Part shown: piece by piece, positions 1 through 20,641 of the stretch
How positions within the stretch are numbered: position 1 is the first letter of the stretch
How the letters are laid out: the number at the start of each line of letters is the position of its first letter
Source of the DNA: a virus
Lineage: Duplodnaviria; Heunggongvirae; Uroviricota; Caudoviricetes
Strand: one strand, 5' to 3'
Virus record (IMG/VR): IMGVR_UViG_2537562190_000023
Length of the DNA: 20,641 bases
The notes under the pieces: model-generated
Seen by the model: only the letters and a program-made list of their open reading frames with translations
What the model was told of the DNA's origin: nothing
Databases searched by the model: none
Position numbers and translations under genes: made by a program

Positions 1-306
1 TCCCGGTAGCTTTCCTTTGTAGGTTATCAACACATCCTGCGCCTCTAAAATTACGGGGCGATTTTCCGGCAACGGACCATCCCCTTCACATAACCCGGCA
101 GCAACATCCATGAAAAACTGCTTCGCCTGCTTTTTCGCCTCAGCTTCGTAAAACTCCAGCGTGGCACCTTCAGTACGGTCAAGACTAATCGCCACATCTG
201 GCAACAACAGTGACGGATACCCACCAATTTCCAGTGCCACAGTAACAGTAATCTTATCCGGGTAATTATTTATCCCTTTAACAACCAGTTCGTATTTTTT
301 CTTCAT
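1..306 (-). CDS. Hypothetical protein, N-terminal 102 codons only (gene runs off the window start); lies immediately downstream of the holin
   Basis: ATG at 306-304, 5 bp after the holin stop, with a GGGGAGAG-like SD upstream. Translation MKKKYELVVKGINNYPDKITVTVALEIGGYPSLLLPD is protein-like and open to coordinate 1. Not lysozyme-like; possibly a YdfR/DUF1327-type protein, which is a guess from position. Confidence 0.45.
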   Translation of the reverse strand, partial: MKKKYELVVKGINNYPDKITVTVALEIGGYPSLLLPDVAISLDRTEGATLEFYEAEAKKQAKQFFMDVAAGLCEGDGPLPENRPVILEAQDVLITYKGKLPG

Positions 307-310
307 CGCT

Positions 311-526
311 TTACTCTCCCCGCGCCGCCTTACGACGGTCCTCTCTGATTTTGAAATACAGGTTAGTCAGATATGTCAGCAGCCCAAACAGCAGACTCCC
401 CAGCACGCCTATTGCCGCCCACTGAGACGGAGAGACTTTGTCCAGCAGCTGCAGGAACCAGTAGCCCGTTCCCACCGCTGACGTGGTGTATGACACACCT
501 GTTGTGATTTTTTCCATCTGGTACAT
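311..526 (-). CDS. Phage holin, lambdoid S / EssQ-like, 71 aa
   Basis: 71 aa with two hydrophobic segments ([30 protein letters not shown]) and a charged C-terminal tail [13 protein letters not shown], the usual holin layout. Sequence matches my recollection of Stx-phage/Qin-type holins. Sits at the head of the lysis cassette, downstream of Q and nanS-p. Confidence 0.75.
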
Positions 527-601
527 ACCCCGTCTCTCGCAATCCGGAAGCTCACAACAACAGGAGGGGCATCAGCTCACACCGACAGCCCCTGCGCATG
601 G

Positions 602-871
602 TTACATCATCATTTCGCCGTCAGGCTGAGGCTCACTGCTACCGTCAGGCTGAGACACGACGCCATCTGAAACAGCACTGTCACCCGCGCCGTCTTCAGG
701 CTCAGGAGCAGCCGGTCCCCCCAGCAGCTCATCCAGAATGGCATCCACTTCAGCATCAAGACGCGCCTCAAGATTCTGGCGGAGTTGCTGTTTCAGTGCG
801 CTTCTGACTTCTTCAGAGCGCAGGACGTCCTTCACTGCTTCAGCAGTGACCAGAGATTTTATTTCTGACAT
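602..871 (-). CDS. Small acidic protein (about 89 aa) with a Pro/Asp/Gly/Ser-rich C-terminal tail; function unknown
   Basis: ATG at 871 gives MSEIKSLVTAEAVKDVLRSEEVRSALKQQLRQNLEARLDAEVDAILDELL followed by a low-complexity acidic tail. In-frame alternative starts exist at 982 (ATG) and 1027 (GTG), both of which would overlap the upstream gene. SD is weak. Confidence 0.4.
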   Translation of the reverse strand: MSEIKSLVTAEAVKDVLRSEEVRSALKQQLRQNLEARLDAEVDAILDELLGGPAAPEPEDGAGDSAVSDGVVSQPDGSSEPQPDGEMMM

Positions 872-908
872 GGGATTTTCTCGTTGAAAGGTGTTGTTAA
901 GAAAGTTG

Positions 909-1091
909 CTACGAAATGAGAGGCTCTTCGGGTTTTGTTCCGGCTGACTGGCTGGCGCTGATTTTTTCCGCCGCCGCGGCATCAATCTTTTTGCGTATAT
1001 AGTTCCGGATAACCTTATACCCGCCACTTACCAGATATAACGTGCACACCACCGTGCAGAAATACAATAAAATAAGCTGTACAAATCTCAT
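909..1091 (-). CDS. Small membrane protein (59 aa), function unknown
   Basis: ATG at 1091 preceded by a strong SD (GGGAGGG, 4 nt spacer). N-terminal hydrophobic segment FVQLILLYFCTVVCTLYLV followed by a basic, hydrophilic tail. Confidence 0.5.
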   Translation of the reverse strand: MRFVQLILLYFCTVVCTLYLVSGGYKVIRNYIRKKIDAAAAEKISASQSAGTKPEEPLIS

Positions 1092-1238
1092 TATCCCTCC
1101 CGGTTATTGATATGGTGTTGACATCGTTAATACCTGTTGGTTAAAAAAGTGTCCTGCATGTTTTGCTTTGGATATAACGACATTTGCCGCCGGTTCTGGC
1201 TCCTTGTTTTCCCTGCCCCGGCGGCCTTTTTTTCCTGC

Positions 1239-3176
1239 TTACGGGTTATTCACTTCCACTGTTATACTTTCAATCAGCACCGGATATGTCGCACCGCTAG
1301 TGATATCGGTCACGCGCAATTTGTCTGCCGTAAACGTGCCGACCGGTGACTGTGACAGCATGAACGGCGTCCCGTCCTTACCATCAATGACCGGCGTCAC
1401 CTCAATACTGTTGTTACCGGCAAAACGGAAGCCCAGCGTATGCCATTCGTTATCAAATGCGCCGAATGACCCCAGCTTCGTGTTCTGACCAGCATTTCCC
1501 TTGTGGTACATCACATTAAGGTCTGTGGCATCGCTCTGTACGTAAAACGACGCCAGCAGGTTATGACCGGCATTACCTTCCAGTGTGACGCCCTGAGGCA
1601 GTGAAGAAACCGGCCAGTACAGCGCCAGTGCGTACTGATTAGCTGTCAGTGTGCCATCAACTTTAAAACGACAACTGATAAGCCCGCCCTTCTCCAGCAG
1701 GTCTGCGCCATTACCGGCATCATGCTGCATAAACCACGAGGAACTTCCTGTCTGTTTGGTCCACCTCAGCGCCTTACCTCCTGCAGCACCTGCATCATCA
1801 ACTACCAATGCACGCCCTCCTTCAGCTCCCCATCCCTGCGGATTCAGTAAACCACCTGACTCTGTTGCACGGTAATAAAGCAGCGTTGTCACTGATTTCC
1901 CGTCCGTTGACGGTGTTGATGGTGTGTCCGGTGACGGCTTCTCATCCGGCGGCATCACAACCTGTTCCCCACCCTCCAGTTCAGCCGTCCGTCCTGCATG
2001 GAGAAGAATCGCTGAGGCAAGACGGTCAGAAATAATCCCCCTGCGTGCCCATGAGCTGAAATGGCTCGCACGGTCTGCTGACGTCCAGTTTGCCGACGTC
2101 CGGGAGGCCGCACCGTAATATCCTGATGCCGGAATATCCGGGTCTTCTTCCGGTTTGTTCGTCGGGACATTTGCTCCGTTCTCATCGGTCATGAACGGCA
2201 CAAAGTGAATATTCTTTTCCGTTTTGTTTTTGTAACTGCCGTACACCGTCTGGTAAGTGGATTCGCTCTTCTGCTTCCAGAAATAAGTTGTGTCTCCACA
2301 TATCCAGGGAACACCGTCAGCAGAACCACCAGCGCACTGTCCCACCATATCTGCAAGGTCCGTACGATATTGTTCCACTACTTCTGTAAAACGGGCTGTG
2401 TGATTTGCTGGCGTTCCGTCAAAGTCAAATTCCCCCTGCATCCACACCACGGCAAGCAGCACATTTTTCGGGTTCTTTGCCAGCGCGGCTTTTGTACGAC
2501 CGATGAGATCCTTATACAGCGGCCTGCCCACACCCCAGCGGGTAGAACTCTCTGAGGCACCGGTCACGTCACTGTATGTTCCATCTGCCCCGGTGGTGAA
2601 AGCTGAACCACCACGGCAGCACGGAACCAGAAGAATACCCGCATTCGCCGGTATAAACGGCAGCAGCTTTTTGGCAATATGCAGCCCCTGCCCCACGGTT
2701 CCGTACTGACCTTTCGACAGGTCAGCTTTCGGATGGTTAAGACGGCTCATGTCCTGTACATCATGCAGACAGTGGTCTGCCGGAATAATGTCGTTATATT
2801 TACAGGGAGCGCCATCCGGCGTCACTGTGCTGCGACGAGCCAGTTGCTTTATACGCGGGTCAGGACGGTCATATGTCTGCGGCAGAGGAAGCCCCTCACC
2901 GTAAGCCATGCCGTTCGACTGCCCGGCCAGTGGAATAACGTAGTAATAATCTGGCTCCGTGGTGACCACTCCCGGATAGCCACCATCCCCCGTGCCGGGC
3001 ACAACCACTGGCGTGGTCACATCCCCCTCCGCGGCAATCGCCTGCATCAGGGTATAAGGGGTTATGGCCACCGGACTACCAAACGGCTGCCAGCCCTCTT
3101 TCAGTTTGTGTGTCAGCTTTTCCGCAAGATCTGACGGCGACGCCGCCCTGACAACATCATAATGTTTAATCGACAT
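1239..3176 (-). CDS. nanS: Prophage sialate O-acetylesterase of the NanS-p type (DUF1737 N-terminus, SGNH/SASA esterase core, C-terminal lectin-like domain), 645 aa
   Basis: Long ORF with ATG at 3176 and SD GGGAGAAA. N-terminus MSIKHYDVVRAASPSDLAEKLTHKLKEGWQPFG is DUF1737-like. The esterase motif PLAGQSNGMAYGEG (GQSN block) is present. Size and position (downstream of Q, upstream of holin) match the NanS-p esterases of Stx and related lambdoid phages. Confidence 0.8.
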   Translation of the reverse strand: MSIKHYDVVRAASPSDLAEKLTHKLKEGWQPFGSPVAITPYTLMQAIAAEGDVTTPVVVPGTGDGGYPGVVTTEPDYYYVIPLAGQSNGMAYGEGLPLPQTYDRPDPRIKQLARRSTVTPDGAPCKYNDIIPADHCLHDVQDMSRLNHPKADLSKGQYGTVGQGLHIAKKLLPFIPANAGILLVPCCRGGSAFTTGADGTYSDVTGASESSTRWGVGRPLYKDLIGRTKAALAKNPKNVLLAVVWMQGEFDFDGTPANHTARFTEVVEQYRTDLADMVGQCAGGSADGVPWICGDTTYFWKQKSESTYQTVYGSYKNKTEKNIHFVPFMTDENGANVPTNKPEEDPDIPASGYYGAASRTSANWTSADRASHFSSWARRGIISDRLASAILLHAGRTAELEGGEQVVMPPDEKPSPDTPSTPSTDGKSVTTLLYYRATESGGLLNPQGWGAEGGRALVVDDAGAAGGKALRWTKQTGSSSWFMQHDAGNGADLLEKGGLISCRFKVDGTLTANQYALALYWPVSSLPQGVTLEGNAGHNLLASFYVQSDATDLNVMYHKGNAGQNTKLGSFGAFDNEWHTLGFRFAGNNSIEVTPVIDGKDGTPFMLSQSPVGTFTADKLRVTDITSGATYPVLIESITVEVNNP

Positions 3177-3262
3177 CGAATTTCTCCCGTGTACAGGAAC
3201 AGAGTTAAAAAGCCGGAACCGGAATCAAATCACAGGATGACCATCTGCCAGTGGCTGGTCGT

Positions 3263-3291
3263 AAAAAAAAGGCCGCGCCATGCGCAGCCGG
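3263..3291 (-). terminator. Rho-independent terminator (minus strand) about 90 bp upstream of nanS-p
   Basis: GC-rich hairpin GGCTGCGC/GCGCGGCC (8 bp with one G-U pair) at 3271-3291, followed on the minus strand by a U8 run (plus-strand A8 at 3263-3270). Confidence 0.45.
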
Positions 3292-3653
3292 AAATAAAGG
3301 GATAACGATGATAGTTTGAGAAAAACAGAAATAACACTTTTGTGGCAAAGCATGGTGCCGGGTGCCTCCCGGTGAATTCAGTACCAGCACCTGAATCCGC
3401 GATTATCCCATATACCTGGTTGCTGATTGCCCCTCCGCACAGGGGGATTCACCATGCAGTAGTATTTTTAATAAACAGTAAACAAAAAAATCAAGCATTA
3501 TGCAGGCTGTTTCTTTTTATCACCGGCCACAGCAATACCACAATGCCGCAGACCAGCCCCCATCCGCCAGCACCGACATGATTCTGCTGGTGAAATCCAC
3601 CATCACCACCAGAAACAGCAGGAGTGCAGCCACAGCCAGGCGCAGTTTTACCG

Positions 3654-4046
3654 TCACAGGTGATTCTCCAGACGAAGCCCCAGAACACCGGCAATCTCTT
3701 CCAGCACCTTGCGCTCTTCCGGCTCAATTTCGCCGTCTGCCTCCGCAATGGCCACCGCCACATCCAGCACATCTTCCGCTTCACGCGTATCGCGTTTCAC
3801 ATCCTCGATCTCACGTAACGCCGCACGACGACCAATTTTAAAGTTCGTATCCAGCTGACCGATAATGGTTGCGCTAATCGCATTAATTTCTGACGTAAAC
3901 GCGGACAGCGCTGGCTGATTACGCAGTACCTGTTCGATCTTCGCTTTCTAGGAAGCCTCACATTCACCATTTGCACAGGCCACCAGGTATGCGGCGTTAA
4001 TCACCGCCTGTGCCAGATCGCGTTTCTCAAACTTTCCTTTTTCCGG
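3654..4046 (-). pseudogene. TerB-like domain ORF with no start codon and an in-frame amber stop; probable pseudogene
   Basis: Minus-strand frame reads ...KRDLAQAVINAAYLVACANGECEAS*KAKIEQVLRNQPALSAFTSEINAISATIIGQLDTNFKIGRRAALREIEDVKRDTREAEDVLDVAVAIAEADGEIEPEERKVLEEIAGVLGLRLENHL. The TAG is at 3948-3950. No ATG/GTG/TTG lies between the upstream stop (4047-4049) and the TAG. The C-terminal DGEI...EE...L..IA..LGL pattern resembles TerB/DjlA-N-type domains (from memory). Confidence 0.4.
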
Positions 4047-4147
4047 TTAACGTGACACACCAATAACTCTTGTCGAAAAAGCCAGCAAGCTGAAAGACCG
4101 GTATTCACAACCACCAGCGCGTTTACTGTACTGGCGTGATTTCAGTC

Positions 4148-4173
4148 ATAAAAAAACCCGCCTGGCGACGGGT
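4148..4173 (-). terminator. tR'-like rho-independent terminator about 80 bp downstream of the Q-like gene
   Basis: Minus-strand RNA forms CCCGUC-GCCA-GGCGGG (6-bp stem, tetraloop) followed by U7 (plus-strand A-run 4149-4155). Confidence 0.5.
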
Positions 4174-4220
4174 GTAAAAAATCTTCTAACGTCAGGCATA
4201 AAACGCCCATCGTTAGGGCA

Positions 4221-4248
4221 AATTTACCACAGATTCGGGAAAAATCAA
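4221..4248 (-). promoter_or_regulatory. Candidate late promoter (pR'-like) immediately downstream of the Q-like gene
   Basis: Minus-strand TTGATT (-35, plus 4243-4248), 16-bp spacer, TAAATT (-10, plus 4221-4226). Together with the terminator at 4148-4173 it would give a transcript of about 65 nt, analogous to the lambda pR'/6S RNA/tR' unit. Confidence 0.35.
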
Positions 4249-4253
4249 CAAAG

Positions 4254-5075
4254 CTATCTGGTCACCTTTTTCAGTTGTTGTTCTGCCCATGCTTCTTCAA
4301 TATCAAACTGCACCACCAGCGTATCGTAAAAACGTTTAACTGTTTTTTTCCATGTATCAAGAGATATGGCATCGGTTACATTACATATGGCATTAAATGC
4401 CTCCGTTGAAGGTAATCTTTCATAGCCACGACCACCACAACGCTGGCAGTCTCTGATAACAGGCATACCACGTTTTACCGACTCTTCACGATGAATGGCA
4501 ACACCGCGCCCACGACAATCTTTACAGGCGGTGGAAACCTCCCCCTTCCCTCCACACTCCGGACAGGCAACTTTTACCACCTCCCTGACTTTTTTCCATT
4601 CCTCCCAGTAAGACGGATACACGCCTTTTGTGCACTTTGCCCACACTGGCGGCTTACCATCCGGATACTGGATCTTGTTTGTAAAAACCTCGCTTTCAAT
4701 AAATTTTTTTCCGTGACAACAGGGGCACTGTTTTTTGCTCGCCGCGCTACGGGCATAATCTTCAAACGCATACGAAGCCATAATACGCATCACTGCCGGT
4801 TTTATTTCTGCCGGGAGTTTTCTTAACGCCGCCACGCGATCACACCGACTGAGTGCATATTCTGTCAGCAATTCTGTTGCCCGCTCTCTGTCATTCATAC
4901 TAATGCCCATTTTCCCAAGGAACGCAGAAAACCCCATCTCAGCCCAATTCTGTGTCATGCCCTGCGCGGCCATCACATCAGTGATACTCAGCGTATCTTT
5001 CGACGTTGAGGCCGATGCATCAGTCAGGCCGGGGGATTTTGGGGAGTAGTATTTCGGTAAATCTTCCAGTTTCAT
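4254..5075 (-). CDS. Late-gene antitermination protein Q-like (large, zinc-finger-containing type), 273 aa
   Basis: ATG at 5075 overlaps the rusA stop (ATGA). Contains CxxC clusters (CPCCHGKK, CPECGGKG, CKDCRGRG, CQRCGGRG). Position directly after rusA and directly before a promoter/terminator pair and the lysis region matches Q of lambdoid phages (QuuQ / phage-82-like size class). The Q call rests mainly on position. Confidence 0.55.
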   Translation of the reverse strand: MKLEDLPKYYSPKSPGLTDASASTSKDTLSITDVMAAQGMTQNWAEMGFSAFLGKMGISMNDRERATELLTEYALSRCDRVAALRKLPAEIKPAVMRIMASYAFEDYARSAASKKQCPCCHGKKFIESEVFTNKIQYPDGKPPVWAKCTKGVYPSYWEEWKKVREVVKVACPECGGKGEVSTACKDCRGRGVAIHREESVKRGMPVIRDCQRCGGRGYERLPSTEAFNAICNVTDAISLDTWKKTVKRFYDTLVVQFDIEEAWAEQQLKKVTR

Positions 5076-5446
5076 TTTTTGACCTGCCCTTCAAGCATTA
5101 TGGGGTAAATCTTCACCCCCAGACGTCCACCAGATACTGGCTGAGCACGAACGATATTGATTTCATCAAACTGCTCATCGTCCATTAGCAACCCCGCATG
5201 CGTCAGCGCATCCAGCGGCGCTTTCAGAATATTGTCCAGGTCACGGCGGCGCTTATCCGGTGGCTCGGCAATAATCTTTATCGCCAGCCTTCCGGACAGG
5301 CTTAATTTCAGCCGCTGCTGGCGAACAATAAGCGCCACAGCCCGGCGATAACGCTCACCGGCTTTTGATACAAAATATGTGCTGCCACGACGTCGCCAGT
5401 AGGTGTTCACCGTCGGCAGGTAAAGCAAAACAAACTCTATACGCAT
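5072..5446 (-). CDS. rusA: Holliday-junction resolvase RusA
   Basis: 124 aa. Motifs RRRDLDN, LDALT.AG and GGRL, and overall similarity to E. coli RusA (YbcP) as recalled. Start ATG overlaps the upstream stop (TGATG). Confidence 0.8.
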   Translation of the reverse strand: MRIEFVLLYLPTVNTYWRRRGSTYFVSKAGERYRRAVALIVRQQRLKLSLSGRLAIKIIAEPPDKRRRDLDNILKAPLDALTHAGLLMDDEQFDEINIVRAQPVSGGRLGVKIYPIMLEGQVKK

Positions 5447-6507
5447 CAGTAACCTCTTTTACCCGAGCACGCCGGTTGCAAAGGCGTGATCAAGAAAACG
5501 AAAATTAAATCAACCTGGGAACCATGCTTTTCTTCGAACGCCAGCGGATCCGCATGAAGCTCGTTGTGATGCTCCCGACACAGCGGTAGCGTGAAAATAT
5601 CGTGGGATTTTGTTCCCATTCCGCCCTGACCATGACCAATCAGATGATGAGGATCGTCCGCTGGCTTACCACAACACGCACACGGCTGTGTCTTTACCCA
5701 GCGTGTGTATTTCTCATTTACCCAGCGGCGACGTTTAGGTCGTTTCATGAAGGATTCCGGAGACTCCGGATCAACGGCAATGCTGACCACCGTCTTTTCC
5801 TGTGGTGGGTTCTGTTGCTGGTGGGTGTGAGGCGGTAGCGCAATATTTTTTGTGCGCTGCTTCAGTATGCTGGTGGCGGTCTGCTCTCCCGGTACGATGT
5901 CGCTTTCGCGGTACAAGGAGCGGATTTTTTCCACACGTAACCCCAGAGAACGACGTAATACGGCCTCCGGTAGCGCGTCCGCCACCTGATTGCAGACCGC
6001 CCACCAGGATAATTCAGCCAGAGATAATTCACGCTCCTGCGTACCGCTTATTGCGTGACCGATGACGTCAATCATCCATGCTGACAGGTTTTGATGAGCA
6101 AGTTGCTCGAGTGATTCGGATGTCTGGTCCCGTAGCTGGTTGTCGCAGTGCCAGCACAACACCATTGCGCCGGTACCATAACGGTGAATGACAGTTTCGC
6201 TGTGGTGATAATCGCCGTGTGGCCACTGGCAGGATTTAATATGGCGCAACAGCCAGTCAGACAATGCACCAGCACCACCAGCAGCACGAATCACTCGTTC
6301 GTCGCTGAAAAATGGCAGCAATGTTTTGTCTTCCACCAGCGGCTGGCGAACGGCAGGAACGACCCCGGACGGCAGATTACGCATGCTTTTCGGTTCCGGC
6401 TCCACCAGTACCCGGGTATTGTGAAATACCTGCATGGATTCACGACCTGGCTTAAGGACCACCAGCCCGAGTTCCGGTACCAGAACAGGTCGAAGTAATA
6501 CCCGCAC
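5446..6507 (-). CDS. DUF968-type prophage protein (YdfU-like) with a C-terminal HNH-like Cys/His motif
   Basis: 353 aa. C-terminal region KRPKRRRWVNEKYTRWVKTQPCACCGKPADDPHHLIGHGQGGMGTKSHDIFTLPLCREHHNELH matches the DUF968/HNH-like pattern. Start lies 1 bp after the upstream stop. Confidence 0.6.
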   Translation of the reverse strand: MRVLLRPVLVPELGLVVLKPGRESMQVFHNTRVLVEPEPKSMRNLPSGVVPAVRQPLVEDKTLLPFFSDERVIRAAGGAGALSDWLLRHIKSCQWPHGDYHHSETVIHRYGTGAMVLCWHCDNQLRDQTSESLEQLAHQNLSAWMIDVIGHAISGTQERELSLAELSWWAVCNQVADALPEAVLRRSLGLRVEKIRSLYRESDIVPGEQTATSILKQRTKNIALPPHTHQQQNPPQEKTVVSIAVDPESPESFMKRPKRRRWVNEKYTRWVKTQPCACCGKPADDPHHLIGHGQGGMGTKSHDIFTLPLCREHHNELHADPLAFEEKHGSQVDLIFVFLITPLQPACSGKRGY

Positions 6508-6508
6508 G

Positions 6509-6787
6509 TTACCTCCAGATCCGTTGCTGGAATGTGCGGGACGGACGCGGTGGGCGTTCGGAGTAAGGAAGCCTGACGGAGATTATCCAGTGACGATAAT
6601 CGAGGCTGAGGGCTTTCCTAAACTCATACCCACGTCTGCGGTAGTTCTGAATCAGCCATTCGGCCTGTTCTTCAGTGCATGGGTCGTGCCGGAACCAGTC
6701 AGATTTGAATGCATGAGAACGCCGCCCGTGCCTGCTGGCAAAGACGGCTGAATTATCAGAATTGTGTAGTCTGGAATTTTGCGCCAT
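6509..6787 (-). CDS. Hypothetical protein, 92 aa
   Basis: ATG at 6787 with SD GGAGAAAG. It is the first gene of a tightly coupled run (this ORF, DUF968, rusA, Q). Confidence 0.45.
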   Translation of the reverse strand: MAQNSRLHNSDNSAVFASRHGRRSHAFKSDWFRHDPCTEEQAEWLIQNYRRRGYEFRKALSLDYRHWIISVRLPYSERPPRPSRTFQQRIWR

Positions 6788-6853
6788 CGGCTTTCTCCGG
6801 TGGCACAGTGTTACTCAACAGGGGTTCAGCCCTGCGCTGAATTGTAGATGAAT

Positions 6854-7114
6854 TCACTCATCTTCAAAAGCAGAAAAACCAGCCTTAATCCCAGCGTCTT
6901 TCAGAGACGGCAACGATGTGACAAATTCATTTGCACGCAAAATAAAACCATCCGTCACAAGCCCATCCACAAAATGAATTAACGCAGCTCCACTCTTCCT
7001 TTGTTGAGACTGTAAACATTTAATACGGCAGTGGCTGACAATAGCGCCATTCTCAACGCGCACAGTATAGAGGCCATCTTCACTAAAAATTTCACGTAAT
7101 TCTTCGATTTTCAT
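6854..7114 (-). CDS. Hypothetical protein, 86 aa (position matches rem of Qin-type prophages)
   Basis: ATG at 7114 (MKIEELREIF...) with SD GGAAGGA. Lies between the hok locus and the DUF968 gene, as in the hokD-rem-ydfU order of Qin as I recall it. Confidence 0.5.
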   Translation of the reverse strand: MKIEELREIFSEDGLYTVRVENGAIVSHCRIKCLQSQQRKSGAALIHFVDGLVTDGFILRANEFVTSLPSLKDAGIKAGFSAFEDE

Positions 7115-7230
7115 CAACAGAATCCTTCCAGATAAATAGCACTCCCCTGTTCGGGGTCCATCCCTCTTCTCCCTGCGCGCTACTTAAGTATTTTTGATTC
7201 TATTCCGGCGCCGTCCGGAACTTCAAACGC

Positions 7231-7266
7231 GTTGAAAATAAAAACAAAAACCCGCCGAAGCGGGTT
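7231..7266 (-). terminator. Rho-independent terminator at the 3' end of the hok mRNA
   Basis: Minus-strand hairpin AACCCGC-UUCG-GCGGGUU (7-bp stem, plus 7249-7266) followed by UUUUUGUUUUUAUUUU (plus-strand A-run 7231-7248). Confidence 0.55.
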
Positions 7267-7334
7267 AAGTGCGGGTGCGTTGAGGATGCCTGACACATCA
7301 GAGGTGGCGAGGGATTTCTCCCCCGCCTGGTCTC

Positions 7335-7490
7335 TTACTCCTCAGGTTCGTAAGCTGTGAAGACAGCGACCTCCGTCTGGCCGGTTCGGATTCGTACCTC
7401 GCAGAGGTCTTTCCTCGTTACCAGTGCCGTCACTATGACGGTTAAACAGATGACGATCAGGGCGATTAACATCGCCTTTTGCTGCTTCAT
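7335..7490 (-). CDS. hok: Hok/Gef-family type I toxin, 51 aa; an in-frame upstream extension to 7547 forms a mok-like leader ORF
   Basis: MKQQKAMLIALIVICLTVIVTALVTRKDLCEVRIRTGQTEVAVFTAYEPEE is a canonical Hok/RelF-type sequence (single TM helix, conserved Cys, acidic C-terminus). The 70-codon ORF 7335-7547 starts at ATG 7547. Confidence 0.85.
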   Translation of the reverse strand: MKQQKAMLIALIVICLTVIVTALVTRKDLCEVRIRTGQTEVAVFTAYEPEE

Positions 7491-7534
7491 AGCCTGCTTC
7501 TCCTTGACCTTTCGGTCCGTAAGAGGCAATCTAT

Positions 7535-7590
7535 ATGTGACGAGCATATAGGGGCCTCACTTCGATTTATAGTCGGGTGGGGCTTTTATC
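7535..7590 (+). ncRNA. Predicted Sok-like antisense RNA overlapping the mok translation-initiation region
   Basis: Plus-strand TTGACC at 7504-7509 could serve as a -35. A possible terminator hairpin (CCUCAC/GUGGGG with one G-U pair, 7556-7582) is followed by CUUUUAUC. The region is antisense to the mok start at 7547. Boundaries are approximate. Confidence 0.3.
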
Positions 7591-7792
7591 TATCTGCCGT
7601 TGGTGTTCATGCCCGAGGCAGATAGCCTCAAGCACCCGCAGCAATTCTACTTAACTCTGCCGTTACAGCAAGCCGTTTTCGTCCGATATGGGAATTCCCA
7701 TATCGGAATGAATTCAGTTCACCTGGCGAGGCTTAGCGTACAATTTTTTCCGTTTTGTGAGCTGCCCCTACATGCCGCTGGCGCGGCATCCG

Positions 7793-7822
7793 GAAAAAGA
7801 ATCCACGTCCTGAAGGACGTGG
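7793..7822 (-). terminator. Rho-independent terminator directly after the binding-protein gene
   Basis: Perfect hairpin CCACGTCC-TGAA-GGACGTGG (7803-7822), 6 nt after the stop codon, followed on the minus strand by AUUCUUUUUCC. Confidence 0.5.
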
Positions 7823-7828
7823 AGGATG

Positions 7829-8587
7829 TCAAGTGCCTTTCCTGGTCCAGCCATATTTTTTGAATGCAGGCGCCGCTTCATCGGTTTGTAGCCATTCTGC
7901 AAATCGACGGGTTTCATCATTTGCATCCTGACGTACTGTAATGTTCATATCACGCCATATCACGTAGTCTGGCGCTATTTCCACGACATCACCAATTTCT
8001 GGATTACTGGCTGCCCAGTCAGCCCAGGTTATCCAGACATCTGCTTCAGGCTGATTCTCAAGAGCCTTACGTGCAGTTCCGCTATTGGGCGCATATAAAA
8101 TAATATTTTTTCGGATTGCGGCGACAGTTTCTATATTCCCTTTACGTCCGGCAATATCTTCCCAGACGCCAGTGCCTGATGTATTACTGGTACCACCACC
8201 ATCATTAACAATTACGCCAATCCCGGGTCTGGTCAGGTCGTCAATACTCCGGATATTTTTAGGATTACCTTTCTTTACCAGTAAAATACTTTTTCGCAGA
8301 TAAAGAGGCTGAATATCTTTTTCACTGAAGCTGTCTTTATGGTCCCGAATGATAGCCAGAGCAGATTGTTCTGATGCGCCAAACAAGATATCTGCATTTT
8401 TTTTGGCATCTTCATTCCATTTGTTCTGTGGGCCGTAATGAACGTTCACTATAATACCTGTTTTTTCGGCATAAAGTTTGGCTGCATCAAGCAAGGCTGT
8501 ATGCGGGCCACCAGGACCATACAGATTGATATCAGCATAAGCAGCAGAAGACAGGAATATTAAAAAACCTGCCATTATGTTCCTCAT
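7829..8587 (-). CDS. Periplasmic substrate-binding protein of the ModA/AcfC-like family, with signal peptide; orphan (no permease or ATPase partner in the window)
   Basis: 252 aa. N-terminal signal peptide MRNIMAGFLIFLSSAAYA. Sequence pattern fits ModA/TupA/AcfC-type binding proteins as recalled. Strong SD AAAAGGAG. The flanks are visibly AT-rich. Confidence 0.7.
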   Translation of the reverse strand: MRNIMAGFLIFLSSAAYADINLYGPGGPHTALLDAAKLYAEKTGIIVNVHYGPQNKWNEDAKKNADILFGASEQSALAIIRDHKDSFSEKDIQPLYLRKSILLVKKGNPKNIRSIDDLTRPGIGVIVNDGGGTSNTSGTGVWEDIAGRKGNIETVAAIRKNIILYAPNSGTARKALENQPEADVWITWADWAASNPEIGDVVEIAPDYVIWRDMNITVRQDANDETRRFAEWLQTDEAAPAFKKYGWTRKGT

Positions 8588-8719
8588 AAAAAACTCCTTT
8601 TATTGGTTATCATGAAATAAAGTTATAAACACTACAAATAATATATATTACATCCAGATAAACTTATCCGACTTTACCTCGTGCATAGCTTGTTATTTAA
8701 AGTTAACAAAATAAGGAAA

Positions 8720-8779
8720 ATTATACGCATATTGAAGAGTATAAACCTTACATGTTGATTACATTTTTGTAATCAACAT
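8720..8779 (-). promoter_or_regulatory. Promoter of the binding-protein gene: perfect -10 plus an upstream palindromic operator
   Basis: Minus-strand TATAAT (plus 8720-8725) about 130 nt upstream of the ATG. Inverted repeat ATGTTGATTACA-TTTT-TGTAATCAACAT (12-bp arms, 8752-8779) overlaps the -35 position. Confidence 0.4.
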
Positions 8780-9446
8780 CCTGTTTGGAATAGCCAGCCT
8801 TTAATGGATAACTATTTCTGACAATGCAATGAGTATAATCAAGTCCATCTTCCACTGAGAATTAGAGGCGGCATGCTTTTTCCGACTCTTGCCGGATATC
8901 CGTAATTGTCCATAATCTGCAGATTTATACCTTCAGCATGACCTGCCAGCGAAAATTTGTCCGGTGTTTCTACGGAAATAACATCAAAAGTTACACGCAC
9001 TCGCGTTACCGTGTAGACCTACTTTCCTGCACTTGCAAGATCACAGTGGTGTAACCGTAACAGGAATTTATTCTCTGGACCGGCAGTAAATCCCTGAGTG
9101 GCGTGGTTCCCATATCAATTTCCAGCCAGGCAGCCTCCATTGCCAGCGTACTGGCTGGAGCCATGACCTGCCCTTTAAATCTGGCCCGACCATCCCACCG
9201 GACGTGTTCTTCTCCCCTGAACTTAGGTACAGTCATCTCCAGTGGCACAAAAGTGTCAGCGCCATGATTTTTGACCGTTATCGCGCTACGGATATTTTGT
9301 TGACTGGTGAAAATTACCCCGCAGAATCAGGCTTATTCCCTTAACCCGGGCTTTCATCCTGACCGCCGCCTCACTACGACCAATCAGACTGCCGATGCAT
9401 TTTACCTTCATTGTTAGTATCATAATTTCAGGCCTGCACCATCCGC

Positions 9447-10193
9447 TCATTGCCCGGACTTCCGACAAATCCCGGCAACCATATCTCGGTGCTTGTTCAG
9501 CTCCCGCAGCGCGGCGCAGACTCGCTCCCACTTCTGGACATGACTTTTCGCCCGACGCAATTCGCGGTTTGCCATATGCAGCGATGGTAAAACCAGGTCA
9601 TCCGCTCGCGTTTCAGTAAACGATGGCAACGATTGCACAATATCAGCCACAGTTTCTGTTTTAATATCTTCCTGTGTTGCAGCTTCCTGTACTGGTAACG
9701 CAACACCTGCTGACTGAGGAAAGGCTTTACCATCATTTTCCGTTACCGGCACGGATTTCGGCTCTGCTGGTAACTTATCGCCCGGCATGCAGTAACGAAA
9801 TTTACCGTTCTGGTTTACACGAATCAGACGACCTTTGCTGATTGCCATTGCCAGCGTTGAAGCCACTTTGCGTGATGTTGTACCGAACAACGTAGCCAGC
9901 TCATCAGCCGTTTGTGGTCCGCGTTGTTCAACCGTCGCAGTTAAATCGCACTCCGAAATTTTAGCGACTGTTGCCGTGGTGGTTTCTTCCGACAGTTCTG
10001 CCGGCGCTGGCTGTTCCTGCTGAACGTTGTTATAAGCCACACGCCAGGTGTATACGCTTTTATCAACGAAGCCAGCCTTTCTCAGTTCCCACAGCTCGTT
10101 CAGCACTTCTTCACGACTGATATCAAGTCGCGCAGCCAGCTCTACCGACGTGGCTTTTCCCATCGCTTTCAGTGCGTCAAAAACAGTCTCCAT
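9447..10193 (-). CDS. Hypothetical prophage protein with two winged-helix-like segments, 248 aa
   Basis: ATG at 10193 with strong SD GGGAGGAAA. Two HTH-like stretches ([30 protein letters not shown] and [33 protein letters not shown]). Lies directly after the replication genes. Confidence 0.6.
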
Positions 10194-10225
10194 AAATTTC
10201 CTCCCGGTAAAAATTACTTCTCAAA

Positions 10226-10891
10226 TCAGACAAACCCAGCCGCTTTCCGGCGTTCATATTCCTGTTTCAGCAACTCAATTGGCGTTGGTCCCGCAGGACG
10301 TTTGGGTGCTGCCAGTTGTCGCCGGACAGGCGGAACACTCAGGCCGTTGCTAACATGCTTTGCCCATTTCGTCAGCTGCCGTTCTGCAAGCCGTTTTAAC
10401 TCCCCTTCGGTCATCTGGCGTTCAATCCCCTTTGAACGCATCTCGAGGCAAATGTGATACAGCACAGGCTGAGACCACGGGTACTTATCACTTCCGTCGT
10501 ATCGCCAGGACTCATTGCGCCAGCGGCGGTACTCCTCCATCACAGCATCCACCGTCAGACCAAATGGATTGGCCCCGCTTTCCGAAATCAGCGCCACAAA
10601 CTCAGCCAGGTCCGGAGGCCATGTTTCACCCGCCCGGCAGCAGTCCATGCACTGGCGGCAGACCTGCCGGATTTGCTGCTCAGTCATCGCGCCAATCTGT
10701 GCAATCCAGAGCTTCGAAGGTGCGGCCCCGTTCTTCTGGGTCCAGCGGTTCGAATAAACCTCCCCCATGAGCTCCCACAGCTTCCAGGCCGTTTCCGTCG
10801 CTGATAAATCCGTTTTCACGTTCCCACTGCTCACGTGCTGCCCGAATTTCCTGAACTGCCCGTGATGCGGTTCCACCTGGTGCTGCTGCAT
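10226..10891 (-). CDS. Replication protein P-like (DnaB helicase loader)
   Basis: Similarity to lambda P as recalled (YPW motif, ELKRLAERQL, VPPVRRQL blocks). ATG at 10891 has SD AGGGGG, but this start overlaps the 3' end of the initiator gene by about 210 nt. An alternative coupled start at 10687 (ATGACTGA) would give 153 aa. Confidence 0.6.
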   Translation of the reverse strand: MQQHQVEPHHGQFRKFGQHVSSGNVKTDLSATETAWKLWELMGEVYSNRWTQKNGAAPSKLWIAQIGAMTEQQIRQVCRQCMDCCRAGETWPPDLAEFVALISESGANPFGLTVDAVMEEYRRWRNESWRYDGSDKYPWSQPVLYHICLEMRSKGIERQMTEGELKRLAERQLTKWAKHVSNGLSVPPVRRQLAAPKRPAGPTPIELLKQEYERRKAAGFV

Positions 10892-11720
10892 GGTTTACCC
10901 CCTTGCTGACTGGTTTAACCTGCGCCCTGACGTGATTTACGTGACGGGCGAATTTCTGCTCCCACTGAACCTGCGTAAACACTTTCCCCTCCGCTGCCCA
11001 GTAGTCCCGGAATGCGGCAAGTTCAGCAGGTGTGAATTCTGTCTCCGGCAAAGCCATCCCCCACAACGCAGCCCGTCGTCGAAAATCCCGTGACGGATAC
11101 CAGTTATCGGTCATCGGAAATTTTCCGATGGGTTCGCTCAGGCCATCCAGGAATACAGGGGGGACTGCCTGTAACGACAAAACTTCCTGCTCACTGGTCG
11201 GAGCACTCTCGCGTGCGTTATGTGTGGGGTTTAAATCTTTGGGTTCCTTTGGGTTCCGTGATCCGTTTTTGGGTGTCTTTGATGGAAAATTTGGGTGTCT
11301 TTGGTTATTTTCCATGCAGCAAAGAGTTCCGTTTTTGGGGCTGTTTTGTGCTGAAACATAACCGTTTTCGGTTCTGTTTTTATTAACAGTACCAATTTTA
11401 CCTACCTTTAAAGACTCCCGTTTTTGGGTGTATTCATCCTCGGTAACACTTTCTTCAACACCGATAAGTCGGTACACCACAATTTGTTTTGTCCGGCCTT
11501 TTCTCTCACCGGTATCAACAATTAACCCAATCTCCATCAGGTGTCGTAAGCTGTCCTGCACAGTCTTTTTGTTCAGTTCCGTTACTTCTGCCAGTGCAGA
11601 TACAGACGGGTATGCACACAAATCGGCACCGCACATATCAGCAAGCCAGGTCAATACTGACTTACTGGATGAACTGCCGGTTTTCACCTTTTTAGCCCAT
11701 CGTAGCGCATCGATACTCAT
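10680..11720 (-). CDS. Replication initiation protein (lambda O-like): N-terminal HTH, low-complexity linker encoded over the iterons
   Basis: ATG at 11720 (MSIDALRWAKK...). N-terminal HTH typical of phage initiators. The linker NKNRTENGYVSAQNSPKNG... is encoded by the iteron DNA, as in lambda O. The six-frame track's earlier start at 11795 is TTG. Confidence 0.6.
   Translation of the reverse strand: MSIDALRWAKKVKTGSSSSKSVLTWLADMCGADLCAYPSVSALAEVTELNKKTVQDSLRHLMEIGLIVDTGERKGRTKQIVVYRLIGVEESVTEDEYTQKRESLKVGKIGTVNKNRTENGYVSAQNSPKNGTLCCMENNQRHPNFPSKTPKNGSRNPKEPKDLNPTHNARESAPTSEQEVLSLQAVPPVFLDGLSEPIGKFPMTDNWYPSRDFRRRAALWGMALPETEFTPAELAAFRDYWAAEGKVFTQVQWEQKFARHVNHVRAQVKPVSKGVNHAAAPGGTASRAVQEIRAAREQWERENGFISDGNGLEAVGAHGGGLFEPLDPEERGRTFEALDCTDWRDD
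11237..11435. repeat. Iteron array (candidate origin of replication) inside the initiator gene
   Basis: Six or more copies of a TTTGGG core (consensus about CCGTTTTTGGGTGTCTTTG) at 11238, 11248, 11268, 11290, 11334 and 11423, spaced at roughly 10, 20, 22, 44 and 89 bp (near helical-turn multiples). Confidence 0.55.
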
Positions 11721-12243
11721 ACGAACCCCAGACAGATATTTGTTTATCTGCAAAGTAATGTTGGTATTGCTGACGATACGCACGCTTGAAAGCAATAGCT
11801 TTTTCTATAAGTTCGTCAGTCTCACGTTCCACAACAGCTGGATCCGCAAAAAGTAGCCCTGACTCCACCACATCGCCATATTCTTTGTTTAACCCGGCGA
11901 TCATGTACGTAATGCTTTTTCCGTCAGTAATTTCACGATACAACCTGAAATCACTGATCCGGATAGCCGCCATAATTGCCGGAATCAGCGCCGTGAATTT
12001 TTCCCGCTTATCCCTGGTGTCGATAGATTTCCAGCGTTCGAATATCTTCACCCGGTTAACGCCCAGCGCCCGTTGATCAACCGCGCCATCATCAAACGTG
12101 ACGCGTTGAACATCGATGTTCGGGCGTTCTTTCAGAGCCCAGAATGCTTCCGTGATTAATATCGTCGCCTGCTCCTGTGTCATTCCTGGTCGGCATACCC
12201 AGGCATCCAGAGCCTCACAAACCTGTTCAGGGGTGATTTTCAT
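11692..12243 (-). CDS. YdaT-like protein at the cII position, 183 aa (assignment tentative)
   Basis: ATG at 12243 overlaps the 3' end of the Cro-like gene. Position downstream of the Cro/YdaS-like gene matches the cI-YdaS-YdaT modules of Rac and CP-933P. Sequence identity to YdaT was not verified. Confidence 0.45.
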   Translation of the reverse strand: MKITPEQVCEALDAWVCRPGMTQEQATILITEAFWALKERPNIDVQRVTFDDGAVDQRALGVNRVKIFERWKSIDTRDKREKFTALIPAIMAAIRISDFRLYREITDGKSITYMIAGLNKEYGDVVESGLLFADPAVVERETDELIEKAIAFKRAYRQQYQHYFADKQISVWGSYEYRCATMG

Positions 12244-12454
12244 TGTTCAACCGCCCCGCCCGCTTTGCCTTACGATATTCGTCATAAACTTTGGGGTCGT
12301 ACTGAAGTTCCCCGCCGGATGCCTCTTGCAGGCGCATCGCGCGACCTTCAGGAACCAGTTCCCCCCATGCAGCAATGCTTGCCAACCTAACTCCTGCGGC
12401 ATTGGCAAGCTTTGTTTTGCTGCCAAAAAACGCTATAGCATCAATTTTCAACAT
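12227..12454 (-). CDS. Cro-like small HTH regulator (YdaS family-like), 75 aa
   Basis: Divergent from the repressor. SD AGGAG 6 nt upstream of the ATG. HTH pattern KTKLANAAGVRLASIAAW. Confidence 0.6.
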   Translation of the reverse strand: MLKIDAIAFFGSKTKLANAAGVRLASIAAWGELVPEGRAMRLQEASGGELQYDPKVYDEYRKAKRAGRLNNENHP

Positions 12455-12530
12455 ATCGAGCTCCTTAGATTTTCCTAAGGAAACTAGATCGTAGAGAAAC
12501 CTAAGTCAAGAAAAATTAGAATTCCCTAAT
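12455..12530. promoter_or_regulatory. OR-like divergent promoter/operator region between the Cro-like gene and the repressor
   Basis: Inverted repeat CCTTAG-N6-CTAAGG at 12463-12480. The 15-bp element GTAGAGAAACCTAAG at 12491-12505 overlaps a minus-strand -35 TTGACT. Plus-strand -10 TAGAAT at 12517-12522 places the start site at the repressor ATG (leaderless, no SD). Confidence 0.5.
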
Positions 12531-12938
12531 ATGAAAAACGAAACCTTCGGTGCTCGCCTCTTACATAGGCGTAAAAAATTAAAACTGTCTCAGGCCGCAT
12601 TAGGTAAGCTGGTCAAAGTGGCTCACGTAACAATTTCTCAATGGGAAAGAGATGAAACACAGCCGGCGGGGAAAAGATTATTCGCACTGAGCCAAGCGCT
12701 TCAGTGCTCACCGACTTGGCTTCTTTTTGGGGATGAAGATAAACAACCAGGCGAACCGATCCCGAATAATCAGCCAGCCATTCTGACAGAAGATCAAAAA
12801 GAGTTACTTCAACTGTTCGACGCACTGCCTGACTCAGAGCAAAAGGCCCTGTTGTCAGAGATGCGTGCTCGAGTTGAAAATTTCAACAAACTTTTTGAAG
12901 AACTACTTAAAGCTCGCAAAAGAAGCGCAAACAAATAA
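12531..12938 (+). CDS. Prophage repressor, XRE-family HTH, 135 aa, no S24 peptidase domain (cI functional analogue)
   Basis: N-terminal HTH (LKLSQAALGKLVKVAHVTISQWERDETQP). Divergent from the Cro-like gene. Flanked on both sides by the same operator motif. Too short to carry a LexA-like autocleavage domain. Confidence 0.75.
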   Translation: MKNETFGARLLHRRKKLKLSQAALGKLVKVAHVTISQWERDETQPAGKRLFALSQALQCSPTWLLFGDEDKQPGEPIPNNQPAILTEDQKELLQLFDALPDSEQKALLSEMRARVENFNKLFEELLKARKRSANK

Positions 12939-12989
12939 CCCCTTTTTTCTCCACACCCTGTAATAAAAAGCACAAACTTTCAAACACTT

Positions 12990-13062
12990 GTGTTTTTTAC
13001 ACCAAAAAACTTAGGTTTTTCTACATAAGAATCTTGACCATATGCCTTAGGTTATTCTAAAT
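12990..13062 (+). promoter_or_regulatory. OL/pL-like operator-promoter downstream of the repressor gene
   Basis: CTTAGGTTTTTCTAC at 13010-13024 is a near-identical copy of the OR element (reverse complement of 12491-12505). A second CCTTAGG at 13045-13051. -35 TTGACC at 13034-13039 with a weak -10 17 bp downstream. Confidence 0.4.
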
Positions 13063-13139
13063 TTCACTCATCAAGACACCGCACGGTGTTCTCAGCAAAC
13101 AGTTCCGCTACTCCGGCGTTAAGGGGAAATGAGGTCAGC

Positions 13140-13295
13140 ATGGATACTATCGATCTTGGCAGCAACGAATCTCTGGTGTACGGCGTGTTCCCAAACCAGG
13201 ACGGCACGTTCACCGCGATGACGTATACCAAAAGCAAAACGTTTAAAACCGAAAATGGTGCCCGTCGCTGGCTGGAAAGAAACTCAGGTGAGTGA
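13140..13295 (+). CDS. Hypothetical early protein, 51 aa
   Basis: ATG at 13140 with GAGG 5 nt upstream. First ORF after the pL-like promoter. The six-frame ORF begins earlier at a GTG. Confidence 0.4.
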   Translation: MDTIDLGSNESLVYGVFPNQDGTFTAMTYTKSKTFKTENGARRWLERNSGE

Positions 13296-13299
13296 TATG

Positions 13300-13407
13300 G
13301 ATTTCGACACAATCATGGAAAAGGCTTACGAAGAATACTTCGAAGACCTTGCCGAAGGCGAAGAGGCTCTCAGCTTCAGTGAGTTTAAACAGGCGCTTTC
13401 CAGTTAG
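13300..13407 (+). CDS. Hypothetical small acidic protein, 35 aa
   Basis: ATG 5 nt after the previous stop. MDFDTIMEKAYEEYFEDLAEGEEALSFSEFKQALSS. Below the ORF-track length cutoff. Confidence 0.3.
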   Translation, partial: DFDTIMEKAYEEYFEDLAEGEEALSFSEFKQALSS

Positions 13408-13454
13408 GCAAAATCTAACGGCTGATAAGCGAAACAGCACCGCGAGGAATCAGT

Positions 13455-13694
13455 ATGCATAAACGAGAACCCGTCATCATCGCGCCAGACTATACCGATG
13501 ATGAACTTTATGAGTGGATGCGCCAGAAAATTAATGCAGCGCAGGATCTGAAATGGGCCAATGAAGCCAGGGCTAAGCAGGCTGAAAAATCTGTCCGCTC
13601 TGGAGCAGGATATCACCAATTTGGAAAAAGCAGCGGCATTAAGCATTGCCAGAATGATTACATACCCGCGTTAATAGCTAACCAACGAGGATAA
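13455..13694 (+). CDS. Hypothetical early protein, 79 aa as read; possible frameshift near 13585
   Basis: Strong SD GAGGAA 5 nt upstream of the ATG. The N-terminal 45 residues look protein-like. After an A5 run the +1 frame encodes a more helical-looking tail (LSALEQDITNLEKAAALSIARMITYPR). Confidence 0.5.
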   Translation: MHKREPVIIAPDYTDDELYEWMRQKINAAQDLKWANEARAKQAEKSVRSGAGYHQFGKSSGIKHCQNDYIPALIANQRG

Positions 13695-13724
13695 GGTTGG
13701 TAATTAAGGAGTTCTCTACGGGTC

Positions 13725-13762
13725 AGGTGGAGTGCGTGCGCCGGACACGGGTGAGCATCCGG
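13725..13762 (+). terminator. Candidate plus-strand intrinsic terminator closing the first early-gene block
   Basis: Bulged hairpin CGTGCGCCGGA / TCCGGCACG (13725-13756) followed by TTCTTT. Confidence 0.4.
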
Positions 13763-13809
13763 CACGTTCTTTAAAAATCTGGATAGTCCCAACTTATTTA
13801 AACGGTTAA

Positions 13810-14154
13810 TTATCTTGAGTTCATCCAGAACTTATTATTGCAAGCGGGGCAAAAAGTACGAAAATGAGCATCAAAGCGCATTATTTCCATTGGTTGCAGT
13901 ACAGATATTACCTTTTTTCCAAAACATTGTGGGCAAAGATGCACTGTTATCTCGGTATCGCCTATAAATTGCTTCTTGGAATACACAAGAGTTCCAGAAT
14001 CAAGCTTGTTAAGTTTGTAACCTTCCGCCTGTTGCTGAAAGTCTTCTATCTCTGCAATTTTTGCTTTGAGAGATGCGGCTTCTTCCTGATAAGAGCGCAC
14101 CATCTCAATGAGCGATACGCATTCAAACTGAACAGACGTAAGTTTTGAAAGCAT
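13810..14154 (-). CDS. Antisense-oriented zinc-ribbon protein, 114 aa (coiled-coil N-terminus, CPQC-x22-CPAC)
   Basis: Protein-like composition with a predicted coiled coil (EEAASLKAKIAEIEDFQQQAEGY) and a C4 zinc ribbon. Lies on the strand opposite to the surrounding early operon, in an AT-rich stretch. No obvious SD before the ATG at 14154. Confidence 0.55.
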   Translation of the reverse strand: MLSKLTSVQFECVSLIEMVRSYQEEAASLKAKIAEIEDFQQQAEGYKLNKLDSGTLVYSKKQFIGDTEITVHLCPQCFGKKVISVLQPMEIMRFDAHFRTFCPACNNKFWMNSR

Positions 14155-14280
14155 ATCGCTGACAGCGGAATTTATCTCAGTTTGAGTTTTGCATTCAGAA
14201 TACCCTTTGCCATTACCGCAGTTTCTTTGATTGCCGACATTGCTGCTGAGAACTCAACTATCACGTTACATACTCTTCTC

Positions 14281-14324
14281 GTTGTTGGGGATATCCAGAT
14301 TATACAAATTTCTTGTTGTTGGGG
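14281..14324 (-). promoter_or_regulatory. Candidate promoter for the zinc-ribbon gene, flanked by a 10-bp direct repeat
   Basis: Minus-strand perfect -10 TATAAT (plus 14299-14304). Exact direct repeats GTTGTTGGGG at 14281-14290 and 14315-14324, one on each side of the -10. Confidence 0.35.
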
Positions 14325-14806
14325 AATAACAGGAACCACCTCGCCTGACGTGGTTAAAAGCAGGCACACAACGCGAAAGCGTACGGCGAGGTAGCTGGTT
14401 CATAGATAGCCTGTCGTTAAATTTTCGTCGACCGTGCGCTTCCGGTTGTGGCAGTCCGCGAAATGGCGCGGCGGTAAGTATGGCTGGGGTTTCCTCCATT
14501 GCTCCAGAAAATGCACCGGGTTGTCAGGTTGACCATACGCTTAAGTGACAACCCCGCTACAACGCCCTCTGTTATCAATTTTCTGGTGACATTTGGCGGT
14601 ATCAGTTTTACTCCGTGACTGCTCTGCCGCCCTTTTTAAAGTGAATTTTGTGATGCGGTGAATGCGGCTAAGCGCACGCGGAACAGTTAAAACCAAAAAC
14701 AGTGTTATGGGTGGATTCTCTGTATCCGGCGTTAATTGTTAACTGGTTAACGTCACCTGGAGGCACCAGGCACTGCATCACAAAATTCATTGTTGAGGAC
14801 GCGATA

Positions 14807-14995
14807 ATGGAAACGTTATTACCAAACGTTAATACGTCTGAAGGTTGTTTTGATATTGGAGTTCTGCTCAGTAACCGGGAGTTTACTGAAGATGCCATTA
14901 AGATGAGAAAATATGAACCTTATCTTCTTAATGATAATTCCATACTTTCCAGAATTGCCCTTCTTGAACTTGGTATTATCGGAGAACAGCAGTGA
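14807..14995 (+). CDS. Hypothetical protein, 62 aa
   Basis: ATG at 14807 with SD GAGGA 7 nt upstream. The six-frame ORF starts at an upstream GTG. Confidence 0.4.
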   Translation: METLLPNVNTSEGCFDIGVLLSNREFTEDAIKMRKYEPYLLNDNSILSRIALLELGIIGEQQ

Positions 14996-15180
14996 CTTCA
15001 GCGTTTGCACTGATAATGACCGTTTTTCTTATAACGGGTGAGCCGCAGAATGTGATTACCGGAATTTATTACAGTAAGTCATCCTGCATTCAGGTAAGGG
15101 ACGAACAAAAAATCCCCGGTGAATGCCTCCCGTTAAAAAAAGTATCGCTGTACCTGAATAACGAAACACCGGCTGGATAA
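14992..15180 (+). CDS. Hypothetical small protein with hydrophobic N-terminus, 62 aa
   Basis: GTG start overlapping the previous stop (GTGA), GGAG 7 nt upstream. N-terminal hydrophobic segment ALIMTVFLITG. Confidence 0.35.
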   Translation: MTSAFALIMTVFLITGEPQNVITGIYYSKSSCIQVRDEQKIPGECLPLKKVSLYLNNETPAG

Positions 15181-15272
15181 CCCGCCAGCCATATTAACGC
15201 CATACCAACGGATTAAAAATGCCAGCAATGGCAGGAATTTGTTCATCCTTAAAATGGTTATGAGGTTTATCA

Positions 15273-16874
15273 ATGAACGCTGATAAAGAAGAAATTGCAC
15301 TATATTACGAAGCCAAAAATGACAAAGTCAGAAAACGCCTTGGGATTAAAGGTGGTTTTTACTGGCGCACAGCAAAAAAATTATCGGTTGCAATATCACG
15401 TGGTGTTGCTGCAATGGACGATGCCGGATTTGACGAAGAGGATTTTAAAAAACCCATCCGCGTCCATTTACCCGTTGTGAATGACCTTCCACCGGAAGGT
15501 GTGTTTGATACTGAATTCTGCAACCGATACGAAAAAGGCGGAGAAGATGGTATCACAATGATACTTATCGCGCCCTCTGTTCCGGACAAACCAGCCAGTA
15601 CTGACAATACCAACGTCAACGGCGAAGACATGGCTAAGATTGAGGAGAATATGCTTCTTCCGGTTTCAGGTCAGATTCTGCCTGTTCGCTGGCTGGCGCA
15701 ACACAACAGCGAAAAACCGCTCACGCACGTTTCACTGGACAAACTGCGCGCATTACATAACGCACAGGATGAAAAACTTCCCGCCGTTACCGCGCTGGCC
15801 ATCTCAAATAAAGCAGTGCAACTCGAACCGCTGGAGCTTCGGGATTTGTACAAACTGGTGCGAGACACTGACAAAGTTTTCCCCGCCCCCGTAAATTCGG
15901 ACCTGGGACTGATGACCTCTTTTATCGAAGCATACCTGGGCGCTGACTACACCGATCGCGGTCTGCTTACAAAAGAGTGGATGAAAGGAAATCGTGTTTC
16001 ACGCATCAGCCGCACGCCATCCGGCGCTAACGCTGGCGGCGGCATTCTTACCGATCGCGGCGAAGGTTTTGTCCACGATGATGCGTCAGTGGCGCGTGAC
16101 GTAGCCACTGGCGTACTGGCCCGTTCAATGGACGTGGATATTTATAACCTTCATCCCGCGCACGCTAAACGCATTGAGGAAATTATCGCTGAAAATAAAC
16201 CGCCATTTTCTGTGTTTTTCAGCAAATTCATCACCATGCCGGGCCACAAGGATTACTCCCGCGCCATCGTGGTTGCGTCCGTGAAAGAAGCACCAATTGG
16301 TATAGAGGCTACTCCCCACCGTGTCACCGAATACCTGAATAAGGTGCTGACTGAAACCGATCATGCCACCCCTGATCCGGAAATCGTGGATATTGCCTGT
16401 GGTCGCTCCTCTGCCCCGATGCCGCAGCGTGTAACAAAAGAAGGAAAACAGGATGATGAAGAAAAACCGCAGCCATCTGGCGCAATGGCAGATGAACAGG
16501 CAACGACTGAAGCAGTGGAACCGGATACAACTGAACATAATCAGGACACGCAGTCGATGGATGCTCAGCCACAGATAAATTCTGTTGATGCGAAATATCA
16601 GAAACTGCGTGCAGAACTCCATGAAGCCAAGAAAAACATTCCACCCAAAAATCCTGTCGATGCAGATAAATTACTGGCTGCTTCTCGAGGAGAATTTGTT
16701 GAAGGGATTAGCGACCCGAATGATCCAAAATGGGTGAAGGGGATCCAGAGTCGCGATGATGATGACCAGAATCAGGATAAAGCGGAACAAAACAGCCCAA
16801 ATGCGTTACAAAACGAGCCAAAAACAAAACAACCTGAACCGCCCCGGGTTTCCTGGAGAGTGTTTTATCTGTGA
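15273..16874 (+). pseudogene. RecE-like protein, N-terminal fragment truncated by IS629 insertion (last 13 codons and stop are IS-derived)
   Basis: ATG at 15273 with SD GAGG. Long stretches resemble the N-terminal region of Rac RecE as recalled (for example [80 protein letters not shown]). The frame enters the IS at 16835 and stops at 16872-16874. Confidence 0.8.
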
Positions 16875-16876
16875 AC

Positions 16877-17764
16877 TCAGGCTGCCAGATCATCGTTTCC
16901 GATGGAAGCATAATAAGCTTTTTCTGCTTCTGCCGGGGGAGTATGGCCCAGCCTTTCCAGCAATCGTCGATTGTTATACCAGTCCACCCACGTGAGTGTG
17001 GCCAGTTCCACTTCTGCACGGTTTTTCCAGCTCTTACGGTGTATTACCTCCGCTTTGTAAAGACCATTGATGCTCTCCGCCATCGCGTTGTCATACGAGT
17101 CGCCAGTACTCCCTGTTGATGCCAGTAATCCGGCTTCCTTAAGCCGCTGCGTGTAGGCCAGCGATACATACTGAGAACCTTTATCACTGTGATGGATTGT
17201 GCCGGACGGCCGACGGGCCCACAACGCCTGCTCCAGTGCATCCAGCACGAATGTTGTTTCCATGGATGATGAGACCTGCCATCCCACGATGTATCCGGCG
17301 AACACATCAATGATGAACGCCACATAAACGAAGCCCTGCCATGTGCTTACCCAGGTAAAATCAGCCACCCACAACTGGTCTGGACGTTCTGCCACGAACT
17401 GACGGTTTACGCGGTCGCATGCGGCAACGGCTTTCCGGCTGACGGTAGTGCGGACCTTTTTACCCCGGAGAACACCGGCAAGTCCCATAACCGCCATGAG
17501 ACGTGCCACAGTGCATCTGGCCACTCTGATACCTTCCCGTAACAACTGACGCCAGACTTTACGCACACCGTATACCTTGTGATTTTCATCGTATACGCGC
17601 TGTATCTCTTTCTTCAGCCAGTCATCGCGCTGCGCACGGGCACTGCGTTTATCCGGATAATGTCGCTGTTGCTGACAGTGGTAATACGTTGACGGGGCAA
17701 TATGCAGTTCGCTGCATACCGGTCCGACCCCGTACTGCTCACGCAGCTTATCCAGCAGTGGCAT
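16877..17764 (-). CDS. IS629 transposase OrfB (DDE catalytic domain)
   Basis: 295 aa beginning [29 protein letters not shown] and ending ASIGNDDLAA, matching IS629 OrfB as recalled. ATG overlaps the orfA stop (TAATG). Confidence 0.9.
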   Translation of the reverse strand: MPLLDKLREQYGVGPVCSELHIAPSTYYHCQQQRHYPDKRSARAQRDDWLKKEIQRVYDENHKVYGVRKVWRQLLREGIRVARCTVARLMAVMGLAGVLRGKKVRTTVSRKAVAACDRVNRQFVAERPDQLWVADFTWVSTWQGFVYVAFIIDVFAGYIVGWQVSSSMETTFVLDALEQALWARRPSGTIHHSDKGSQYVSLAYTQRLKEAGLLASTGSTGDSYDNAMAESINGLYKAEVIHRKSWKNRAEVELATLTWVDWYNNRRLLERLGHTPPAEAEKAYYASIGNDDLAA

Positions 17765-18090
17765 TATTTTTTCCAGAGGCGGTCGAACTCCGCCTTCGCA
17801 AAATAAGCGGAAGCCTGGCGAAGGATATCGTTACTGCGGCGCAGTTCACGATTTTCACGTTCCAGCTCTTTCAGACGCTGACGTTCAGCGGTGGTGAGTC
17901 CACCATCACCACTCCCGGTATCCCGCTCATGCTGGCGAACCCAGACACGCAGAGTCTCCGGCGTACAGCCAATCTTTGGGGCAATGGAACAAATTGCCGC
18001 CCACTGTGAGTCATATTCATCCTGACTTTCCAGAACCATACGAATCGCCCGCTGACGGACTTCGGGGGAAAAACGAGTATTTTTAGTCAT
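17764..18090 (-). CDS. IS629 transposase OrfA (HTH / leucine-zipper part)
   Basis: 108 aa [59 protein letters not shown]..., matching IS629 OrfA as recalled. An A6 run sits at the orfA/orfB junction, where IS3-family -1 frameshifting occurs. Confidence 0.9.
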
Positions 18091-18157
18091 CCTGTTTACC
18101 TCTTTCTCAGGGAGTTTAGTCTCCAGGATTTCCGGGGCGGTTCAACCTGAACCAGTA

Positions 18158-19003
18158 GTGCAACAAGAACCAGAAAAAGTTTGCACCACATGTGGTCAGA
18201 CCGATGGCGGCAACTGCCCTGATTGTGGAGCGGTAATGGGTGACGCAACCTACCAAGAGACATTCAACGAAGAAAGCCAGGATGAAGCCCGGAAAAAAAA
18301 TCCGGAGGAAATGGAAAATGCCGTGCTCCCGAATAAGCAATGCACCGAAGGCGATCAACATGCCAATGGCAATAATGAAACAGGCGAGACAGCAAATCCC
18401 TTAATTACGGTGAACGGTCATCACGTTATCACATCCACCAGCAGGACGTGTGACCATCTAATGATCGACCTTAAAACCATGGGAAAAAATCCTGATGCCC
18501 CGATTATCTCAATAGGTGCAATATTTTTCGATCCGCAAACCGGAGATATGGGACCGGAATTTAGTAAGACTATCGATCTGGAAACTGCTGGCGGAGTCAT
18601 TGATCGGGACACCATTAAACGGTGGCTTAAGCAATCACGCGAAGCGCAATCTGCCATTATGACCGATGAAATCCCGTTAGATGATGCACTGTTACAATTG
18701 CGGGAATTTATCGACGAAAACTCCGGTGAATTTTTTGTTCAGGTCTGGGGAAATGGAGCCAACTTCGACAACACGATTTTGCGCCGTTCATACGAACGGC
18801 AGGGGATCCCCTGCCCGTGGCGTTACTACAACGATCGCGATGTACGCACAATCGTTGAGCTGGGGAAAGCCATAGACTTCGATGTCAGAACTGCTATCCC
18901 ATTCGAAGGTGAGCGCCATAATGCACTTGATGACGCCCGTTATCAGGCAAAATACGTTTCAGCTATCTGGAAAAAACTGATCCCGAGTCAGGCTGATTTT
19001 TAA
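18158..19003 (+). CDS. C-terminal fragment of the IS-split RecE-like gene: DnaQ-like 3'-5' exonuclease domain
   Basis: In frame with 15273-16834 once the IS and one ACC copy are removed (…[17 protein letters not shown]…). Exonuclease motifs [13 protein letters not shown] and [13 protein letters not shown] are present. First motif reads MIDLKTMG. The ORF begins with GTG at 18158; an internal ATG at 18461 precedes the domain. Confidence 0.7.
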
Positions 19004-19074
19004 TGTTCAACCGTCGTCGGTTGCAATTGGTATTCTGCAACCGGCGTTCATCTGATGTAAGAGATAAAGAATCG

Positions 19075-19326
19075 ATGAGCGAAGTAATCATGATCGTCTC
19101 TCCTGGCAAATGGGTATCCGAAGAGCAGTTAATTGCACTTAAAGGAATCAAAAAGGGAACGCTAAAAAAAGCCAGGGAAAAATCGTTTATGGAAGGAAGG
19201 GAATATAAGCATGTCGCTCATGACGGTATGCCATGGGATAACAGTCCATGCTTTTACAACCTGGAAGAAATTGATCGCTGGATTGAGCGCCAGGCATCTG
19301 CAAGACCAAGACGTCATCTTGCTTGA
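19075..19326 (+). CDS. xis: Excisionase-like protein (DUF1233 / putative excisionase family)
   Basis: ATG at 19075 (MSEVIMIVSPGKWVSEEQLIALKGIKKGTLKKAREKSFMEGREYKHVAHDGMPWDNSPCFYNLEEIDRWIERQ). Lies immediately upstream of int. An in-frame ATG at 19003 overlapping the exonuclease stop is an alternative start. Confidence 0.55.
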   Translation: MSEVIMIVSPGKWVSEEQLIALKGIKKGTLKKAREKSFMEGREYKHVAHDGMPWDNSPCFYNLEEIDRWIERQASARPRRHLA

Positions 19327-19345
19327 CTAAAAGCAACACGAACCA

Positions 19346-20641
19346 ATGAGAGAAGCTGAAATGAAATATCCGACAGGCGTGGAAAACCATGGAGGGAAAT
19401 TACGTATCTGGTTTGTTTATAAAGGTGTAAGAGTCCGGGAAAATCTTGGGGTTCCTGACACAGCAAAAAACAGGCGCATTGCAGGTGAGCTACGCGCCTC
19501 TGTTTGTTACGCAATAAAAACTGGCGCTTTCGACTATGCAAAACAGTTTCCCGCCTCACACAATCTGGAAAAATTTGGTGAGGCCCGACAAGATTTAACC
19601 ATAAAAGAACTGGCTGAAAAATTTCTGGCACTGAAAGAAACTGAAGTCGCAAAAACGTCACTCAACACGTACCGTGCCGTCATCAAAAATATTCTGAGCA
19701 TAATCGGTGAAAAAAATCTTGCATCATCGATTAATAAAGAAAAATTGCTGGCGGTACGTAAAGAGTTACTGACTGGATACCAGATCCCCAAAAGTAACTA
19801 TATTGTTACACAACCAGGGAGATCGGCTGTTACCGTAAATAATTACATGACAAATCTTTACGCCGTGTTCCAGTTTGGTGTTGATAACGGTTATCTGGCA
19901 AACAATCCATTTAAGGGGATCTCACCATTAAAGGAGTCGAGAACCATCCCGGATCCACTTTCGCGGGAGGAGTTTATCCGCCTTATTGACGCGTGCAGAA
20001 ATCAGCAAGCCAAAAATTTATGGTGTGTTTCCGTTTATACTGGGATTCGCCCTGGTGAACTGTGTGCGCTTGGATGGGAAGATATAGATCTGAAAAATGG
20101 AACAATGATAATCAGAAGAAATCTGGCAAAAGACCGTTTTACAGTACCAAAAACACAGGCGGGAACCAATCGTGTGATTCACCTTATTAATCCCGCAATC
20201 GACGCTCTCCGGAGTCAGATGGCACTAACGAGACTGAGCAAAGAGCATATCATCGATGTTCACCTCAGAGAATTCGGCAGAACAGAGAAACAAAAATGTA
20301 CCTTTGTTTTTCAACCTGAAGTGTCAGCGAAAGTAAAAAATTATGGTGACCATTTTACCGTTGACTCAATAAGGCAGATGTGGGACGCAGCGGTAAAGCG
20401 TGCCGGAATCCGCCATCGCAAATCGTATCAGTCGAGACACACTTATGCCTGCTGGTCGTTAACAGCAGGAGCTAACCCGGCATTCATTGCAAACCAGATG
20501 GGCCATGCAGATGCGCAAATGGTGTTTCAGGTGTACGGGAAATGGATGTCAGAAAATAATAATGCGCAGGTAACGCTGTTAAATACACAGTTAAGCGAGT
20601 TTGCCCCAACCATGCCCCATAACGAAGCGATGAAAAGTTAA
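19346..20641 (+). CDS. int: Phage integrase, tyrosine recombinase family
   Basis: 431-aa ORF (or 426 aa from the ATG at 19361). C-terminal catalytic region with R...H..R...Y signature (RNLAKDRF, SRHTYACWSL, MVFQVYGKWM). The stop codon is the last triplet of the window. Confidence 0.85.
   Translation: MREAEMKYPTGVENHGGKLRIWFVYKGVRVRENLGVPDTAKNRRIAGELRASVCYAIKTGAFDYAKQFPASHNLEKFGEARQDLTIKELAEKFLALKETEVAKTSLNTYRAVIKNILSIIGEKNLASSINKEKLLAVRKELLTGYQIPKSNYIVTQPGRSAVTVNNYMTNLYAVFQFGVDNGYLANNPFKGISPLKESRTIPDPLSREEFIRLIDACRNQQAKNLWCVSVYTGIRPGELCALGWEDIDLKNGTMIIRRNLAKDRFTVPKTQAGTNRVIHLINPAIDALRSQMALTRLSKEHIIDVHLREFGRTEKQKCTFVFQPEVSAKVKNYGDHFTVDSIRQMWDAAVKRAGIRHRKSYQSRHTYACWSLTAGANPAFIANQMGHADAQMVFQVYGKWMSENNNAQVTLLNTQLSEFAPTMPHNEAMKS

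Follow-up and report, generated by a model that had tools for sequence, protein, structure and literature searches.

What is the function of the two small genes lying between a nanS-p-type esterase gene and the holin gene in the late regions of lambdoid coliphages, and do they belong to the lysis machinery? Most Stx phages carry this pair within the short interval, a few kilobases long, from the Shiga toxin and esterase genes to the lysis genes, and this place, together with the ubiquity of the pair in STEC prophages, gives the question a modest interest. If lysis is tuned by the pair, the amount and timing of toxin and phage release would be influenced; if the pair serves the esterase, it would bear on the use of mucus sialic acids by STEC. 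As a sequence finding the locus is ordinary, and the genes themselves are no surprise to a specialist: both families, DUF1378 and DUF826, are already catalogued in Pfam, PHROGs and RefSeq and hence are known as features.

The one relevant paper found to name DUF1378 and DUF826 records their presence between nanS-p and S and nothing further, and a literature search by the locus tags ECs1208, ECs1209, L0106, L0107, and Z1467 has given nothing relevant; a comparative study of Stx phages marks the region as uncharacterised. New here are the coupling of DUF1378 to Rz, the esterase–DUF1378–DUF826 block in Mu-like prophages, and a releasin-like charge complementarity. The comparative context turns hypothetical proteins into three concrete, cheaply testable hypotheses.

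Locus Layout and Distribution

The window, that is, the whole analyzed stretch of 20,641 nt (IMG/VR record IMGVR_UViG_2537562190_000023), comes from a lambdoid prophage and shows its late region in reverse (Table 1). The two small minus-strand ORFs that a preliminary description had placed between nanS-p and the holin are both present there, and their neighbors have been named correctly, with a SASA-family esterase upstream and a P21-type class II holin downstream (Pfam, RefSeq). Both genes are on the late-gene strand, inside the Q-dependent late block and directly before the pinholin, and no sigma-70-like promoter has been found on this strand. The pinholin begins with a dual start, Met1/Met4 (MYQM), and its C-terminal tail is basic.

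Table 1. Features of the late region in the window (coordinates in nt from the first base of the window).
Feature	Coordinates	Strand	Basis
Q antiterminator gene	4254–5075	minus	
NanS-p-type sialate O-acetylesterase gene, 645 aa	1239–3176	minus	Pfam DUF1737, SASA, DUF6645; RefSeq "SASA family carbohydrate esterase"
Spacer between the esterase and DUF1378 genes, 147 nt	1092–1238		
Shine-Dalgarno sequence GGGAGGG of the DUF1378 gene	1095–1101	minus	read from sequence
DUF1378 family gene, 60 aa	909–1091	minus	ORF, Pfam PF07125, PHROG 494, RefSeq WP_001213059.1
Non-coding upstream extension of the DUF826 frame, GTG at 1027	872–1027	minus	frame-specific dN/dS
DUF826 gene, 89 aa	602–871	minus	ORF, Pfam PF05696, PHROG 311, RefSeq WP_001289716.1
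Class II (P21 S-type) pinholin gene, 71 aa	311–526	minus	Pfam PF04971 (E 3.6e-33); RefSeq
YdfR-family gene, start portion	1–306	minus	

Among the matches listed, E. coli O103:H2 str. 12009 and 14 other genomes have bases 300–1300 of the window with 100% identity, and in the identical E. coli O103:H2 prophage both proteins already carry the names DUF1378 and DUF826 in RefSeq. The prophage copy in the window is degraded, with the YdfR gene truncated and an IS3 further on.

Bases 300–1300 were used as a query that runs from the holin gene through the small genes into the 3' part of the esterase gene; of 5426 complete E. coli genomes, 2450 contain similar sequence, in a median of 2 places and a maximum of 15. 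A tblastn search of about 50,700 phage records has matched DUF1378 in 309 and DUF826 in 307; almost every one is an Stx or other lambdoid coliphage. Clustered at 50% identity, 1.84 billion representative proteins include 36 clusters of the DUF1378 family, every one from Enterobacterales-type phages or prophages, and a profile search for DUF826 has yielded members in Escherichia and Shigella phages and prophages only. The preliminary description had named lack of conservation in related late regions, together with no effect on lysis, as evidence against its suggestion of a lysis-timing or accessory role; both genes have proved to be conserved, though optional, in E. coli prophage late regions.

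Two Genes Under Purifying Selection

The DUF1378 ORF starts with the ATG at 1091–1089 and has the sequence MRFVQLILLYFCTVVCTLYLVSGGYKVIRNYIRKKIDAAAAEKISASQSAGTKPEEPLIS. A transmembrane (TM) protein is predicted, as had been claimed, but its length is 60 codons rather than 59, the latter being the length of the Pfam model itself. The match to this model scores 135.7 bits (cut-off 25, E 5.8e-40), with residues 1–59 aligned to positions 1–59 of 59, and the match to PHROG 494 has E 1.7e-35. The very strong Shine-Dalgarno sequence ascribed to the gene, GGGAGGG four bases ahead of the ATG, exists in this allele but is not a feature of the family: comparison of alleles shows ...AACGGTAAGAAACT-ATG in its place in 933W-type alleles. 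The second product is an acidic protein of 89 aa with a disordered tail, which had been quoted exactly and ends in ...PDGEMMM. It matches the DUF826 model with 118.8 bits (cut-off 25, E 1.2e-34; residues 1–73 on positions 1–73 of 75) and PHROG 311 with E 2.8e-38.

Selection was measured on 45 distinct alleles from IMG/VR loci. In the annotated frame dN/dS of DUF1378 is 0.20, and that of DUF826 is 0.19 in the first 55 codons and 0.46 in the tail, the same DNA yielding 1.6–3.8 when read in other frames. DUF1378 and DUF826 are genuine genes under purifying selection, far beyond chance.

That the locus instead makes one product, either a 141-aa protein from an upstream GTG or a DUF1378–DUF826 frameshift fusion, is hardly credible, even though the 141-aa ORF (602–1027) is open and annotated in some genomes (P0121, phrog_8301), the DUF826 frame runs on upstream without a stop in many alleles, rare database entries combine the two Pfam domains (P0205, P0262, P0263), and an A-rich run, CGC-AAA-AAG, lies inside the overlap. 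The upstream part of the 141-aa form is the +1 frame of the DUF1378 3' end, and the overlap evolves as DUF1378 coding sequence only, with dN/dS of 0.2–0.35 compared to 1.7–2.1 in other frames (1.7–1.9 in the +1 frame). Hence the upstream extension does not evolve as coding, the 141-aa form is not a gene, and the true start of DUF826 is the ATG at 871. Moreover, upstream start codons vary between alleles, and a fusion needs a +1 shift in an overlap that has neither a stop codon nor a known +1 shift site. The double-domain or read-through proteins P0115 and P0205 look like products of single-base indels with scrambled linkers, and the PGAP annotation now has two genes. A separate candidate, a DUF826–DUF6645 fusion (loci L014, L017, L025, and L036), has been rejected as a rearranged out-of-frame remnant in degraded prophages.

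Predicted Structure of the Two Proteins

Hydropathy of DUF1378 indicates a single hydrophobic TM helix at residues ~3–24, with conserved small or polar positions (C/S12, T13, C/S16, S22-G23-G24-Y25). The helix is followed by an invariant S/A-G-G-Y and then by a basic helix (residues 25–45, net charge +4 in this protein); the segment past the TM helix is charged +2 to +5 in all alleles examined, and the C-terminal end is a short disordered tail. In the AF2 model residues 2–50 form one continuous helix with pLDDT ~70–86. Most alleles start with MTF and have no basic N-region; since, in addition, the hydrophobic stretch is over-long for a signal peptide and contains no lipobox, the positive-inside rule predicts that the N-terminus is outside and the C-terminus inside. 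DUF1378 is thus predicted to be a single-pass inner-membrane protein of N-out/C-in topology with 2–3 periplasmic residues, and neither a periplasmic domain nor a lipobox is seen in it. A conserved face on the TM helix has been considered and rejected, as conservation extends all round the helix.

DUF826 has no TM segment and no signal peptide, its net charge is about –13.5, and pI is 4.05. The conserved N-terminal ~51 residues form a helix at 10–17 and a long helix at 20–49, and the tail (52–86) is variable, disordered and rich in Pro, Glu, Asp, Ser, and Gly; correspondingly, AF2 pLDDT is 92–98 for residues 21–50 and below 50 for residues 57–82. The head is highly conserved among lambdoid alleles and recognisable to about 30% identity. 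The tails differ between alleles in length and sequence, giving total protein lengths of 81–164 aa, and are always acidic and rich in P, E, D, S, T, G, A, and Q; the head carries a charge of –1 to –5 and the tail one of –6 to –13. All classical DUF826 alleles, the Mu-like ones included, end in a hydrophobic tip (MMM, MML, TML, TMM, or AMM), which two long-tail variants do not have. An acidic disordered tail with a hydrophobic tip recalls protein-binding tails, such as the C-terminus of SSB, by resemblance only.

Genomic Arrangements

DUF1378 has been found in five arrangements, in lambdoid E. coli prophages, BUCT709-like phages, Rosenbergiella prophages, Mu-like E. coli prophages and a Cedecea prophage. 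The lambdoid order is esterase, a spacer of 131–151 nt, DUF1378, 25–40 nt, DUF826, ~79 nt, and the P21-type pinholin; it is fixed, with nearly constant spacing, in about 75 loci. The percent identities of the four genes are uncoupled, which means that they are shuffled by recombination. In a divergent lambdoid variant DUF826 is exchanged for a relative of 127–164 aa with a longer tail, and one lineage of this variant has a holin from a different family; DUF1378 and the DUF826-type protein are still adjacent in these divergent modules with another holin family.

BUCT709-like phages carry, one after another, the pinholin, the SAR endolysin, Rz with Rz1 inside it, and DUF1378, and they have neither DUF826 nor an esterase. 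Rosenbergiella prophages have two unrelated holins, a GH19 endolysin, Rz/Rz1 and DUF1378, followed by DUF2560, HNH and terminase genes; this DUF2560 protein has been rejected as a homologue of DUF826 (hhalign probability 0.1%). In both lineages DUF1378 closes the lysis cassette, and its ATG overlaps the Rz stop codon (ATGA or TAATG). Identity between the two lineages is 44% for Rz, 58% for Rz1 and 50% for DUF1378, whereas the holins and endolysins are unrelated, and the link between Rz and DUF1378 has therefore outlived a swap of the other cassette genes.

Mu-like E. coli prophages contain gin, the esterase gene, a spacer of the same type, DUF1378, DUF826 (37–43% identical to the lambdoid ones), a 66-aa ORF, com, and mom or a methylase gene. 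The arrangement is very common (the DUF826 allele P0285 is listed in 910 collection blocks), and the block lies about 25 kb from the prophages' own endolysin, spanin and gp25 homologues. Purifying selection is seen here too, with dN/dS of 0.28 for DUF826 and 16 synonymous and no non-synonymous differences for DUF1378. In the one Cedecea prophage, a lone DUF1378 gene is located between tail-fibre and Dam methylase genes.

The P21-type holin is present in 436 phage records, the esterase in 351, and the pair in about 308. The same holin type occurs without the pair in about 127 records, and about 42 of the 351 esterase-carrying records have no pair (e.g., Stx1_499 and YYZ-2008, Stx1 phages with a mere 447-nt non-coding gap from the esterase to the holin). 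K-12 Qin and mEp460 have the same type of lysis cassette and no pair. As the holin or the esterase is often found without it, the pair is accessory and dispensable.

Comparison With Known Systems

The earlier remark that neither protein resembles a canonical antiholin or spanin is borne out: Pfam, PHROGs and NCBIfam give no holin, antiholin, spanin or endolysin family match for either of them. No significant match to defence or exclusion families has been obtained with PADLOC, and no solved structure is similar to either protein by sequence or fold, the fold search being uninformative for DUF826, whose model is essentially one long helix. The proteins of the Mu lysis region (gp19, gp20, gp24, gp25, and gp26) show no similarity to either protein. 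The same is true of the releasin family DUF2730, with no Pfam match and no significant blastp or hmmsearch result against Mu gp25.

The closest functional precedent is Mu gp25, a protein of N-out/C-in topology that exposes four residues to the periplasm and has an anionic domain in the cytoplasm, and which releases SAR endolysins in a manner dependent on the basic cytoplasmic residues of the endolysin (PMC9239132). DUF1378 is likewise small, late and predicted to be N-out/C-in with at most 4 periplasmic residues; it has Gly-Gly close to where the TM helix reaches the cytoplasm, with basic residues next, and its gene lies within or close to lysis cassettes whose endolysin is of the SAR type. 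It adjoins the cassettes in the lambdoid, BUCT709-like and Rosenbergiella arrangements and is about 25 kb away in Mu-like prophages. Unlike in gp25, the anionic part here is a separate polypeptide, DUF826, and the own cytoplasmic part of DUF1378 is short and basic; besides, the phages considered here have a pinholin, absent from Mu. Replacement of gp25 by the pair in Mu-like prophages has been rejected, as a gp25 homologue is present alongside the pair.

T4 RI and RIII offer another parallel, a membrane protein and a small cytoplasmic protein encoded with the holin, here immediately upstream of it, that could modulate triggering. DUF826, which might act like RIII, is small, acidic and predicted to be cytoplasmic, and the pinholin tail is basic. 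However, there is no homology between the T4 proteins and the pair, and RI works via a periplasmic domain, while DUF1378 has 2–3 residues before the TM helix, the remaining 35 being predicted to be cytoplasmic. To our knowledge, no lysis-inhibition phenotype has been described for these phages. As for an antiholin of the S21-71 type, the pinholin here already encodes its own by the dual start.

With spanins DUF1378 shares small size, an N-terminal TM helix and, in some phages, translational coupling to Rz, but its predicted orientation is opposite, and it has neither a periplasmic coiled coil nor a lipobox. The Rz, Rz1 and LysC models do not match DUF1378, and related, more complete cassettes carry separate Rz/Rz1 genes.

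Possible Functions of the Pair

The data support a late-expressed, non-essential pair made up of an inner-membrane protein and a cytoplasmic one. Our preferred reading, possible rather than probable, is that these two proteins constitute a lysis modulator, an accessory of the late operon that would work on the cytoplasmic side of the inner membrane. DUF1378 would insert as a single-pass protein with its positively charged helix just inside the cytoplasm, and DUF826, with its conserved helical head and long acidic disordered tail, would stay cytoplasmic. DUF1378 might contact a TM helix of a lysis protein, be it that of the pinholin or of the spanin Rz or the SAR anchor of the endolysin, and DUF826 might bind basic segments, such as the juxtamembrane helix of DUF1378, the C-tail of the pinholin, or the N-terminus of the SAR endolysin. 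The pair would then shift the timing or sharpness of the membrane step of lysis, which in turn could affect the release time of the phage, the esterase and, in Stx phages, the toxin. In function it could be a counterpart, in two polypeptides, of gp25 or of the T4 RI/RIII pair; alternatively to the releasin-like action, it might act in the opposite direction, as an antiholin-like brake. Every one of these interactions, as well as any effect on lysis timing, is what we infer.

Basic charge is shared by the juxtamembrane helix of DUF1378, the C-tail of the pinholin (+3) and the N-terminus of the SAR endolysin (+2), and DUF826 is strongly acidic; this charge pattern is compatible with electrostatic contacts on the cytoplasmic side of the membrane. 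Two lineages in which DUF1378 is coupled to Rz, together with a third one in which the pair precedes the pinholin, point to the membrane step of lysis, and the Rz coupling gives some independent support for a lysis-linked accessory role.

Several observations speak against the lysis modulator. Neither sequence nor fold of the pair is similar to any lysis protein family, the P21-type holin cassette occurs without the pair, and timed lysis needs no more than S21 and R21. It is the esterase, not the holin, that the pair accompanies in E. coli, and the common three-gene block of Mu-like prophages lies far from their lysis genes, as does the lone DUF1378 of the Cedecea prophage sit among a tail-fibre and a methylase gene. 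The DUF1378 and DUF826 alleles recombine independently, and thus there is no sign of their co-evolution. As the pair tracks the esterase and occupies a general cargo slot, the well-known moron position between pR' and S, lying next to the holin is no specific evidence for lysis and is a weaker argument than the preliminary description assumed.

A more specific form of the lysis modulator, rather unlikely in our estimate, is a two-piece releasin- or antiholin-like regulator, in which DUF1378 would be a membrane tether and DUF826 a detachable acidic subunit acting on the basic cytoplasmic ends of the pinholin and the SAR endolysin, or on Rz; it would set the timing of lysis and, through it, when and how much Stx and NanS-p leave STEC prophages.

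The association with the esterase could have a functional meaning of its own. The three genes would then form one module, in which the pair might hold, chaperone, inhibit or localise the sialate O-acetylesterase, an enzyme that has no signal peptide, inside the producing cell until lysis; inhibitors and immunity proteins are commonly small, acidic and encoded just behind their enzyme. The order of esterase, a spacer of ~135–150 nt, DUF1378, ~37 nt, and DUF826 is fixed in the about 75 lambdoid loci, and the same block with the same spacer type recurs between gin and com/mom in Mu-like prophages, where selection is retained far from the lysis genes; the adjacency of the esterase and DUF1378 is also kept in the divergent lambdoid modules that have another holin family. 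On the other hand, DUF1378 exists without any esterase in BUCT709-like phages and in Rosenbergiella and Cedecea prophages, the about 42 of 351 esterase-carrying records without the pair show that the enzyme also occurs alone, and transfer of the block in one event followed by hitch-hiking would explain the order with no shared function. We regard service to the esterase as an improbable explanation.

Equally doubtful is that the pair is independent moron cargo, for instance, a block to superinfection or DNA entry, a modifier of the host membrane, or, for DUF826, an acidic mimic that titrates a host protein. In other lambdoid phages the pR'-to-S slot holds stx, esterase, cold-shock, porin or methylase genes (Tree et al., PMC4104026), the Cedecea and Mu-like copies are located in accessory regions beside DNA-modification genes, the pair is optional for phages, and strong acidity, the disordered tail and the hydrophobic tip make DUF826 similar to protein-binding tails. 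Still, PADLOC has yielded no match to a defence or exclusion family, no promoter of its own has been detected for the pair on the strand that encodes it, DUF1378 is a tiny family confined to phages, and the translational coupling to Rz in two lineages means that DUF1378 is not an autonomous unit there.

A Candidate Antisense RNA in the Spacer

The spacer between the esterase and DUF1378 genes may contain an element of its own. On the late-gene strand A7 stands before a conserved hairpin, GCCGCCGG...CCGGCGGC, which reads on the plus strand as an intrinsic terminator followed by T7, and a conserved TTGACA lies on the plus strand at 1121–1126. Small RNA genes at this position have been described by others. 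The spacer RNA has no Rfam match at either threshold, and blastn of the spacer against the phage collection, meant to relate it to PasA/PasC, gives no match for this allele. The folding z-score of the spacer is –3.4 on the plus strand, and across 40 spacer alleles, the Mu-like ones included, both the hairpin, with compensatory changes, and TGTCAA are kept. The hairpin and TTGACA suggest a small antisense RNA gene, separate from both proteins.

Putative antisense RNA between the esterase and DUF1378 genes

The spacer separating the esterase gene from the DUF1378 gene (1092-1238) probably contains a small antisense RNA gene on the + strand, at 1121-1232 of the window. On this strand the hairpin GCCGCCGG...CCGGCGGC is followed by a T7 run, and the folding z-score of the spacer is -3.4. 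Comparison of 40 spacer alleles, including those of Mu-like prophages, reveals compensatory changes in the hairpin and conservation of TGTCAA. Hfq-bound sRNAs (PasA/PasC, EcOnc anti-sRNAs) have been reported by others at this position; identity of the spacer RNA with these is not established, with zero Rfam matches and zero blastn matches in the phage collection.

Stx1 phages lacking the DUF1378–DUF826 pair have a gap of 447 nt between the esterase and holin genes. In Stx1_499, no ORF of at least 40 aa clear of the flanking genes was found in this gap, and in phage YYZ-2008 the gap harbors two elements consisting of an A-run and a hairpin, in the antisense orientation, and one hairpin with a T-run, in the sense orientation, immediately upstream of the holin gene. 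Therefore, the slot alternates between RNA elements only, and an RNA element accompanied by two small proteins.

Other RNA elements were identified in the window, mainly via Rfam. STnc100 and the strong intrinsic terminator directly after it occupy the site of a pR' leader/tR'-type element; PasD sRNAs have been linked to STnc100 in a 2026 preprint.

Positions of RNA elements, intergenic gaps and the mEp460 ORF
Feature	Sequence	Coordinates	Strand	Remarks
TTGACA	window	1121-1126	+	conserved
Terminator-like hairpin	window	3289-3271	-	strong intrinsic terminator, directly after STnc100
STnc100 sRNA	window	3317-3483	-	Rfam, 101.6 bits; between Q and esterase gene
sok antitoxin RNA (hok/sok module)	window	7488-7637	-	Rfam
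DicF sRNA	window	14581-14632	+	Rfam
ALIL frameshift pseudoknot, IS3-family transposase	window	17693-17809	-	Rfam
Esterase–holin gap, 447 nt	phage YYZ-2008 (L131)	23473-23919		
Esterase–holin gap, 447 nt	Stx1_499 (L120)	5352-5798		
mEp460_058, 50-aa ORF	phage mEp460 (L121)	4576-4728		overlaps Rz end

Variants and annotation of DUF826

Four IMG/VR loci (L014, L017, L025, L036) represent one recurring degraded variant, in which the esterase has an internal deletion and DUF826 is broken after residue 52, where recombination has brought in the 3' end of another, divergent esterase gene. As this 3' end is out of frame, a true DUF826–esterase fusion was rejected. The 141-aa "DUF826" of public databases (602-1027, - strand; e.g., P0121 from O157:H7 SS17) results from a wrong start, its residues 1-52 being the DUF1378 3' end read out of frame, and PHROG 8301 rests on such mis-started forms.

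DUF1378 and the lysis genes

In the examined stretch of "Stenotrophomonas phage vB_SmeS_BUCT709" (OM816835.1), which has a G+C content of 47.6%, the pinholin is P21-like and the SAR endolysin R21-like. Copies of this phage's DUF1378 with 94-98% identity are present in metagenome contigs (L096-L101) with the same lysis-cassette layout; one contig is 760 kb long, and at least one contig with this DUF1378 type is labeled as human gut. The Stenotrophomonas host label looks doubtful, and an enterobacterial host seems more likely.

In phage mEp460, mEp460_058 matches DUF1378 of BUCT709-like phages in its position and general build (an N-terminal hydrophobic helix, then "RQGG"), with no detectable sequence similarity to it, and may be either an analogue or a spurious ORF.

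The pinholin of the window (311-526, - strand) starts with MYQMEK, that is, it shows the Met1/Met4 dual start of P21 S (antiholin S71, holin S68), and hence the lysis cassette has its own built-in antiholin. A YdfR-family gene, truncated in this prophage, starts 4 nt from the pinholin stop and runs from 306 downwards.

Follow-up and report, generated by a model that had tools for sequence, protein, structure and literature searches.

Stx-converting phages carry stxA and stxB in their late region, and tRNA genes upstream of stx are common in these phages without being universal. Such late regions can also encode a prophage sialate O-acetylesterase, NanS-p. According to published work, NanS-p alleles of prophages in EDL933 and O104:H4, prophages without stx among them, are active esterases that enable growth on Neu5,9Ac2. 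Mitomycin C raises nanS-p transcripts by 1-2.4 logs (10- to 250-fold), and z1466 is among the genes most strongly up-regulated by norfloxacin; even without induction, nearly all strains tested contain some nanS-p transcript. A 2026 preprint adds a structural facet, reporting that gp84, the NanS-p homologue of phi24B, is present in virions as a capsid-decoration protein whose DUF1737 hexamers sit on capsid hexons, an observation from one podovirus only.

Here we describe a late region of this general type in a phage-derived stretch of 20,641 nucleotides (the window) that is 100% identical to sequenced E. coli O103:H2 genomes and whose chromosomal site and flanking genes (ydfJ...rspB) are those occupied in K-12 by the cryptic prophage Qin. 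We consider it probable, at roughly 80%, that the region belongs to a defective lambdoid prophage at the Qin site and forms its late-gene control and early-late module. The minus strand reads Q, pR', tR', a variable slot, NanS-p, DUF1378, DUF826 and a P21-type holin (Table 1). This Stx-phage-like order had been proposed by a sequence-only reading and is borne out by Pfam, structure, lambda and terminator matches; judged by these homologies, it is real and not a chance arrangement. The span given in that reading, 1239-4253, does cover nanS-p to pR', but Q and the holin gene fall outside it. The arrangement itself is already known, being both annotated in RefSeq and published.

Table 1. Features of the late-control region and adjoining genes, numbered by position in the window
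Feature	Position	Strand	Evidence
Q, late antiterminator of the lambda-Q family, 273 aa	4254..5075	-	Pfam PF03589 (E 4.7e-50)
pR'-like late promoter	4221..4248	-	sequence read directly; alignment with lambda pR'
AACGAT, -10-like element in initially transcribed region	4209..4214	-	invariant in alignment with lambda pR'
tR' intrinsic terminator, 7-bp GC-rich stem and U7	4149..4173	-	terminator scan
Recombination/deletion junction	4033..4035		blastn breakpoints; junction alignment
tciA/TerB-family pseudogene, 5'-truncated	3654..4035	-	comparison of its translation with the undamaged TciA of PPyecE_EH1910 and JLK-2012
tciB/DUF3927 ORF, frameshifted	3520..3657	-	comparison with four homologues
STnc100-family (PasD-related; EcOnc27-like) sRNA element, intact	3317..3483	-	Rfam RF02076
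Strong intrinsic terminator, 8-bp stem (7 GC pairs) and U8	3263..3289	-	terminator scan
nanS-p, prophage sialate O-acetylesterase, 645 aa	1239..3176	-	Pfam and structure matches
DUF1378 small late gene, 60 aa	909..1091	-	Pfam PF07125 (E 5.8e-40)
DUF826 small late gene	602..871	-	Pfam PF05696 (E 4.4e-34); RefSeq annotation
Class II (phage 21 S-type) holin, 71 aa	311..526	-	Pfam PF04971 (E 3.6e-33); RefSeq
YdfR-family gene, 5' part	1..306	-	RefSeq annotation of NC_013353.1

The antiterminator of the module is a clear homologue of lambda Q next to a lambda-like pR'. The protein aligns with the lambda Q structure 7UBM (E 9e-41) in two blocks, residues 1-113 and 182-273, and has an insertion of about 68 aa bearing a second CxxC...CxxC zinc ribbon. 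CxxC motifs occur at residues 117, 171, 184 and 210, and the lambda motifs CRDC and CGRC align with CKDC (184) and CQRC (210), the Cys4 zinc ribbon thus being present. The protein is 100% identical to quuQ of the Stx2a phage Stx2_EH1910. The unit of Q and pR' is widespread: about 46% of the complete genomes of E. coli carry it, with up to four copies per genome.

The late promoter comprises a -35 element TTGATT (4248-4243), a 16-nt spacer and an extended -10 element TGgTAAATT (-10 at 4226-4221), with a predicted +1 at A4214; it is identical to pR' of Stx2_EH1910. The promoter lies directly downstream of Q; its -10, start region and AACGAT element align with lambda pR', and GGTAAATTTGnCnnAACGATGGG is common to the two promoters. 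By this alignment, AACGAT is probably the counterpart of the sigma70-dependent pause site at which lambda Q loads. A generic sigma70 scan of 200-4400 flagged nothing promoter-like on the minus strand, pR' included, as that promoter matches at only 8 of 12 consensus positions; its recognition came from the alignment with lambda. Between promoter and late genes lies tR', whose hairpin (4173-4156) and U7 tract fold at -12.0 kcal/mol (z -3.2). The predicted short transcript from pR' would be about 65 nt long, with a fold of -21.3 kcal/mol as a whole (z -2.75). We considered and rejected its identity with StxS, which is transcribed as 258 nt and then processed down to 74 nt; the two are analogous, not homologous, because StxS stems from a different, Q933-type pR'.

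Downstream of tR' the slot between terminator and nanS-p had been described as holding only a pseudogene. There is indeed a pseudogene, tciA, but the slot also holds tciB, an STnc100 element and a terminator. At the junction, the linker that follows tR', which Stx2_EH1910 and PPyecE_EH1910 share, runs directly into tciA at about codon 18. Of 5426 complete E. coli genomes, 457 carry this junction. The non-Stx element PPyecE_EH1910 matches the window at 4177-4033 and again at 4035-3350, with a 2.58-kb block between the two matches (a hypothetical gene, a methylase, a toxin-antitoxin pair and the start of tciA) that is absent from the window. Neither gene of the tciAB pair keeps an intact reading frame here. 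tciA is without its start and about 17 codons, carries a GAG-to-TAG nonsense codon at 3950-3948 and is labelled 'internal stop' in RefSeq; tciB has lost 1 nt in a G-run (3561-3557), which leaves 45 aa against 54-55 and an altered C-terminus, although RefSeq treats it as an intact DUF3927 protein.

The STnc100 element scores 101.6 bits, above the gathering threshold of 47, its 3' end aligning poorly with that of the model. We compared its placement across two Stx phages and four non-Stx elements: it closely precedes nanS-p in VT2-Sakai (207.7 bits), Stx2_EH1910, PPyecE, JLK-2012 and the O157 strain F8952, and the holin gene instead in phage Evi. Its core is invariant in seven aligned sequences, all seven of which have a TTG...TTAAAA promoter-like pattern on its 5' side. 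The terminator that follows (fold -15.4 kcal/mol, z -3.0), separated by 86 nt from the start codon of nanS-p, is kept in O157 F8952, Evi and JLK-2012. The anti-sRNAs AgvB and AsxR, which in PPyecE and VT2-Sakai lie after STnc100 on the opposite strand, were not found in the window at gathering score, and an E-value search gave weak, chance-level matches.

NanS-p, encoded between Q and the holin gene of this lambdoid prophage, has three domains: DUF1737 at the N-terminus (PF08410, E 3.3e-15), the SASA/SGNH catalytic domain in the middle and the lectin-like DUF6645 at the C-terminus (PF20350, E 7e-71). Among solved structures it matches NanS (3PT5, E 2.5e-119) and 6YP6, the C-terminal domain of NanS-p (E 9.5e-97). 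Alignment with 3PT5 places the catalytic residues in the motifs GQSN (Ser87) and SHFSS (His372), so the esterase identity stands; we take these to be the positions of Ser19 and His301 in NanS. The protein is 73-75% identical to NanS-p of Stx2a phages (74-76% at the DNA level), with a dN/dS of 0.15-0.25, and the family is under purifying selection; its DUF1737 domain is near-identical to that of Stx2_EH1910 NanS-p. The gene is intact, and its product is predicted to act as a 9-O-acetyl sialate esterase.

Beyond nanS-p, DUF1378 has the same position in Stx phages, and for DUF826 we use the RefSeq start, the mechanical ORF reaching to 1027. A stable hairpin lies at about 1235-1190, between nanS-p and DUF1378. 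In the reference O103:H2 genome (NC_013353.1), an IS3 element truncates the YdfR-family gene, so interrupting the lysis cassette past the holin, and the RefSeq annotation of its prophage has no endolysin, spanin or head/morphogenesis genes left. To judge from that gene content, induction of this element by itself would bring about neither cell lysis nor DNA packaging, and release of NanS-p, which has no signal peptide, would therefore need lysis by other means.

Taken together, these features suggest how the module would operate. A lambda-family Q would be produced at the end of the early-right operon, and transcription from the constitutive, lambda-type pR' would, without Q, halt about 65 nt on at tR'. 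Loaded at the promoter-proximal pause, Q would carry polymerase through tR' and the second strong terminator into nanS-p, DUF1378, DUF826 and the holin gene. Such Q control of nanS-p is inferred from the anatomy and from the published induction of other nanS-p alleles, and any fitness benefit is presumed.

The history of the slot can be sketched as well. The interval between tR' and the STnc100-nanS-p block is the variable 'moron' slot, which in Stx phages holds tRNAs and stxAB and here holds the wreck of other cargo, the TerB-like tciA and tciB. A deletion probably took away the 5' end of tciA together with the genes in front of it, and the nonsense codon and the frameshift would have come after. 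The window contains no tRNA gene (ARAGORN, 0; no tRNA match in Rfam) and no stx remnant in tblastn searches with Stx2A and Stx2B, queries confined to Stx2 (best E-value 1.4), and no member of the Stx family is annotated; the region thus has neither of the two marks of an Stx-converting phage, as the sequence-only reading had held. That reading called the element an stx-free relative or derivative. Of these, relative is well supported by Q, by the DNA from ydfU to 4033 and by the shared gene order; derivative is less likely, with the junction reaching into the interior of tciA. The element is best read as a relative with different, now dead, cargo, rather than as a former Stx phage deprived of its toxin genes, because the junction lies inside tciA and tciAB is found in no record of an Stx-converting phage.

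Direct descent from an Stx-converting phage, with the tRNA-stxAB block deleted at a junction just downstream of tR', would nonetheless account for several observations. Identity to Stx2_EH1910 is 98.5% over Q, pR', tR' and the next 120 nt of linker, the homology ends abruptly at 4033, at a visible deletion or recombination junction, and the block from nanS-p to the holin is collinear with Stx phages. We regard this descent as quite improbable, however. The far side of the junction is not sequence seen downstream of stx, tciAB occurs in 35 phage records of which none is Stx-converting, the tblastn searches found no stx-like coding remnant, and nanS-p is no closer to the Stx-phage alleles than the identities given above. 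A single 2.58-kb deletion in a non-Stx arrangement of the PPyecE type suffices for the junction.

Other readings concern what nanS-p does and how it is expressed. Because the phi24B homologue decorates the capsid, conversion cargo may be neither the sole nor the primary role of NanS-p. The protein could be primarily a DUF1737-anchored capsid-decoration protein, here a leftover late structural gene used in trans, on the capsids of co-resident phages or as an enzyme freed when those phages lyse the cell; the intact DUF1737 domain and the place of nanS-p within the late operon of every comparator that has the gene are consistent with this. We hold it to be possible but doubtful, since the two roles are not exclusive, Neu5,9Ac2 growth depends on nanS-p alleles that include those of non-Stx prophages, the structural role comes from a single podovirus in a preprint and the reference-genome prophage is without capsid genes. 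It is unlikely that nanS-p is transcribed mainly from its own promoter, or from an STnc100 promoter by terminator read-through, and is effectively independent of Q. The transcripts in uninduced cultures and the promoter-like pattern before STnc100 point that way, but a strong terminator stands between STnc100 and nanS-p, the minus-strand scan, including the 86 nt before the start codon, gave no promoter-like site, and the published responses to mitomycin C and norfloxacin are large. Some Stx2a phages have exactly this Q and pR', of which a genome may contain up to four copies, so induction of a co-resident phage with the same Q could activate nanS-p in trans. That a capsid-less remnant keeps nanS-p in order to serve such phages, through switch-on in trans and release by their lysis or loading onto their capsids by DUF1737, is a speculative extension to which we attach little credence.

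The discovery value of the locus is small, as the sequence is already present in O103:H2 genomes and annotated in RefSeq, and NanS-p in non-Stx prophages, the adjoining STnc100 and the Q-to-S mosaic are all in the literature. It is more useful as a worked example. The position of stx is one interchangeable moron slot, which may hold stx, tciAB or cspB/cspF, and an Stx-phage-type Q in an stx-negative late region need not mean a former Stx phage. It also illustrates an esterase gene that stays intact and conserved in a degraded prophage while the neighbouring cargo decays.

Comparison with known systems places each part of the module. With the lambda Q/pR'/tR' (6S RNA) switch it shares the Q homologue, the -10, discriminator and +1, the AACGAT pause and a terminator thereafter; it differs in the zinc-ribbon insertion of Q, in the interval from -35 to -10, where lambda has a Q-binding element, and in the length of the terminated transcript, which is 194 nt in lambda. 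Qin of K-12 shares the backbone of dicA/dicC/dicF/dicB, hokD, ydfU, Q (ydfT/quuQ), an essQ-type holin and ydfR, but its Q has 250 aa, rusA and paa are absent and its Q-to-holin slot holds cspB and cspF without nanS-p. The EHEC NanS-p proteins (z1466 of 933W and gp84/vb_24B_21 of phi24B) and chromosomal NanS (YjhS) have the same three-domain architecture and catalytic Ser and His as the window's protein; 933W/Sakai-type NanS-p is 73% identical to it, with divergence in the linkers and the second half of DUF1737.

The slot finds counterparts in the non-Stx elements JLK-2012, PPyecE_EH1910 and Evi, which have tciA-tciB-STnc100 at the same place with 89-96% DNA identity and, unlike the window, intact tciAB. 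Upstream of tciAB are tRNAs in JLK-2012 and Evi and a methylase and toxin-antitoxin pair in PPyecE; JLK-2012 and PPyecE have other types of Q, and nanS-p is absent from Evi except for its first ~25 nt. O157:H7 carries the same module: a non-Stx lambdoid prophage, as in strain F8952 (NZ_CP038349.1, 3.10 Mb), has 97.7% identity over 6.8 kb, the same junction and tciA nonsense codon and a nanS-p that differs at 2 of 1938 nt, but in F8952 tciB is not frameshifted, the YdfR-lysozyme-Ant-Rz cassette is complete and other early-region genes are present. Among Stx phages, Stx2_EH1910 (LC567834.1) has 98.5% identical DNA through ydfU-rusA-Q-pR'-tR', ending at 4033, 221 nt past Q, and the synteny check that the sequence-only reading had suggested shows the same overall order, with Q and the slot followed by STnc100, nanS-p, DUF1378, DUF826 and holin. 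Its NanS-p is 75% identical to that of the window and its lysis cassette is full; its slot contains a hypothetical gene, a DNA methylase, three tRNAs, stx2AB and iraM where the window has decayed tciAB.

The late region of the window has the gene order of a Stx-phage late region, running from Q through a promoter-terminator unit (pR'/tR') to nanS-p, two small genes and a holin gene (see table). No tRNA gene was found anywhere in the window with ARAGORN or Rfam, and a tblastn search of the window with Stx2A and Stx2B returned no stx remnant (best E = 1.4). The domain-based gene order and these two null searches therefore confirm the sequence-only reading of a Stx-phage-type late region without stx or tRNAs.

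Features of the late region, with window coordinates
Feature	Position	Strand	Remarks
Q	4254-5075	-	273 aa, PF03589
Q insertion, residues 114-181	4535-4735	-	CPCC...CPEC, zinc-ribbon-like; relative to lambda Q
tR'-downstream linker	4147-4033	-	common to phages Stx2_EH1910 and PPyecE_EH1910
Abrupt junction	4033-4035		
tciA (TerB family) pseudogene	4035-3654	-	entry at about codon 18; GAG-to-TAG nonsense codon at 3950-3948
tciB (DUF3927)	3657-3520	-	G lost from G-run; last 21 residues of four homologues replaced
STnc100-family element	3483-3317	-	101.6 bits against a gathering score of 47 (Rfam)
Strong terminator	3289-3263	-	-15.4 kcal/mol, U8; 86 nt before nanS-p start codon
NanS-p	1239-3176	-	645 aa; DUF1737, SASA and DUF6645 domains
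DUF1378 gene	909-1091	-	
DUF826 gene	602-871	-	
P21-type holin	311-526	-	

Q is an antiterminator-family protein, as had been supposed. It aligns in two blocks with lambda Q in PDB 7UBM/7UBN (E 9e-41) and keeps the cysteines of the lambda zinc ribbon. Between the blocks lies an insertion of ~68 residues with an additional CxxC...CxxC motif, and the solved Q structures matched (7UBM/7UBN, 4MO1, 7UBJ-7UBL) align only outside it. Full-length tblastn matches to mEp237 and phi80 suggest that this long form is common. The Q+pR' unit occurs in 2497 of 5426 complete E. coli genomes, at up to four copies per genome.

Directly 3' of the Q stop codon come TTGATT, 16 nt, TGgTAAATT and TGCCCT, followed by AACGATGGG. 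Aligned with lambda pR', this stretch shares its -10 hexamer, 6-nt discriminator, +1 A and AACGAT; in lambda, the last of these is the sigma70-dependent pause signal at which Q is loaded. The sequence upstream of the -10, where the Q-binding element lies in lambda, differs from that of lambda, as is expected because the two Q proteins are only ~40% identical. Terminator scanning and folding place tR', a GC-rich hairpin of 7 bp with a U7 tail, ~40 nt past the predicted start, so the terminated pR' transcript is predicted to be ~65 nt long. This transcript would be the functional counterpart of lambda 6S RNA. Its identification as a homologue of StxS from the Sakai Stx phages was rejected, as the two are analogous rather than homologous.

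From this anatomy and from lambda biology, we infer a Q-dependent read-through switch, to which we give a probability of roughly 0.8. The promoter pR' would fire constitutively, with transcription ending at tR'. Derepression of the early-right operon would then lead to production of Q, which would modify RNA polymerase at the pause and allow it to read through both tR' and the STnc100 terminator, so that nanS-p, the DUF1378 and DUF826 genes and the holin gene would be transcribed.

The reading of the 645-aa product as a predicted esterase also holds: over 319 residues, its catalytic domain can be aligned with NanS of E. coli (3PT5; E 2.5e-119), with the GQSN serine (Ser87) and SHFSS histidine (His372) conserved, and the 216 residues at its C-terminus match the solved lectin-like domain of NanS-p (6YP6). 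Its dN/dS against three homologues is 0.15-0.25. Direct reading of the N-terminal sequence revealed no signal-peptide-like hydrophobic stretch. The protein is 73% identical to NanS-p of VT2-Sakai (933W-type), 75% identical to that of the Stx2a-converting phage Stx2_EH1910 (LC567834.1) and one residue different from the allele in a non-Stx O157:H7 prophage (strain F8952, NZ_CP038349.1). According to reviews and a 2023 survey, nanS-p is found in both Stx and non-Stx prophages, the alleles of EDL933 and O104:H4 encode active esterases and enable growth on Neu5,9Ac2, and mitomycin C raises nanS-p transcripts by 1-2.4 logs. A 2026 preprint describes the phi24B NanS-p homologue as a processed, DUF1737-anchored capsid-decoration protein, a role that would provide a second, structural reason for the position of nanS-p in the late operon. 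Just 3' of the nanS-p stop codon, 1150-1238 (minus strand) forms a stable hairpin (GGCCGCCGG...CCGGCGGC; -26 kcal/mol, z -3.3); a preprint places the PasA/PasC sRNAs just after the esterase gene, that is, at the site of this hairpin.

The slot between tR' and nanS-p, the position of stx in Stx phages, had been read as holding only a pseudogene. It instead contains a pair of dead genes together with an RNA element that seems intact: tciA has a nonsense codon and has lost its 5' end, tciB is frameshifted and the STnc100-family element scores above its gathering score. The tciB G-run (3557-3561, minus strand) is one G shorter than in the O157:H7, PPyecE and Evi copies and is not conserved in JLK-2012; the shortened 45-aa product, with its last 21 residues changed, is annotated as intact in RefSeq.

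The STnc100 element is better counted with the conserved nanS-p block than among the cargo of the slot. It closely precedes nanS-p in VT2-Sakai (207.7 bits; stx2B lies on its other side), Stx2_EH1910, the non-Stx phages PPyecE_EH1910 and JLK-2012 and the O157:H7 prophage. Its core (GCATGGTGAATCCCCCTGTGCGGAGGGGC...CACCGGGAGGCACCCGGCACCATGC) is invariant across seven aligned sequences from Stx and non-Stx phages, as is a promoter-like pattern, TTG...TTAAAA, upstream of it (3484-3500). The non-Stx phage Evi lacks nanS-p and has the element directly upstream of its holin gene; of nanS-p it keeps no more than the first ~25 nt, before the holin region (5368-5392 in L008, the Evi sequence), which suggests that the gene was deleted. 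In the literature, the element is described downstream of stx2 as the Hfq-binding EcOnc27 and, beside the esterase gene, as a relative of PasD.

Was the prophage ever a Stx phage? Synteny makes it a true relative of Stx-phage late regions. Stx2_EH1910 has a 100% identical Q protein and 98.5% identical DNA over the ydfU-rusA-Q-pR'-tR' stretch as far as 4033, past which it continues with a hypothetical gene, a methylase, three tRNAs, stx2AB, STnc100 and iraM before nanS-p. In VT2-Sakai (Q, three tRNAs, stx2AB, STnc100/AsxR, nanS-p, small ORFs, S, R), similarity starts only at STnc100 and nanS-p, at ~76%. Of the suggested 'stx-free relative or derivative', relative therefore stands. Derivation from a Stx phage that lost stx is improbable. 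The non-Stx phage PPyecE_EH1910 matches 4177-4033 and 4035-3350, with 2.58 kb of its own sequence between the two matches; one deletion in this arrangement, removing the hypothetical gene, methylase, toxin-antitoxin pair and start of tciA, would reproduce the window junction. JLK-2012 and Evi, the latter with the same type of Q as the window, carry intact tciAB in the equivalent slot, preceded by tRNAs, and none of the 35 phage records with tciAB-like DNA is Stx-converting. For these reasons we favour descent, by deletion, from an ancestor whose cargo was tciAB. The junction, present in 457 of 5426 complete genomes, is old and widespread. The O157:H7 prophage, one of its bearers, matches the window over 6.8 kb at 97.7% identity, shares the tciA nonsense codon and retains a complete lysis cassette.

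Several chromosomes of E. coli O103:H2 and related STEC match window 1-7600 at 100% identity. In O103:H2 strain 12009 (NC_013353.1), where the match is 99.9%, the region is a lambdoid prophage flanked by ydfJ and rspB. Its gene content is int, xis, exo, dicB, ydfA/C, cI/cro-like and O/P-like genes, paa, hokD, DUF968 (ydfU), rusA, Q, a pseudogene of the TerB family, DUF3927, a 'SASA family carbohydrate esterase', DUF1378, DUF826, holin and a truncated ydfR, beyond which lie an IS3 element and a few remaining genes (nleG7, dinI-like). Endolysin, spanin, terminase and head/tail genes are all absent from the annotation of this remnant. Because endolysin, spanin and head genes are missing in the reference genome, the remnant there cannot carry out its own lysis or DNA packaging, and any benefit from NanS-p would require lysis by a co-resident phage or another release route.

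In the window, 61 nt of the ydfR fragment (41-101) recur exactly beyond the IS3 element in 12009 (13783-13843 of L001, the 12009 DNA). The window itself has an IS3-family element of ~1.3 kb (16841-18142; ALIL pseudoknot at 17693-17809, minus strand) that interrupts the prophage exonuclease gene, is absent at that position in 12009 and shares 94.6% identity with the copy of IS3 that truncates the 12009 lysis cassette. In the early-right region, paa (7829-8587, minus strand; AcfC-family adhesin Paa) sits in a low-GC patch (0.35-0.43), adjoins a decayed fimbrial gene and looks like another moron-type insertion.

RefSeq annotates all components of the late region, and their arrangement is already described in the literature, which covers both the order STnc100/PasD, esterase, holin and nanS-p in non-Stx prophages; most PasD sRNA genes are also reported to have a PF03589-type Q gene no more than 10 kb away. 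As in the K-12 cryptic prophage Qin, the window has the DicF sRNA with dicB (14581-14632, plus strand; 77 bits) and a hokD/sok toxin-antitoxin pair (7335-7637, minus strand; Rfam sok, 103.9 bits). Qin shares the chromosomal site and backbone of the window prophage, with cspB and cspF instead between its Q and holin genes.

Follow-up and report, generated by a model that had tools for sequence, protein, structure and literature searches.

Background

The genes most closely related to those described here are the tciABC operon of phage P1 and the tciA-tciB cassettes of lambdoid phages, the names of the latter being derived from the former. The P1 genes were named for their homology to terB and not for a phenotype that had been measured; published names and statements of function for tci genes are homology-based (PMC9603915; PMC10695390), and CRISPRi classified P1 tciABC as non-essential accessory genes (PMC10695390). 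The literature on TciA, TciB and DUF3927 yielded this homology-based naming and the P1 CRISPRi call only, and no functional study. P1, a phage-plasmid, differs in regulatory context, and its TciA is 42–51% identical to lambdoid TciA over the full length.

In lambdoid phages, intact tciA is 432 nt long (143 aa) and intact tciB is 165–168 nt long (54–55 aa). The former specifies a cytoplasmic TerB-domain protein of 143 aa and the latter a DUF3927 protein of 55 aa with two hydrophobic segments, the GTG of tciB overlapping the TGA of tciA. Intact copies are found in phages JLK-2012, Evi and PPyecE_EH1910 ('TciA/TerB-like protein') and in a prophage of O145 RM9872. Intact TciA relatives match the Pfam TerB profile with 60.2 bits (E=2.9e-16), and the nearest solved structure is the Klebsiella TerB of the terZABCDE tellurite-resistance operon (PDB 2JXU), with which intact TciA aligns over residues 14–137 (E=4e-8). 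The intact proteins match phrog_632 ('tellurite resistance', E=1.7e-69) and phrog_1470 ('TciB-like inhibition of cell division or resistance to colicin', E=1.5e-29), both placed in the 'moron' category. Full-length relatives of lambdoid TciA exist in 130 phage records, including phages of Erwinia, Vibrio, Pseudomonas, Klebsiella and Salmonella. A search of the PADLOC-DB defence models gave no credible match, with a marginal hit of TciA to PDC-S48 (E=0.0035, 14.5 bits) and none of TciB.

A sequence-only reading of the DNA studied here had noted a TerB-like frame with no start codon and an in-frame TAG, followed by a small hydrophobic ORF, and had proposed either decaying cargo or an amber-interrupted gene expressed only in a suppressor background. 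Our present analysis indicates that the region is very likely the non-functional remnant of a tciA-tciB accessory ('moron') cassette of lambdoid phages, situated within the late operon, with Q/PR'/tR' before it and nanS-p after it.

Organization of the region downstream of Q

The window, that is, the whole stretch of DNA analysed, is 20,641 nucleotides long and corresponds to the IMG/VR virus record IMGVR_UViG_2537562190_000023 (Caudoviricetes). Every gene in the part considered here lies on the minus strand, and the cassette is framed by the following features.

5075–4254, minus strand: Q antitermination protein gene, an ORF of 273 codons (273 aa) upstream of the cassette; annotated 'antitermination protein' (WP_000762928.1) in the identical NC_013353 locus
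4173–4156 plus T-run (4149–4173), minus strand: tR'-type intrinsic terminator, ACCCGTCGCCAGGCGGGT followed by T7, found by a terminator scan
4148–4036, minus strand: post-tR' leader, whose last part is the purine-rich ribosome-binding region of a deleted 65-aa gene
3483–3317, minus strand: STnc100/PasD-family small RNA gene (Rfam RF02076, full model length, 101.6 bits against a gathering score of 47, E=1.8e-21)
3289–3271: second terminator-like hairpin of the region, found by the terminator scan
3176–1239, minus strand: nanS-p-type SASA-family esterase gene downstream of the cassette, an ORF of 645 aa (PGAP 'SASA family carbohydrate esterase', WP_000023165.1)

The location between tR' and nanS-p that had been read from the letters is thus borne out by the terminator at 4173–4156, by Q upstream and by the esterase gene downstream. 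The tR' sequence is also present after Q in phages Stx2_EH1910 and PPyecE_EH1910. Likening the layout to that of Stx phages was apt, since Stx2_EH1910 has the same Q gene and leader, followed by the 65-aa gene, a methylase, tRNAs and stx2A. The small RNA gene lies directly downstream of the cassette, adjacent to it and not a part of it.

A scan of 3150–4300 for sigma-70-like promoters detected none on the coding strand, including the interval between tR' and tciB, and a single site on the opposite strand, which is at the level of chance (1.2 expected). No tRNA gene was detected by a scan of the whole window, and thus no phage-borne suppressor.

Window positions 3180–4260 are 100% identical over 1081 nt to E. 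coli O103:H2 str. 12009 (NC_013353.1, 1793885–1794965) and to 13 other STEC genomes; these 14 genomes span serogroups O103:H2, O45:H2, O103 and O121, and at least 80% of the same interval is held by 456 genomes. On the identical locus, the RefSeq PGAP annotation gives a 'tellurite resistance TerB family protein' pseudogene ('internal stop') beside a 'DUF3927 family protein'. Examples of the pseudogene allele in RefSeq are ECO103_RS29490 (NC_013353.1; 100% identical) and ECO55CA74_RS27630 (NC_017656.1; 99.6%). The O103:H2 12009 allele shows no difference from that of the window, whereas the O55:H7 and O145 alleles keep an in-frame 55-codon tciB.

The window contains a TerB-type gene followed by an overlapping DUF3927 gene on the same strand, with a GTG/TGA overlap at 3657–3654. 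The lambdoid tciA-tciB cassettes of JLK-2012 and Evi are 91–92% identical in DNA to this copy and share with it the position (after Q/tR' and before nanS-p), the orientation and the GTGA stop/start overlap. The suggested former pairing of a TerB-like protein with a small membrane peptide therefore corresponds to this known, translationally overlapping cassette. The window copy differs from the intact lambdoid cassettes in lacking tciA codons 1–17 with the start, in carrying E46*, D39N and H98R, and in a –1 frameshift in tciB. Furthermore, the intact phages carry tRNA genes (or methylase and toxin-antitoxin genes) between Q and tciA, which the window lacks. Relative to the P1 operon, no equivalent of tciC was seen in the window. 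In contrast to the TerB of the ter operon, the window holds a stand-alone TerB-domain pseudogene paired with a DUF3927 peptide, and none of the other ter genes (terZ, A, C, D and E) is among the 13 annotated features in the 7.1-kb locus around the identical sequence.

The tciA remnant

Six features describe what is left of tciA.

4030–4040: deletion junction, at which the leader is joined to tciA codon 18 at the A-rich microhomology GAAA(AA)G, present in both parents
4035–3654, minus strand: tciA pseudogene, codons 18–143 plus the stop of a 143-codon TerB-family gene, with the frame open back to 4046
3971–3969, minus strand: D39N (GAT to AAT, site 3971), a missense change of the window lineage in the first A-D-G-E acidic motif of the TerB domain
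3950–3948, minus strand: nonsense mutation E46* (GAG to TAG), aligned to GAG (Glu46) of JLK-2012, Evi and RM9872
3800–3654, minus strand: longest ORF left in the TerB frame, 48 codons in length, starting at an internal GTG (codon 96) and ending at the native stop
3794–3792, minus strand: H98R (CAC to CGC, site 3793), a missense change of the window lineage

Translation of 4100–3654 on the minus strand gives TAA (4049–4047), PEKGKFEKRDLAQAVINAAYLVACANGECEAS, TAG (3950–3948), KAKIEQVLRNQ...GLRLENHL and TGA (3656–3654), confirming the in-frame TAG. The interval from the TAA to the TAG has no ATG in frame; two in-frame GTGs lie upstream of the TAG (4004–4002 and 3983–3981), with no usable Shine-Dalgarno sequence, and would give peptides of at most 18 codons. 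The description of the frame as having no start codon is hence correct in substance, if not to the letter.

With the TAG read as X, the remnant at 4046–3654 matches Pfam TerB (PF05099) over profile positions 2–109 of 118 with 38.5 bits (cut-off 24.4; E=1.6e-9). This and the Pfam match of the small ORF described below exceed the curated cut-offs, so the similarity is not due to chance. In NCBIfam, only sub-threshold matches were obtained, such as 28.6 bits for the TerB-like part of DjlA, for which the cut-off is 162.

The lost start is accounted for by a deletion. Homology to intact tciA begins only at AAG TTT GAG (codons 18–20), and the leader of the window is 99.6% identical to that of the Stx2a phage Stx2_EH1910 up to position 4033. 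In Stx2_EH1910 the leader runs on as ...GGGAAAAAGACATG into a 198-nt gene. Both Stx2_EH1910 and PPyecE_EH1910 continue with ...CCGGAAAAGGGAAAAAGACATG into the 198-nt gene, and the window instead reads ...CCGGAAAAAGGAAAG joined directly to TTTGAGAAACGC. The junction was mapped by aligning the window to these two parental sequences. When a 117-nt query across it was used, copies with an intact 5' end stopped matching exactly at query position 100, which is window position 4035. The gene order in PPyecE_EH1910 is Q, the 65-aa gene, a DNA methylase, two small regulator/stability genes, tciA, tciB and nanS; relative to this order about 2.6 kb, including the tciA start codon, is absent from the window. 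The tciA start is therefore missing because a deletion of about 2.6 kb fused the post-tR' leader to codon 18.

Comparison with intact homologues, which had been suggested as a check, also settles the nature of the TAG: it is aligned to GAG in JLK-2012, Evi and RM9872, and thus represents a single G-to-T point mutation.

The 48-codon ORF matches only positions 71–109 of the 118 in the TerB profile, and is a C-terminal TerB fragment, not a gene of its own. Its GTG is preceded by GAGGAT with a spacing of 1–2 nt, which reads as a poor ribosome-binding site. The 48-aa family phrog_3920 coincides with TciA residues 96–143, and is most simply an annotation by-product of a common tciA pseudogene. The window copy of tciA has no uninterrupted ORF that spans the full TerB domain. 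Since it has no start, lacks its first 17 codons, is interrupted by the TAG at codon 46 and retains a longest in-frame ORF of 48 codons, it is a TerB-family pseudogene and not a functional member of the family.

tciB and its frameshift

The partner gene is represented by three features.

3657–3520, minus strand: tciB' (DUF3927), a frameshifted 45-codon ORF starting with GTG, MTVKLRLAVAALLLFLVVMV..., with 34 native codons followed by 11 out-of-frame ones (WSAALWYCCGR)
3561–3557, minus strand: G5 run (C5 on the plus strand), the site of the –1 frameshift by alignment; G6 in the in-frame 55-codon allele
3556–3491, minus strand: former C-terminal coding part of tciB, ...LVCGIVVLLWPVIKRNSLHNA and stop, now out of frame and holding the second hydrophobic segment

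The GTG-initiated, hydrophobic ORF of 45 codons that had been reported at 3520–3657 is present, and it overlaps the TerB stop by GTGA (3657–3654). What the sequence-only reading did not notice is that this ORF is a frameshifted allele of a 55-codon gene. The window tciB reads GGATGGGGGCTGG with five G, whereas six G are present in the alleles of O55:H7 and O145, whose product is VTVKLRLAVAALLLFLVVMVDFTSRIMSVLADGGLVCGIVVLLWPVIKRNSLHNA (55 aa). In a rare allele with seven G, the product has 53 aa, and in Evi and O26 the tract is interrupted (GGGGTG), with no consequence. The former C-terminal frame is still visible in a 97-aa ORF at 3784–3491.

TciB' matches DUF3927 (PF13064) with 36.9 bits (cut-off 25; E=3.6e-9), its residues 3–35 corresponding to profile positions 2–34 of 53, compared with 60.5 bits for the in-frame allele. 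The –1 frameshift has replaced residues 35–55, and the second peak of the hydropathy profile is gone. TciB' is accordingly shorter than a full-length DUF3927 protein (~53–55 aa) and lacks one of its two hydrophobic segments. A GGAG of its own lies 8 nt upstream of the GTG as read from the sequence, which might still allow translation of TciB'. In the PGAP annotation TciB' is a DUF3927 family protein (WP_001435346.1, 45 aa) and carries no pseudogene flag.

Distribution of the alleles in E. coli

The population collection comprised 5426 complete E. coli genomes. A 61-mer across the deletion junction was found (at least 80% covered) in 501 of these (~9%), and a 63-mer containing the TAG occurs exactly in 278 records. 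Six of the six junction-bearing loci inspected are flagged 'internal stop'. The intact 5' end of tciA is present in 790 genomes. An ancestral version of the TAG haplotype with GAG occurs exactly in 40 records, some of which are intact 432-nt genes; the hypothetical allele combining the junction with GAG has no exact match in the collection, the best match being 99.1%. These frequencies indicate that the truncated, amber-carrying tciA is an old and widely spread allele.

The situation of the tciB frameshift is different. Exact alleles with five, six and seven G occur in 15, 263 and 2 records, respectively, and the frameshift is limited to 15 near-identical STEC genomes; it arose recently, in the single STEC prophage lineage to which the 14 genomes identical to the window belong. 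In most of the ~500 genomes with a dead tciA, tciB is intact, and to call the whole cassette dead is therefore a lineage-specific statement. The window differs from sister alleles with the same junction and TAG by three differences over 861 nt, namely those at 3971 and 3793 and the missing G. All three fall within dead coding remnants, a pattern that fits what relaxed selection would predict, small as the numbers are.

O103:H2 PV16-126 has the window allele (99.9% identity) and, in a different prophage, both genes intact (tciA of 432 nt and tciB of 168 nt), in the order tRNA-Ile, tRNA-Arg, tciA, tciB and nanS-p.

Decay of the cassette

The sequence-only reading left decaying cargo and a suppressor-dependent gene as alternatives, and it is decay that the lesions support: a GAG-to-TAG point change, loss of the start by deletion, and a frameshift in the partner gene. 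The course of events can be read from the sequence comparison. A deletion of about 2.6 kb at the A-rich microhomology joined the post-tR' leader to tciA codon 18; in an ancestor resembling PPyecE_EH1910, it would have removed the 65-aa gene, the DNA methylase, the toxin-antitoxin-like pair and the tciA start. Codon 46 changed from GAG to TAG either before or after this deletion. Later, the window lineage gained D39N and H98R in the dead tciA and the –1 slip in the G6 run of tciB, which destroyed the second hydrophobic segment.

The lack of a start, the cut N-terminus and the stop at codon 46 imply that no TerB-domain protein is made from the frame, and TciB' of 45 aa is very probably inactive. 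We infer that the segment is without protein function, and that it would be transcribed passively, only within the Q-antiterminated late transcript. The remnant may persist because it is small, neutral and flanked by maintained elements, namely tR' on one side and the STnc100/PasD-type sRNA gene and nanS-p on the other. As for the intact pair, a TerB protein translationally coupled to a two-segment peptide, it would most likely be an accessory inner-membrane module for stress tolerance or exclusion; TerB homology and the membrane partner are the two features that suggest this role.

Several other explanations were weighed against decay. An amber-interrupted gene would yield the TerB protein only by read-through of UAG, with a supE-type or phage-borne suppressor tRNA making its expression conditional. 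The TAG is the sole stop in 131 otherwise open codons, and the allele carrying it is widespread (the 278 exact records noted above), as this explanation would have it. However, there is no ATG and no ribosome-binding site before the in-frame GTGs, 17 N-terminal codons are deleted, D39N also damages the conserved acidic motif, and the TAG stands for a GAG that is conserved in the intact copies. The window has no tRNA gene, and the tRNAs beside intact copies have sense anticodons (Gly/Asn/Arg/Lys/Met/Ile), so that neither a working start, nor a conserved stop, nor a cognate suppressor was found; we regard a suppressor-dependent gene here as extremely unlikely. That the stop codon or the frameshift is an error of sequencing or assembly is less credible still. 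Homopolymer indels are a common type of error, but 278 independent complete assemblies carry the exact TAG haplotype, the junction recurs in 501 genomes, and the 5G allele is found in 15 assemblies, including the O103:H2 12009 reference genome. Such recurrence across independent assemblies practically rules out an artefact, both for the TAG, for which the possibility had been raised before, and for the shortened G-run.

Some residual function is conceivable if the 48-aa C-terminal half of TerB (from the GTG at 3800), the 45-aa single-segment TciB', or both were translated and active, for example as a membrane peptide. Both ORFs exist; TciB' retains its native GGAG-N8-GTG start region and the first hydrophobic segment and is annotated as a protein by PGAP, and the 48-aa fragment has been called as a gene often enough to make a PHROG family. 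Against this, the 48-aa ORF covers a fragment of the profile behind a poor ribosome-binding site, its PHROG family is most simply the by-product mentioned above, and the TciB' allele is rare and clonal (15 against 263 in-frame records), with its second hydrophobic peak gone and its DUF3927 score reduced. Activity of either peptide thus seems highly improbable. The G-run itself might be a contingency locus, with slipped-strand mispairing switching TciB on and off in a phase-variable manner, since backgrounds that are otherwise nearly identical show tracts of 5, 6 and 7 G. A tract of six G is short for efficient slippage, however, the off alleles are rare (15 and 2 against 263 records), other haplotypes have the inconsequential interrupted tract, and 14 genomes that are 100% identical over 1081 nt fit a single event, inherited or horizontally shared, not frequent switching. 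This seemingly clonal pattern makes phase variation unlikely. A broader version holds that tciB is kept without tciA, either as a useful membrane peptide or as a promoter for the sRNA, with the G-run as an occasional on/off switch, so that the window would represent an 'off' state and not terminal decay. The last tciB codons, CAT AAT GCT TGA, look like a –10 element of the adjacent STnc100/PasD-type sRNA (CATAAT at 3502–3497), and the retention of tciB in most genomes with a dead tciA could mean that tciB is of value alone. We nevertheless consider this version very unlikely, and return to decayed cargo as the best explanation of the locus.

Significance

The pseudogene was already annotated in RefSeq and the cassette already named in phage records; what is added here is the deletion junction that explains the lost start, the G-to-T origin of the TAG, the recognition of the 45-aa DUF3927 'protein' as a frameshifted allele, and the allele frequencies. 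It is not worthwhile to seek a suppressor-dependent TerB protein at this locus, and where the 48-aa 'gene' (phrog_3920) or the 45-aa DUF3927 'protein' is listed in the annotation of such a prophage, it should be regarded as a piece of a pseudogene. Strains with both dead and intact tciAB copies could serve as natural controls. The case is one of ordinary prophage cargo decay and carries little weight by itself. It illustrates the decay of the variable cargo slot downstream of Q in lambdoid and Stx-type prophages, by microhomology deletion, nonsense and missense mutation and a homopolymer slip, and the spread of a single pseudogene allele to ~9% of complete E. coli genomes.

Sequence variation and annotation of the tciA-tciB cassette

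The G-run (window 3557-3561) in tciB, the small membrane protein gene of the phage cargo cassette tciA-tciB, comprises five, six or seven G residues in 15, 263 and 2 complete genomes, respectively, with nearly identical backgrounds, and is a small mutational hot spot. The NCBI RefSeq annotation pipeline (PGAP) records the 45-, 55- and 53-amino-acid products of these alleles all as DUF3927 proteins, leaving the frameshifts unflagged. As for tciA, the TerB-like gene interrupted by an amber codon in the window, the 48-amino-acid family phrog_3920 in PHROGs, labelled 'unknown function', is an exact match to TciA residues 96-143, which are the open reading frame (ORF) remaining 3' of the amber codon (window 3800..3654). 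This family is probably a collection of mis-annotated pieces of the tciA pseudogene.

The 5' region of tciA (query positions 7-110) has an 82%-identical stretch annotated as 'DUF3927 domain-containing protein' in many non-STEC genomes (E. coli matches H150-H155 and H185-H196, such as O104:H4 2009EL-2050 at about 3.17 Mb), suggesting a cassette fusion or other gene arrangement in those prophages.

Other elements of the prophage

Rfam families identified three further elements:

7488-7637, minus strand, sok antitoxin RNA (RF01794, 103.9 bits)
14581-14632, plus strand, DicF antisense sRNA (RF00039, 77 bits)
17693-17809, minus strand, ALIL pseudoknot (RF01497, 120.3 bits)

The sok RNA indicates a hok/sok-type (hokD-like) toxin-antitoxin locus upstream of the DUF968/RusA/Q block, and hokD is annotated at the equivalent position in O55:H7 RM12579. 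Because DicF is present, the prophage carries a Qin/dicB-type immunity-region module. An IS3-family insertion sequence within the prophage has the pseudoknot, located between two overlapping ORFs (16877-18090, minus strand), as its programmed-frameshift element.

The region between tciB and nanS-p

Two elements separate tciB from nanS-p, the sialic-acid esterase gene:

3317-3483, minus strand, full-length STnc100 sRNA (Rfam RF02076, 101.6 bits, E=1.8e-21)
3263-3289, minus strand, strong terminator-like hairpin (GGCTGCGCATGGCGCGGCC, then T8) between the STnc100 match and the nanS-p start

A preprint (2026, 10.64898/2026.05.13.724894) places STnc100 in one group with the prophage PasD sRNAs and describes the sialic-acid esterase gene as flanked by PasD2. 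The final codons of in-frame tciB are CAT AAT GCT TGA (3502..3491), and the STnc100 match starts 8 nt downstream of the stop; judged from sequence, these end codons would supply a suitably spaced candidate -10 element, CATAAT, for the sRNA. The strand opposite the hairpin carries, in the PGAP annotation, a 'hypothetical protein' pseudogene that is fragmentary (window about 3153-3296). For nanS-p to be expressed from the late transcript, Q-modified polymerase would have to read through the hairpin.

What the first reader, a model, noticed from the sequence alone, without database searches (positions are those of the whole stretch)
7231..7631. Complete hok/sok-type type I toxin-antitoxin locus with predicted RNA structure
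Beyond the Hok CDS, the locus has the expected architecture: a mok-like leader ORF; a minus-strand promoter (-10 TAGAAT at plus 7634-7639); a 9-bp stem (7590-7598 with 7617-7625) that would sit at the extreme 5' end of the hok mRNA; a 3' terminator about 70 nt after the stop; and a plausible 50-60 nt antisense RNA over the mok start. Unlike Qin hokD as I recall it, no relBE-like genes follow. The locus lies between a moron and the Q-proximal genes, where it could stabilise the prophage.
Basis: partly seen in the sequence, partly recalled or inferred. Interest (0 to 1): 0.4.

Follow-up and report, generated by a model that had tools for sequence, protein, structure and literature searches.

The report
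Intact hokD/sok toxin-antitoxin module in prophage
This is an ordinary, already annotated hok/mok/sok type I toxin-antitoxin cassette (the intact form of E. coli hokD) sitting in a Qin-like lambdoid prophage, with every known regulatory RNA element present.

Summary
Window 7240-7685 (minus strand) carries a complete hok-family module. It has a 51-aa Hok (Pfam HOK_GEF, nucleotide-identical to K-12 hokD), an in-frame 70-codon mok, a promoter, a terminator and a cis-antisense Sok candidate (7539-~7593, plus strand). Rfam's hok-leader model scores 103.9 bits.

Folding gives 5'/3' end pairing (tac/fbi), ucb/mok-SD sequestration and a 5' metastable hairpin. After 3' trimming it gives the tac/ucb and SD/dcb switch. 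These helices are kept, with compensatory changes, in 33 homologues from Escherichia to Photorhabdus.

Corrections:
- The -10 TAGAAT is at 7644-7649, not 7634-7639.
- The 9-bp stem lies at mRNA nt 13-21/40-48, behind the 12-nt tac.
- In K-12, relBE precede hokD rather than follow it.

The locus is 99.96% identical to an E. coli O103:H2 prophage where RefSeq calls it hokD. It also matches O157 PPompW prophages ("gef"). About half of complete E. coli genomes hold most of the transcript. Relatives (mokW/hokW/sokW of phage 933W/Sp5) are annotated and experimentally validated.

So this is already known and of low interest. Its biological role (prophage retention, lysis timing or defence) is untested. 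One side observation: the Sok-recognition loop is hypervariable among alleles whose Hok protein is identical.

The parts
7666..7671 (-). hok/mok promoter -35 (TTGCTG)
   Evidence: Read from the sequence. It sits 16 nt upstream of the -10. The region is nearly identical in 933W hokW. At 3/6 it is below the threshold of the consensus scan.
7644..7649 (-). hok/mok promoter -10 (TAGAAT)
Evidence: It aligns with TATAAT of K-12 hokC and TAGAAT of 933W hokW.
7241..7637 (-). Predicted full-length mok-hok mRNA (about 397 nt). The 5' end is good to about 2 nt; the 3' end lies in the T-run after the terminator.
   Evidence: First position of the Rfam RF01794 match is 7637. Terminator. MFE -166.3 kcal/mol, z=-7.7.
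7626..7637 (-). tac (translational activator element), mRNA nt 1-12, GGGUGCUUGAGG
   Evidence: It pairs with fbi in the full-length fold and with ucb in the 3'-trimmed fold. G1-3, G5, C6, U7 and U8 are invariant in 33 homologues.
7609..7619 (-). Partner of tac in the nascent-transcript metastable hairpin (nt 19-29 pair with nt 3-13)
   Evidence: Folds of the first 30-50 nt give ..(((((((((((.....))))))))))) at -18.8 kcal/mol.
7590..7625 (-).
   Evidence: 97.6% of cells are paired across 33 homologues, with one pair changed on both sides.
7579..7585 (-). ucb / anti-SD (AAGCCCC, nt 53-59)
   Evidence: It pairs with the mok SD region in the full-length fold and with tac in the trimmed fold. The tac/ucb helix is 99.6% paired in 33 sequences.
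7555..7558 (-). mok Shine-Dalgarno (GAGG, nt 80-83)
   Evidence: It lies 7 nt upstream of the mok AUG. It is sequestered in the full-length fold and pairs with dcb in the centroid of the trimmed fold.
7335..7547 (-). mok ORF (70 codons, in frame with hok and sharing its stop)
   Evidence: The mok ATG is invariant in the 33-sequence alignment. The layout matches annotated mokC/hokC and mokW/hokW.
7531..7551 (-). Sok-target hairpin (nt 87-107, CUAUAUG-CUCGUCA-CAUAUAG). The mok AUG is in the stem and the loop faces the Sok 5' tail.
   Evidence: This is the most variable part of the locus among alleles.
7523..7527 (-). dcb (GCCUC, nt 111-115)
   Evidence: It pairs with the mok SD in the trimmed-mRNA centroid. 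98.1% of cells are paired in 33 sequences.
7500..7503 (-). hok Shine-Dalgarno (GGAG)
   Evidence: Read from the sequence. The AAGGAG block is nearly invariant across the alignment.
7335..7490 (-). hok CDS: 51-aa membrane toxin, with stop codon
   Evidence: Pfam HOK_GEF 81.6 bits. There are 0 nucleotide differences from K-12 hokD. RefSeq annotates it as hokD.
7306..7327 (-). Stable 3' UTR hairpin (9 bp, GAAA loop); the likely 3' end protector of the processed mRNA
   Evidence: It is present in both folds. The role is inferred from R1 (PMC9841398).
7273..7285 (-). fbi (fold-back inhibition element, CCUCAACGCACCC)
   Evidence: 12 bp plus one bulge with tac, -21.5 kcal/mol. Compensatory U4:A to C4:G changes in 5 Photorhabdus copies.
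7240..7266 (-). Intrinsic terminator of the hok mRNA (stem 7266-7249 plus T-run)
7504..7509 (+). Predicted Sok promoter -35 (TTGACC)
   Evidence: Read from the sequence and identical in K-12 sokC. The K-12 hokD breakpoint falls exactly here.
7527..7532 (+). Predicted Sok promoter -10 (CAATCT, weak; 17-nt spacer)
   Evidence: It aligns with CACTCT in front of annotated sokC. Activity is inferred, not shown.
7539..7593 (+). Predicted Sok antisense RNA (49-55 nt): 9-nt single-stranded 5' tail GACGAGCAU, long hairpin, U-rich tail
   Evidence: The ends were mapped from annotated sokC and sokW. Fold -21.4 kcal/mol, z=-4.7. It is complementary to mRNA nt 45-99, which cover ucb, the mok SD and the mok AUG.

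Best explanation
This is an intact member of the hok/mok/sok (Hok/Gef) type I toxin-antitoxin family. It is the complete form of the locus that survives in E. coli K-12 as the truncated hokD (relF). It sits in the early-right region of a Qin-like/PPompW-type lambdoid prophage, between the adhesin moron paa and rem-ydfU-rusA-Q.

Mechanism, by homology with plasmid R1 hok/sok:
1. A moderately strong promoter (-10 at 7644-7649) makes a stable mRNA of about 397 nt.
2. While nascent, its 5' tac element is held in a metastable hairpin.
3. Once complete, tac pairs with fbi at the 3' end and ucb covers the mok SD. The full-length RNA is then neither translated nor bound by Sok.
4. Slow 3' exonucleolytic trimming removes fbi. 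tac switches to ucb, the mok SD pairs with dcb, and the mok start hairpin is presented.
5. If the unstable antisense Sok (7539-~7593, + strand) is present, its 5' tail binds that hairpin, mok translation (and with it hok translation) is blocked, and the duplex is degraded.
6. If Sok supply stops, mok/hok is translated and the 51-aa Hok depolarises the inner membrane.

Shown here, all in silico: every sequence and structure element, their conservation and covariation, the identity of the toxin to K-12 HokD, and the synteny.

Inferred: transcription from both promoters, 3' processing, Sok instability, and what cuts off Sok. The likely triggers are prophage loss or prophage induction.
For: Toxin and RNA family:
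- Pfam HOK_GEF, E=2.9e-23.
- Rfam RF01794 scores 103.9 bits over 7637..7488.

Annotation of the same sequence elsewhere:
- 100% identical DNA is annotated hokD in RefSeq genomes.
- It is annotated gef 'phage maintenance protein' in O157 PPompW prophages.
- The hok CDS is nucleotide-identical to K-12 hokD.

Folds of the window's own RNA:
- The full-length fold pairs nt 1-12 with 7285-7273 and buries the mok SD; dG -166.3, z -7.7.
- The 3'-trimmed RNA refolds to tac/ucb plus SD/dcb.
- A metastable 5' hairpin forms at -18.8 kcal/mol.

Conservation in the 33-sequence alignment:
- The closed-form helices are 89.9% paired, against 38-47% when partners are slid, with 11 pairs changed on both sides.
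- The open-form helices are 90.2% paired, against 34-52% slid.
- fbi is found opposite the 5' end in nearly all homologues, including compensatory variants.

Sok candidate:
- Its ends coincide with annotated sokC and sokW.
- It folds as tail + hairpin + U-tail.

Published experiments on relatives:
- HokD protein is toxic when expressed (bioRxiv 10.1101/2025.08.07.668861).
- hokW-sokW has an mRNA 85.7% identical over nt 1-375 and a Hok 47/51 identical. It was shown to be a working toxin/antitoxin pair with both RNAs seen on northern blots (PMC8621323).
Against: - There are no expression data for this allele.
- The predicted Sok -10 (CAATCT) matches the consensus at only 2 of 6 positions. The hok -35 matches at 3 of 6, so the generic promoter scan did not flag either promoter.
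- This allele lacks a hairpin of about 21 nt that the commoner hokD alleles and sokW carry inside the Sok region. Its Sok is therefore shorter than any studied one.
- NCBIfam Hok models score below their curated cut-offs.
- Intact chromosomal hokA/B/C loci failed to mediate post-segregational killing or rifampicin activation in earlier work (as summarised). An intact architecture therefore does not guarantee R1-like killing.
Confidence: 0.85

Rival explanations
1. The module is the same, but its job is not prophage retention. As reported for hokW-sokW of Sp5, Sok would disappear on SOS/RecA-dependent induction, and Hok would damage the membrane early and advance or increase phage release.
For: - hokW-sokW behaves this way in a lambdoid prophage (PMC8621323).
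- The window's hok promoter and first ~55 nt of leader are nearly identical to hokW's, and Hok is 47/51 identical.
- The locus sits on the rightward early transcription path between the replication genes and Q. Read-through from the early rightward promoter (pR) at induction could therefore change the hok/Sok balance; this last point is inference.
Against: - In 933W the hokW locus lies at the far right end of the genome, not in the nin region, so the context differs.
- The reported effect was about 2-fold.
- The host prophage here carries pseudogenes and IS elements and may not be inducible.
Confidence: 0.3
2. The module is intact in sequence but functionally silent in normal cells. It would be a selfish or neutral passenger, like the intact chromosomal hokA/B/C loci that did not give post-segregational killing.
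For: - Earlier tests of chromosomal hok loci are summarised in bioRxiv 10.1101/2025.08.07.668861.
- The K-12 lineage tolerated loss of the whole regulatory half.
Against: - All regulatory helices are kept, with compensatory changes.
- The 46-nt mok-start hairpin segment of this allele (window 7518-7563) is >=99% identical in 602 of the 603 genomes that carry it.
- The hok CDS is almost invariant among alleles.
- This pattern fits purifying selection better than drift.
Confidence: 0.2
3. The module acts as an abortive-infection defence. Infection by a lytic phage shuts off host transcription, the short-lived Sok decays, and Hok kills the cell before the invader matures.
For: - R1 hok/sok on a multicopy plasmid reduced T4 plating (cited in PMC8621323).
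Against: - The Hok catalogue paper found no enrichment of hok next to known defence systems.
- I did not scan the window against PADLOC, so defence-gene content here is untested.
- The 3' processing step is slow, which suits defence poorly.
Confidence: 0.12
4. The locus is a decayed remnant like K-12 hokD: a toxin gene without its own control elements, expressed only as the tail of another operon.
For: RefSeq gives it the same gene name, hokD.
Against: - The leader, mok, the Sok region and the promoter are all present and align with functional relatives.
- There is no relBE.
- paa upstream has its own terminator at 7823-7802.
Confidence: 0.02

Closest known systems
hokD (relF) of E. coli K-12 cryptic prophage Qin
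   Same: - The hok CDS is nucleotide-identical, and the 3' UTR with fbi is 99% identical.
- The downstream synteny is the same: rem, ydfU (DUF968), Q.
- The prophage family is the same, carrying dicB/dicF and ydfA/ydfC.
   Different: - In K-12, homology starts only at the hok SD (window 7504).
- relB-relE replace the promoter, tac, ucb, the mok start and sok.
- The window holds the complete ancestral-type module and no relBE.
mokW/hokW/sokW of Stx2 phage 933W / Sakai prophage Sp5
   Same: - The mRNA is 85.7% identical over nt 1-375.
- The -10 and the first ~55 nt of the leader are identical.
- Hok is 47/51 identical.
- mok is in frame, and the Sok 5' end maps to the same position.
- It is also carried by a lambdoid prophage, and it has been shown to be a toxin/antitoxin pair (PMC8621323).
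   Different: - sokW is 71 nt because of a ~21-nt hairpin insert that the window lacks.
- The target-loop sequence differs (CUGAACA in hokW, CUCGUCA here).
- The 3' end beyond fbi differs.
- hokW lies at the right end of the phage genome rather than between the replication genes and Q.
hokC (gef)/mokC/sokC of E. coli K-12
   Same: - The leader architecture is the same, about 80% identical over nt 1-327.
- mok is in frame.
- The Sok -35 is identical and the Sok start maps to the same position.
   Different: - It is a chromosomal backbone locus, not a prophage locus.
- In K-12 its 3' end, including fbi, is cut off by IS186.
hok/sok (parB) of plasmid R1
   Same: The regulatory logic is the same, and each element was found here: tac/fbi, ucb, mok SD/dcb, metastable hairpin, a 3' processing substrate, and a cis-antisense RNA over the mok start (PMC9841398).
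   Different: - The sequence is too diverged for blastn; no R1-type hit was seen among the plasmid matches.
- Hok identity is about 44% (the figure given for HokW in PMC8621323).
- R1 hok/sok is plasmid-borne with proven post-segregational killing, which has not been shown for this locus.

Membership tests
hok/mok/sok type I toxin-antitoxin family | Toxin ORF of about 50 aa with the Hok/Gef domain (one transmembrane helix, conserved Cys) | tested here: met
   Pfam PF01848 scores 81.6 bits against a cut-off of 22. The protein is identical to K-12 HokD. NCBIfam Hok subfamily models score below their cut-offs.
hok/mok/sok type I toxin-antitoxin family | Overlapping leader ORF mok, with its own SD, starting upstream of hok | tested here: met
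   ORF 7547..7335 with GAGG 7 nt upstream. The mok ATG is invariant in 33 homologues. The layout is in frame, as in annotated mokC and mokW.
hok/mok/sok type I toxin-antitoxin family | Cis-encoded antisense RNA (Sok) covering the mok translation-initiation region, with its own promoter and terminator hairpin | tested here: inconclusive
   The sequence features are present: -35 TTGACC, a start at 7539 that coincides with annotated sokC and sokW, and a tail + hairpin + U-run fold with z=-4.7. The -10 is weak and transcription cannot be tested here.
hok/mok/sok type I toxin-antitoxin family | Long-range 5'/3' pairing (tac/fbi) that closes the full-length mRNA | tested here: met
   12 bp plus a bulge in the MFE structure. 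Duplex -21.5 kcal/mol. The helix is 93.4% paired in 33 sequences, with 3 pairs changed on both sides.
hok/mok/sok type I toxin-antitoxin family | Alternative pairings: ucb/mok-SD (closed) against tac/ucb plus mok-SD/dcb (open, after 3' trimming) | tested here: met
   Searches show the switch on this sequence. Conservation is 94.9% (ucb/SD helix), 99.6% (tac/ucb) and 98.1% (SD/dcb). The tac/ucb and SD/dcb pairs hardly vary, so they offer little covariation evidence.
hok/mok/sok type I toxin-antitoxin family | Metastable 5' hairpin in the nascent transcript that sequesters tac | tested here: met
   nt 3-13 pair with nt 19-29 at -18.8 kcal/mol in folds of the first 30-50 nt. The hairpin is replaced once nt 53-59 are present.
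hok/mok/sok type I toxin-antitoxin family | Match to the curated RNA model of the hok leader (Rfam RF01794) | tested here: met
   103.9 bits against a gathering score of 59, full length 1-157. The model matches the hok sense strand: it starts at the mRNA 5' end and finishes at the hok AUG. It therefore supports the leader, not the antisense RNA as such.
hok/mok/sok type I toxin-antitoxin family | Slow 3' processing of the mRNA, an unstable Sok, RNase III cleavage of the duplex, and killing when Sok is lost | not testable with these tools
   This needs northern blots with a rifampicin chase and genetics. It has been shown for R1 (PMC9841398) and in part for hokW-sokW (PMC8621323).
K-12-type relBE-hokD arrangement | relB-relE immediately upstream of hok, with the hok leader replaced | tested here: not met
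   No RelB/RelE similarity anywhere in the window. The leader is intact. The upstream neighbour is paa.

The most novel reading that the evidence does not exclude
The Sok-recognition hairpin (mok start, mRNA nt ~81-110) may be under diversifying selection among prophage hokD alleles. Each prophage's Sok would then silence only its own hok, much as antisense-RNA loops define plasmid incompatibility groups. That would let several hok-bearing prophages coexist in one EHEC genome, each remaining individually addictive.

Evidence so far:
- Among 83 loci with a Hok protein identical to the window's, there are 17 hairpin variants.
- Nucleotide diversity is 0.18-0.26 in this hairpin, against about 0-0.03 in the CDS.
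- Co-resident copies in three genomes all differ.
- The same hairpin occurs twice in only 1.7-10% of the genomes that carry it.

No proper null model was run. Linkage of each allele to a prophage type, and superinfection immunity, could produce the same pattern.
Probability: 0.3. Interest if true: 0.4.

Novelty: already known. Interest (0 to 1): 0.12.

Why it matters
The finding matters little as a discovery.
- The gene is already named in RefSeq.
- Sister loci (mokW/hokW/sokW) carry full annotation in the GenBank record of phage 933W.
- One sister locus has been tested experimentally.

Its practical value is for annotation. RefSeq marks only the 51-aa CDS here. The mok ORF, the Sok RNA and the roughly 445-bp regulatory unit are unannotated, and the shared name hokD hides the difference between this intact module and the K-12 remnant.

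The intact allele would be a convenient natural reference for testing whether prophage hok/sok modules act in prophage retention, lysis timing or defence. It could also be used to test whether Sok alleles are mutually orthogonal.

Tried and rejected
1. Generic sigma-70 scan. It found neither the hok nor the Sok promoter, because both have one weak hexamer. It flagged only a site at 7226..7197 in front of the rem-like ORF. The promoters were placed by alignment to hokC, sokC and hokW instead.
2. Search for hokW in the nin/Q region of 933W. It is not there. The locus lies at 58.4-58.8 kb.
3. NCBIfam scan. Only sub-threshold Hok/HokA matches came up, so it adds no finer naming.
4. K-12-type remnant reading. 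Rejected.
5. Treating the Rfam 'sok' hit as evidence for the antisense RNA. Rejected, because the model matches the hok sense strand.
6. Testing whether identical Sok-target hairpins avoid co-residence. Duplicates are rare but do occur, and without per-genome copy data no valid null could be built. The question is left open.
7. Possible extension of tac/fbi by 3 bp upstream of nt 1 (inverted repeat I5). It would require a start at 7640, which is too close to the -10, and it is not conserved in hokC-type loci. I treated it as uncertainty of about 2 nt in the start site.
8. Two early scripts failed or returned nothing because locus files were not yet synchronised.

Full report
**What is there**

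The minus strand of window 7240-7685 carries a small cassette.
- A 51-codon ORF (7490..7335) is a Hok/Gef toxin (Pfam PF01848, E=2.9e-23).
- It is extended upstream, in the same frame, by a 70-codon ORF that starts at 7547. This is the layout annotated for mokC/hokC in K-12 and mokW/hokW in phage 933W.
- Rfam's model RF01794 matches 7637..7488 over its full length at 103.9 bits against a gathering score of 59.
- That model lies on the hok sense strand. It starts at the mRNA 5' end and finishes at the hok AUG. It therefore certifies the hok leader, not the antisense RNA.

Confirmed:
- The 9-bp stem (7625-7617 with 7598-7590) is exact.
- The terminator is at 7266-7249 followed by a T-run, 68 nt after the stop codon.

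Corrected:
- With -35 TTGCTG (7671-7666) and a 16-nt spacer, this places the start at about 7637. That is the first base of the family-wide GGGUGCUUGAGG motif.
- The given span therefore loses the promoter and the first six transcribed bases.
- Loci in unrelated contexts stop being homologous at about 7650-7685 on one side and about 7240-7273 on the other. This delimits the mobile unit.

**RNA architecture**

- The predicted 397-nt mRNA folds at -166.3 kcal/mol, with z=-7.7 against shuffles. In that fold nt 1-12 pair with CCUCAACGCACCC (7285-7273), and the mok SD pairs with an upstream C-rich box. This is the closed tac/fbi plus ucb/SD state described for plasmid R1 (PMC9841398).
- With the 3' end removed up to fbi, the RNA refolds. 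tac pairs with ucb (AAGCCCC), and in the centroid structure the mok SD pairs with dcb (GCCUC). A hairpin then presents the mok AUG.
- The first 30-50 nt alone form a -18.8 kcal/mol hairpin that sequesters tac. This is the metastable structure expected during transcription.

**Comparative test**

- I fetched 133 related loci and aligned 33 distinct full-length transcripts. They came from E. coli prophage alleles, hokC-type loci, Kluyvera, Citrobacter, Photorhabdus and Erwinia.
- The closed-state helices are paired in 89.9% of cells, against 38-47% when partners are slid. Eleven pairs show changes on both sides. One is U4:A to C4:G in tac/fbi, at a position that is bulged in the tac/ucb helix.
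- The open-state helices are paired in 90.2% of cells, against 34-52% slid. They are almost invariant, so they give little covariation evidence.
- An alignment-free search finds the fbi complement of each sequence's own 5' end in nearly all homologues. The exceptions are copies truncated by IS186 or otherwise damaged.
- The structures were derived from the window's own sequence, which inflates the paired percentage somewhat. The compensatory changes are independent of that bias.

**Sok**

- The annotated 5' ends of sokC (K-12) and sokW (933W) both map to window 7539. Their 3' ends map to 7593 and 7587.
- The 55-nt candidate folds as a 9-nt free 5' tail (GACGAGCAU), a long hairpin and a U-rich tail, at -21.4 kcal/mol and z=-4.7.
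- The tail is complementary to the mok AUG and the loop of the target hairpin.
- The -35 (TTGACC, 7504-7509) is identical to that of sokC. The -10 (CAATCT) is weak, as is sokC's (CACTCT).
- Expression of Sok from this allele is inferred, not shown.

**Identity and context**

- The window is 99.96% identical over 16.7 kb to a prophage of E. coli O103:H2 12009. RefSeq annotates the CDS there as hokD, flanked by paa upstream and by rem-like, DUF968, RusA and Q genes downstream.
- The same cassette is annotated as 'gef, phage maintenance protein' in O157 PPompW prophages.
- The hok CDS has no nucleotide difference from K-12 hokD.
- In K-12, homology begins only at the hok SD (window 7504). Upstream of that point lie relE and relB. 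Published accounts say K-12 hokD was disabled by rearrangement (PMC12214031), and this agrees.
- The window contains no relBE.
- Of 5426 complete E. coli genomes, 2668 hold at least 80% of the transcript. Most fetched loci with the same Hok protein have the full leader, and only a few are of the K-12 type.

**What is known**

- Phage 933W's GenBank record carries mokW, hokW and sokW features.
- hokW-sokW of the near-identical prophage Sp5 was shown to be a toxin/antitoxin pair. Both RNAs were detectable, and Hok production was triggered by RecA-dependent induction (PMC8621323).
- HokD is toxic on expression, and hok genes are enriched about four-fold in prophages (bioRxiv 10.1101/2025.08.07.668861).
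- The finding is therefore a correct recognition of a known element.

**Function**

The molecular mechanism can be transferred from R1 with good confidence. The biological role cannot. Three roles remain open:
- Lysis-timing help, as reported for hokW.
- Abortive infection.

Earlier tests of intact chromosomal hok loci found no post-segregational killing.

**Side observation**

- Among 83 loci with an identical Hok protein there are 17 versions of the mok-start hairpin. Its shape is kept but its loop is very variable.
- Nucleotide diversity peaks there at 0.18-0.26, while the CDS is nearly invariant.
- Co-resident copies in three genomes differ from one another.
- The same hairpin occurs twice in only 1.7-10% of the genomes that carry it.
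- This fits selection for non-cross-reacting Sok/hok pairs, but I could not build a proper null model.

**Verdict**

The element is already known. Interest is low.

Noticed in passing
window 7523-7558 (hok mRNA nt 80-115) and loci L004-L136: The mok-start / Sok-target hairpin is the diversity hot spot of the locus. There are 17 variants among 83 loci whose Hok protein is identical to the window's. Nucleotide diversity is 0.18-0.26 there, against about 0-0.03 across the CDS. Co-resident copies in the same genome differ, and the same hairpin is duplicated in only 1.7-10% of carrier genomes.
   Followed up: partly
window 7682-7707: A perfect 26-bp palindrome (TCCGATATGGGAA/TTCCCATATCGGA, with an EcoRI site at its centre) lies about 10 nt upstream of the hok -35, between the paa terminator and the hok promoter. 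It is single-copy (two copies in a few genomes), occurs in 576 complete E. coli genomes and is unannotated. It is present only in the paa-linked context and is not part of the conserved hok module. Its function is unknown; an operator or a recombination joint are possibilities.
   Followed up: partly
window 7559-7578 versus alignment A2 columns 67-87: This allele lacks a ~21-nt GC-rich hairpin (CATTACGCGTCCTGCAAGACGC) that the commoner E. coli hokD alleles and hokW carry between ucb and the mok SD. Its Sok is therefore about 50-55 nt instead of 71 nt. The short form of the leader resembles Photorhabdus and Citrobacter youngae copies, which suggests modular exchange of leader segments.
   Followed up: partly
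window 7349-7352 (minus strand; Tyr47 codon UAC followed by G): The UACG motif recognised by TadA is present at the Tyr47 codon. K-12 hokD mRNA, whose CDS is identical, is reported to be about 6% A-to-I edited, recoding Tyr to Cys (PMC12214031). In the MFE fold of the full-length mRNA the motif lies in an unpaired stretch.
   Followed up: partly
window 7829-8587 (minus strand), terminator 7823-7802: The upstream 'moron' is paa/adfO, an AcfC-family adhesin. It matches Pfam SBP_bac_11 and is annotated 'AcfC family adhesin Paa'. It has its own strong intrinsic terminator, so hok is not simply read through from it.
   Followed up: yes
window 6857-7117 (minus strand) and 7197-7226: The ORF downstream of hok is a homologue of K-12 Rem (70% identity over 87 aa). 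It has no Pfam or NCBIfam family. It is preceded by the only consensus-grade promoter-like site in the region, TTGAAG-18-TAGAAT.
   Followed up: partly
window 3317-3483 (minus strand): Rfam match to the sRNA family STnc100 (RF02076, 101.6 bits), which lies beyond the Q antiterminator gene on the late-gene side.
   Followed up: no
window 14581-14632 (plus strand): A full-length DicF antisense sRNA (RF00039, 77 bits), next to dicB as in the O103:H2 12009 annotation. This confirms the Qin/dic-type prophage backbone.
   Followed up: no
window 17693-17809 (minus strand): An ALIL pseudoknot (RF01497, 120.3 bits). This is the programmed-frameshift signal of an IS3-family transposase inserted in the prophage. 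Beyond about 16.8 kb, identity to the O103:H2 12009 prophage drops to 94.6%.
   Followed up: no
Rfam RF01794 'sok antitoxin (CssrC)' as matched at window 7637..7488: Despite its name, this Rfam model aligns to the hok sense strand. It begins with the mRNA 5' tac sequence, ends at the hok AUG, and depicts the tac/ucb and SD/dcb open-state helices. Strand calls from this model should not be read as the direction of the Sok gene.
   Followed up: yes

Follow-up and report, generated by a model that had tools for sequence, protein, structure and literature searches.

Gene remnants at mosaic junctions are familiar from lambdoid prophages, where a short stretch of homology to a gene that is intact in sister phages lies at a homology break beside an acquired moron. 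Two-fold symmetric sites superimposed on codons are known from the internal operators lacO2 in lacZ and galOI in galE. These operators are species-specific and show no arm-to-arm covariation across distant taxa. The Rickettsia palindromic elements, which have a length of 100–150 bp, are stop-free palindromes read in more than one frame within unrelated ORFs. Intrinsic terminators form G+C-closed intergenic stem-loops that are followed by a U-run. The aba element (Owen et al. 2021, Cell Host Microbe, PMC8585504) is a DNA element within the phage gene bstA. It provides self-immunity against the abortive-infection protein BstA and is active in trans as well as in cis. The aba element of phage BTP1 has a length of 63 bp, extends from position −29 to position +34 of bstA, overlaps the start codon and requires its terminal CCCGCC direct repeats (PMC8585504).

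The locus described in this work is similar to the mosaic-junction remnants of lambdoid prophages. It contains a short segment homologous to a gene that is intact in sister phages, and this segment is located at a homology break beside the acquired moron paa. It differs from such remnants in that the surviving piece is not random. The piece is the only perfect palindrome of the gene, it is conserved across phyla at the nucleotide level, and the left breakpoint coincides with the foot of its hairpin. A gene remnant at a mosaic junction is ordinary in itself. What is new is the nature of this remnant, a phylum-spanning and covarying palindrome of KilA-N genes that also has stand-alone copies. 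Its identification accounts for an unusual perfect palindrome in a region of medical relevance, in which the paa adhesin gene lies beside hok/sok in EHEC-type strains.

The palindrome between paa and hok

The DNA analysed here, referred to as the window, is a stretch of 20,641 nucleotides from a lambdoid prophage of the PPompW type, which is known from Shiga-toxin-producing E. coli. According to its ORFs and annotations, the window carries on the minus strand the gene paa/adfO (7829–8587). It encodes an AcfC-family adhesin and constitutes the moron that replaces most of a KilA-N gene. The terminator scan placed a terminator-like hairpin with a T-run at 7802–7823 on the minus strand, directly past the paa stop codon. 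The hok/sok cassette is encoded on the same strand. The 5′ region of the hok mRNA and the sok antisense RNA were identified at 7488–7637 (Rfam RF01794, 103.9 bits, E-value 5.5e-23). The mok/hok reading frame, a 70-aa ORF annotated as gef/hokD in related records, occupies 7335–7547, and another terminator-like hairpin with a T-run (7249–7266) closes the hok transcript. The putative hok promoter was read from the sequence at 7644–7671 on the minus strand, with the −35 box TTGCTG at 7671–7666 and the −10 box TAGAAT at 7649–7644. These boxes precede the Rfam sok/hok model, whose 5′ end is at 7637; the consensus promoter scan made no call.

The palindromic 24-mer CCGATATGGGAATTCCCATATCGG is located at 7683–7706, exactly where the preliminary description had placed it, and it is the sole copy in the window with up to three mismatches allowed. 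A symmetry search extended it: the symmetry is perfect over 26 bp (TCCGATATGGGAATTCCCATATCGGA, 7682–7707, no strand assigned), so that each arm comprises 13 nt. When the window was shuffled 200 times, the longest perfect arm did not exceed 11 nt, the mean being 7.05 nt. The 24-mer CCGATATGGGAATTCCCATATCGG was obtained in none of 100 dinucleotide shuffles. A palindrome of chance origin, or one introduced as a linker or adaptor during sequencing or assembly, is hardly credible in view of the shuffles. The palindrome is centred on an EcoRI site, as are some synthetic linkers, and the same 24-mer is found in unrelated metagenomic contigs. However, hundreds of complete E. coli genomes that were sequenced independently contain it, as do deposited phage genomes, and it lies in frame within conserved genes of many phyla.

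The palindrome is predicted to fold into an 11-bp stem with a 4-nt loop. The predicted RNA hairpin has a free energy of −26.2 kcal/mol (z −3.7, 71-nt RNA with the palindrome), and the predicted DNA hairpin one of −11.4 kcal/mol (z −4.4). The fold is a stable G+C-rich stem-loop, and in being G+C-closed and intergenic it resembles those of intrinsic terminators. Unlike in terminators, the stem is not followed by a U/T run on either strand: the flanks read ACGAAAACGG on the minus strand and AATGAATTCA on the plus strand, the terminator scan made no call there, and a bona fide terminator is already present upstream. An intrinsic terminator was rejected on account of the missing U-run, in line with the preliminary description, which had stated that the palindrome is not a standard terminator for this reason. 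That description had also located it correctly between the terminator of the paa moron (7823–7802) and the hok promoter (7671–7644).

With respect to the hok mRNA start, the palindrome lies at about −46 to −69. It is thus outside the hok mRNA and the sok RNA, as the Rfam sok/hok model stops at 7637, 46–69 nt short of it. No Rfam 15 family covered the palindrome at gathering thresholds when the window and six intact KilA-N gene loci were scanned. An RNA processing structure, one of the functions considered initially, finds no support. The palindrome is located upstream of the hok mRNA start and approximately 95 nt past the paa terminator, and the mismatches in its sequence family do not show a bias towards G·U pairs on the sense strand.

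The KilA-N gene slot in sister prophages

Homology together with synteny showed the palindrome of the window to be, as judged by sequence comparison, the last piece of a phage KilA-N gene that was replaced by the paa module. In a blastn comparison of window positions 6500–9500 with E. coli prophage contigs in which the gene is intact, positions 7684–7716 (plus strand, sense) matched the KilA-N ORF of the contigs L177–L190 over 33 nt with 94% identity. The KilA-N gene of L197 and L198 aligned with the relic over 42 nt with 90% identity. The same stretch reads CGATATGGGAATTCCCATATCGGAATGAATTCA in the window and CGATATGGGAATTCCCATATCGGAGTTAATTCA in the intact gene. In the intact gene, the relic has its counterpart in the codons ...(S/R)-D-M-G-I-P-I-S-E-L-I-Q, and weaker homology continues leftward to 7675. 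Since the 33–42 nt of homology consist mostly of the palindrome itself, the assignment leans heavily on synteny and on the approximately 10 bases beyond the palindrome.

The synteny is evident on both sides of the slot. In the contigs L177–L190 and L210, a hok/sok cassette adjoins an intact 257-aa KilA-N ORF, which is encoded on the opposite strand and contains the palindrome. The cassette is 79–96% identical to window positions 7246–7649, the value for L186 and L210 being 79%. In L177, for example, mok is located at 1448–1660 (minus strand), the KilA-N ORF at 2105–2878 (plus strand) and the palindrome at 2276–2299. On the right side, window positions 9478–10227 match L178, L181 and L186 with 85–92% identity. 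This region includes most of a gene for a 248-aa protein (9447–10193, minus strand), which forms the conserved right flank of the slot in both arrangements. The slot thus holds either the KilA-N gene and approximately 1.3 kb of further DNA, or the relic and the 1.76-kb paa module. A blastn comparison of the window with the related loci delimited the replacement segment to 7717–9477 (no strand assigned), which begins with 15 nt common to relic lineages lacking paa and continues with the paa module. The homology of the hok cassette to other phages ends at about position 7679, at the palindrome. Hok loci without the palindrome match the promoter region up to ...CCGTTTTTGTCC and then diverge exactly at the palindrome start.

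The intact E. coli gene, which is located for example at 1554986–1555747 of NZ_CP023820.1, encodes a protein with the Pfam KilA-N domain at its N-terminus (E-value 5e-27), and its C-terminal half matches the PADLOC BstA model (E-value 3.5e-21). No KilA-N or bstA ORF remains in the window. The palindrome of the relic is perfect over 26 bp, compared with 22 bp in the closest intact E. coli genes. The locus shows all the features of a gene remnant at a mosaic junction: homology to an intact gene, synteny on two sides, the lack of an intact frame and decay among lineages. One of the initial options was a scar left by recombination or insertion at the boundary of the moron, and it is supported by the intact KilA-N gene in the same slot of the sister prophages.

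We propose the following history of the locus. The ancestral lambdoid prophage would have carried a gene of approximately 257 codons for a KilA-N protein with a BstA-related C-terminus, adjoining hok/sok and divergent from it. Illegitimate recombination may then have deleted the promoter and the 5′ part of this gene as far as the palindrome's left foot. Everything from approximately 10 nt past the right foot would have been exchanged for other DNA, which is the paa moron in the present case. Nothing but the palindrome with a few bases on its flanks would have been left, hence its position between two transcription units. Hairpins and palindromes are favoured end-points of replication-associated deletion and recombination, which may explain why the left breakpoint is found at the foot of the hairpin. 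The palindrome would still be perfect because the arrangement is young, and possibly also because of self-correction by template switching.

At this locus the palindrome is probably a passive recombination scar with no dedicated function. This is considered the most likely reading because other E. coli lineages carry eroded versions of the relic. A binding site for a dimeric protein, another of the initial options, is conceivable, and in its home gene the palindrome is under a strand-symmetric constraint on the nucleic acid. Nothing at the present locus requires the palindrome, since hok promoters exist without it and eroded copies are found elsewhere. The relic can be regarded as a datable scar of moron acquisition, which marks the place where the paa module replaced a KilA-N/BstA-like gene.

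The palindrome within intact KilA-N genes

The exact 24-mer was found in 52 viral contigs. Approximately 40 of them show the same paa–hok arrangement as the window, and the others carry the sequence in unrelated contexts. Its 20-mer core occurs at 82 loci in a collection with one genome per species, while about 0.5 chance matches were estimated from the database size. The hosts belong to Cyanobacteria, Bacteroidota, Chloroflexota, Patescibacteria, Spirochaetes, Firmicutes and Alpha-, Beta- and Gammaproteobacteria. Of all occurrences, 52 lie inside ORFs with the KilA-N profile and always at one homologous position, within the protein motif ...RLKSTxxFLxELS-x-DMGIPIS-x-LVQxIKGG...QGTWVHP. The palindrome encodes the loop D-M-G-I-P-I-S, about 170 nt into the KilA-N coding sequence. 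According to an alignment with the APSES domain of Mbp1, this peptide lies in the loop after helix B and is partly an insertion relative to Mbp1, so that the region is a tolerant one. The C-terminal half of the palindrome-bearing KilA-N genes comes in at least three different forms. In the largest group it is the BstA-matching domain, which shares 29% identity with BstA of BTP1. The KilA-N intragenic palindrome can be described as a two-fold symmetric segment of 20–24 nt centred on the G-I-P codons (GGAATTCC), and the sequence in the window represents its commonest type (GATATGGGAATTCCCATATC).

Two samples of KilA-N genes were retrieved by protein motifs located elsewhere in the domain, so that their selection was blind to the palindrome. 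The segment is palindromic in most members of both samples and never appears as an indel. In homologues without the palindrome the segment has equal length. The stem sequences differ among KilA-N lineages, yet the two arms are compensated. Such variants include the 24-mers CCGATATCGGAATTCCGATATCGG, CCGAGGTCGGAATTCCGACCTCGG, CCGAAACCGGAATTCCGGTTTCGG, GGTCAACGGGAATTCCCGTTGACC, CGGAAACGGGATATCCCGTTTCCG and CCGATGCGGGAATTCCCGCATCGG, which encode the loops DIGIPIS, EVGIPTS, ETGIPVS, STGIPVD, ETGYPVS and DAGIPAS, respectively.

Covariation between the arms was assessed with 87 distinct 36-nt KilA-N segments, which were anchored on an HMM column blind to the palindrome, and a helix of 12 pairs. In total 74.6% of the cells were paired, compared with 58.3 ± 1.0% after shuffling (0 of 500 shuffles reached the real value) and 35–46% when the helix was slid. 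Changes on both sides were found in 168 cells, against 70.8 ± 6.0 in the control, and the covariation score was 0.396 against 0.152. Compensatory changes were detected in all 12 tested pairs of the 87 segments. Resampling of synonymous codons reduced the number of pairs formed from 9.44 to 6.81 ± 0.13 of 12. Pairs between two third codon positions were complementary in 76–90% of cases, compared with 20–27% under synonymous resampling. At the four central positions the variation is not compensated: AATT is found in 49 segments, GATT in 11 and AATC in 8. In a Saprospiraceae-type subgroup, the identical DNA is present at the same place but is read in another frame, giving RYGNSHIA. Because the palindrome is also read in this second frame, the constraint acts on the nucleic acid and shapes the protein. 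A plain protein motif that is palindromic by chance is ruled out by the synonymous-codon and third-position tests, the compensated variants and the second reading frame. The widespread phage gene family contains a nucleic-acid element whose compensatory conservation is strong enough to constrain the protein sequence.

The mismatches in the stem comprise 12 G·T and 18 A·C on the sense strand. The lack of a wobble bias argues for a strand-symmetric constraint at the DNA level and against a hairpin in the sense-strand RNA, which is not supported by these counts. In the intact KilA-N genes the palindrome most likely acts at the DNA level, which is the least certain point of the present reading. 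It might constitute a two-fold symmetric site, or form a cruciform, that would be bound by the KilA-N protein itself for autoregulation or self-recognition. If it is a true recognition site of KilA-N domains, the palindrome would offer a first clue to the targets of these poorly characterised DNA-binding domains, and it would hint at how BstA-like systems tell self from non-self. If it is kept only by self-correction through template switching, it would stand out as an example of a palindrome that perpetuates itself and shapes a protein. In the phage vB_EcoS-613R10, which has the intact gene, the single internal copy was found and no further target sites. We found no description of the palindrome sequence in the searchable literature, nor of KilA-N in connection with a palindrome, a hairpin or structured RNA.

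The superposition of a two-fold symmetric site on codons is shared with lacO2 and galOI. In contrast to these internal operators, most KilA-N genes have no second, promoter-proximal site, and the upstream hairpins that were inspected are remnants of paralogues. With the Rickettsia palindromic elements the KilA-N palindrome shares the absence of stop codons and the reading in more than one frame (DMGIPIS and RYGNSHI) within unrelated ORFs. It differs from them in its length of approximately 24 bp, in its occurrence at one homologous position without indels, in not being multi-copy and in spanning phyla.

Like aba, the KilA-N palindrome is a short single-copy DNA element in a phage gene whose product combines a KilA-N or KilA-N-like N-terminus with a BstA C-terminus, and the strand-symmetric constraint agrees with DNA as the active form. 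Unlike aba, it has a length of 22–26 bp, is located approximately 170 nt inside the gene in the part coding for the KilA-N domain, and also occurs in genes without a BstA-type C-terminus. No comparable palindrome was found in the bstA locus of BTP1. BstA-Ec of Owen et al. 2021 belongs to the BTP1 type and not to the canonical KilA-N type. Identity of the palindrome with the published aba was rejected, because sequence and position differ and the window contains no bstA. The resemblance to aba is functional only, and the palindrome cannot be counted as an aba element.

It is possible, by analogy with aba, that the relic in the window is a retained cis element, namely a site for KilA-N proteins that the prophage kept, as a self-mark or decoy, when the gene disappeared, but we regard this as considerably less likely than a passive scar. 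As a decoy, the site would shield the replicating prophage DNA from KilA-N/BstA-like proteins of other prophages or of new hosts. The analogy is attractive in so far as bstA loci contain, according to Owen et al. 2021 (PMC8585504), an internal DNA element for self-immunity that is active in trans as well as in cis, and the gene behind the relic had a BstA-type C-terminal domain. The strand-symmetric constraint at the nucleotide level, the presence of one palindrome per phage, inside the gene, and lineage-specific stems, which would permit cognate specificity, point in the same direction. Several observations fit less well. The aba element of BTP1 is not palindromic and depends on its terminal direct repeats at −29 to +34 of bstA, and BstA of BTP1 differs in its N-terminal domain and is encoded by a gene that lacks such a palindrome. 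One exact 20-mer is common to KilA-N genes with three different C-termini from many phyla, which is a poor fit to homolog-specific immunity, and the defence role of this KilA-N subfamily is putative.

Relic variants in E. coli and copies outside KilA-N genes

The relic was found in 725–867 of 5426 complete E. coli genomes, and 577 of the genomes with the relic also contain paa. The intact KilA-N gene is present in only 137 of the 5426 genomes. No O157:H7 strain with an intact KilA-N gene appeared among the 60 of the 137 matches that were listed. The co-occurrence of relic and intact gene expected under within-cell immunity was likewise not seen among the E. coli matches listed. That most relic-bearing E. 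coli genomes lack the intact gene, and that eroded relics exist, also speaks against a retained cis element. In other E. coli lineages the relic has the same right flank, AATGAATT, followed by different downstream DNA. Eroded relics contain a 1-nt deletion in one arm (L136 and L303), substitutions in the loop (L301 and L302) or changes in the outer pairs (L300), and the length of the surviving KilA-N flank varies between relic lineages. As far as the sequences can tell, these variants look like the result of slow erosion. Between lineages whose hok flanks are approximately 13% apart, the relic core differs by only 0–1 changes. This could mark selection; since the adjacent 13 nt are equally conserved, it is not decisive. 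Two independent left junctions were also considered; this possibility is weakened, since a deletion of 18 nt turns the left flank of the L006/L302 type into that of the window.

A further possibility is a function for the hok promoter, as an operator or upstream element bound by a dimeric regulator at −46 to −69, or as an insulator between paa and hok. Such a function is unlikely. The location upstream of the −35 box would suit a class I activator site or an UP element, and the spacing between hok promoter and palindrome is equal in the paa-type and HUSEC-type lineages. However, 18 additional nt separate the palindrome from the promoter in the L006 lineage, so that a fixed distance is not conserved, and the sister phages have this sequence within a coding region, at a distance of about 500 nt. 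Hok promoters of the same type also work without the palindrome in many prophages and at the chromosomal hokD locus. It is missing at the hokD loci of ATCC 43886 and MS6198 and at hokW loci of the 933W type. As for an insulator, any transcript that reads through is predicted to contain a stable hairpin, but the paa terminator already precedes the palindrome by about 95 nt and no U-run follows the palindrome.

Outside KilA-N genes, the exact 20-mer was found at 32 places in the one-genome-per-species data, where about 0.5 would be expected. A second hairpin type, GATATCGGAATTCCGATATC, occurs in viral contigs in 34 copies inside KilA-N genes and in 18 copies outside them. Orphan copies of the two hairpin types are far above chance. 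Some of them can be traced to genes: the remnant hairpins of L225, L229 and L057 retain KilA-N-like flanks, and some such copies immediately precede an intact KilA-N gene. The neighbourhood of KilA-N genes is enriched in additional hairpins, which suggested operator sites upstream of these genes; this was rejected, as those inspected proved to be paralogue remnants. Copies at the moron boundaries of other prophages, as envisaged in the preliminary description, were indeed found. They are, however, attributed to descent from KilA-N genes and not to a signal specific for such boundaries.

Other orphan copies consist of the hairpin only. In-frame copies of this kind occupy linkers or terminal parts of phage genes encoding RecT, AAA_24/Sak4-like proteins, Rha, D5_N primase, Prim-Pol, DNA methylase and integrase. 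Intergenic orphans have palindromic flanks of up to 42 bp (L078 and L089) or terminator-like stems with an A-run and a T-run (L097). The flanks of the copies are inverted, not direct. No KilA-N gene was found near the orphan copies, the neighbours inspected at a few orphan loci showed no transposase, and ARAGORN detected no tRNA or tmRNA near the contig-end copies of L086 and L125.

These copies could also be taken for an autonomous mobile mini-palindrome of about 22–24 bp that invades hairpin loops, linkers and intergenic DNA. KilA-N genes would then be merely its commonest host, and the copy in the window would be an insertion. The excess of non-KilA-N places, the palindromic flanks of up to 42 bp, the location inside A-run/T-run stems and the absence of stop codons in any frame would be compatible with such an element. 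It is nevertheless very unlikely, as the segment is never an indel in KilA-N genes, palindrome-free homologues are equally long, and the copy in the window and several others keep KilA-N flanks. In addition, no target-site duplication, no genome with multiple copies and, at the few loci inspected for it, no associated transposase was seen, as would be typical of REP- or MITE-like elements.

For the window, descent from a KilA-N gene followed by decay remains the preferred reading. The in-frame hairpin-only copies and the arrays are poorly explained by simple gene decay, and they suggest that the hairpin can persist for its own sake. For a retained cis element, it is relevant that orphans of two types occur above chance in tolerant linkers and ends of phage replication and recombination genes, and that arrays mix several hairpin types. 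In its general form this reading would state that KilA-N genes of many phyla carry a cis-acting DNA hairpin or palindrome, that its stand-alone copies are functional as other targets of KilA-N proteins or as aba-like self-marks or decoys, which these proteins recognise and which silence abortive infection of the KilA-N/BstA type, and that the prophage in the window, which is of the E. coli O157/O145 type, kept an immunity site after losing its defence gene. We treat this proposal as tentative and rather doubtful. It is kept alive mainly because gene decay fails to explain arrays of multiple hairpin types. In L075, five hairpins centred on GGAATTCC are located within 170 bp of intergenic DNA, and tandem arrays of different hairpin types are also present in L063, L104 and L120.

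Reading frames and neighbourhoods of the KilA-N genes

The 20-mer that forms the core of the palindrome is not confined to one reading frame in intact KilA-N genes. The identical 20-mer occurs at the homologous site of the KilA-N domain in another frame in six loci (L054, L061, L080, L103, L110 and L131). In these genes, which are of the Saprospiraceae/Haliscomenobacter type, it is read as RYGNSHIA and not as DMGIPIS, and the frame is regained by a few additional residues downstream of the 20-mer.

Hairpins with KilA-N-like flanks, regarded here as remnants, were found next to some KilA-N genes. In contig L225, a remnant hairpin lies 150 nt ahead of the start of the KilA-N gene, and a C4 antisense RNA of the P1/P7 immI type (34-121) is located approximately 1.4 kb upstream of the gene. 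In the 2005-4148 region of the Calothrix contig L057, the palindrome-bearing KilA-N gene is flanked by genes for a ParA-type ATPase, which is followed by a small ORF, and a RecD/PIF1-like helicase. A 345-nt spacer in this locus holds two remnant hairpins. This arrangement suggests a plasmid or mobile-element context.

In-frame copies in other phage genes

Copies outside KilA-N genes that consist of the hairpin only and are read in frame, as either the DMGIPIS or the DIGIPIS type, are carried by loci L038, L055, L135, L306, L331, L318 and L354. The genes that harbor them encode phage RecT, AAA_24, Rha, D5_N primase, Prim-Pol/DUF3987, DNA methylase and integrase proteins, and the copies are sited in interdomain linkers or at the termini. 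Between the proteins of L094/L049, L038 and L074, the peptide match reaches past the palindrome and covers DMGIPIS-(E/Q)-x-(D/N)-Q-(Q/R)-V. One of the three is a giant prophage protein from Azospirillum, another is a RecT, and the third is a Comamonas protein of 199 aa. Since these three proteins are otherwise different, the peptide match implies that a unit slightly longer than the palindrome may have been transferred among them.

Tandem, extended and contig-end hairpins

Arrays of three to five tandem hairpins share a common GGAATTCC centre and differ in their stems, each of which is compensated individually. They were detected in L075 (2528-2705), L129, L063 (5806-6965, adjoined by an integrase), L104 (7879-7973) and L120 (4455-4496). 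The DNA that holds them is apparently non-coding and belongs to regions resembling mobile elements. Neither a KilA-N gene nor KilA-N-like flanks were found at these five loci.

In the Patescibacteria contigs L078 (7737-7778) and L089 (7659-7700), the 20-mer is the centre of a perfect 42-bp palindrome (CATACTCCCGG...CCGGGAGTATG), located immediately upstream of an ORF which, judged by eye from its sequence, we take to encode an elongation factor P-like protein. In L097, the 20-mer centres a terminator-like hairpin with an A-run, stem and T-run. Two contigs of one Alcaligenaceae MAG, L086 and L125, share the same sequence where they start, in both cases 23 nt ahead of the palindrome (24-43). This is followed by a T-arm-like GGTTCGAGTCCCGC motif; ARAGORN predicted no tRNA or tmRNA at these ends.

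Relic lineages without paa and other features of the window

Four relic loci lacking paa, from E. coli lineages whose variant palindromes look eroded, contain an annotated 34-aa hypothetical ORF on the hok strand that ends inside the right flank of the relic (L136, 2636-2740; L300, 1542-1646; L301, 642-746; L303, 640-744).

Rfam matches in the window comprise the DicF antisense RNA (14581-14632, plus strand), the STnc100 sRNA (3317-3483, minus strand) and an ALIL pseudoknot (17693-17809, minus strand). The ALIL pseudoknot is a frameshift element of IS3-family insertion sequences, and its presence therefore indicates an insertion sequence at approximately 16.9-18.1 kb. Besides the main palindrome, the window contains two near-palindromes, each with 10 of 12 pairs: AACGGCAGGGGATCCCCTGCCCGT at 18795-18818 and GTTGATTACATTTTTGTAATCAAC at 8754-8777, the latter upstream of paa.

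Follow-up and report, generated by a model that had tools for sequence, protein, structure and literature searches.

The transporter-less binding-protein gene of a lambdoid prophage is paa/adfO, preceded by a conserved and putatively regulatory element

The periplasmic binding-protein gene carried by the 20,641-nt stretch of viral DNA analysed here (IMG/VR record IMGVR_UViG_2537562190_000023, hereafter the window) is now recognized as paa/adfO, a previously named and studied EHEC virulence gene of the prophage CP-933O/PPompW. The gene already serves as a marker of virulence and risk in EHEC, EPEC and porcine ETEC. Very probably, paa is a lysogenic-conversion moron of this ompW-integrated lambdoid prophage, composed of a regulatory region, a Sec-exported protein of the AcfC/PEB3 type and a terminator, whose product is regulated and acts without a transporter. 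The gene's identity, its anatomy, its foreign origin and the orphan status of the whole family are the established parts of this explanation. The remaining steps are proposed: a module of ~1 kb and low GC, lying between hok and the replication genes and oriented like the early-right operon, would be transcribed in the lysogen by means of its own promoter, where a perfect -10 is combined with the lack of a -35; this promoter would depend on, or be modulated by, a host-encoded regulator, which would bind ATTACA-N4-TGTAAT-N6-GTAAGG at about -60 to -33; and Paa would act in the periplasm or at the surface via ligand binding, with no dedicated permease. Since the gene already has a name in the literature, finding it in the window is a rediscovery of a known virulence gene and adds nothing by itself. 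The value of the analysis is modest and comes from two points. First, the question of the orphan transporter component is answered, as the lack of a partner characterizes the family as a whole. Second, a conserved cis-element narrows the 12-bp palindromic operator of the preliminary description and offers a handle on the regulator of paa and on the timing of colonisation-factor production.

The coding sequence (positions 7829-8587, minus strand) specifies 252 aa, with a type I signal peptide at residues 1-18 followed by an SBP_bac_11 domain, and the RefSeq name of the product is "AcfC family adhesin Paa". The domain match (PF13531) scores 120 bits (E 1.6e-34), and among solved structures the protein matches, over its full length, C. 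jejuni PEB3 (E 4e-82, residues 11-248) and V. cholerae AcfC (E 1.5e-81), at ~50% identity. This full-length similarity to both PEB3 and AcfC, together with the SBP_bac_11 domain, places the protein in their family. Weak PDB matches extend to SubI and Sbp, and the NCBIfam models for molybdate and sulfate binding proteins give 18-23 bits against cut-offs of 62-470. The signal peptide reads MRNIMAGFLIFLSSAAYA/D and is laid out as MRN, a hydrophobic core and AYA/D; alignments to the mature PEB3 chains 2hxw and 3fj7 begin at Paa residue 19, in line with cleavage at this site. The signal peptide has no Cys, so Paa is not a lipoprotein, and by its N terminus it is a predicted Sec-exported protein. 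The view of the preliminary description that the locus encodes a ModA/AcfC-like binding protein with a signal peptide is thus borne out.

At the sequence level, the match to known Paa/AdfO is 99-100% for the protein (P0001) and 98.9-99.9% for the DNA of the corresponding prophages, a figure that also covers the flanks, fimbrial pseudogene and hok/ckf. The prophage of E. coli 2011C-4251, where RefSeq annotates paa, is 99.9% identical, and window positions 7600-9000 are present, over at least 80% of their length, in 577 of 5426 complete E. coli genomes. Other names of paa are adfO, z2053 and ECs1772; the gene belongs to prophage CP-933O, or O-island 57, inserted in ompW, where its companion is always ckf, a hok-type gene (PMC8565820, PMC9729726, PMC7667037). 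Adherence to HeLa cells is poor in an adfO mutant (PMC8565820, PMC9729726), which matches the earlier guess that the gene is a lysogenic-conversion or colonisation factor. The preliminary description was therefore essentially right in its reading, and what it overlooked is that the gene had been named and studied.

The setting of paa is that of foreign cargo in a lambdoid prophage. From integrase and exonuclease the gene order runs through dicB, dicA/dicC-type immunity and the O/P-type replication genes to a DUF1627 gene, the fimbrial pseudogene, paa and hokD, and on to rem, DUF968, rusA and Q. The window is collinear with the RefSeq prophage of E. coli 2011C-4251 (99.8-100% identical) except for one IS, an IS3-family element that the window copy has in addition, in the exonuclease gene ~8 kb from paa. 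In three phage genomes that are syntenic on both sides of the slot (Rac MN652886, vB_EcoS-666R9 and pPE4), the position between the DUF1627/ydaW gene and hok holds lygF, Ead/Ea22-like and other small ORFs and no paa. Moreover, GC is 0.34-0.42 across 8100-9100 versus 0.51-0.59 in the flanking phage genes. The presence of other genes at the same slot in syntenic phages, together with this drop in GC, makes paa a genuine moron by these criteria, inserted between the replication region and hok as first proposed, and the suggested comparison of syntenic prophages with and without the gene has thereby been made. The moron concept was defined on lambdoid phages, for example on bor and lom of lambda. 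Like such phage morons, paa is one gene that sits between essential phage genes and is equipped with a terminator and, putatively, its own promoter; it deviates in base composition, is missing from syntenic relatives and is of benefit to the lysogen. Unlike them, the paa module also circulates on IncF-type plasmids and has carried a fimbrial gene fragment along. In addition, OI-57-like prophages that have ckf but lack paa exist (PMC9729726).

The module, from the promoter to a second hairpin beyond the terminator, spans 7758-8790 (minus strand) and is 86-89% identical to E. coli plasmid alleles, whose settings are unrelated, for example beside an IncFII replicon and the STa toxin gene, or beside a glycerol dehydrogenase gene. 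Next to it, the fimbrial subunit pseudogene (8789-9281, minus strand) is cut ~38 nt short of its natural stop where it meets the paa module. Among the IMG/VR contigs with the palindrome discussed below, 44 of 51 contain the fimbrial pseudogene, paa and hok as a block at 97% identity or more, and the same block is also found in the 577 E. coli genomes counted above and in PPompW prophages; it is one clonal arrangement.

No permease or ATPase is annotated in the window or in the near-identical RefSeq prophage. A conventional ABC importer locus of the ModABC/CysPUWA type can be rejected, as there is no operon with permease and ATPase genes and the NCBIfam equivalog scores fall far below their cut-offs. 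Paa thus shares with the molybdate- and sulfate-binding class its Pfam family and the weak NCBIfam and PDB (SubI/Sbp) matches, but differs from it in having no partner of the modBC or cysUWA type. To place this in a family context, the neighbourhoods of eight homologues with 53-87% identity were inspected. Seven of them have no adjoining permease or ATPase: those in Edwardsiella, a V. cholerae-type TCP island, Campylobacter, E. albertii (where the homologue is located inside the aga sugar locus), a Salmonella IncFII plasmid, Raoultella and Citrobacter. The eighth, from Enterobacter bugandensis, is preceded at a distance of ~690 nt by a PhnT2/PhnU2-like ABC operon, which encodes a binding protein of its own. 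The missing transporter partner is a trait of the whole AcfC/PEB3/Paa family. As the homologues elsewhere also lack a cognate permease or ATPase, paa is not the remnant of a transporter; the preliminary description, which had judged a conventional importer unlikely, had named cognate transporter genes adjacent in related prophages as the finding that would overturn its reading, and none was seen in the RefSeq prophage or beside the eight homologues.

The same neighbourhoods bear on the best-surviving alternative, namely that Paa is a conventional binding protein working in trans. An ABC permease/ATPase encoded in the chromosome would then receive a small anion from Paa, either a sulfate-like ion or a phosphorylated metabolite, and the colonisation phenotype would be nutritional rather than adhesive. 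We regard this as unlikely. Molybdate and sulfate binding proteins belong to the same fold family, PEB3 is listed with 3-phosphoglycerate and phosphoenolpyruvate as ligands (PMC8835900), and the Enterobacter homologue is indeed near an ABC operon, all of which would suit a role in uptake. However, the other seven contexts are devoid of adjacent permease and ATPase genes, the Enterobacter operon comes with its own binding protein at some distance from the homologue, and AcfC influences chemotaxis towards mucin rather than nutrient uptake (PMC5976639).

The preferred reading, in which Paa acts without a transporter, draws on what is known of its two closest structural relatives. PEB3 (PDB 2hxw, 3fir, 3fjg, 3fj7) resembles Paa in its SNTSGTGVWED motif, equal length, signal peptide and lack of an adjoining transporter. 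In the alignment, the PEB3 sequon, which we take to be DFNVS, corresponds to DSFSEK in Paa. PEB3 itself is an N-glycoprotein (PMC5976639). AcfC (PDB 4jb7), encoded in VPI-1, is like Paa a horizontally acquired colonisation factor without a transporter partner. It is 47% identical to Paa, is periplasmic and is not an adhesin in cell assays (PMC5976639), and it is listed in the literature as a binder of sulfated glycans. According to the literature, homologues of Paa bind small anions, which for PEB3 are the two phosphorylated metabolites named above, and the lack of a transporter partner is compatible with these PEB3 ligands (PMC8835900). A contribution to adherence or colonisation is reported on the basis of the adfO mutant (PMC8565820) and for AcfC (PMC5976639), the latter described as linked to chemotaxis and not as an adhesin. 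The two genes differ in their transcriptional setting: acfC is in an operon downstream of acfB, which is under ToxR/ToxT control (PMC5976639), whereas paa is monocistronic with a regulatory motif of its own.

Upstream of paa, several elements noted in the preliminary description are readily located. A strong Shine-Dalgarno sequence, AGGAG (8594-8598, minus strand), lies 6 nt 5' of the ATG at 8587, and the surrounding AAAAGGAG is kept in the E. coli plasmid alleles. The consensus -10 hexamer TATAAT (8720-8725, minus strand) is invariant in four E. coli alleles; transcription would start ~7 nt past it, near 8713, leaving a predicted 5'UTR of ~126 nt. This leader folds no better than shuffled sequences (z -0.55), and an Rfam search of it returned nothing, with only the sok/hok element next door. 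No -35 accompanies the -10, as the best hexamers at 16-18 nt from TATAAT match TTGACA at 1/6 positions, and a consensus promoter scan did not call the paa promoter because the -35 is missing. The searchable part of an EDL933 start-site supplement has no entry for paa. As to a promoter of its own, the module therefore offers a TATAAT at a fixed distance from a conserved motif, but neither a -35 nor a match in the scan.

The palindrome of the prophage allele (8752-8779) is a perfect 12+4+12 inverted repeat, ATGTTGATTACA-N4-TGTAATCAACAT, with 100% complementary arms; shuffled sequences gave 0 matches in 100, even with 3 mismatches allowed. Relative to the start predicted above, it would extend from about -66 to -39 with its centre at -52.5, so that it probably abuts the -35 position from upstream and does not lie on it. 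Hence the palindrome is as perfect as the preliminary description had it, but it is not at the -35 position, and conservation is limited to the inner 6 bp per arm, the outer 6 bp being specific to this allele.

This last point emerged from an alignment of 19 distinct upstream sequences, drawn from the window, from three plasmids and from metagenome contigs with genes for Paa relatives. ATTACA-N4-TGTAAT is present in 14 of the 19, at 168-238 nt before the ATG. In the window, this core inverted repeat, ATTACA-AAAA-TGTAAT (8758-8773, minus strand), would occupy about -60 to -45 and is a putative regulator site. It is followed, after six variable bases, by a third half-site, GTAAGG (8746-8751, minus strand), at about -38 to -33 and thus over the -35 position. 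This third half-site, as GTAAGG(TT), is found in 13 of the 14 motif-bearing sequences, including the divergent L133, L138 and L146, while L130 has GTCAGC in its place; its GTAA forms a direct repeat at an 11-nt period. Furthermore, each of the 14 has a -10-like hexamer (TATAAT, TATGAT or TACACT) at 48-49 nt, counted from where the core starts. The proteins of these motif-bearing alleles range from 100 to 69% identity and include L130 (87%), L133 (86%), L146 (85%) and L138 (69%). In these four the DNA upstream of the gene has no other relation to the window, and similarity sets in precisely where the core begins on its left. Complementarity of the outer six arm bases is confined to the prophage allele; elsewhere the arms shrink to 10, 9 and 6 bp with no compensatory changes, and the inner 6 bp are kept. 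Since the core bases are conserved and the outer stem is lost uncompensated, selection acts on base identity and not on a hairpin. The asymmetric three-half-site arrangement argues for a putative protein binding site rather than a structural or recombination role, and a promoter that pairs a perfect -10 with a conserved site at about -60 to -33, and has no -35, looks activator-dependent, repression being the less likely alternative.

One may argue instead that the palindrome is a recombination or mobility scar at the 5' edge of the module, or a structural DNA or RNA hairpin, and not the site of a regulator. Its position would fit, as conservation with the plasmid alleles begins within ~10 nt of the palindrome and with the remote alleles exactly at it, and as RNA it folds at -14.4 kcal/mol (z -4.7). 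On the other hand, conservation is confined to the 6-bp core, with the outer stem lost as described, and the direct-repeat third half-site and the -10-like hexamer are held at fixed distances, so we consider this explanation improbable, more so than uptake in trans. The palindrome has no U-run on either strand and is thus not a terminator. The hairpins at the 3' end of the module are unrelated to it, and a search for integron attC or IS200/IS605-type ends that might account for the sharp module borders found no matching end motifs.

The element, which we prefer to read as a regulatory site, does not always accompany the coding sequence: alleles from E. albertii and from the Salmonella plasmid, with 84-87% protein identity, have a different upstream region from which the motif is absent. 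Given such different upstream regions among alleles, regulatory cassette and coding sequence have been reassorted. Searching the literature for the motif sequence strings brought up no paper, and ATTACA-N4-TGTAAT-N6-GTAAGG is possibly the only new detail of a feature that is otherwise already known.

What might bind this element? As stated in the preliminary description, the regulator is not encoded nearby, as nothing in the window resembles a regulator of paa; no regulator gene was seen within 1.5 kb of the divergent paa alleles, and the literature searched names no regulator of paa. The prophage repressor and Cro are poor candidates, since the immunity operators at 12455-12530 are CCTAAG/CTTAGG repeats of the DicA/DicC type, unlike the palindrome, and the window holds no other good copy of the palindrome half-site. 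A regulon search with the palindrome over 185,579 species genomes gave 45 matches, which are spread across unrelated taxa and never lie beside paa DNA, against a rough chance expectation of ~17 at equal base frequencies and more in AT-rich DNA. Similarly, in IMG/VR motif searches all matches outside paa prophages (7 and 5 loci) were on unrelated contigs, so that neither species-representative genomes nor viral contigs yielded a second copy of any significance.

Comparison with known sites yielded resemblances of varying quality. The EvgA box, which we take to be the 18-bp inverted repeat TTCYTACA-N2-TGTARGAA, is visible in the evgA-emrK intergenic region as TTCTTACG-CC-TGTAGGAT, and the paa half-sites have the same polarity and match it at 6 of 8 bases. 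However, the 4-bp spacing found in all 14 motif-bearing alleles, versus the 2 bp required, means that the paa site is not an EvgA box. An EvgS-like kinase and a NarL-type regulator do adjoin the Enterobacter homologue, which is a lead only, because that allele lacks the motif. Other leads, all presumptive, are the resemblance of the motif to what we take to be OmpR/PhoB-type direct repeats at an 11-bp period, the LysR-type T-N11-A dyad and the TGTTA repeats of ArcA. The resemblance to the GATAAT repeats of Fur is faint, and qRT-PCR in a fur mutant found z2053 not to be regulated (PMC4382993). The homology check proposed in the preliminary description has thus succeeded for the protein, which is the known Paa, and not for the palindrome, which is unmatched among the known factor sites compared (Fur, EvgA and prophage operators). 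As a plausible though tentative reading, the tripartite site may be the operator of a chromosomally encoded enterobacterial regulator of the NarL/FixJ, OmpR/PhoB or LysR type, with Paa switched on by a host or growth-phase signal and the cassette swapped between alleles independently of the coding sequence.

Regarding growth phase, the ECs1772 transcript in uninduced culture dips and then rises more than 4-fold on entering (early) stationary phase (PMC2241611), data that show at least expression from the lysogen. It is very improbable that paa has no functional promoter and is expressed solely by read-through of the early-right operon after induction, as its orientation with the O/P-type replication genes and Q and its lack of a -35 element might suggest, because the upstream region with the invariant TATAAT accompanies paa on plasmids that have no phage operon, the transcript varies with growth phase in the absence of induction (PMC2241611), and the promoter-like spacing is kept in divergent alleles.

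With its own regulatory region, as we would read it, the module also ends in a terminator of its own. The intrinsic terminator (7792-7823, minus strand) consists of a G+C-rich stem of 9-10 bp and a T-run, and starts 5 nt past the TGA stop, where the preliminary description had indicated a hairpin terminator; the stem occupies 7802-7823 and is followed by TTCTTTTTCC. A second hairpin, ATGCCGC-GCCA-GCGGCAT (7772-7789, minus strand), has no T-run, and together the two hairpins fold at -32.4 kcal/mol (z -3.3). As paa is co-oriented with the early-right operon, its terminators sit between the replication genes and Q. Among the plasmid alleles, the stem of the second hairpin is invariant and its loop variable; one of them (L004) carries a single compensatory change from C:G to T:A in the terminator hairpin, and in another the terminator hairpin is partly deleted and the second hairpin retained.

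Homologues of paa, the gene for an AcfC/PEB3-type periplasmic binding protein, are also found in other genomic settings. In Enterobacter bugandensis (locus L009), the homologue has gene clusters on both sides (313-4313 and 6421-10739): a PhnT2/PhnU2-like ABC transporter operon on one side, and a 1197-aa EvgS-like hybrid sensor kinase with a NarL/FixJ-type response regulator on the opposite side. The ATTACA-N4-TGTAAT motif, a putative regulator binding site upstream of paa alleles, is absent from this allele. A chromosomal homologue in E. albertii (87% identity; L016 4001-4762) lies within the N-acetylgalactosamine/tagatose (aga/kba) PTS gene cluster, and its upstream region is unrelated.

In the window, a fimbrial subunit pseudogene with a frameshift and an internal stop (8789-9281) lies upstream of paa. 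E. coli EC195 has an intact chaperone-usher fimbrial gene to which it is 87.6% identical, and it breaks off about 38 nt short of the stop of that gene. Together with an ORF downstream of a divergent paa allele (L133 3204-3753), which, read by eye from the sequence, we take to encode a FimB/FimE-like recombinase, this pseudogene hints that paa once resided beside a fimbrial operon.

The paa coding sequence is annotated from the second ATG (747 bp) in GenBank records of PPompW, the ompW-integrated prophages carrying the gene, but from the first (759 bp) in RefSeq, the two versions differing by 8576-8587. The first ATG is favoured as the probable start, both by its distance from the Shine-Dalgarno sequence and by where homologues begin in the alignment.

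Directly 3' of paa, a complete hok/sok-type toxin-antitoxin locus is confirmed, since 7488-7637 on the minus strand matches the Rfam family sok (RF01794) with 103.9 bits. Directly upstream of this hok/sok (ckf) locus is a perfect 26-bp palindrome without spacer, TCCGATATGGGAA/TTCCCATATCGGA (7682-7707). The palindrome lies just past 7679/7680, where the window ceases to resemble the phage 933W hokW locus, and the hok locus of a pig E. coli plasmid shares sequence with the window as far as 7728.

Elsewhere, the prophage exonuclease gene is broken by an IS3-family insertion sequence (16841-18142) with minus-strand ORFs at 17764..18090 and 16877..17764. The prophage of strain 2011C-4251 is otherwise 99.96-100% identical to the window, but its exonuclease gene is intact, and it carries an IS copy, 94.6% identical, at another place.

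Follow-up and report, generated by a model that had tools for sequence, protein, structure and literature searches.

Remnants of a PapH/PixH-type fimbrial subunit gene and of a small phage DNA-binding protein gene upstream of paa/adfO in an Escherichia coli lambdoid prophage

The window, meaning the whole stretch of 20,641 nucleotides that was analysed, is part of an E. coli lambdoid prophage with its early-right genes on the minus strand. The gene order is Cro-like, YdaT-like, O-like, P, DUF1627, a degenerate stretch, paa/adfO and hokD/sok (Table 1). Identity over positions 8750-9500 is 99.9% to chromosomal prophages of many STEC/EHEC strains; to the deposited PPompW / Stx2a-associated phages it is 98.3%. 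On one side of the degenerate stretch lies the DUF1627 gene, whose product matches PF07789 (DUF1627) with an E value of 1.9e-95 and carries an N-terminal winged-helix/HTH domain (HTH_20) at residues 4-44. On the other side lies a "moron" whose product of 252 aa is the AcfC-family adhesin Paa/AdfO with an SBP_bac_11 domain. The same gene is z2053 of O-island 57 in strain EDL933, where it has been described beside ckf/hok (PMC8565820). The literature on adfO/paa, z2053 and pixH describes adfO and ckf in OI-57, and nothing was found there on the intergenic relic that is the subject of this report. At the 3′ end of the DUF1627 gene homology to most other DUF1627 genes ceases at 9474-9481, some 27-34 nt short of the stop codon, and the ~10 terminal codons of the window gene are unlike those of its relatives, which indicates a mosaic boundary within the tail of the gene.

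Table 1. Features of the degenerate stretch and its flanks (window coordinates)
Feature	Position	Strand	Remarks
DUF1627 gene (the winged-helix gene of the earlier note)	9447-10193	-	Intact; annotated WP_001368628.1
5′ remnant of a gene for a phage DNA-binding protein of 84-93 aa	9279-9450	-	90% nt identity to L008 3489-3625
Filler, 25 nt (ACGGTCAAAAATCATGGCGCTGACA on the minus strand)	9254-9278	.	Between the two relics
Internal fragment of a PapH/PixH-type fimbrial minor (terminator) subunit gene, pseudogene	8789-9253	-	85% nt identity to intact pixH
Lesion 1, 10-nt deletion relative to intact pixH, frameshift	9086-9087	-	From alignment; in all 42 IMG/VR copies containing the site
Lesion 2, in-frame TAG for CAG (Gln) of intact pixH	9019-9021	-	From alignment
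Lesion 3, 5-nt deletion relative to intact pixH, second frameshift	8852-8853	-	From alignment
paa/adfO cassette ("moron")	7730-8787	-	paa CDS 7829-8587, AT-rich upstream region, terminator 7802-7823
Perfect 12-bp inverted repeat, ATGTTGATTACA-TTTT-TGTAATCAACAT	8752-8779	.	8-10 nt inside the right end of the cassette

An earlier note, made from the letters alone, described 8860-9446 as degenerate DNA devoid of an intact gene, and this description holds. No open reading frame longer than 81 aa lies inside the region, and no intact frame with a non-canonical start is present. The two broken peptides quoted in that note are real and both lie on the minus strand, MTVPKFRGEEHVRWDGRARFKG within an 80-aa ORF at 9006-9248 and MKVKCIGSLIGRSEAAVRMKARVKG within an 81-aa ORF at 9286-9531. 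Three-frame translation shows the frame that bears similarity jumping between minus-strand frames 1 and 2, with stops in all frames. As the note had also stated, ribosome-binding sites are missing: neither of the quoted ATG codons has a properly spaced Shine-Dalgarno sequence, a GGAG abutting the ATG at 9236 and nothing preceding the ATG at 9411. The composition is likewise not AT-rich, with a G+C content of 0.47-0.51 over 8851-9450 versus 0.287 over 8551-8850, the paa upstream region. The proposed limits were right as to degeneracy and too narrow on the left, where the fimbrial relic extends to 8789 and PGAP draws its pseudogene to 8748. The suggestion of a decayed gene was correct in kind; the assumption of a single relic was not, for sequence comparison identified two ancestral genes of different origin, one for a PapH/PixH-type subunit and one for a small phage DNA-binding protein, whose remnants are joined at 9254-9278.

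Judged by similarity that far exceeds chance, the left part of the stretch is a fragment of a PapH/PixH-type terminator subunit gene. It aligns with the intact 588-bp pixH genes of three loci (L003, L004 and L007), which encode 195 aa, at a megablast E value of 1e-130. The repaired translation of 8789-9281 matches PapH (PDB 2J2Z_B) over PapH residues 3-160 of 173 with a phmmer E value of 3.8e-52; for the product of an intact homologue the value is 3.5e-80. PapH acts as terminator/anchor, and the pix organisation is pap-like (PMC12388093). The intact 588-bp gene occurs in about 267 E. coli records, chromosomes as well as plasmids, and one copy, that of plasmid pEB2 from strain B7A, bears the annotation PixH. 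The gene ranks second among the structural genes of a PapB-family-regulated chaperone-usher operon of the PapB-A-H-C-D-J-F-G type, in the order regulator, major subunit, pixH, usher, chaperone, J (fibrillin subunit), F (minor subunit) and adhesin. Such Pix-like operons with intact pixH are carried by chromosomes and by IncF plasmids. In a collection of 5.8 billion sequences the best intact protein is only 75% identical to the relic, and no closer living source was found there. Profile searches of Pfam and NCBIfam with the repaired relic returned no family, the relic being too degenerate and gapped for those profiles; its identification comes from DNA similarity and from phmmer against the PDB.

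The IncF plasmid L004 (NZ_JBVDMH010000002.1) carries two divergent Pix-like operons, at 12537-14472 and 6963-8153, each with a pixH-like gene. The second copy is about 69% identical to the relic at the nucleotide level, and dS between the two copies on this plasmid is about 2.7.

The fragment has lost both ends of the gene. It lacks the first ~24 codons of intact pixH, including the start codon and signal peptide, and its homology to pixH stops ~12 codons short of the normal stop codon, because the paa cassette abuts at that point. Between these ends lie two frameshifting deletions of different sign and an in-frame TAG (Table 1). The first conserved Cys is replaced by Ser in the window (APASTL) and is kept in other copies of the relic. 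The two deletions, this TAG and a further TAG in the adjoining phage gene are common to L001, L002 and all of the IMG/VR contigs that contain the region (42/42). Since every copy examined shares these lesions, they predate the spread of the prophage family. Subsets of the copies have decayed further, through a 1-nt deletion at 8986 and through new nonsense codons at 9212 and 9239, and changes in the relic within the lineage number 11 nonsynonymous, two of them nonsense, against 5 synonymous. The dN/dS ratio is 0.38-0.43 between the relic and intact pixH, compared with 0.07-0.10 among intact pixH genes. A less decayed copy was found neither in 576 E. coli records at >=95% identity nor in 44 IMG/VR contigs, and a search for copies at intermediate identity (90-95%) found none. 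All copies of the region are at least 97.7% identical, so that their conservation carries little information. Across copies of the block, identity ranges from 91% to 100% in the DUF1627 gene and from 97.9% to 100% in the paa cassette plus relic.

The relic thus belongs to the PapH/PixH lineage by descent and is not a functional member of the family. In homology it resembles PapH and PixH clearly (85% at the nucleotide level, 75% in amino acids to the best intact protein, besides the PapH match given above). The genuine genes, however, have an uninterrupted reading frame, a start codon and a Sec signal peptide, none of which the relic has. They also encode a conserved cysteine pair and a C-terminal strand (…AALRFKLDYE) for chaperone-assisted folding, an arrangement that the relic does not retain. 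Finally, PapH and PixH are encoded in a chaperone-usher operon, whereas the relic has the DUF1627 gene, paa and hokD as its neighbours and lacks usher and chaperone genes around it. Several ORFs inside the relic have been deposited publicly as proteins (P0105-P0107) under misleading names such as "nuclease PIN"; these database entries are annotation artefacts.

The right part of the stretch is of phage origin. In other prophages that bear DUF1627, the DUF1627 gene is followed immediately by a small gene for a "DNA-binding protein", and in one of these prophages (L135) an intact copy, WP_077630125.1, occupies the same position as the remnant. The remnant resembles this 84-aa protein both in its position after DUF1627 and in homology. 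Over 9279-9438 it shares 90% of its nucleotides with the 5′ part of the phage gene. Its intact relatives measure 84 aa (P0007) and 93 aa (P0004), and the similarity to the P0007-type protein is 85% identity over about 41 residues. In the window the frame is open as a 54-aa ORF at 9286-9450, the ATG at 9450 overlapping the stop codon of DUF1627 as ATGA; PGAP calls it a CDS for a hypothetical protein, WP_001443694.1. It ends at a premature TAG (9286-9288) where the intact relatives carry CAG, and homology to the phage gene is gone seven bases further on, at 9279. In the intact relatives the protein starts at MKVK. The corresponding 41-aa MKVK form in the window stops after the residue that matches position 41 of P0007 and matches no Pfam family, and the remnant is also without an NCBIfam match. 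The only recognisable domain of P0007, by contrast, is a C-terminal HTH of the Sigma70_r4_2 type (PF08281) at residues 55-77, which the window remnant does not reach. The TAG, the loss of homology and the missing HTH together identify the 54-aa "hypothetical protein" as a truncated remnant.

Between the two relics lies the filler, which in a three-way view has homology to neither the phage gene nor pixH; the fetched comparator loci contain not one of its 14-mers. Beyond the fimbrial fragment the paa cassette of ~1.06 kb begins almost without a gap, the pixH fragment starting one or two bases past its right end (8787/8789). The paa-like loci of IncF plasmids (L005 and L006) are 86-89% identical to the window only from 7758/7766 to 8787/8791, and short plasmid matches push the left end of the cassette to about 7722-7730. 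The prophage and two unrelated IncF plasmid contexts thus agree on where the cassette begins and ends. No transposase was found in the cassette, and no terminal repeats are apparent. In none of the fetched plasmid loci does pixH lie beside the paa cassette. As in other moron or cargo insertions of lambdoid phages, paa is a self-contained unit with its own AT-rich upstream region and terminator, placed in the early-right region by hok/ckf. It differs from them by the unrelated fimbrial gene fragment that hitch-hikes at its upstream edge.

The perfect inverted repeat inside the right end of the cassette is adjacent to the breakpoint with the relic and precedes paa by about 165-190 bp. It is conserved in both plasmid copies (L005 and L006) and is kept in a further plasmid, L010, despite differing sequence between the repeat and the gene. 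The repeat is a candidate operator or cassette-end feature.

The limits of the foreign DNA are defined by the empty-site prophage L135. Its backbone is shared with the window over 7247-7729 and 9279-10900, and between them, where the window has the 1,549 bp of 7730-9278, L135 carries small phage genes over 2,811 bp, with the intact DNA-binding gene among them. Insertion of the cassette in situ into an intact pixH was considered and rejected: on the far side of the cassette no similarity to pixH or pixC rises above that of shuffled sequences, and phage backbone extends up to 7729. As no remnant of pixH or pixC lies beyond the cassette, the phage at no time contained a complete pixH that was split afterwards. 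A donor molecule with pixH next to paa was sought among the plasmid hits and in other species. The plasmid hits include none except for one phage-derived 15-kb record, and the 80 paa-homologue loci that were fetched from other species, of 220 matched in all, include none either; outside the prophage family no molecule with the pixH::paa junction was found. Since IncF plasmids carry paa-like cassettes as well as Pix-like operons, a plasmid is a plausible donor, and the pixH fragment and paa probably arrived together from a plasmid of the IncF type.

These observations fit the following sequence of events. In an ancestor of the family of lambdoid prophages that includes PPompW and CP-933O and resembles OI-57, illegitimate recombination would have joined a foreign block of 1.55 kb into the region of small genes that follows the DUF1627 gene. 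The block (7730-9278) would have consisted of the paa/adfO cassette, an internal 465-bp fragment of a pixH/papH-like gene and 25 nt of filler. Its arrival would have replaced about 2.8 kb of phage genes and cut off the 3′ half of the adjacent gene for the 84-aa DNA-binding protein. The pixH fragment presumably entered already devoid of its start codon, signal peptide and last ~12 codons, and a fragment that arrived without both ends could never have made a pilus subunit in the phage. Later drift would then have added the two frameshifting deletions and the in-frame stop, and in some copies further stops and a frameshift. The fragment may persist only through its location between a retained phage gene and a selected adhesin gene. 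The stretch is thus very probably non-functional scar DNA left by a recombination event, with no working element in it, and we infer that it has no function in the phage today.

The reading that comes closest to challenging this view takes the 54-aa ORF as a real, expressed small protein, a truncated N-terminal domain coupled to the DUF1627 gene and still active to some degree, for instance by interfering with full-length paralogues that co-resident prophages encode. Such a protein, and likewise the activity suggested for it, must be considered unlikely. The ATGA overlap with DUF1627 would allow translational coupling, PGAP calls the frame a CDS, and every full copy retains both the ORF and its TAG. 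With copies at least 97.7% identical, however, conservation is weakly informative here as well. Variable sites of the ORF within the lineage stand at 5 nonsynonymous to 5 synonymous, a slight shortfall of nonsynonymous changes against the expectation under pure neutrality, in a tiny sample with too few sites to interpret. Against the reading, the frame is closed by a CAG-to-TAG nonsense change after which homology is lost, and it is deprived of the sole recognisable DNA-binding motif of its family. The ATG that corresponds to the MKVK start of the intact relatives is not preceded by a Shine-Dalgarno sequence in the window. Nor is the ORF uniformly maintained, since in at least one cluster, P0107 (8 member sequences), it is frameshifted internally and reads through into the fimbrial relic, one entry being a 147-aa fusion.

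Another reading, raised as a structured RNA in the earlier note, is that the stretch encodes a functional RNA or a cis-regulatory element, such as an sRNA, an antisense RNA or a region that regulates or insulates paa. The position of the stretch lends this some appeal: with the phage early-right operon upstream of it and the paa regulatory region immediately downstream, it is probably transcribed by read-through, and the window does contain sRNA genes elsewhere (sok, DicF and STnc100). However, Rfam finds nothing in the region, either in a search of the whole window at gathering thresholds or in one of 8500-9600 at E<=1, and a strong match to a known ncRNA is thus not present. The z-scores of the minimum free energy of 8860-9446 are -1.47 on the minus strand and -0.73 on the plus strand, within the noise of shuffled sequences. 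Promoter-like motifs number 4 versus 4.1 in shuffles, and terminator-like motifs 2 versus 1.8. The plasmid paa-like cassettes end at 8787-8791 and are without the relic sequence, which indicates that paa does not need the stretch. Moreover, the sequence is fully explained as remnants derived from coding DNA. An RNA or regulatory role is accordingly hard to credit, and harder than a small protein.

Slimmer still is the chance of a more specific role for the 54-aa fragment, in which it would be translated via the ATGA overlap and would serve as a dominant-negative or decoy partner for full-length paralogues of other EHEC lambdoid prophages. If true, a cryptic prophage would influence neighbouring prophages. 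That the fimbrial sequence might still function through programmed frameshifting or stop-codon read-through is so improbable as to be effectively refuted by its anatomy: set against a residual protein similarity to PapH alone are the missing start codon, signal peptide and C-terminal strand, two frameshifts of different sign with an internal TAG, the Cys-to-Ser change in the window, the extra nonsense and frameshift mutations of other copies, and the absence of a usher or chaperone gene nearby.

The preferred reading, a recombination scar, is known in kind and largely in fact. RefSeq/PGAP already flags the equivalent of 8748-9281 as a pseudogene, "fimbrial protein; frameshifted; internal stop" (e.g., C6P70_RS30280 in NZ_CP027388.1). 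That annotation does not name the type of fimbrial subunit, does not mark the boundaries of the block and does not see the 54-aa ORF as a truncated DNA-binding gene. What the present analysis adds is the exact kind of subunit, the existence of a second relic and the limits of the block, 7730-9278. Annotation can be tidied accordingly, the pseudogene becoming a PapH/PixH-type fragment and the 54-aa "hypothetical protein" a truncated DNA-binding gene, not an independent gene. The foreign block of 1.55 kb in which the virulence cassette paa/adfO sits has defined ends. The fimbrial fragment can usefully serve to mark the lineage of prophages that carry paa. It may be a fossil of the capture of paa from an IncF plasmid with a Pix-type fimbrial locus, and it hints at a fimbrial or plasmid stage in the history of paa before the gene reached the phage. 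Nothing here suggests new biology; the scar is an ordinary one.

Further features were observed elsewhere in the window. Rfam matches above gathering scores are the sok antitoxin RNA at 7488-7637 (103.9 bits), DicF at 14581-14632 (77 bits), STnc100 at 3317-3483 (101.6 bits) and the ALIL pseudoknot at 17693-17809 (120.3 bits). Just upstream of the hok/sok locus, the phage backbone at 7682-7707 forms a perfect 26-bp palindrome, TCCGATATGGGAATTCCCATATCGGA, a stretch that is annotated as a 34-aa hypothetical protein in related prophages.

What the first reader, a model, noticed from the sequence alone, without database searches (positions are those of the whole stretch)
10680..10891. About 210-nt overlap between the initiator and P-like genes in different frames
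The P-like frame is open back to an ATG at 10891 with a good SD (AGGGGG), and the residues encoded in the overlap loosely resemble the lambda P N-terminus. The initiator frame is also open to 10680. Either both frames are used (true overlap), or one has been extended by a frameshift. The alternative coupled P start at 10687 overlaps the initiator stop (ATGACTGA).
Basis: seen in the sequence. Interest (0 to 1): 0.3.

Follow-up and report, generated by a model that had tools for sequence, protein, structure and literature searches.

The report
Initiator and helicase-loader genes truly overlap
In this E. coli prophage, the last 70 codons of the replication-initiator gene and the first 70 codons of the lambda-P-like helicase-loader gene share the same 212 bases in two reading frames; the arrangement is kept from E. 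coli to Vibrio phages, so current annotations start the loader gene too late, and the two overlapping pieces may work together.

Summary
On the minus strand the initiator ORF (ATG 11720, TGA 10682-10680) and the P-like ORF (ATG 10891, stop 10226) share 212 nt, with P one base ahead of the initiator frame. It is a real, conserved dual-coding overlap, not a frameshift artefact. In 21 lineages (ten enterobacterial genera and six Vibrio phage types) both frames stay open over 191-242 nt. All 21 keep an ATG at the homologous position, 46-54 codons upstream of the conserved motif; most have a Shine-Dalgarno-like purine run 6-9 nt upstream. Given the P protein, the initiator frame stays open in only 0-9% of synonymous-codon shuffles per lineage. 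Each frame is more conserved than the other frame alone would impose. Close relatives have half the polymorphism density in the overlap. The P-like helicase-loader profile aligns from P residue 19, and invariant residues W39, W50, K53-N54-G55 and W62 lie in the overlap. The 153-aa RefSeq model and the 140-aa model are therefore N-terminally truncated. The initiator tail (helix, Gly-rich linker, acidic motif) always travels with this P N-terminal domain, on at least six initiator architectures. I infer, untested, that the tail docks the loader.

The parts
10680..11720 (-). Replication initiator CDS (346 aa): weak N-terminal HTH_36 match, iteron-bearing linker, DnaT-like domain, C-terminal tail
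   Evidence: ORF. Pfam DnaT domain at aa 201-267 (E 2.5e-17) and HTH_36 at aa 36-67 (E 3e-4, below cutoff). NCBIfam DnaT at aa 194-278. RefSeq WP_000020574.
10920..11120 (-). DnaT-like DNA-binding domain of the initiator (aa 201-267). Homology to initiators paired with other P types ends just after it, at aa 259-273.
   Evidence: The TL-2011b initiator is 73% identical up to aa 273 and then diverges.
10683..10892 (-). Initiator C-terminal tail (aa 277-346), encoded entirely within the P gene in the other frame
   Evidence: Tail alignment of 21 lineages. Open-frame test. Conservation beyond the constraint imposed by P.
10812..10871 (-). Tail helix (aa 284-303, TASRAVQEIRAAREQWEREN). Here the initiator frame is the more constrained one.
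   Evidence: Region A test: initiator-frame z=9.3 against P-frame z=3.1. Synonymous codon identity in the P frame is 0.76 here against 0.45 outside the overlap. A single-sequence AF2 model gives a helix at aa 285-303 (weak model).
10683..10757 (-). Acidic C-terminal motif of the tail (aa 322-346, LFEPLDPEERGRTFEALDCTDWRDD). Vibrio phage counterpart: V(D/H)xEE(R/W)xGxxIDxD.
   Evidence: Net charge is more acidic than the shuffle null in most lineages. Sum-of-pairs z=3.5 over 7 deep lineages.
10898..10904 (-). Shine-Dalgarno sequence (AAGGGGG) for the long P start. It is read as Lys-Gly(-Val) codons in the initiator frame.
   Evidence: GGAGG/GGGGG/AGGTG-type runs lie 6-9 nt before the homologous ATG in most of the 21 lineages; a few have only weak ones.
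10226..10891 (-). Full-length P-like helicase-loader CDS (221 aa)
   Evidence: ORF. PF06992 E 1.6e-16. phrog_109 E 1.8e-62 covering residues 19-220. Lambda P in the PDB aligns at residues 84-194. 221-223-aa forms exist in public protein sets.
10691..10810 (-). P N-terminal helices (aa 28-67) carrying invariant W39, W50, K53, N54, G55, P58 and W62, encoded inside the overlap
   Evidence: Alignment A2. AF2 helices 28-54 and 60-67. P-frame z=13.5-16.3 beyond the initiator-frame constraint.
10680..10891 (-). The 212-nt dual-coding overlap
10685..10687 (-). Downstream in-frame ATG (Met69 of long P) within ATGACTGA. It is the RefSeq start of the 153-aa model and is not conserved across the family.
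   Evidence: Position 69 is Leu in many homologues.
11238..11428 (-). Iteron-like direct repeats in the initiator linker: a putative origin that would be served by this initiator-loader pair
   Evidence: three CCGTTTTTGGG-type 19-mers and three TTTGGGTGTCTTTG 14-mers. Function is inferred by analogy with lambda ori inside O.

Best explanation
Shown by comparative sequence analysis: bases 10680-10891 are translated in two frames. Ribosomes reading the initiator continue past its DnaT-like domain through a 70-residue tail and stop at TGA 10680. The tail has a helix at aa 284-303, a Gly-rich linker and an acidic motif at aa 322-346. Other ribosomes start independently at the SD-ATG at 10891, inside that tail-coding region, one base out of frame. 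They make a 221-aa lambda-P-like helicase loader. Its first ~27 residues are variable and disordered. Its residues 28-100 form the most conserved, helical N-terminal domain of this subfamily. The overlap is partitioned. In the first ~30 P codons the initiator frame carries most of the constraint. In the next ~40 the P frame does, with weaker but detectable constraint on the acidic initiator motif. The annotated 153-aa and 140-aa P models are truncated. Inferred, not shown: the tail is the element through which the origin-bound initiator recruits its cognate loader (with DnaB), as the lambda O C-terminal domain is proposed to do with lambda P domain I. Because tail and P N-terminal domain share the same DNA, they are inherited as one cassette. 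That cassette has been joined by recombination to many different origin-binding initiator bodies.
For: Anatomy.
Conservation of the arrangement: 21 lineages from Escherichia, Citrobacter, Enterobacter, Klebsiella, Salmonella, Phytobacter, Pluralibacter, Buttiauxella, Dryocola, Samsonia and six Vibrio phage types keep a 191-242-nt overlap. All share the same frame relation and an ATG 46-54 codons upstream of the W..KNG motif; most have an SD-like purine run 6-9 nt upstream of it.
Open-frame test: the probability that the initiator frame stays open given the P protein is 0.000-0.09 per lineage.
P frame: conserved far beyond what the initiator frame imposes, z=4.6-6.9 for every deep pair and z=16.3 for 7 lineages jointly.
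Initiator frame: conserved beyond what P imposes. z=9.3 in the helix region. z=3.5 in the motif region across 7 deep lineages, where 4 of 2000 shuffles reach the observed score. The tail is also more acidic than the null.
Polymorphism among 37 close haplotypes: 10.4 variant alleles per 100 nt in the overlap against 20.3 and 19.6 in the flanking single-coding parts, Fisher p=9e-4.
Long P: phrog_109 aligns residues 19-220 to profile positions 22-235 of 236. phiV10 P aligns from residue 18. Invariant residues lie in the overlap. AF2 predicts helices 28-54 and 60-67. The only significant fold matches are lambda P chains in DnaB-P complexes, over 222 columns.
Modularity: homologous initiators paired with lambda-type P lose similarity at aa 259-273 and lack the tail. 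The tail+P cassette sits on HTH_36+DnaT, DUF1376+DnaT, unknown+DnaT, DUF1376-only, HTH_36/DnaD_N and DUF6291 initiators. In Vibrio phages only the P N-terminal ~135 residues match the P-like profile while the C-terminal half differs, yet tail and overlap persist.
Lambda precedent: P domain I is proposed to engage the O-ori complex, and O-CTD is the partner used in structural work (PMC12661323).
Against: There is no expression evidence for either product (no proteomics or ribosome profiling available here). Constraint on the initiator frame in the second half of the overlap is modest: pairwise z ranges from -0.8 to 3.9. The shuffle null assumes independent synonymous sites, which does not fully hold among the enterobacterial lineages. 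P-frame synonymous-site conservation in residues 31-70 is barely raised (0.50 against 0.45). The AF2 model of the P N-terminal domain has only moderate confidence (pLDDT 55-73), and the Foldseek TM-score to lambda P is low (0.34). The tail-P binding step is pure inference. One Vibrio phage (Baybae) has a shorter overlap and lacks the tail motif.
Confidence: 0.8

Rival explanations
1. The RefSeq model is right. P starts at ATG 10687, translationally coupled to the initiator stop (ATGACTGA, 8-nt overlap). The upstream part of the P frame is an untranslated by-product of the initiator tail sequence.
For: RefSeq/PGAP annotates the 153-aa form, and so does the Rac-SA53 record. The ATGACTGA arrangement is a classical coupling signal. 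Lambda P itself aligns only from residue 84.
Against: P-frame conservation upstream of Met69 exceeds what the initiator frame imposes by z=13-16. Invariant W39/W50/K53/N54/G55/P58/W62 lie upstream. Met69 is Leu in many Enterobacterales and in Vibrio phages. No SD precedes 10687. The upstream ATG is conserved in all 21 lineages, most with an SD-like run upstream. phrog_109 aligns from residue 19.
Confidence: 0.04
2. Both a long (221-aa) and a short (153-aa) P isoform are made in E. coli. The short one would arise by reinitiation of ribosomes terminating at the initiator stop, giving a loader that lacks the N-terminal domain.
For: ATG 10687 lies 5 nt upstream of the initiator stop. Met69 is kept in the closest relatives. 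In-frame isoform pairs are common in phages (general knowledge).
Against: Met69 is not conserved across the family, so any short isoform is lineage-specific at best. The ATG can be explained as a by-product of the initiator's terminal Asp-Asp codons GAT-GAC. No data bear on it directly.
Confidence: 0.12
3. The initiator tail is non-functional read-through. A lost stop codon or an old frameshift let the initiator run into the P gene until the next chance stop. Only P is under selection there.
For: Initiators paired with lambda-type P end right after the DnaT domain. Initiator-frame constraint in the second half of the overlap is modest. An alternate frame open for 70 codons occurs in about 2% of shuffles for this window.
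Against: The frame stays open in 21 lineages that are saturated at synonymous sites. Per-lineage probabilities are 0-0.09, so the joint probability is vanishing. The stop falls within P codons ~64-76 in all lineages. The helix region is better conserved in the initiator frame than in the P frame: aa identity 0.38 against 0.26, z=9.3. A recognisable acidic motif is shared between E. coli and Vibrio phages. Polymorphism in the overlap is halved, and changes that are non-synonymous in only one frame are about equally rare in both.
Confidence: 0.04
4. The overlap serves programmed ribosomal frameshifting, producing an initiator-P fusion protein.
For: Two long frames overlap. PHROG phrog_15931 behaves like a fused initiator-P profile.
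Against: There is no slippery X_XXY_YYZ heptamer or homopolymer run in the window's overlap, and none is conserved elsewhere. A -1 slip from the initiator frame would not reach the P frame, because P is +1. There is no significant RNA structure near the P start. P has its own conserved ATG, with an SD-like run upstream in most lineages. The fused database entries are best explained by indels such as the one in Leclercia L105.
Confidence: 0.02

Closest known systems
Phage lambda O-P replication module (initiator O, helicase loader P)
   Same: Same gene order: initiator then loader. The loader belongs to the same family (PF06992, phrog_109) and is co-linear with lambda P. A putative origin with iterons lies inside the initiator gene. 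In lambda, the initiator C-terminal part and loader N-terminal domain I are the proposed contact (PMC12661323).
   Different: Lambda O and P overlap by only 4 nt. The initiator here is unrelated to lambda O: a weak, sub-threshold HTH_36 match plus a DnaT-like domain. Here the presumed contact elements are encoded in the same 212 nt in two frames. The N-terminal domain is too diverged to align with lambda P directly.
DnaT-domain initiator plus lambda-type P modules of phiV10 / epsilon15 / TL-2011b-like phages
   Same: The initiator has a DnaT-like domain (73% identical to TL-2011b through aa 273). It is followed by a P-family loader whose full length aligns with the 221-aa protein from residue 18.
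   Different: Those initiators end 0-25 residues after the DnaT domain with an unrelated short tail (for example ...HWNSPEAWEDFL in phiV10). Their overlap with P is only 4-29 nt. They have no 70-aa tail and no dual coding.
Classical out-of-frame overlapping phage genes (phiX174 A/B/K and D/E; lambda Rz/Rz1)
   Same: Two proteins are read from one DNA stretch in different frames on the same strand. The ordered part of one protein tends to overlie a disordered or low-complexity part of the other. Nucleotide variability is reduced. The general properties are from my own knowledge and the reviews listed (PMC8227390, PMC6195259), whose text I did not read.
   Different: This is a terminal overlap between two consecutive genes of the same pathway in large temperate dsDNA phages, not an embedded gene in a tiny genome. 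I found no description of it in the searchable literature.
E. coli primosomal protein DnaT
   Same: Initiator residues 194-278 match DnaT positions 82-166 of 179.
   Different: The score is far below the equivalog cutoff (94.5 against 201 bits). The initiator has an extra N-terminal region with only a weak, sub-threshold HTH_36 match, an iteron-encoded linker and the 70-aa tail. It is a phage initiator, not DnaT.

Membership tests
Lambda-P-like helicase loader (Pfam PF06992 / PHROG phrog_109) | Significant match to the family profiles | tested here: met
   PF06992 E 1.6e-16, 60.9 bits against a cutoff of 26. phrog_109 E 1.8e-62. Lambda P PDB chains E 6e-4. hhalign probability 91.6%.
Lambda-P-like helicase loader (Pfam PF06992 / PHROG phrog_109) | Full-length co-linearity including the N-terminal domain I region | tested here: met
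   phrog_109 profile positions 22-235 of 236 align with residues 19-220 of the 221-aa form. phiV10 P aligns from residue 18. Foldseek aligns 222 columns to lambda P chain 9oa1_Z. Lambda P alone aligns only from residue 84.
Lambda-P-like helicase loader (Pfam PF06992 / PHROG phrog_109) | Fold resembling solved lambda P | tested here: inconclusive
   The only significant hits are lambda P chains (E 3e-4). TM-score is 0.34 and model pLDDT is 67.
Lambda-P-like helicase loader (Pfam PF06992 / PHROG phrog_109) | Binds and loads the host DnaB helicase | not testable with these tools
   Biochemical property; no test was possible.
Same-strand out-of-frame overlapping (dual-coding) gene pair | Both frames remain open across diverged lineages more than chance allows | tested here: met
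   21 lineages. Shuffle probability 0.000-0.09 per lineage.
Same-strand out-of-frame overlapping (dual-coding) gene pair | Each frame is conserved beyond the constraint imposed by the other | tested here: met
   P frame z=13.5-16.3. Initiator frame z=9.3 (helix) and 3.5-5.4 (motif). Caveat: the null assumes independent synonymous sites.
Same-strand out-of-frame overlapping (dual-coding) gene pair | Reduced nucleotide or synonymous variability inside the overlap | tested here: met
   Variant density is 10.4 against about 20 per 100 nt, p=9e-4. P-frame synonymous identity is 0.76 in codons 1-30 but only 0.50 against 0.45 in codons 31-70.
Same-strand out-of-frame overlapping (dual-coding) gene pair | Both products demonstrably translated | not testable with these tools
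   No proteomic or ribosome-profiling data are available here. The upstream ATG is conserved in all 21 lineages, most with an SD-like run upstream; this is only indirect support.
DnaT-domain phage replication initiators ('primosomal protein I'-like) | DnaT DNA-binding domain | tested here: met
   PF17948 E 2.5e-17. NCBIfam DnaT E 5.5e-27, below the equivalog cutoff. phrog_1032/3992.
DnaT-domain phage replication initiators ('primosomal protein I'-like) | Origin iterons bound by the protein | tested here: inconclusive
   Two families of three direct repeats lie in the linker-coding region. Binding was not tested.
Programmed ribosomal frameshift site | Conserved slippery sequence, with a stimulatory structure, leading into the second frame | tested here: not met
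   No heptamer or homopolymer run in the window, and none conserved elsewhere. A -1 slip would enter the wrong frame. No significant RNA structure near the P start.

The most novel reading that the evidence does not exclude
The initiator tail is an overprinted docking peptide for the P N-terminal domain whose codons it shares. Tail and loader N-terminal domain would then form a self-contained 'adaptor + loader' cassette. Physical overlap makes recombination unable to separate the two binding partners. This would let the cassette be grafted onto any origin-binding protein (HTH_36/DnaT, DUF1376, DUF6291, DnaD_N-like) and, in Vibrio phages, be combined with a different loader C-terminal domain. 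The overlap would be a genetic device that enforces co-inheritance of an interacting pair in mosaic phage genomes.
Probability: 0.35. Interest if true: 0.65.

Novelty: new variant of a known kind. Interest (0 to 1): 0.5.

Why it matters
Practical: the module occurs in 1257 of 5426 complete E. coli genomes and in many Enterobacterales and Vibrio phages. Its loader gene is annotated with four different lengths (221-223, about 180, 153 and 140 aa). The prevailing RefSeq model lacks the most conserved domain of the protein.

Biological: this is a clear case of a long same-strand overlap in temperate dsDNA phages, maintained over large evolutionary distances with selection visible in both frames. 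It joins the two proteins that must meet at the origin. If the tail is the loader-docking element, the overlap would explain how mosaic phages swap initiator specificity without breaking initiator-loader compatibility. It would also give a short, testable peptide-domain pair for studying how non-lambda initiators recruit P-type loaders.

Tried and rejected
The tail-P interaction therefore remains untested.
2. A protein-database search with the 79-aa tail alone returned only near-identical E. coli fragments, so it gave no extra depth for the tail.
3. A profile of 21 tails against PDB sequences gave nothing below E=0.17. NCBIfam has no model for the tail or for P.
4. Direct comparison with lambda P (phmmer and hhalign) aligns only from residue 84-86. 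The N-terminal relationship had to be shown through phrog_109, phiV10 P and Pfam.
5. The IMG/VR scan returned only 96-100% identical loci. These were useless for deep comparison but served for the polymorphism test.
6. RNA folding around the P start gave z=-0.16, so there is no evidence for structure-mediated coupling.
7. A slippery-site scan found nothing conserved, so programmed frameshifting was rejected.
8. Five literature searches and a check of the E. coli out-of-frame remodelling paper found no description of this overlap. The library covers open-access papers only.
9. The single-sequence AF2 model of the DnaT domain plus tail has low confidence. I used it only for the helix/disorder pattern.

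Full report
**Context**

The window is identical to part of a lambdoid prophage next to rspB in E. coli O103:H2 strain 12009. The early-right operon lies on the minus strand. In order, it encodes:
- a Cro/CI-type regulator
- a YdaT-family protein
- a 346-aa initiator
- a P-family protein
- a DUF1627 protein

Pfam gives the initiator a weak HTH_36 match and a clear DnaT DNA-binding domain at aa 201-267. The next ORF matches PF06992, lambda replication protein P.

**The observation**

- The initiator frame ends at TGA 10682-10680.
- The P frame is open to an ATG at 10891-10889, the first start after an in-frame TAA. AAGGGGG lies 6 nt upstream.
- The two ORFs share 212 nt. P is one base ahead of the initiator frame.
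- A second ATG at 10687 sits in ATGACTGA across the initiator stop.

Public annotations disagree on the P start. RefSeq and the Rac-SA53 record start P at 10687, giving 153 aa. The PPompW phage records start later still, giving 140 aa. Protein databases also hold 221-223-aa and about 180-aa versions.

**Is the long P frame coding?**

- A tblastn search with the 221-aa protein finds distant relatives whose alignments run into the first 68 residues. Citrobacter phage Chris1 covers residues 2-221, many Vibrio phages cover 1-132 or 38-102, and phiV10 covers 18-221.
- In 27 long-form homologues, W39, W50, K53, N54, G55, P58 and W62 are invariant. All are encoded in the overlap.
- Residues 35-100 are the best-conserved part of the protein between E. 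coli and Vibrio phages.
- The PHROG profile for P-like helicase loaders aligns residues 19-220 to profile positions 22-235 of 236, with E 1.8e-62.
- AF2 predicts a disordered stretch at 1-27 followed by helices 28-54 and 60-67. The only significant fold matches are lambda P chains in DnaB-P complexes.
- Lambda P itself aligns only from residue 84-86.
- Met69, the RefSeq start, is Leu in many Enterobacterales and in Vibrio phages.
- All 21 lineages keep an ATG 46-54 codons upstream of the W..KNG motif. Most have a GGAGG/GGGGG/AGGTG-type run 6-9 nt upstream; a few have only weak ones.

**Is the initiator tail coding?**

Distant initiators that are paired with other P types align only to aa 259-273. 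The TL-2011b initiator is 73% identical up to aa 273 and then diverges. On that evidence alone, the tail could be read-through junk.

However, every locus with this P subtype keeps the initiator frame open through the overlap, and the stop falls in all lineages within a narrow stretch of P (codons ~64-76). The tails share three elements even between E. coli and Vibrio phages:
- a helix (TASRAVQEIRAARE... in E. coli, LSAAQAAIAAARQERD in Vibrio phages)
- a Gly-rich linker
- an acidic motif (LFEPLDPEERGRTFEALD in E. coli, VLHGQVHQEERGGSFIDLD in Vibrio phages)

**Statistics**

I resampled synonymous codons in one frame and scored the other frame.

| Test | Result |
|---|---|
| Initiator frame stays open, given the P protein | 0.0-9% of shuffles per lineage; 2.1% for this window |
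| P-frame similarity beyond the initiator-frame constraint | z=4.6-6.9 for all 21 deep pairs; z=16.3 jointly |
| Initiator-frame similarity beyond the P-frame constraint, helix region | z=9.3 (P frame there: z=3.1) |
| Initiator-frame similarity, acidic-motif region, 5 enterobacterial lineages | z=5.4 |
| Initiator-frame similarity, acidic-motif region, 7 deep lineages (conditioned on an open frame) | z=3.5; 4 of 2000 shuffles reach it |

Tails are also more acidic than the null expects.

The overlap is therefore partitioned:
- In P codons 1-30, aa identity is 0.38 in the initiator frame and 0.26 in the P frame. P-frame synonymous codon identity there is 0.76.
- In P codons 31-70, P identity is 0.63 and initiator identity is 0.40.

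Among 37 haplotypes of close relatives, variant density is 10.4 per 100 nt in the overlap. It is 20.3 and 19.6 per 100 nt in the flanking single-coding parts (p=9e-4). Substitutions that change only one frame are equally frequent for the two frames.

The main caveat is that the shuffle null treats lineages as independent at synonymous sites. That is reasonable for E. coli against Vibrio phage comparisons, but optimistic within the Enterobacterales.

**Alternatives**

- A frameshift artefact is excluded by the conservation above. One locus (Leclercia NCTC13032) does carry a frame-swapping indel and shows what such an artefact looks like.
- Programmed frameshifting is not supported. There is no conserved slippery site, a -1 slip would enter the wrong frame, and there is no significant RNA structure near the P start.
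- A short P isoform made by reinitiation at 10687 cannot be excluded in E. coli. It cannot be the family's main product.

**What it most likely does**

The tail+P unit is attached to at least six initiator architectures:
- HTH_36+DnaT
- DUF1376+DnaT
- unknown+DnaT
- DUF1376 alone
- HTH_36/DnaD_N-like
- DUF6291

In Vibrio phages only the N-terminal ~135 residues of the "P" protein match the P-like profile. The C-terminal half belongs to other families, yet the tail and the overlap persist. Phages with a lambda-type P N-terminus have initiators with a different, short tail and a 4-29-nt overlap. The conserved unit is therefore "initiator tail + loader N-terminal domain".

In lambda, P domain I is proposed to contact the O-ori complex, and O-CTD is the construct used for structural work (PMC12661323). 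I infer that the tail is the loader-docking element of these initiators. I also infer that the overlap locks the two partners into one recombination unit. This step is inference only. A low-confidence single-sequence model shows the tail as a helix (aa 285-303) followed by flexible, unstructured sequence. That pattern is compatible with a linear docking motif.

**Novelty**

Overlapping phage genes and lambda-type initiator-loader modules are both well known. I found no description of this particular conserved 200-nt overlap, or of its consequence for P annotation, in five literature searches. I rate it a new variant of a known kind, of moderate interest.

Noticed in passing
window 11238-11428 (minus-strand initiator linker, aa ~98-161): There are two families of three direct repeats: CCGTTTTTGGG-type 19-mers at 11255, 11321 and 11410, and TTTGGGTGTCTTTG at 11238, 11268 and 11290. 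They encode the repeated PKNG/TPKNG peptides and look like origin iterons placed inside the initiator gene, as in lambda O.
   Followed up: partly
L105 (Leclercia adecarboxylata NCTC13032) ~2500-2690: An indel inside the overlap swaps frames, so the P N-terminus continues into the initiator's acidic tail (…AWHLWQVMGGNILEPVDAEEWGRTFGALDSPDRFDD*). This is either a pseudogene or a long-read assembly error.
   Followed up: no
PHROG phrog_15931 versus window 10226-11240: One 482-position PHROG profile matches both the initiator (aa 161-345 to profile 163-347) and P (aa 18-221 to profile 271-482). It appears to be built from fused or frameshifted initiator-P ORFs and is a database artefact caused by this overlap.
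   Followed up: no
L005, L006, L108 (Vibrio phages D67, D173, 1.211.A), P-like genes: Their 'P-like' proteins match the P-like loader profile only over the first ~105-135 residues. The C-terminal halves belong to PHROGs of unknown function (32663, 25641), and Pfam PF06992 does not hit them. They may be loaders with a different helicase-binding domain.
   Followed up: partly
window 11692-11720: The YdaT-family ORF (11692-12243) overlaps the initiator start (ATG 11720) by 29 nt. The Cro-like gene (12227-12454) overlaps the ydaT-like gene by 17 nt. The whole early-right operon is tightly packed.
   Followed up: no
public annotations of window 10226-10891: The same gene is annotated with at least four lengths: 221-223, about 180 (start at Met42), 153 (Met69) and 140 aa. 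The variation runs across RefSeq, GenBank phage records and metagenome gene calls, and the module is present in 1257 of 5426 complete E. coli genomes.
   Followed up: yes
L109 (Vibrio phage Baybae) 1693-1844: This divergent homologue of the P N-terminal domain has a shorter overlap with its upstream gene (about 110-150 nt), and the upstream protein's tail lacks the acidic motif. It may be an intermediate or degenerate state of the arrangement.
   Followed up: no
window 8748-9281 and 3653-4015: RefSeq marks a frameshifted fimbrial-protein pseudogene and a TerB-family pseudogene with an internal stop in this prophage, next to the paa adhesin and hokD. The prophage carries decayed cargo although its replication module is intact.
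   Followed up: no

Follow-up and report, generated by a model that had tools for sequence, protein, structure and literature searches.

The dic locus of the Qin prophage of Escherichia coli K-12 was reportedly described by Bejar, Bouche and co-workers in 1986-88. The 1988 description (reference 16 of PMC10448788) calls this locus "similar to lambdoid bacteriophage immunity loci". Its repressor DicA activates its own promoter, represses dicC 700-fold and binds the operator Oc in vivo, this binding being abolished by a single A-to-C change in the CTAA core; no binding was found for Om or Oa tested alone (Yun 2012, PMC3441716). Three operators are placed at dicBp by the K-12 papers. DicA and DicC behave as a bistable switch and the small protein Rem derepresses dicBp 165-fold; mitomycin C failed to induce dicBp, and urea or heat induced it without need of recA (Ragunathan 2023, PMC10448788). 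In the same work, the antirepressor function of Rem was demonstrated, for the K-12 protein only. The dicA transcript of K-12 begins 3 nt before the ATG, as found by dRNA-seq and confirmed by RLM-RT-PCR (Romero 2014, PMC4681348, Table S3). DicA has also been listed among the short repressors of the Gifsy family (Lemire 2011, PMC3121763). Finally, YdaT of the prophage CP-933P was found to be a DNA-binding functional equivalent of CII and not a toxin (PMC9986795).

The present analysis of a window of 20,641 nucleotides (the whole stretch of viral DNA under study) indicates that it very probably carries the lysis-lysogeny immunity switch of a Qin-type lambdoid prophage, as an allele of the dicA-dicC locus. 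Its repressor gene (12531-12938, + strand) encodes 135 aa that align over their whole length (1-135 of 135) with the NCBIfam model NF007257 "transcriptional repressor DicA" (236.4 bits for a cut-off of 101) and are 61% identical to DicA of K-12 Qin. The divergent gene (12227-12454, - strand), with AAGGAG in front of it as a strong Shine-Dalgarno sequence, encodes a Cro-like protein of 75 aa that matches the NCBIfam model NF007282 for DicC (168 bits, cut-off 130) and Pfam P22_Cro (E 3e-13; 49.7 for a cut-off of 30.2) and is 84% identical to K-12 DicC. Together with ydfABC, DicF and dicB located downstream under a PL-like promoter, this reproduces the gene order of K-12 Qin. The module is already known: each feature put forward in the preliminary description of this DNA, which did not recognize dicA and dicC, has been published for the K-12 copy, and the novelty that it implied is absent. 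Its label "non-lambda" is also a misnomer for a locus described as lambdoid in 1988 and whose repressor has an N-terminal HTH domain 62% identical to that of P22 C2 and superposable on it at 0.5 A (Foldseek). Furthermore, the prophage of the closest matching genome, which holds the window, no longer has head and tail genes and is defective; the inducibility of the lysogen, also raised in that description, is therefore moot.

The shortness of the repressor and its lack of an S24 domain, inferred earlier from its length, are borne out. HTH_3 (residues 13-64, E 8e-14) is its sole Pfam domain; the Pfam search detected no S24 peptidase, and neither this search nor the AlphaFold2 model revealed a Ser/Lys catalytic module. 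According to this model (pLDDT 86), the protein consists of a five-helix HTH domain, a linker (residues 70-86) and two C-terminal helices (87-98 and 101-134). Among the 120 homologues listed out of 295, all Pfam domains are of HTH type; most of these proteins have 133-143 aa, besides a few shorter partial sequences and a few reaching 168 aa, a length that leaves no room in any of them for an extra S24 domain. The features of S24 autocleavable repressors of the lambda CI or LexA type are thus lacking in the repressor of the window. Over its whole chain, Foldseek matched it with SinR and with the phi106 repressor. Both of them are under the control of small antirepressors.

The preliminary description also reported a 15-bp element on both sides of the repressor gene, in an OR/OL-like arrangement. 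This element (CTTAGGTTTYTCTAC) does occur without mismatch at 12491-12505 (- strand) and 13010-13024 (+ strand), and with two mismatches at 13046-13060; these three matches compare with 0.02 expected in the window, a number reached in none of 100 shuffles. The flanking arrangement is thus confirmed, whereas the count of two sites is not: the 15-mer is a fragment of a dyad of 16-18 bp, CTTAG-N6-CTAAG, of which there are five non-random copies (12464-12479, which is perfect, 12490-12505, 12515-12530, 13010-13025 and 13046-13061). With at most one mismatch, the dyad has three matches (0.28 expected; 0/100 shuffles); with two mismatches, its six matches are not above the 5.3 expected window-wide, and five of the six sit in one or other of the two short intergenic stretches. 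When the 10 half-sites, all of which share T-A-G, were turned into a weight matrix, the five training sites scored 17.7-21.1 and the next best site of the window 7.8; ranking its own training sites being circular, the matrix shows only the absence of a sixth site. Scanning with this matrix revealed two sites at the dicB promoter and no third one in the window allele.

Three of these sites, which have no assigned strand, lie between the divergent genes. O1 (12463-12480), the equivalent of Oc, is the perfect dyad CCTTAGATTTTCCTAAGG and aligns with K-12 TTGTTAGTCATAACTAACAA; the predicted dicC transcription start falls within this site, whose center is located at about -57 from the predicted dicA start. 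O2 (12489-12506), the equivalent of Om, holds the 15-mer, has one mismatch to the dyad and overlaps the -35 hexamer and the spacer of the predicted dicC promoter. O3 (12514-12531), the equivalent of Oa, is a symmetric variant (ATTAGAATTCCCTAAT, two symmetric mismatches) that lies across the dicA -10 hexamer and borders on the ATG; K-12 and mEp460 also have a variant site at this position. Downstream of the repressor gene, OL-a (13009-13026), which contains the 15-mer, precedes the -35 hexamer of the dicB promoter, and OL-b (13045-13062, one mismatch) lies within its spacer and -10 hexamer; by alignment, their K-12 counterparts are GTTAGCTATAGCATAC and GTTAGTCATGGCTAAT, respectively. At the homologous positions, the sites are GTTAG-N6-CTAAC in K-12 and TTGAG-N4-CTCAA in mEp460_ev081, which has a repressor 53% identical to that of the window. 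Since the half-sites differ at the same positions, the sites co-vary with the repressor allele, their locations and the distance from the -10 hexamer to the ATG being kept. Given the binding experiments on the K-12 orthologue, the five dyads are predicted to be operators of the DicA-type repressor. Because K-12 DicA does not bind Om or Oa alone, occupancy of O2 and O3 may require cooperativity or belong to DicC.

The geometry of the divergent region suggests a dicC promoter, analogous to lambda PR, at 12481-12509 (- strand; TTGACT at 12509-12504, a 17-nt spacer and TAGTTT at 12486-12481); with 8/12 consensus positions, it falls under the threshold of the scanning tool and was not called by it. 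On the other strand, the TAGAAT hexamer (12517-12522, + strand) would be the -10 element of the dicA promoter, analogous to lambda PRM, and the best but weak -35 candidate is GAGAAA (12494-12499). The 8 nt (TCCCTAAT) that separate TAGAAT from the ATG at 12531 contain no Shine-Dalgarno sequence, as previously noted, and no start codon is found between the in-frame TAG at 12492 and this ATG. Transcription is predicted to start at 12528-12529, leaving a leader of 2-3 nt. The gap between the -10 hexamer and the ATG is 8 nt in the window and in mEp460 and 9 nt in K-12; the leaderless dicA mRNA already suggested for this DNA is likely by analogy with the transcript mapped in K-12 (PMC4681348). A weak AU-rich hairpin followed by a U-tract (12964-12999, + strand; inverted repeat I16; RNA fold -9.2 kcal/mol, z-score -3.0) is the probable dicA terminator.

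Further downstream, the promoter scan identified a dicBp-like promoter, analogous to lambda PL (13034-13063, + strand; TTGACC, an 18-nt spacer and TAAATT; 9/12 consensus positions), and the window is nearly identical to K-12 from this promoter through to ydfA. The operon that it would control (13140-14995, + strand) was delineated from Pfam DUF1391, Rfam and the RefSeq annotation of a near-identical genome. It includes ydfA (13140-13295) and dicB (14807-14995), both annotated in this genome, a ydfB-like gene (13297-13407), ydfC (13455-13694), whose counterparts are marked as frameshifted in two near-identical annotated genomes, and the small RNA DicF (14581-14632; Rfam, 77 bits for a gathering score of 48), all on the + strand.

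In the mechanism that we propose, the repressor probably dimerizes by its two-helix C-terminal domain and binds the 16-18-bp dyads. Bound to O1 and O2, it would occlude the divergent dicC promoter and thereby silence dicC, the YdaT/CII-like gene, the replication genes, rem and Q; bound to the two sites downstream of dicA, it would occlude the dicB promoter and silence ydfABC, DicF, dicB, recE, xis and int. As expected from the autoactivation of the K-12 orthologue, DicA at O1 would also activate its own weak promoter, giving an mRNA with a 2-3-nt leader and no Shine-Dalgarno sequence. The position of O3 over the dicA -10 hexamer suggests that it is the target at which DicC, or an excess of DicA, turns dicA off, which would make the switch bistable. 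Derepression would be expected from Rem, whose gene lies some 5.4 kb away on the - strand and is downstream when read in the dicC/PR direction; alternatively, it could result from an intrinsic instability of DicA.

A search of the prophage for an antirepressor, as advocated in the preliminary description, revealed this rem homologue at 6854-7117 (- strand), in the nin region, where it follows the hokD terminator. Its product is 71% identical to K-12 Rem and 72% identical to mEp460 Rem. Both mEp460 and PPompW have rem at the same place with respect to hok, rusA and Q, and it adjoins hokD in K-12 as in the window. From what is known in K-12, this protein is expected to antagonize the DicA-type repressor of the window. 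The promoter and terminator scan also identified a candidate rem promoter (TTGAAG-N18-TAGAAT, 7197-7226, - strand), located just after the hokD terminator (7266-7249), whose 18-bp spacer is a perfect palindrome, TTCCGGACGGCGCCGGAA (7203-7220). The hexamers are invariant in the four loci compared, whereas only the window and PPompW have the palindrome in perfect form, and a regulatory role of this promoter and of its palindromic spacer is speculative. That some host or prophage regulator binds the palindrome is improbable; if true, this regulator would be the missing non-SOS input into the induction of Qin-type prophages.

The gene that follows dicC (11692-12243, - strand; 183 aa) overlaps its end by 17 nt, and the preliminary description considered that the two genes resemble the YdaS/YdaT pair rather than cro/cII. 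A rival reading, in line with this framing and with the Pfam names YdaS_toxin and YdaT_toxin, is that the locus is a RacR/YdaS/YdaT-type or toxin-antitoxin-like unit, distinct from cro/cII-type control; we regard it as very unlikely. The 183-aa protein does belong, as predicted earlier from its sequence but only distantly, to the YdaT family: it matches Pfam YdaT_toxin (PF06254; 28.6 bits for a cut-off of 21, residues 59-131), its only PDB sequence matches are 8bt1 and 3c4r, both structures of YdaT (E 0.02), and RefSeq labels it "toxin YdaT family protein". However, it shares just a local match of 32 aa with Rac YdaT, and it matches phrog_163 (E 6e-42), a family named "CII-like transcriptional activator". 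Since YdaT of CP-933P is a functional equivalent of CII and not a toxin (PMC9986795), opposing YdaT to cro/cII is a false alternative, and this argues against the toxin reading. The YdaS part of the comparison does not hold: the weak match of the 75-aa protein to YdaS_toxin (PF15943) scores 20.4, under the cut-off of 30, whereas that to P22_Cro exceeds its own cut-off, and BLASTP gave no alignment of this protein with Rac YdaS nor of the repressor with RacR. The 75-aa protein was therefore rejected as a YdaS and assigned to DicC/P22-Cro. The N-terminal half of the 183-aa protein corresponds to K-12 YdfX (89% identity). Matches to the published YdaT site, TTGATT-N6-AATCAA, are not above chance in the window (15 for 13.8 expected); the sole candidate, GTGATTTTCATTGTTCAA at 12233-12250, has three mismatches and lies where the two coding regions overlap, at the position expected for such a site (the end of the cro-like gene), and is invariant in the four loci, within a pattern count not above chance.

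Two other readings would keep DNA damage as the trigger of the dicA-dicC-type switch. According to one of them, the switch is conventionally SOS-inducible by RecA-stimulated cleavage of the repressor, perhaps at Ala46-Gly47, the only Ala-Gly dipeptide in its translation. This dipeptide is located inside the HTH domain, where Gly47 is invariant for structural reasons, and there is neither an S24 domain nor a Ser/Lys module, in line with the HTH-only homologues listed above; since the S24 domain is absent, RecA cannot inactivate the repressor. As mitomycin C has no inducing effect on K-12 dicBp, which responds to urea and heat independently of recA, such cleavage is extremely improbable, and induction of the window's switch is likewise expected to be independent of SOS. 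According to the other reading, induction is indirect, as in Gifsy prophages, LexA repressing an antirepressor gene. It draws on the membership of DicA in the GfoR/GtgR family of short repressors (PMC3121763), on the placement of rem downstream of the replication genes and behind a terminator, the same relative placement as for the dinI-antirepressor locus of Gifsy, and on one perfect CTGT-N8-ACAG at 11374-11389. However, this lone perfect box is 4.2 kb from rem, within the O-like replication gene; about 0.3 such boxes are expected by chance (our estimate, 20,641 x 4^-8), and the 10 matches with one mismatch are not above chance (6.6 expected). Between 7118 and 7270, from the hokD terminator to rem, no CTGT-N8-ACAG was found, even with one mismatch. 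Considering also the lack of effect of mitomycin C on K-12 dicBp, this route is highly improbable.

Of 5,426 complete E. coli genomes, 749 contain matches over at least 80% of the 1.6-kb region, with up to seven places per genome in EHEC. Since CTTAG replaces the GTTAG of K-12, the immunity specificity is possibly different, and a modest reading is that CTTAG operators define a separate specificity within the DicA family; if this is true, several DicA-type prophages could coexist in one EHEC genome. The locus has little weight as a discovery, being an allele of a cryptic-prophage switch that was among the first to be described. The RefSeq labels, "helix-turn-helix domain-containing protein" for the repressor and the toxin label for the CII-like protein, both hide the functions. 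The window, K-12 and mEp460 form a natural series of matched repressor/operator variants, usable for studying the specificity of P22-C2-like HTH domains.

A remote likeness is to SinR/SinI of B. subtilis and to the SPbeta-like repressor/AimX pair, which also combine an HTH domain and a short helical C-terminal domain with a small-protein antagonist; the analogy is purely structural (18-23% identity, high rmsd, different phylum), and Foldseek gave no evidence of common descent between the C-terminal domains. PaaR2/YdaS/YdaT of CP-933P and RacR/YdaS/YdaT of Rac are, like the window, lambdoid systems in which a YdaT-family protein replaces CII, but their repressors and Cro-like proteins are unrelated in sequence to those of the window and their YdaT-like proteins are distant. 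GfoR/GftR and GfoA/GftA of Gifsy-1 and Gifsy-3 resemble the DicA system by short repressors without a cleavage domain and small antirepressors (PMC3121763); the Gifsy antirepressor genes lie behind a LexA box by a dinI homologue, whereas no LexA box precedes rem in the window. P22 shares the HTH domain, the P22_Cro match and a divergent OR with three sites, but C2 has 216 aa with a C-terminal domain cleaved via RecA, in place of which the repressor of the window has some 50 aa forming a helical domain.

The same module is found in functional phages and prophages. PPompW of O145:H28 (LC5678xx), annotated with dicA and dicC, shares 95.4% identity with the window across 96% of the region. mEp460_ev081 (LR597641) has the same layout, with a YdaT-like gene (91% identical), rem, DicF and dicB; with a repressor only 53% identical and TTGAG-N4-CTCAA operators, it is likely heteroimmune. 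Both phages are complete, unlike the closest genomic match of the window, which is devoid of structural genes. K-12 Qin shares with the window the DicA and DicC families, with repressors of exactly 135 aa in both cases, the order dicC, dicA, ydfA, ydfB, ydfC, DicF, dicB, the chromosomal locus between ydfJ and rspB, the three intergenic operator positions besides the operators of dicBp, the geometry from the -10 hexamer to the ATG and Rem by hokD. They differ by the half-site (CTTAG in the window, GTTAG in K-12, with repressors 61% identical) and by an extra gene of 114 aa located on the opposite strand between ydfC and dicF in the window. Furthermore, the window has kept an intact YdaT/CII-like gene and O/P replication genes, of which K-12 only has the remnants ydfX and ydfW; its intact layout, from dicC, the ydaT-like gene, O and P to rem, shows the former state of the degraded K-12 Qin locus.

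The 135-aa ORF of the + strand (12531-12938) encodes a DicA-type repressor that matches over its full length the NCBIfam model 'transcriptional repressor DicA' (236 bits versus a curated cut-off of 101), and the divergent 75-aa gene of the - strand (12227-12454) is of the DicC/P22-Cro type (Pfam P22_Cro, E 3e-13; NCBIfam 'DicC', 168 bits versus a curated cut-off of 130). Identities to the K-12 orthologues are 61% (DicA) and 84% (DicC), and in the phage records of prophage PPompW, whose region is 95.4% identical, both regulators are annotated dicA and dicC. The 75-aa ORF shares a 17-nt overlap with a 183-aa gene (11692-12243, - strand), beyond which the same strand carries a DnaT-domain O-like gene, a lambda-P-like gene and a DUF1627 gene (Pfam). 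The preliminary description had likened these two regulatory genes to the YdaS/YdaT pair rather than to cro/cII. This has to be abandoned for the 75-aa protein, whose Pfam score for YdaS_toxin is below the cut-off and which shows no similarity to the YdaS of Rac, but it holds for the 183-aa protein, which on its sequence matches is a distant member of the YdaT family (Pfam YdaT_toxin, 28.6 bits for a cut-off of 21; phrog_163 'CII-like activator', E 6e-42). Its alignment with characterised YdaT proteins, as had been proposed, gives the YdaT structures 8bt1 and 3c4r as its sole PDB sequence matches (E 0.02) and a 32-aa match (44% identity) to Rac YdaT; K-12 YdfX corresponds to its truncated N-terminal half (89% identity). 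Since the YdaT of CP-933P was shown to be a CII equivalent (PMC9986795), the opposition of YdaT to cII is one of family, not of role, and this part of the claim cannot be kept.

The repressor had been described as too short to accommodate an S24 domain, and several lines of evidence agree with this. The Pfam search of the 135-aa protein detected HTH_3 only (residues 13-64) and no S24 domain, and the 120 homologues listed of the 295 found, all from Enterobacterales where the source names the organism, show no Pfam domain other than HTH-type ones, most being 133-143 aa long. In the AlphaFold2 model (alignment of 41 homologues, pLDDT 86), a five-helix HTH domain is joined by a linker (70-86) to a pair of C-terminal helices (87-98 and 101-134). 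The modelled HTH domain superposes at 0.5 A on the N-terminal domain of P22 c2 (62% identity) and contains the sole Ala-Gly dipeptide of the protein (residues 46-47). Over the whole chain, SinR (with SinI) is among the structural analogues, as is the repressor of an SPbeta-like phage in complex with the small antirepressor AimX. A C-terminal domain resembling RovA/SlyA, suggested by Yun 2012, was rejected, as neither a MarR-type Pfam match nor such a fold match was obtained.

The 15-bp element previously noticed on both sides of the repressor gene has indeed two exact copies, 12491-12505 (-) and 13010-13024 (+), and one more with two mismatches; these three matches, compared to 0.02 expected, confirm the observation. 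It is part of a 16-18-bp dyad, CTTAG-N6-CTAAG, found in five copies: three between dicC and dicA, O1 (12464-12479, perfect), O2 (12490-12505, one mismatch) and O3 (12515-12530, two symmetric mismatches, ATTAG...CTAAT), and two downstream, at the dicB promoter (13010-13025 and 13046-13061). Allowing up to one mismatch, three dyads were found versus 0.28 expected, a number reached in 0 of 100 shuffles; when two mismatches are allowed, the six dyads found are unremarkable in number (5.3 expected), but five of them lie inside the two intergenic regions. T-A-G is common to all 10 half-sites. In alignment with K-12, the three intergenic sites coincide in position with Oc, Om and Oa, and the downstream pair with the dicBp operators, the K-12 sites being GTTAG-N6-CTAAC. 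In phage mEp460_ev081, whose repressor is 53% identical and differs in its recognition helix (SISLWESD versus TISQWERD), TTGAG-N4-CTCAA sites are found at the same five positions. This change of site sequence with the repressor allele, at conserved positions, is the strongest in-silico evidence that the dyads would be operators. K-12 papers mention three operators at the dicB promoter. A third one was rejected here: in a weight-matrix scan of the window, which is circular for its own five sites (17.7-21.1) but informative on the absence of a sixth, the next best site scores 7.8, compared to at least 17.7.

These sites can be related to the promoters of the region. The -10 hexamer TAGAAT (12517-12522) ends 8 nt upstream of the ATG at 12531, and this ATG is preceded neither by a Shine-Dalgarno sequence nor by an alternative start codon; this geometry would fit the leaderless start proposed earlier. 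In K-12, dicA is one of only five leaderless mRNAs according to dRNA-seq, with a transcription start 3 nt upstream of the ATG confirmed by RLM-RT-PCR (PMC4681348). The predicted dicC promoter (TTGACT-N17-TAGTTT, 12509-12481, - strand) agrees with the consensus at 8 of 12 positions, and the promoter scanner did not call it. O1 would overlie the predicted dicC start and O2 the -35 hexamer and spacer of this promoter, while O3 would overlap the dicA -10 hexamer. The centre of O1 would be at about -57 from the predicted dicA start (about -56 for K-12 Oc), which fits the published autoactivation of the weak dicA promoter by Oc-bound DicA: K-12 DicA activates its own gene and binds Oc in vivo, this binding being abolished by a single change in the CTAA core (PMC3441716). 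Downstream of dicA, a weak hairpin followed by a U-tract (12964-12999, -9.2 kcal/mol, z-score -3) is its probable terminator. The promoter scan then detected a dicB-type promoter (TTGACC-N18-TAAATT, 13034-13063, + strand), in which one putative site would cover the spacer and -10 hexamer and the other would lie upstream of the -35 hexamer.

Candidate sites for the YdaT-like protein were also considered. The published YdaT operator (TTGATT-N6-AATCAA, up to three mismatches) gives no signal in the window (15 matches, 13.8 expected). The sequence GTGATTTTCATTGTTCAA (12233-12250), where the dicC stop meets the ydaT-like start, has three mismatches to the CP-933P operator, is located at an equivalent position and is invariant in four loci, but its pattern is not above chance and it falls where two coding sequences overlap; it may be a positional candidate and is only a lead. 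A related TTGATCAACCGC repeat is present at 12073-12087. The HTH-coding part of dicC contains a 13-nt inverted repeat, CAATGCTTGCCAA ... TTGGCAAGCTTTG, with a 16-nt spacer (arms 12373-12385 and 12402-12414), near a PRE-like -10 hexamer, TATAGC (12434-12439). As a CII-like binding site this repeat was rejected, because it occurs only in this allele and PPompW; K-12 and mEp460 lack it, despite YdaT-like proteins that are about 90% identical.

It had also been proposed that induction may depend on an antirepressor, to be searched for in the rest of the prophage. A candidate gene was found: a rem homologue (6854-7117, - strand), whose product is 71% identical to K-12 Rem and 72% to that of mEp460. 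It directly follows hokD, as in K-12, and the next genes on the - strand are a hypothetical one, a DUF968 gene, rusA and Q, the same rem-to-Q arrangement as in mEp460 and PPompW. The hokD/sok type I toxin-antitoxin locus (7335-7637, -; Rfam sok, 104 bits) is directly upstream of rem as in K-12 Qin, and cargo, the adhesin gene paa (7829-8587) and a fimbrial pseudogene, separates it from the replication genes. A promoter-like element, TTGAAG-N18-TAGAAT (7226-7197, -), follows the hokD terminator (7266-7249, -) ahead of rem; its hexamers do not vary among the window, K-12, mEp460 and PPompW. Its 18-nt spacer is a perfect palindrome in the window, TTCCGGACGGCGCCGGAA; it is perfect only there and in PPompW and carries two non-compensating changes in K-12 and mEp460, so that it was rejected as a conserved operator. 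This element could bear on the trigger of Rem but is a weak lead. Under a Gifsy-style control, LexA would be expected to act here. Upstream of rem, as far as the hokD terminator, no LexA box (CTGT-N8-ACAG, up to one mismatch) is present, in line with the SOS-independence described for K-12. The window has 10 such matches (6.6 expected), and LexA control is unsupported since none of the 10 is near rem or the immunity region. One perfect box with an AT-rich centre (TTCTGTTTTTATTAACAGTA, 11374-11389; 15 of 20 LexA consensus matches) lies inside the O-like replication gene, but it may mean nothing since about 0.3 is expected by chance in the window (estimate).

E. coli O103:H2 chromosomes carry the 1.6-kb region with 100% identity, and in 749 of 5,426 complete E. 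coli genomes a match extends over at least 80% of its length. The window as a whole has a 99.9% match in O103:H2 strain PV16-126, flanked there by a truncated ydfJ on one side and rspB on the other; in K-12, this is the locus where the cryptic prophage Qin is attached. In PV16-126 the element carries lysis genes, Q, rusA, replication and immunity genes, recE, xis and int; it lacks head and tail genes and is therefore defective, a capsid fragment, insertion sequences and effector genes remaining. The order downstream of the repressor gene is that of K-12: ydfA (DUF1391), a ydfB-like ORF and ydfC (Pfam, genome annotation), DicF sRNA (14581-14632, +; Rfam 77 bits) and an intact dicB (14807-14995, +). 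The 79-aa ydfC homologue (13455-13694, +) reads through to its stop in the window; RefSeq marks it 'frameshifted' (pseudogene) in the two near-identical genomes looked at. Between ydfC and DicF, a 114-aa ORF (13810-14154, -) that is not in K-12 Qin has CxxC...CxxC motifs, matches phrog_1244 (unknown function, E 3.5e-38) and no Pfam or NCBIfam family, and may be a moron or accessory gene. After dicB come a DUF1482 gene and recE, split by an IS3-family element with its ALIL frameshift pseudoknot (17693-17809). In the late region, the sRNA STnc100 (3317-3483, -; Rfam 102 bits) lies between the antiterminator Q and SASA-family esterase genes. Carrier genomes have up to seven matching places (median one; four to five in the O103:H2-type genomes listed). 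One cell therefore harbours several DicA-type immunity regions side by side, making cross-talk between repressor and antirepressor alleles possible, as described for Gifsy prophages.

Taken as a whole, the earlier interpretation was largely right, with its labels corrected, and all its points of interest were already reported, since they are published for the K-12 orthologue (PMC10448788, PMC3441716, PMC4681348, PMC3121763). The 1986-88 descriptions (refs 16 and 19 of PMC10448788) already noted the resemblance of the dicA/dicC locus to lambdoid immunity loci, its operators at dicCp and dicBp and the absence of the RecA cleavage site. Lemire et al. placed DicA among the short Gifsy repressors under antirepressor control (PMC3121763). 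Ragunathan et al. (PMC10448788) described DicA/DicC as a bistable switch. In their work dicBp was derepressed 165-fold by Qin Rem and was not induced by mitomycin C; urea or heat induced it, with no requirement for recA or rem. The locus thus belongs to the DicA/DicC/Rem immunity system, which was already characterised, and is carried by a defective Qin-type prophage.
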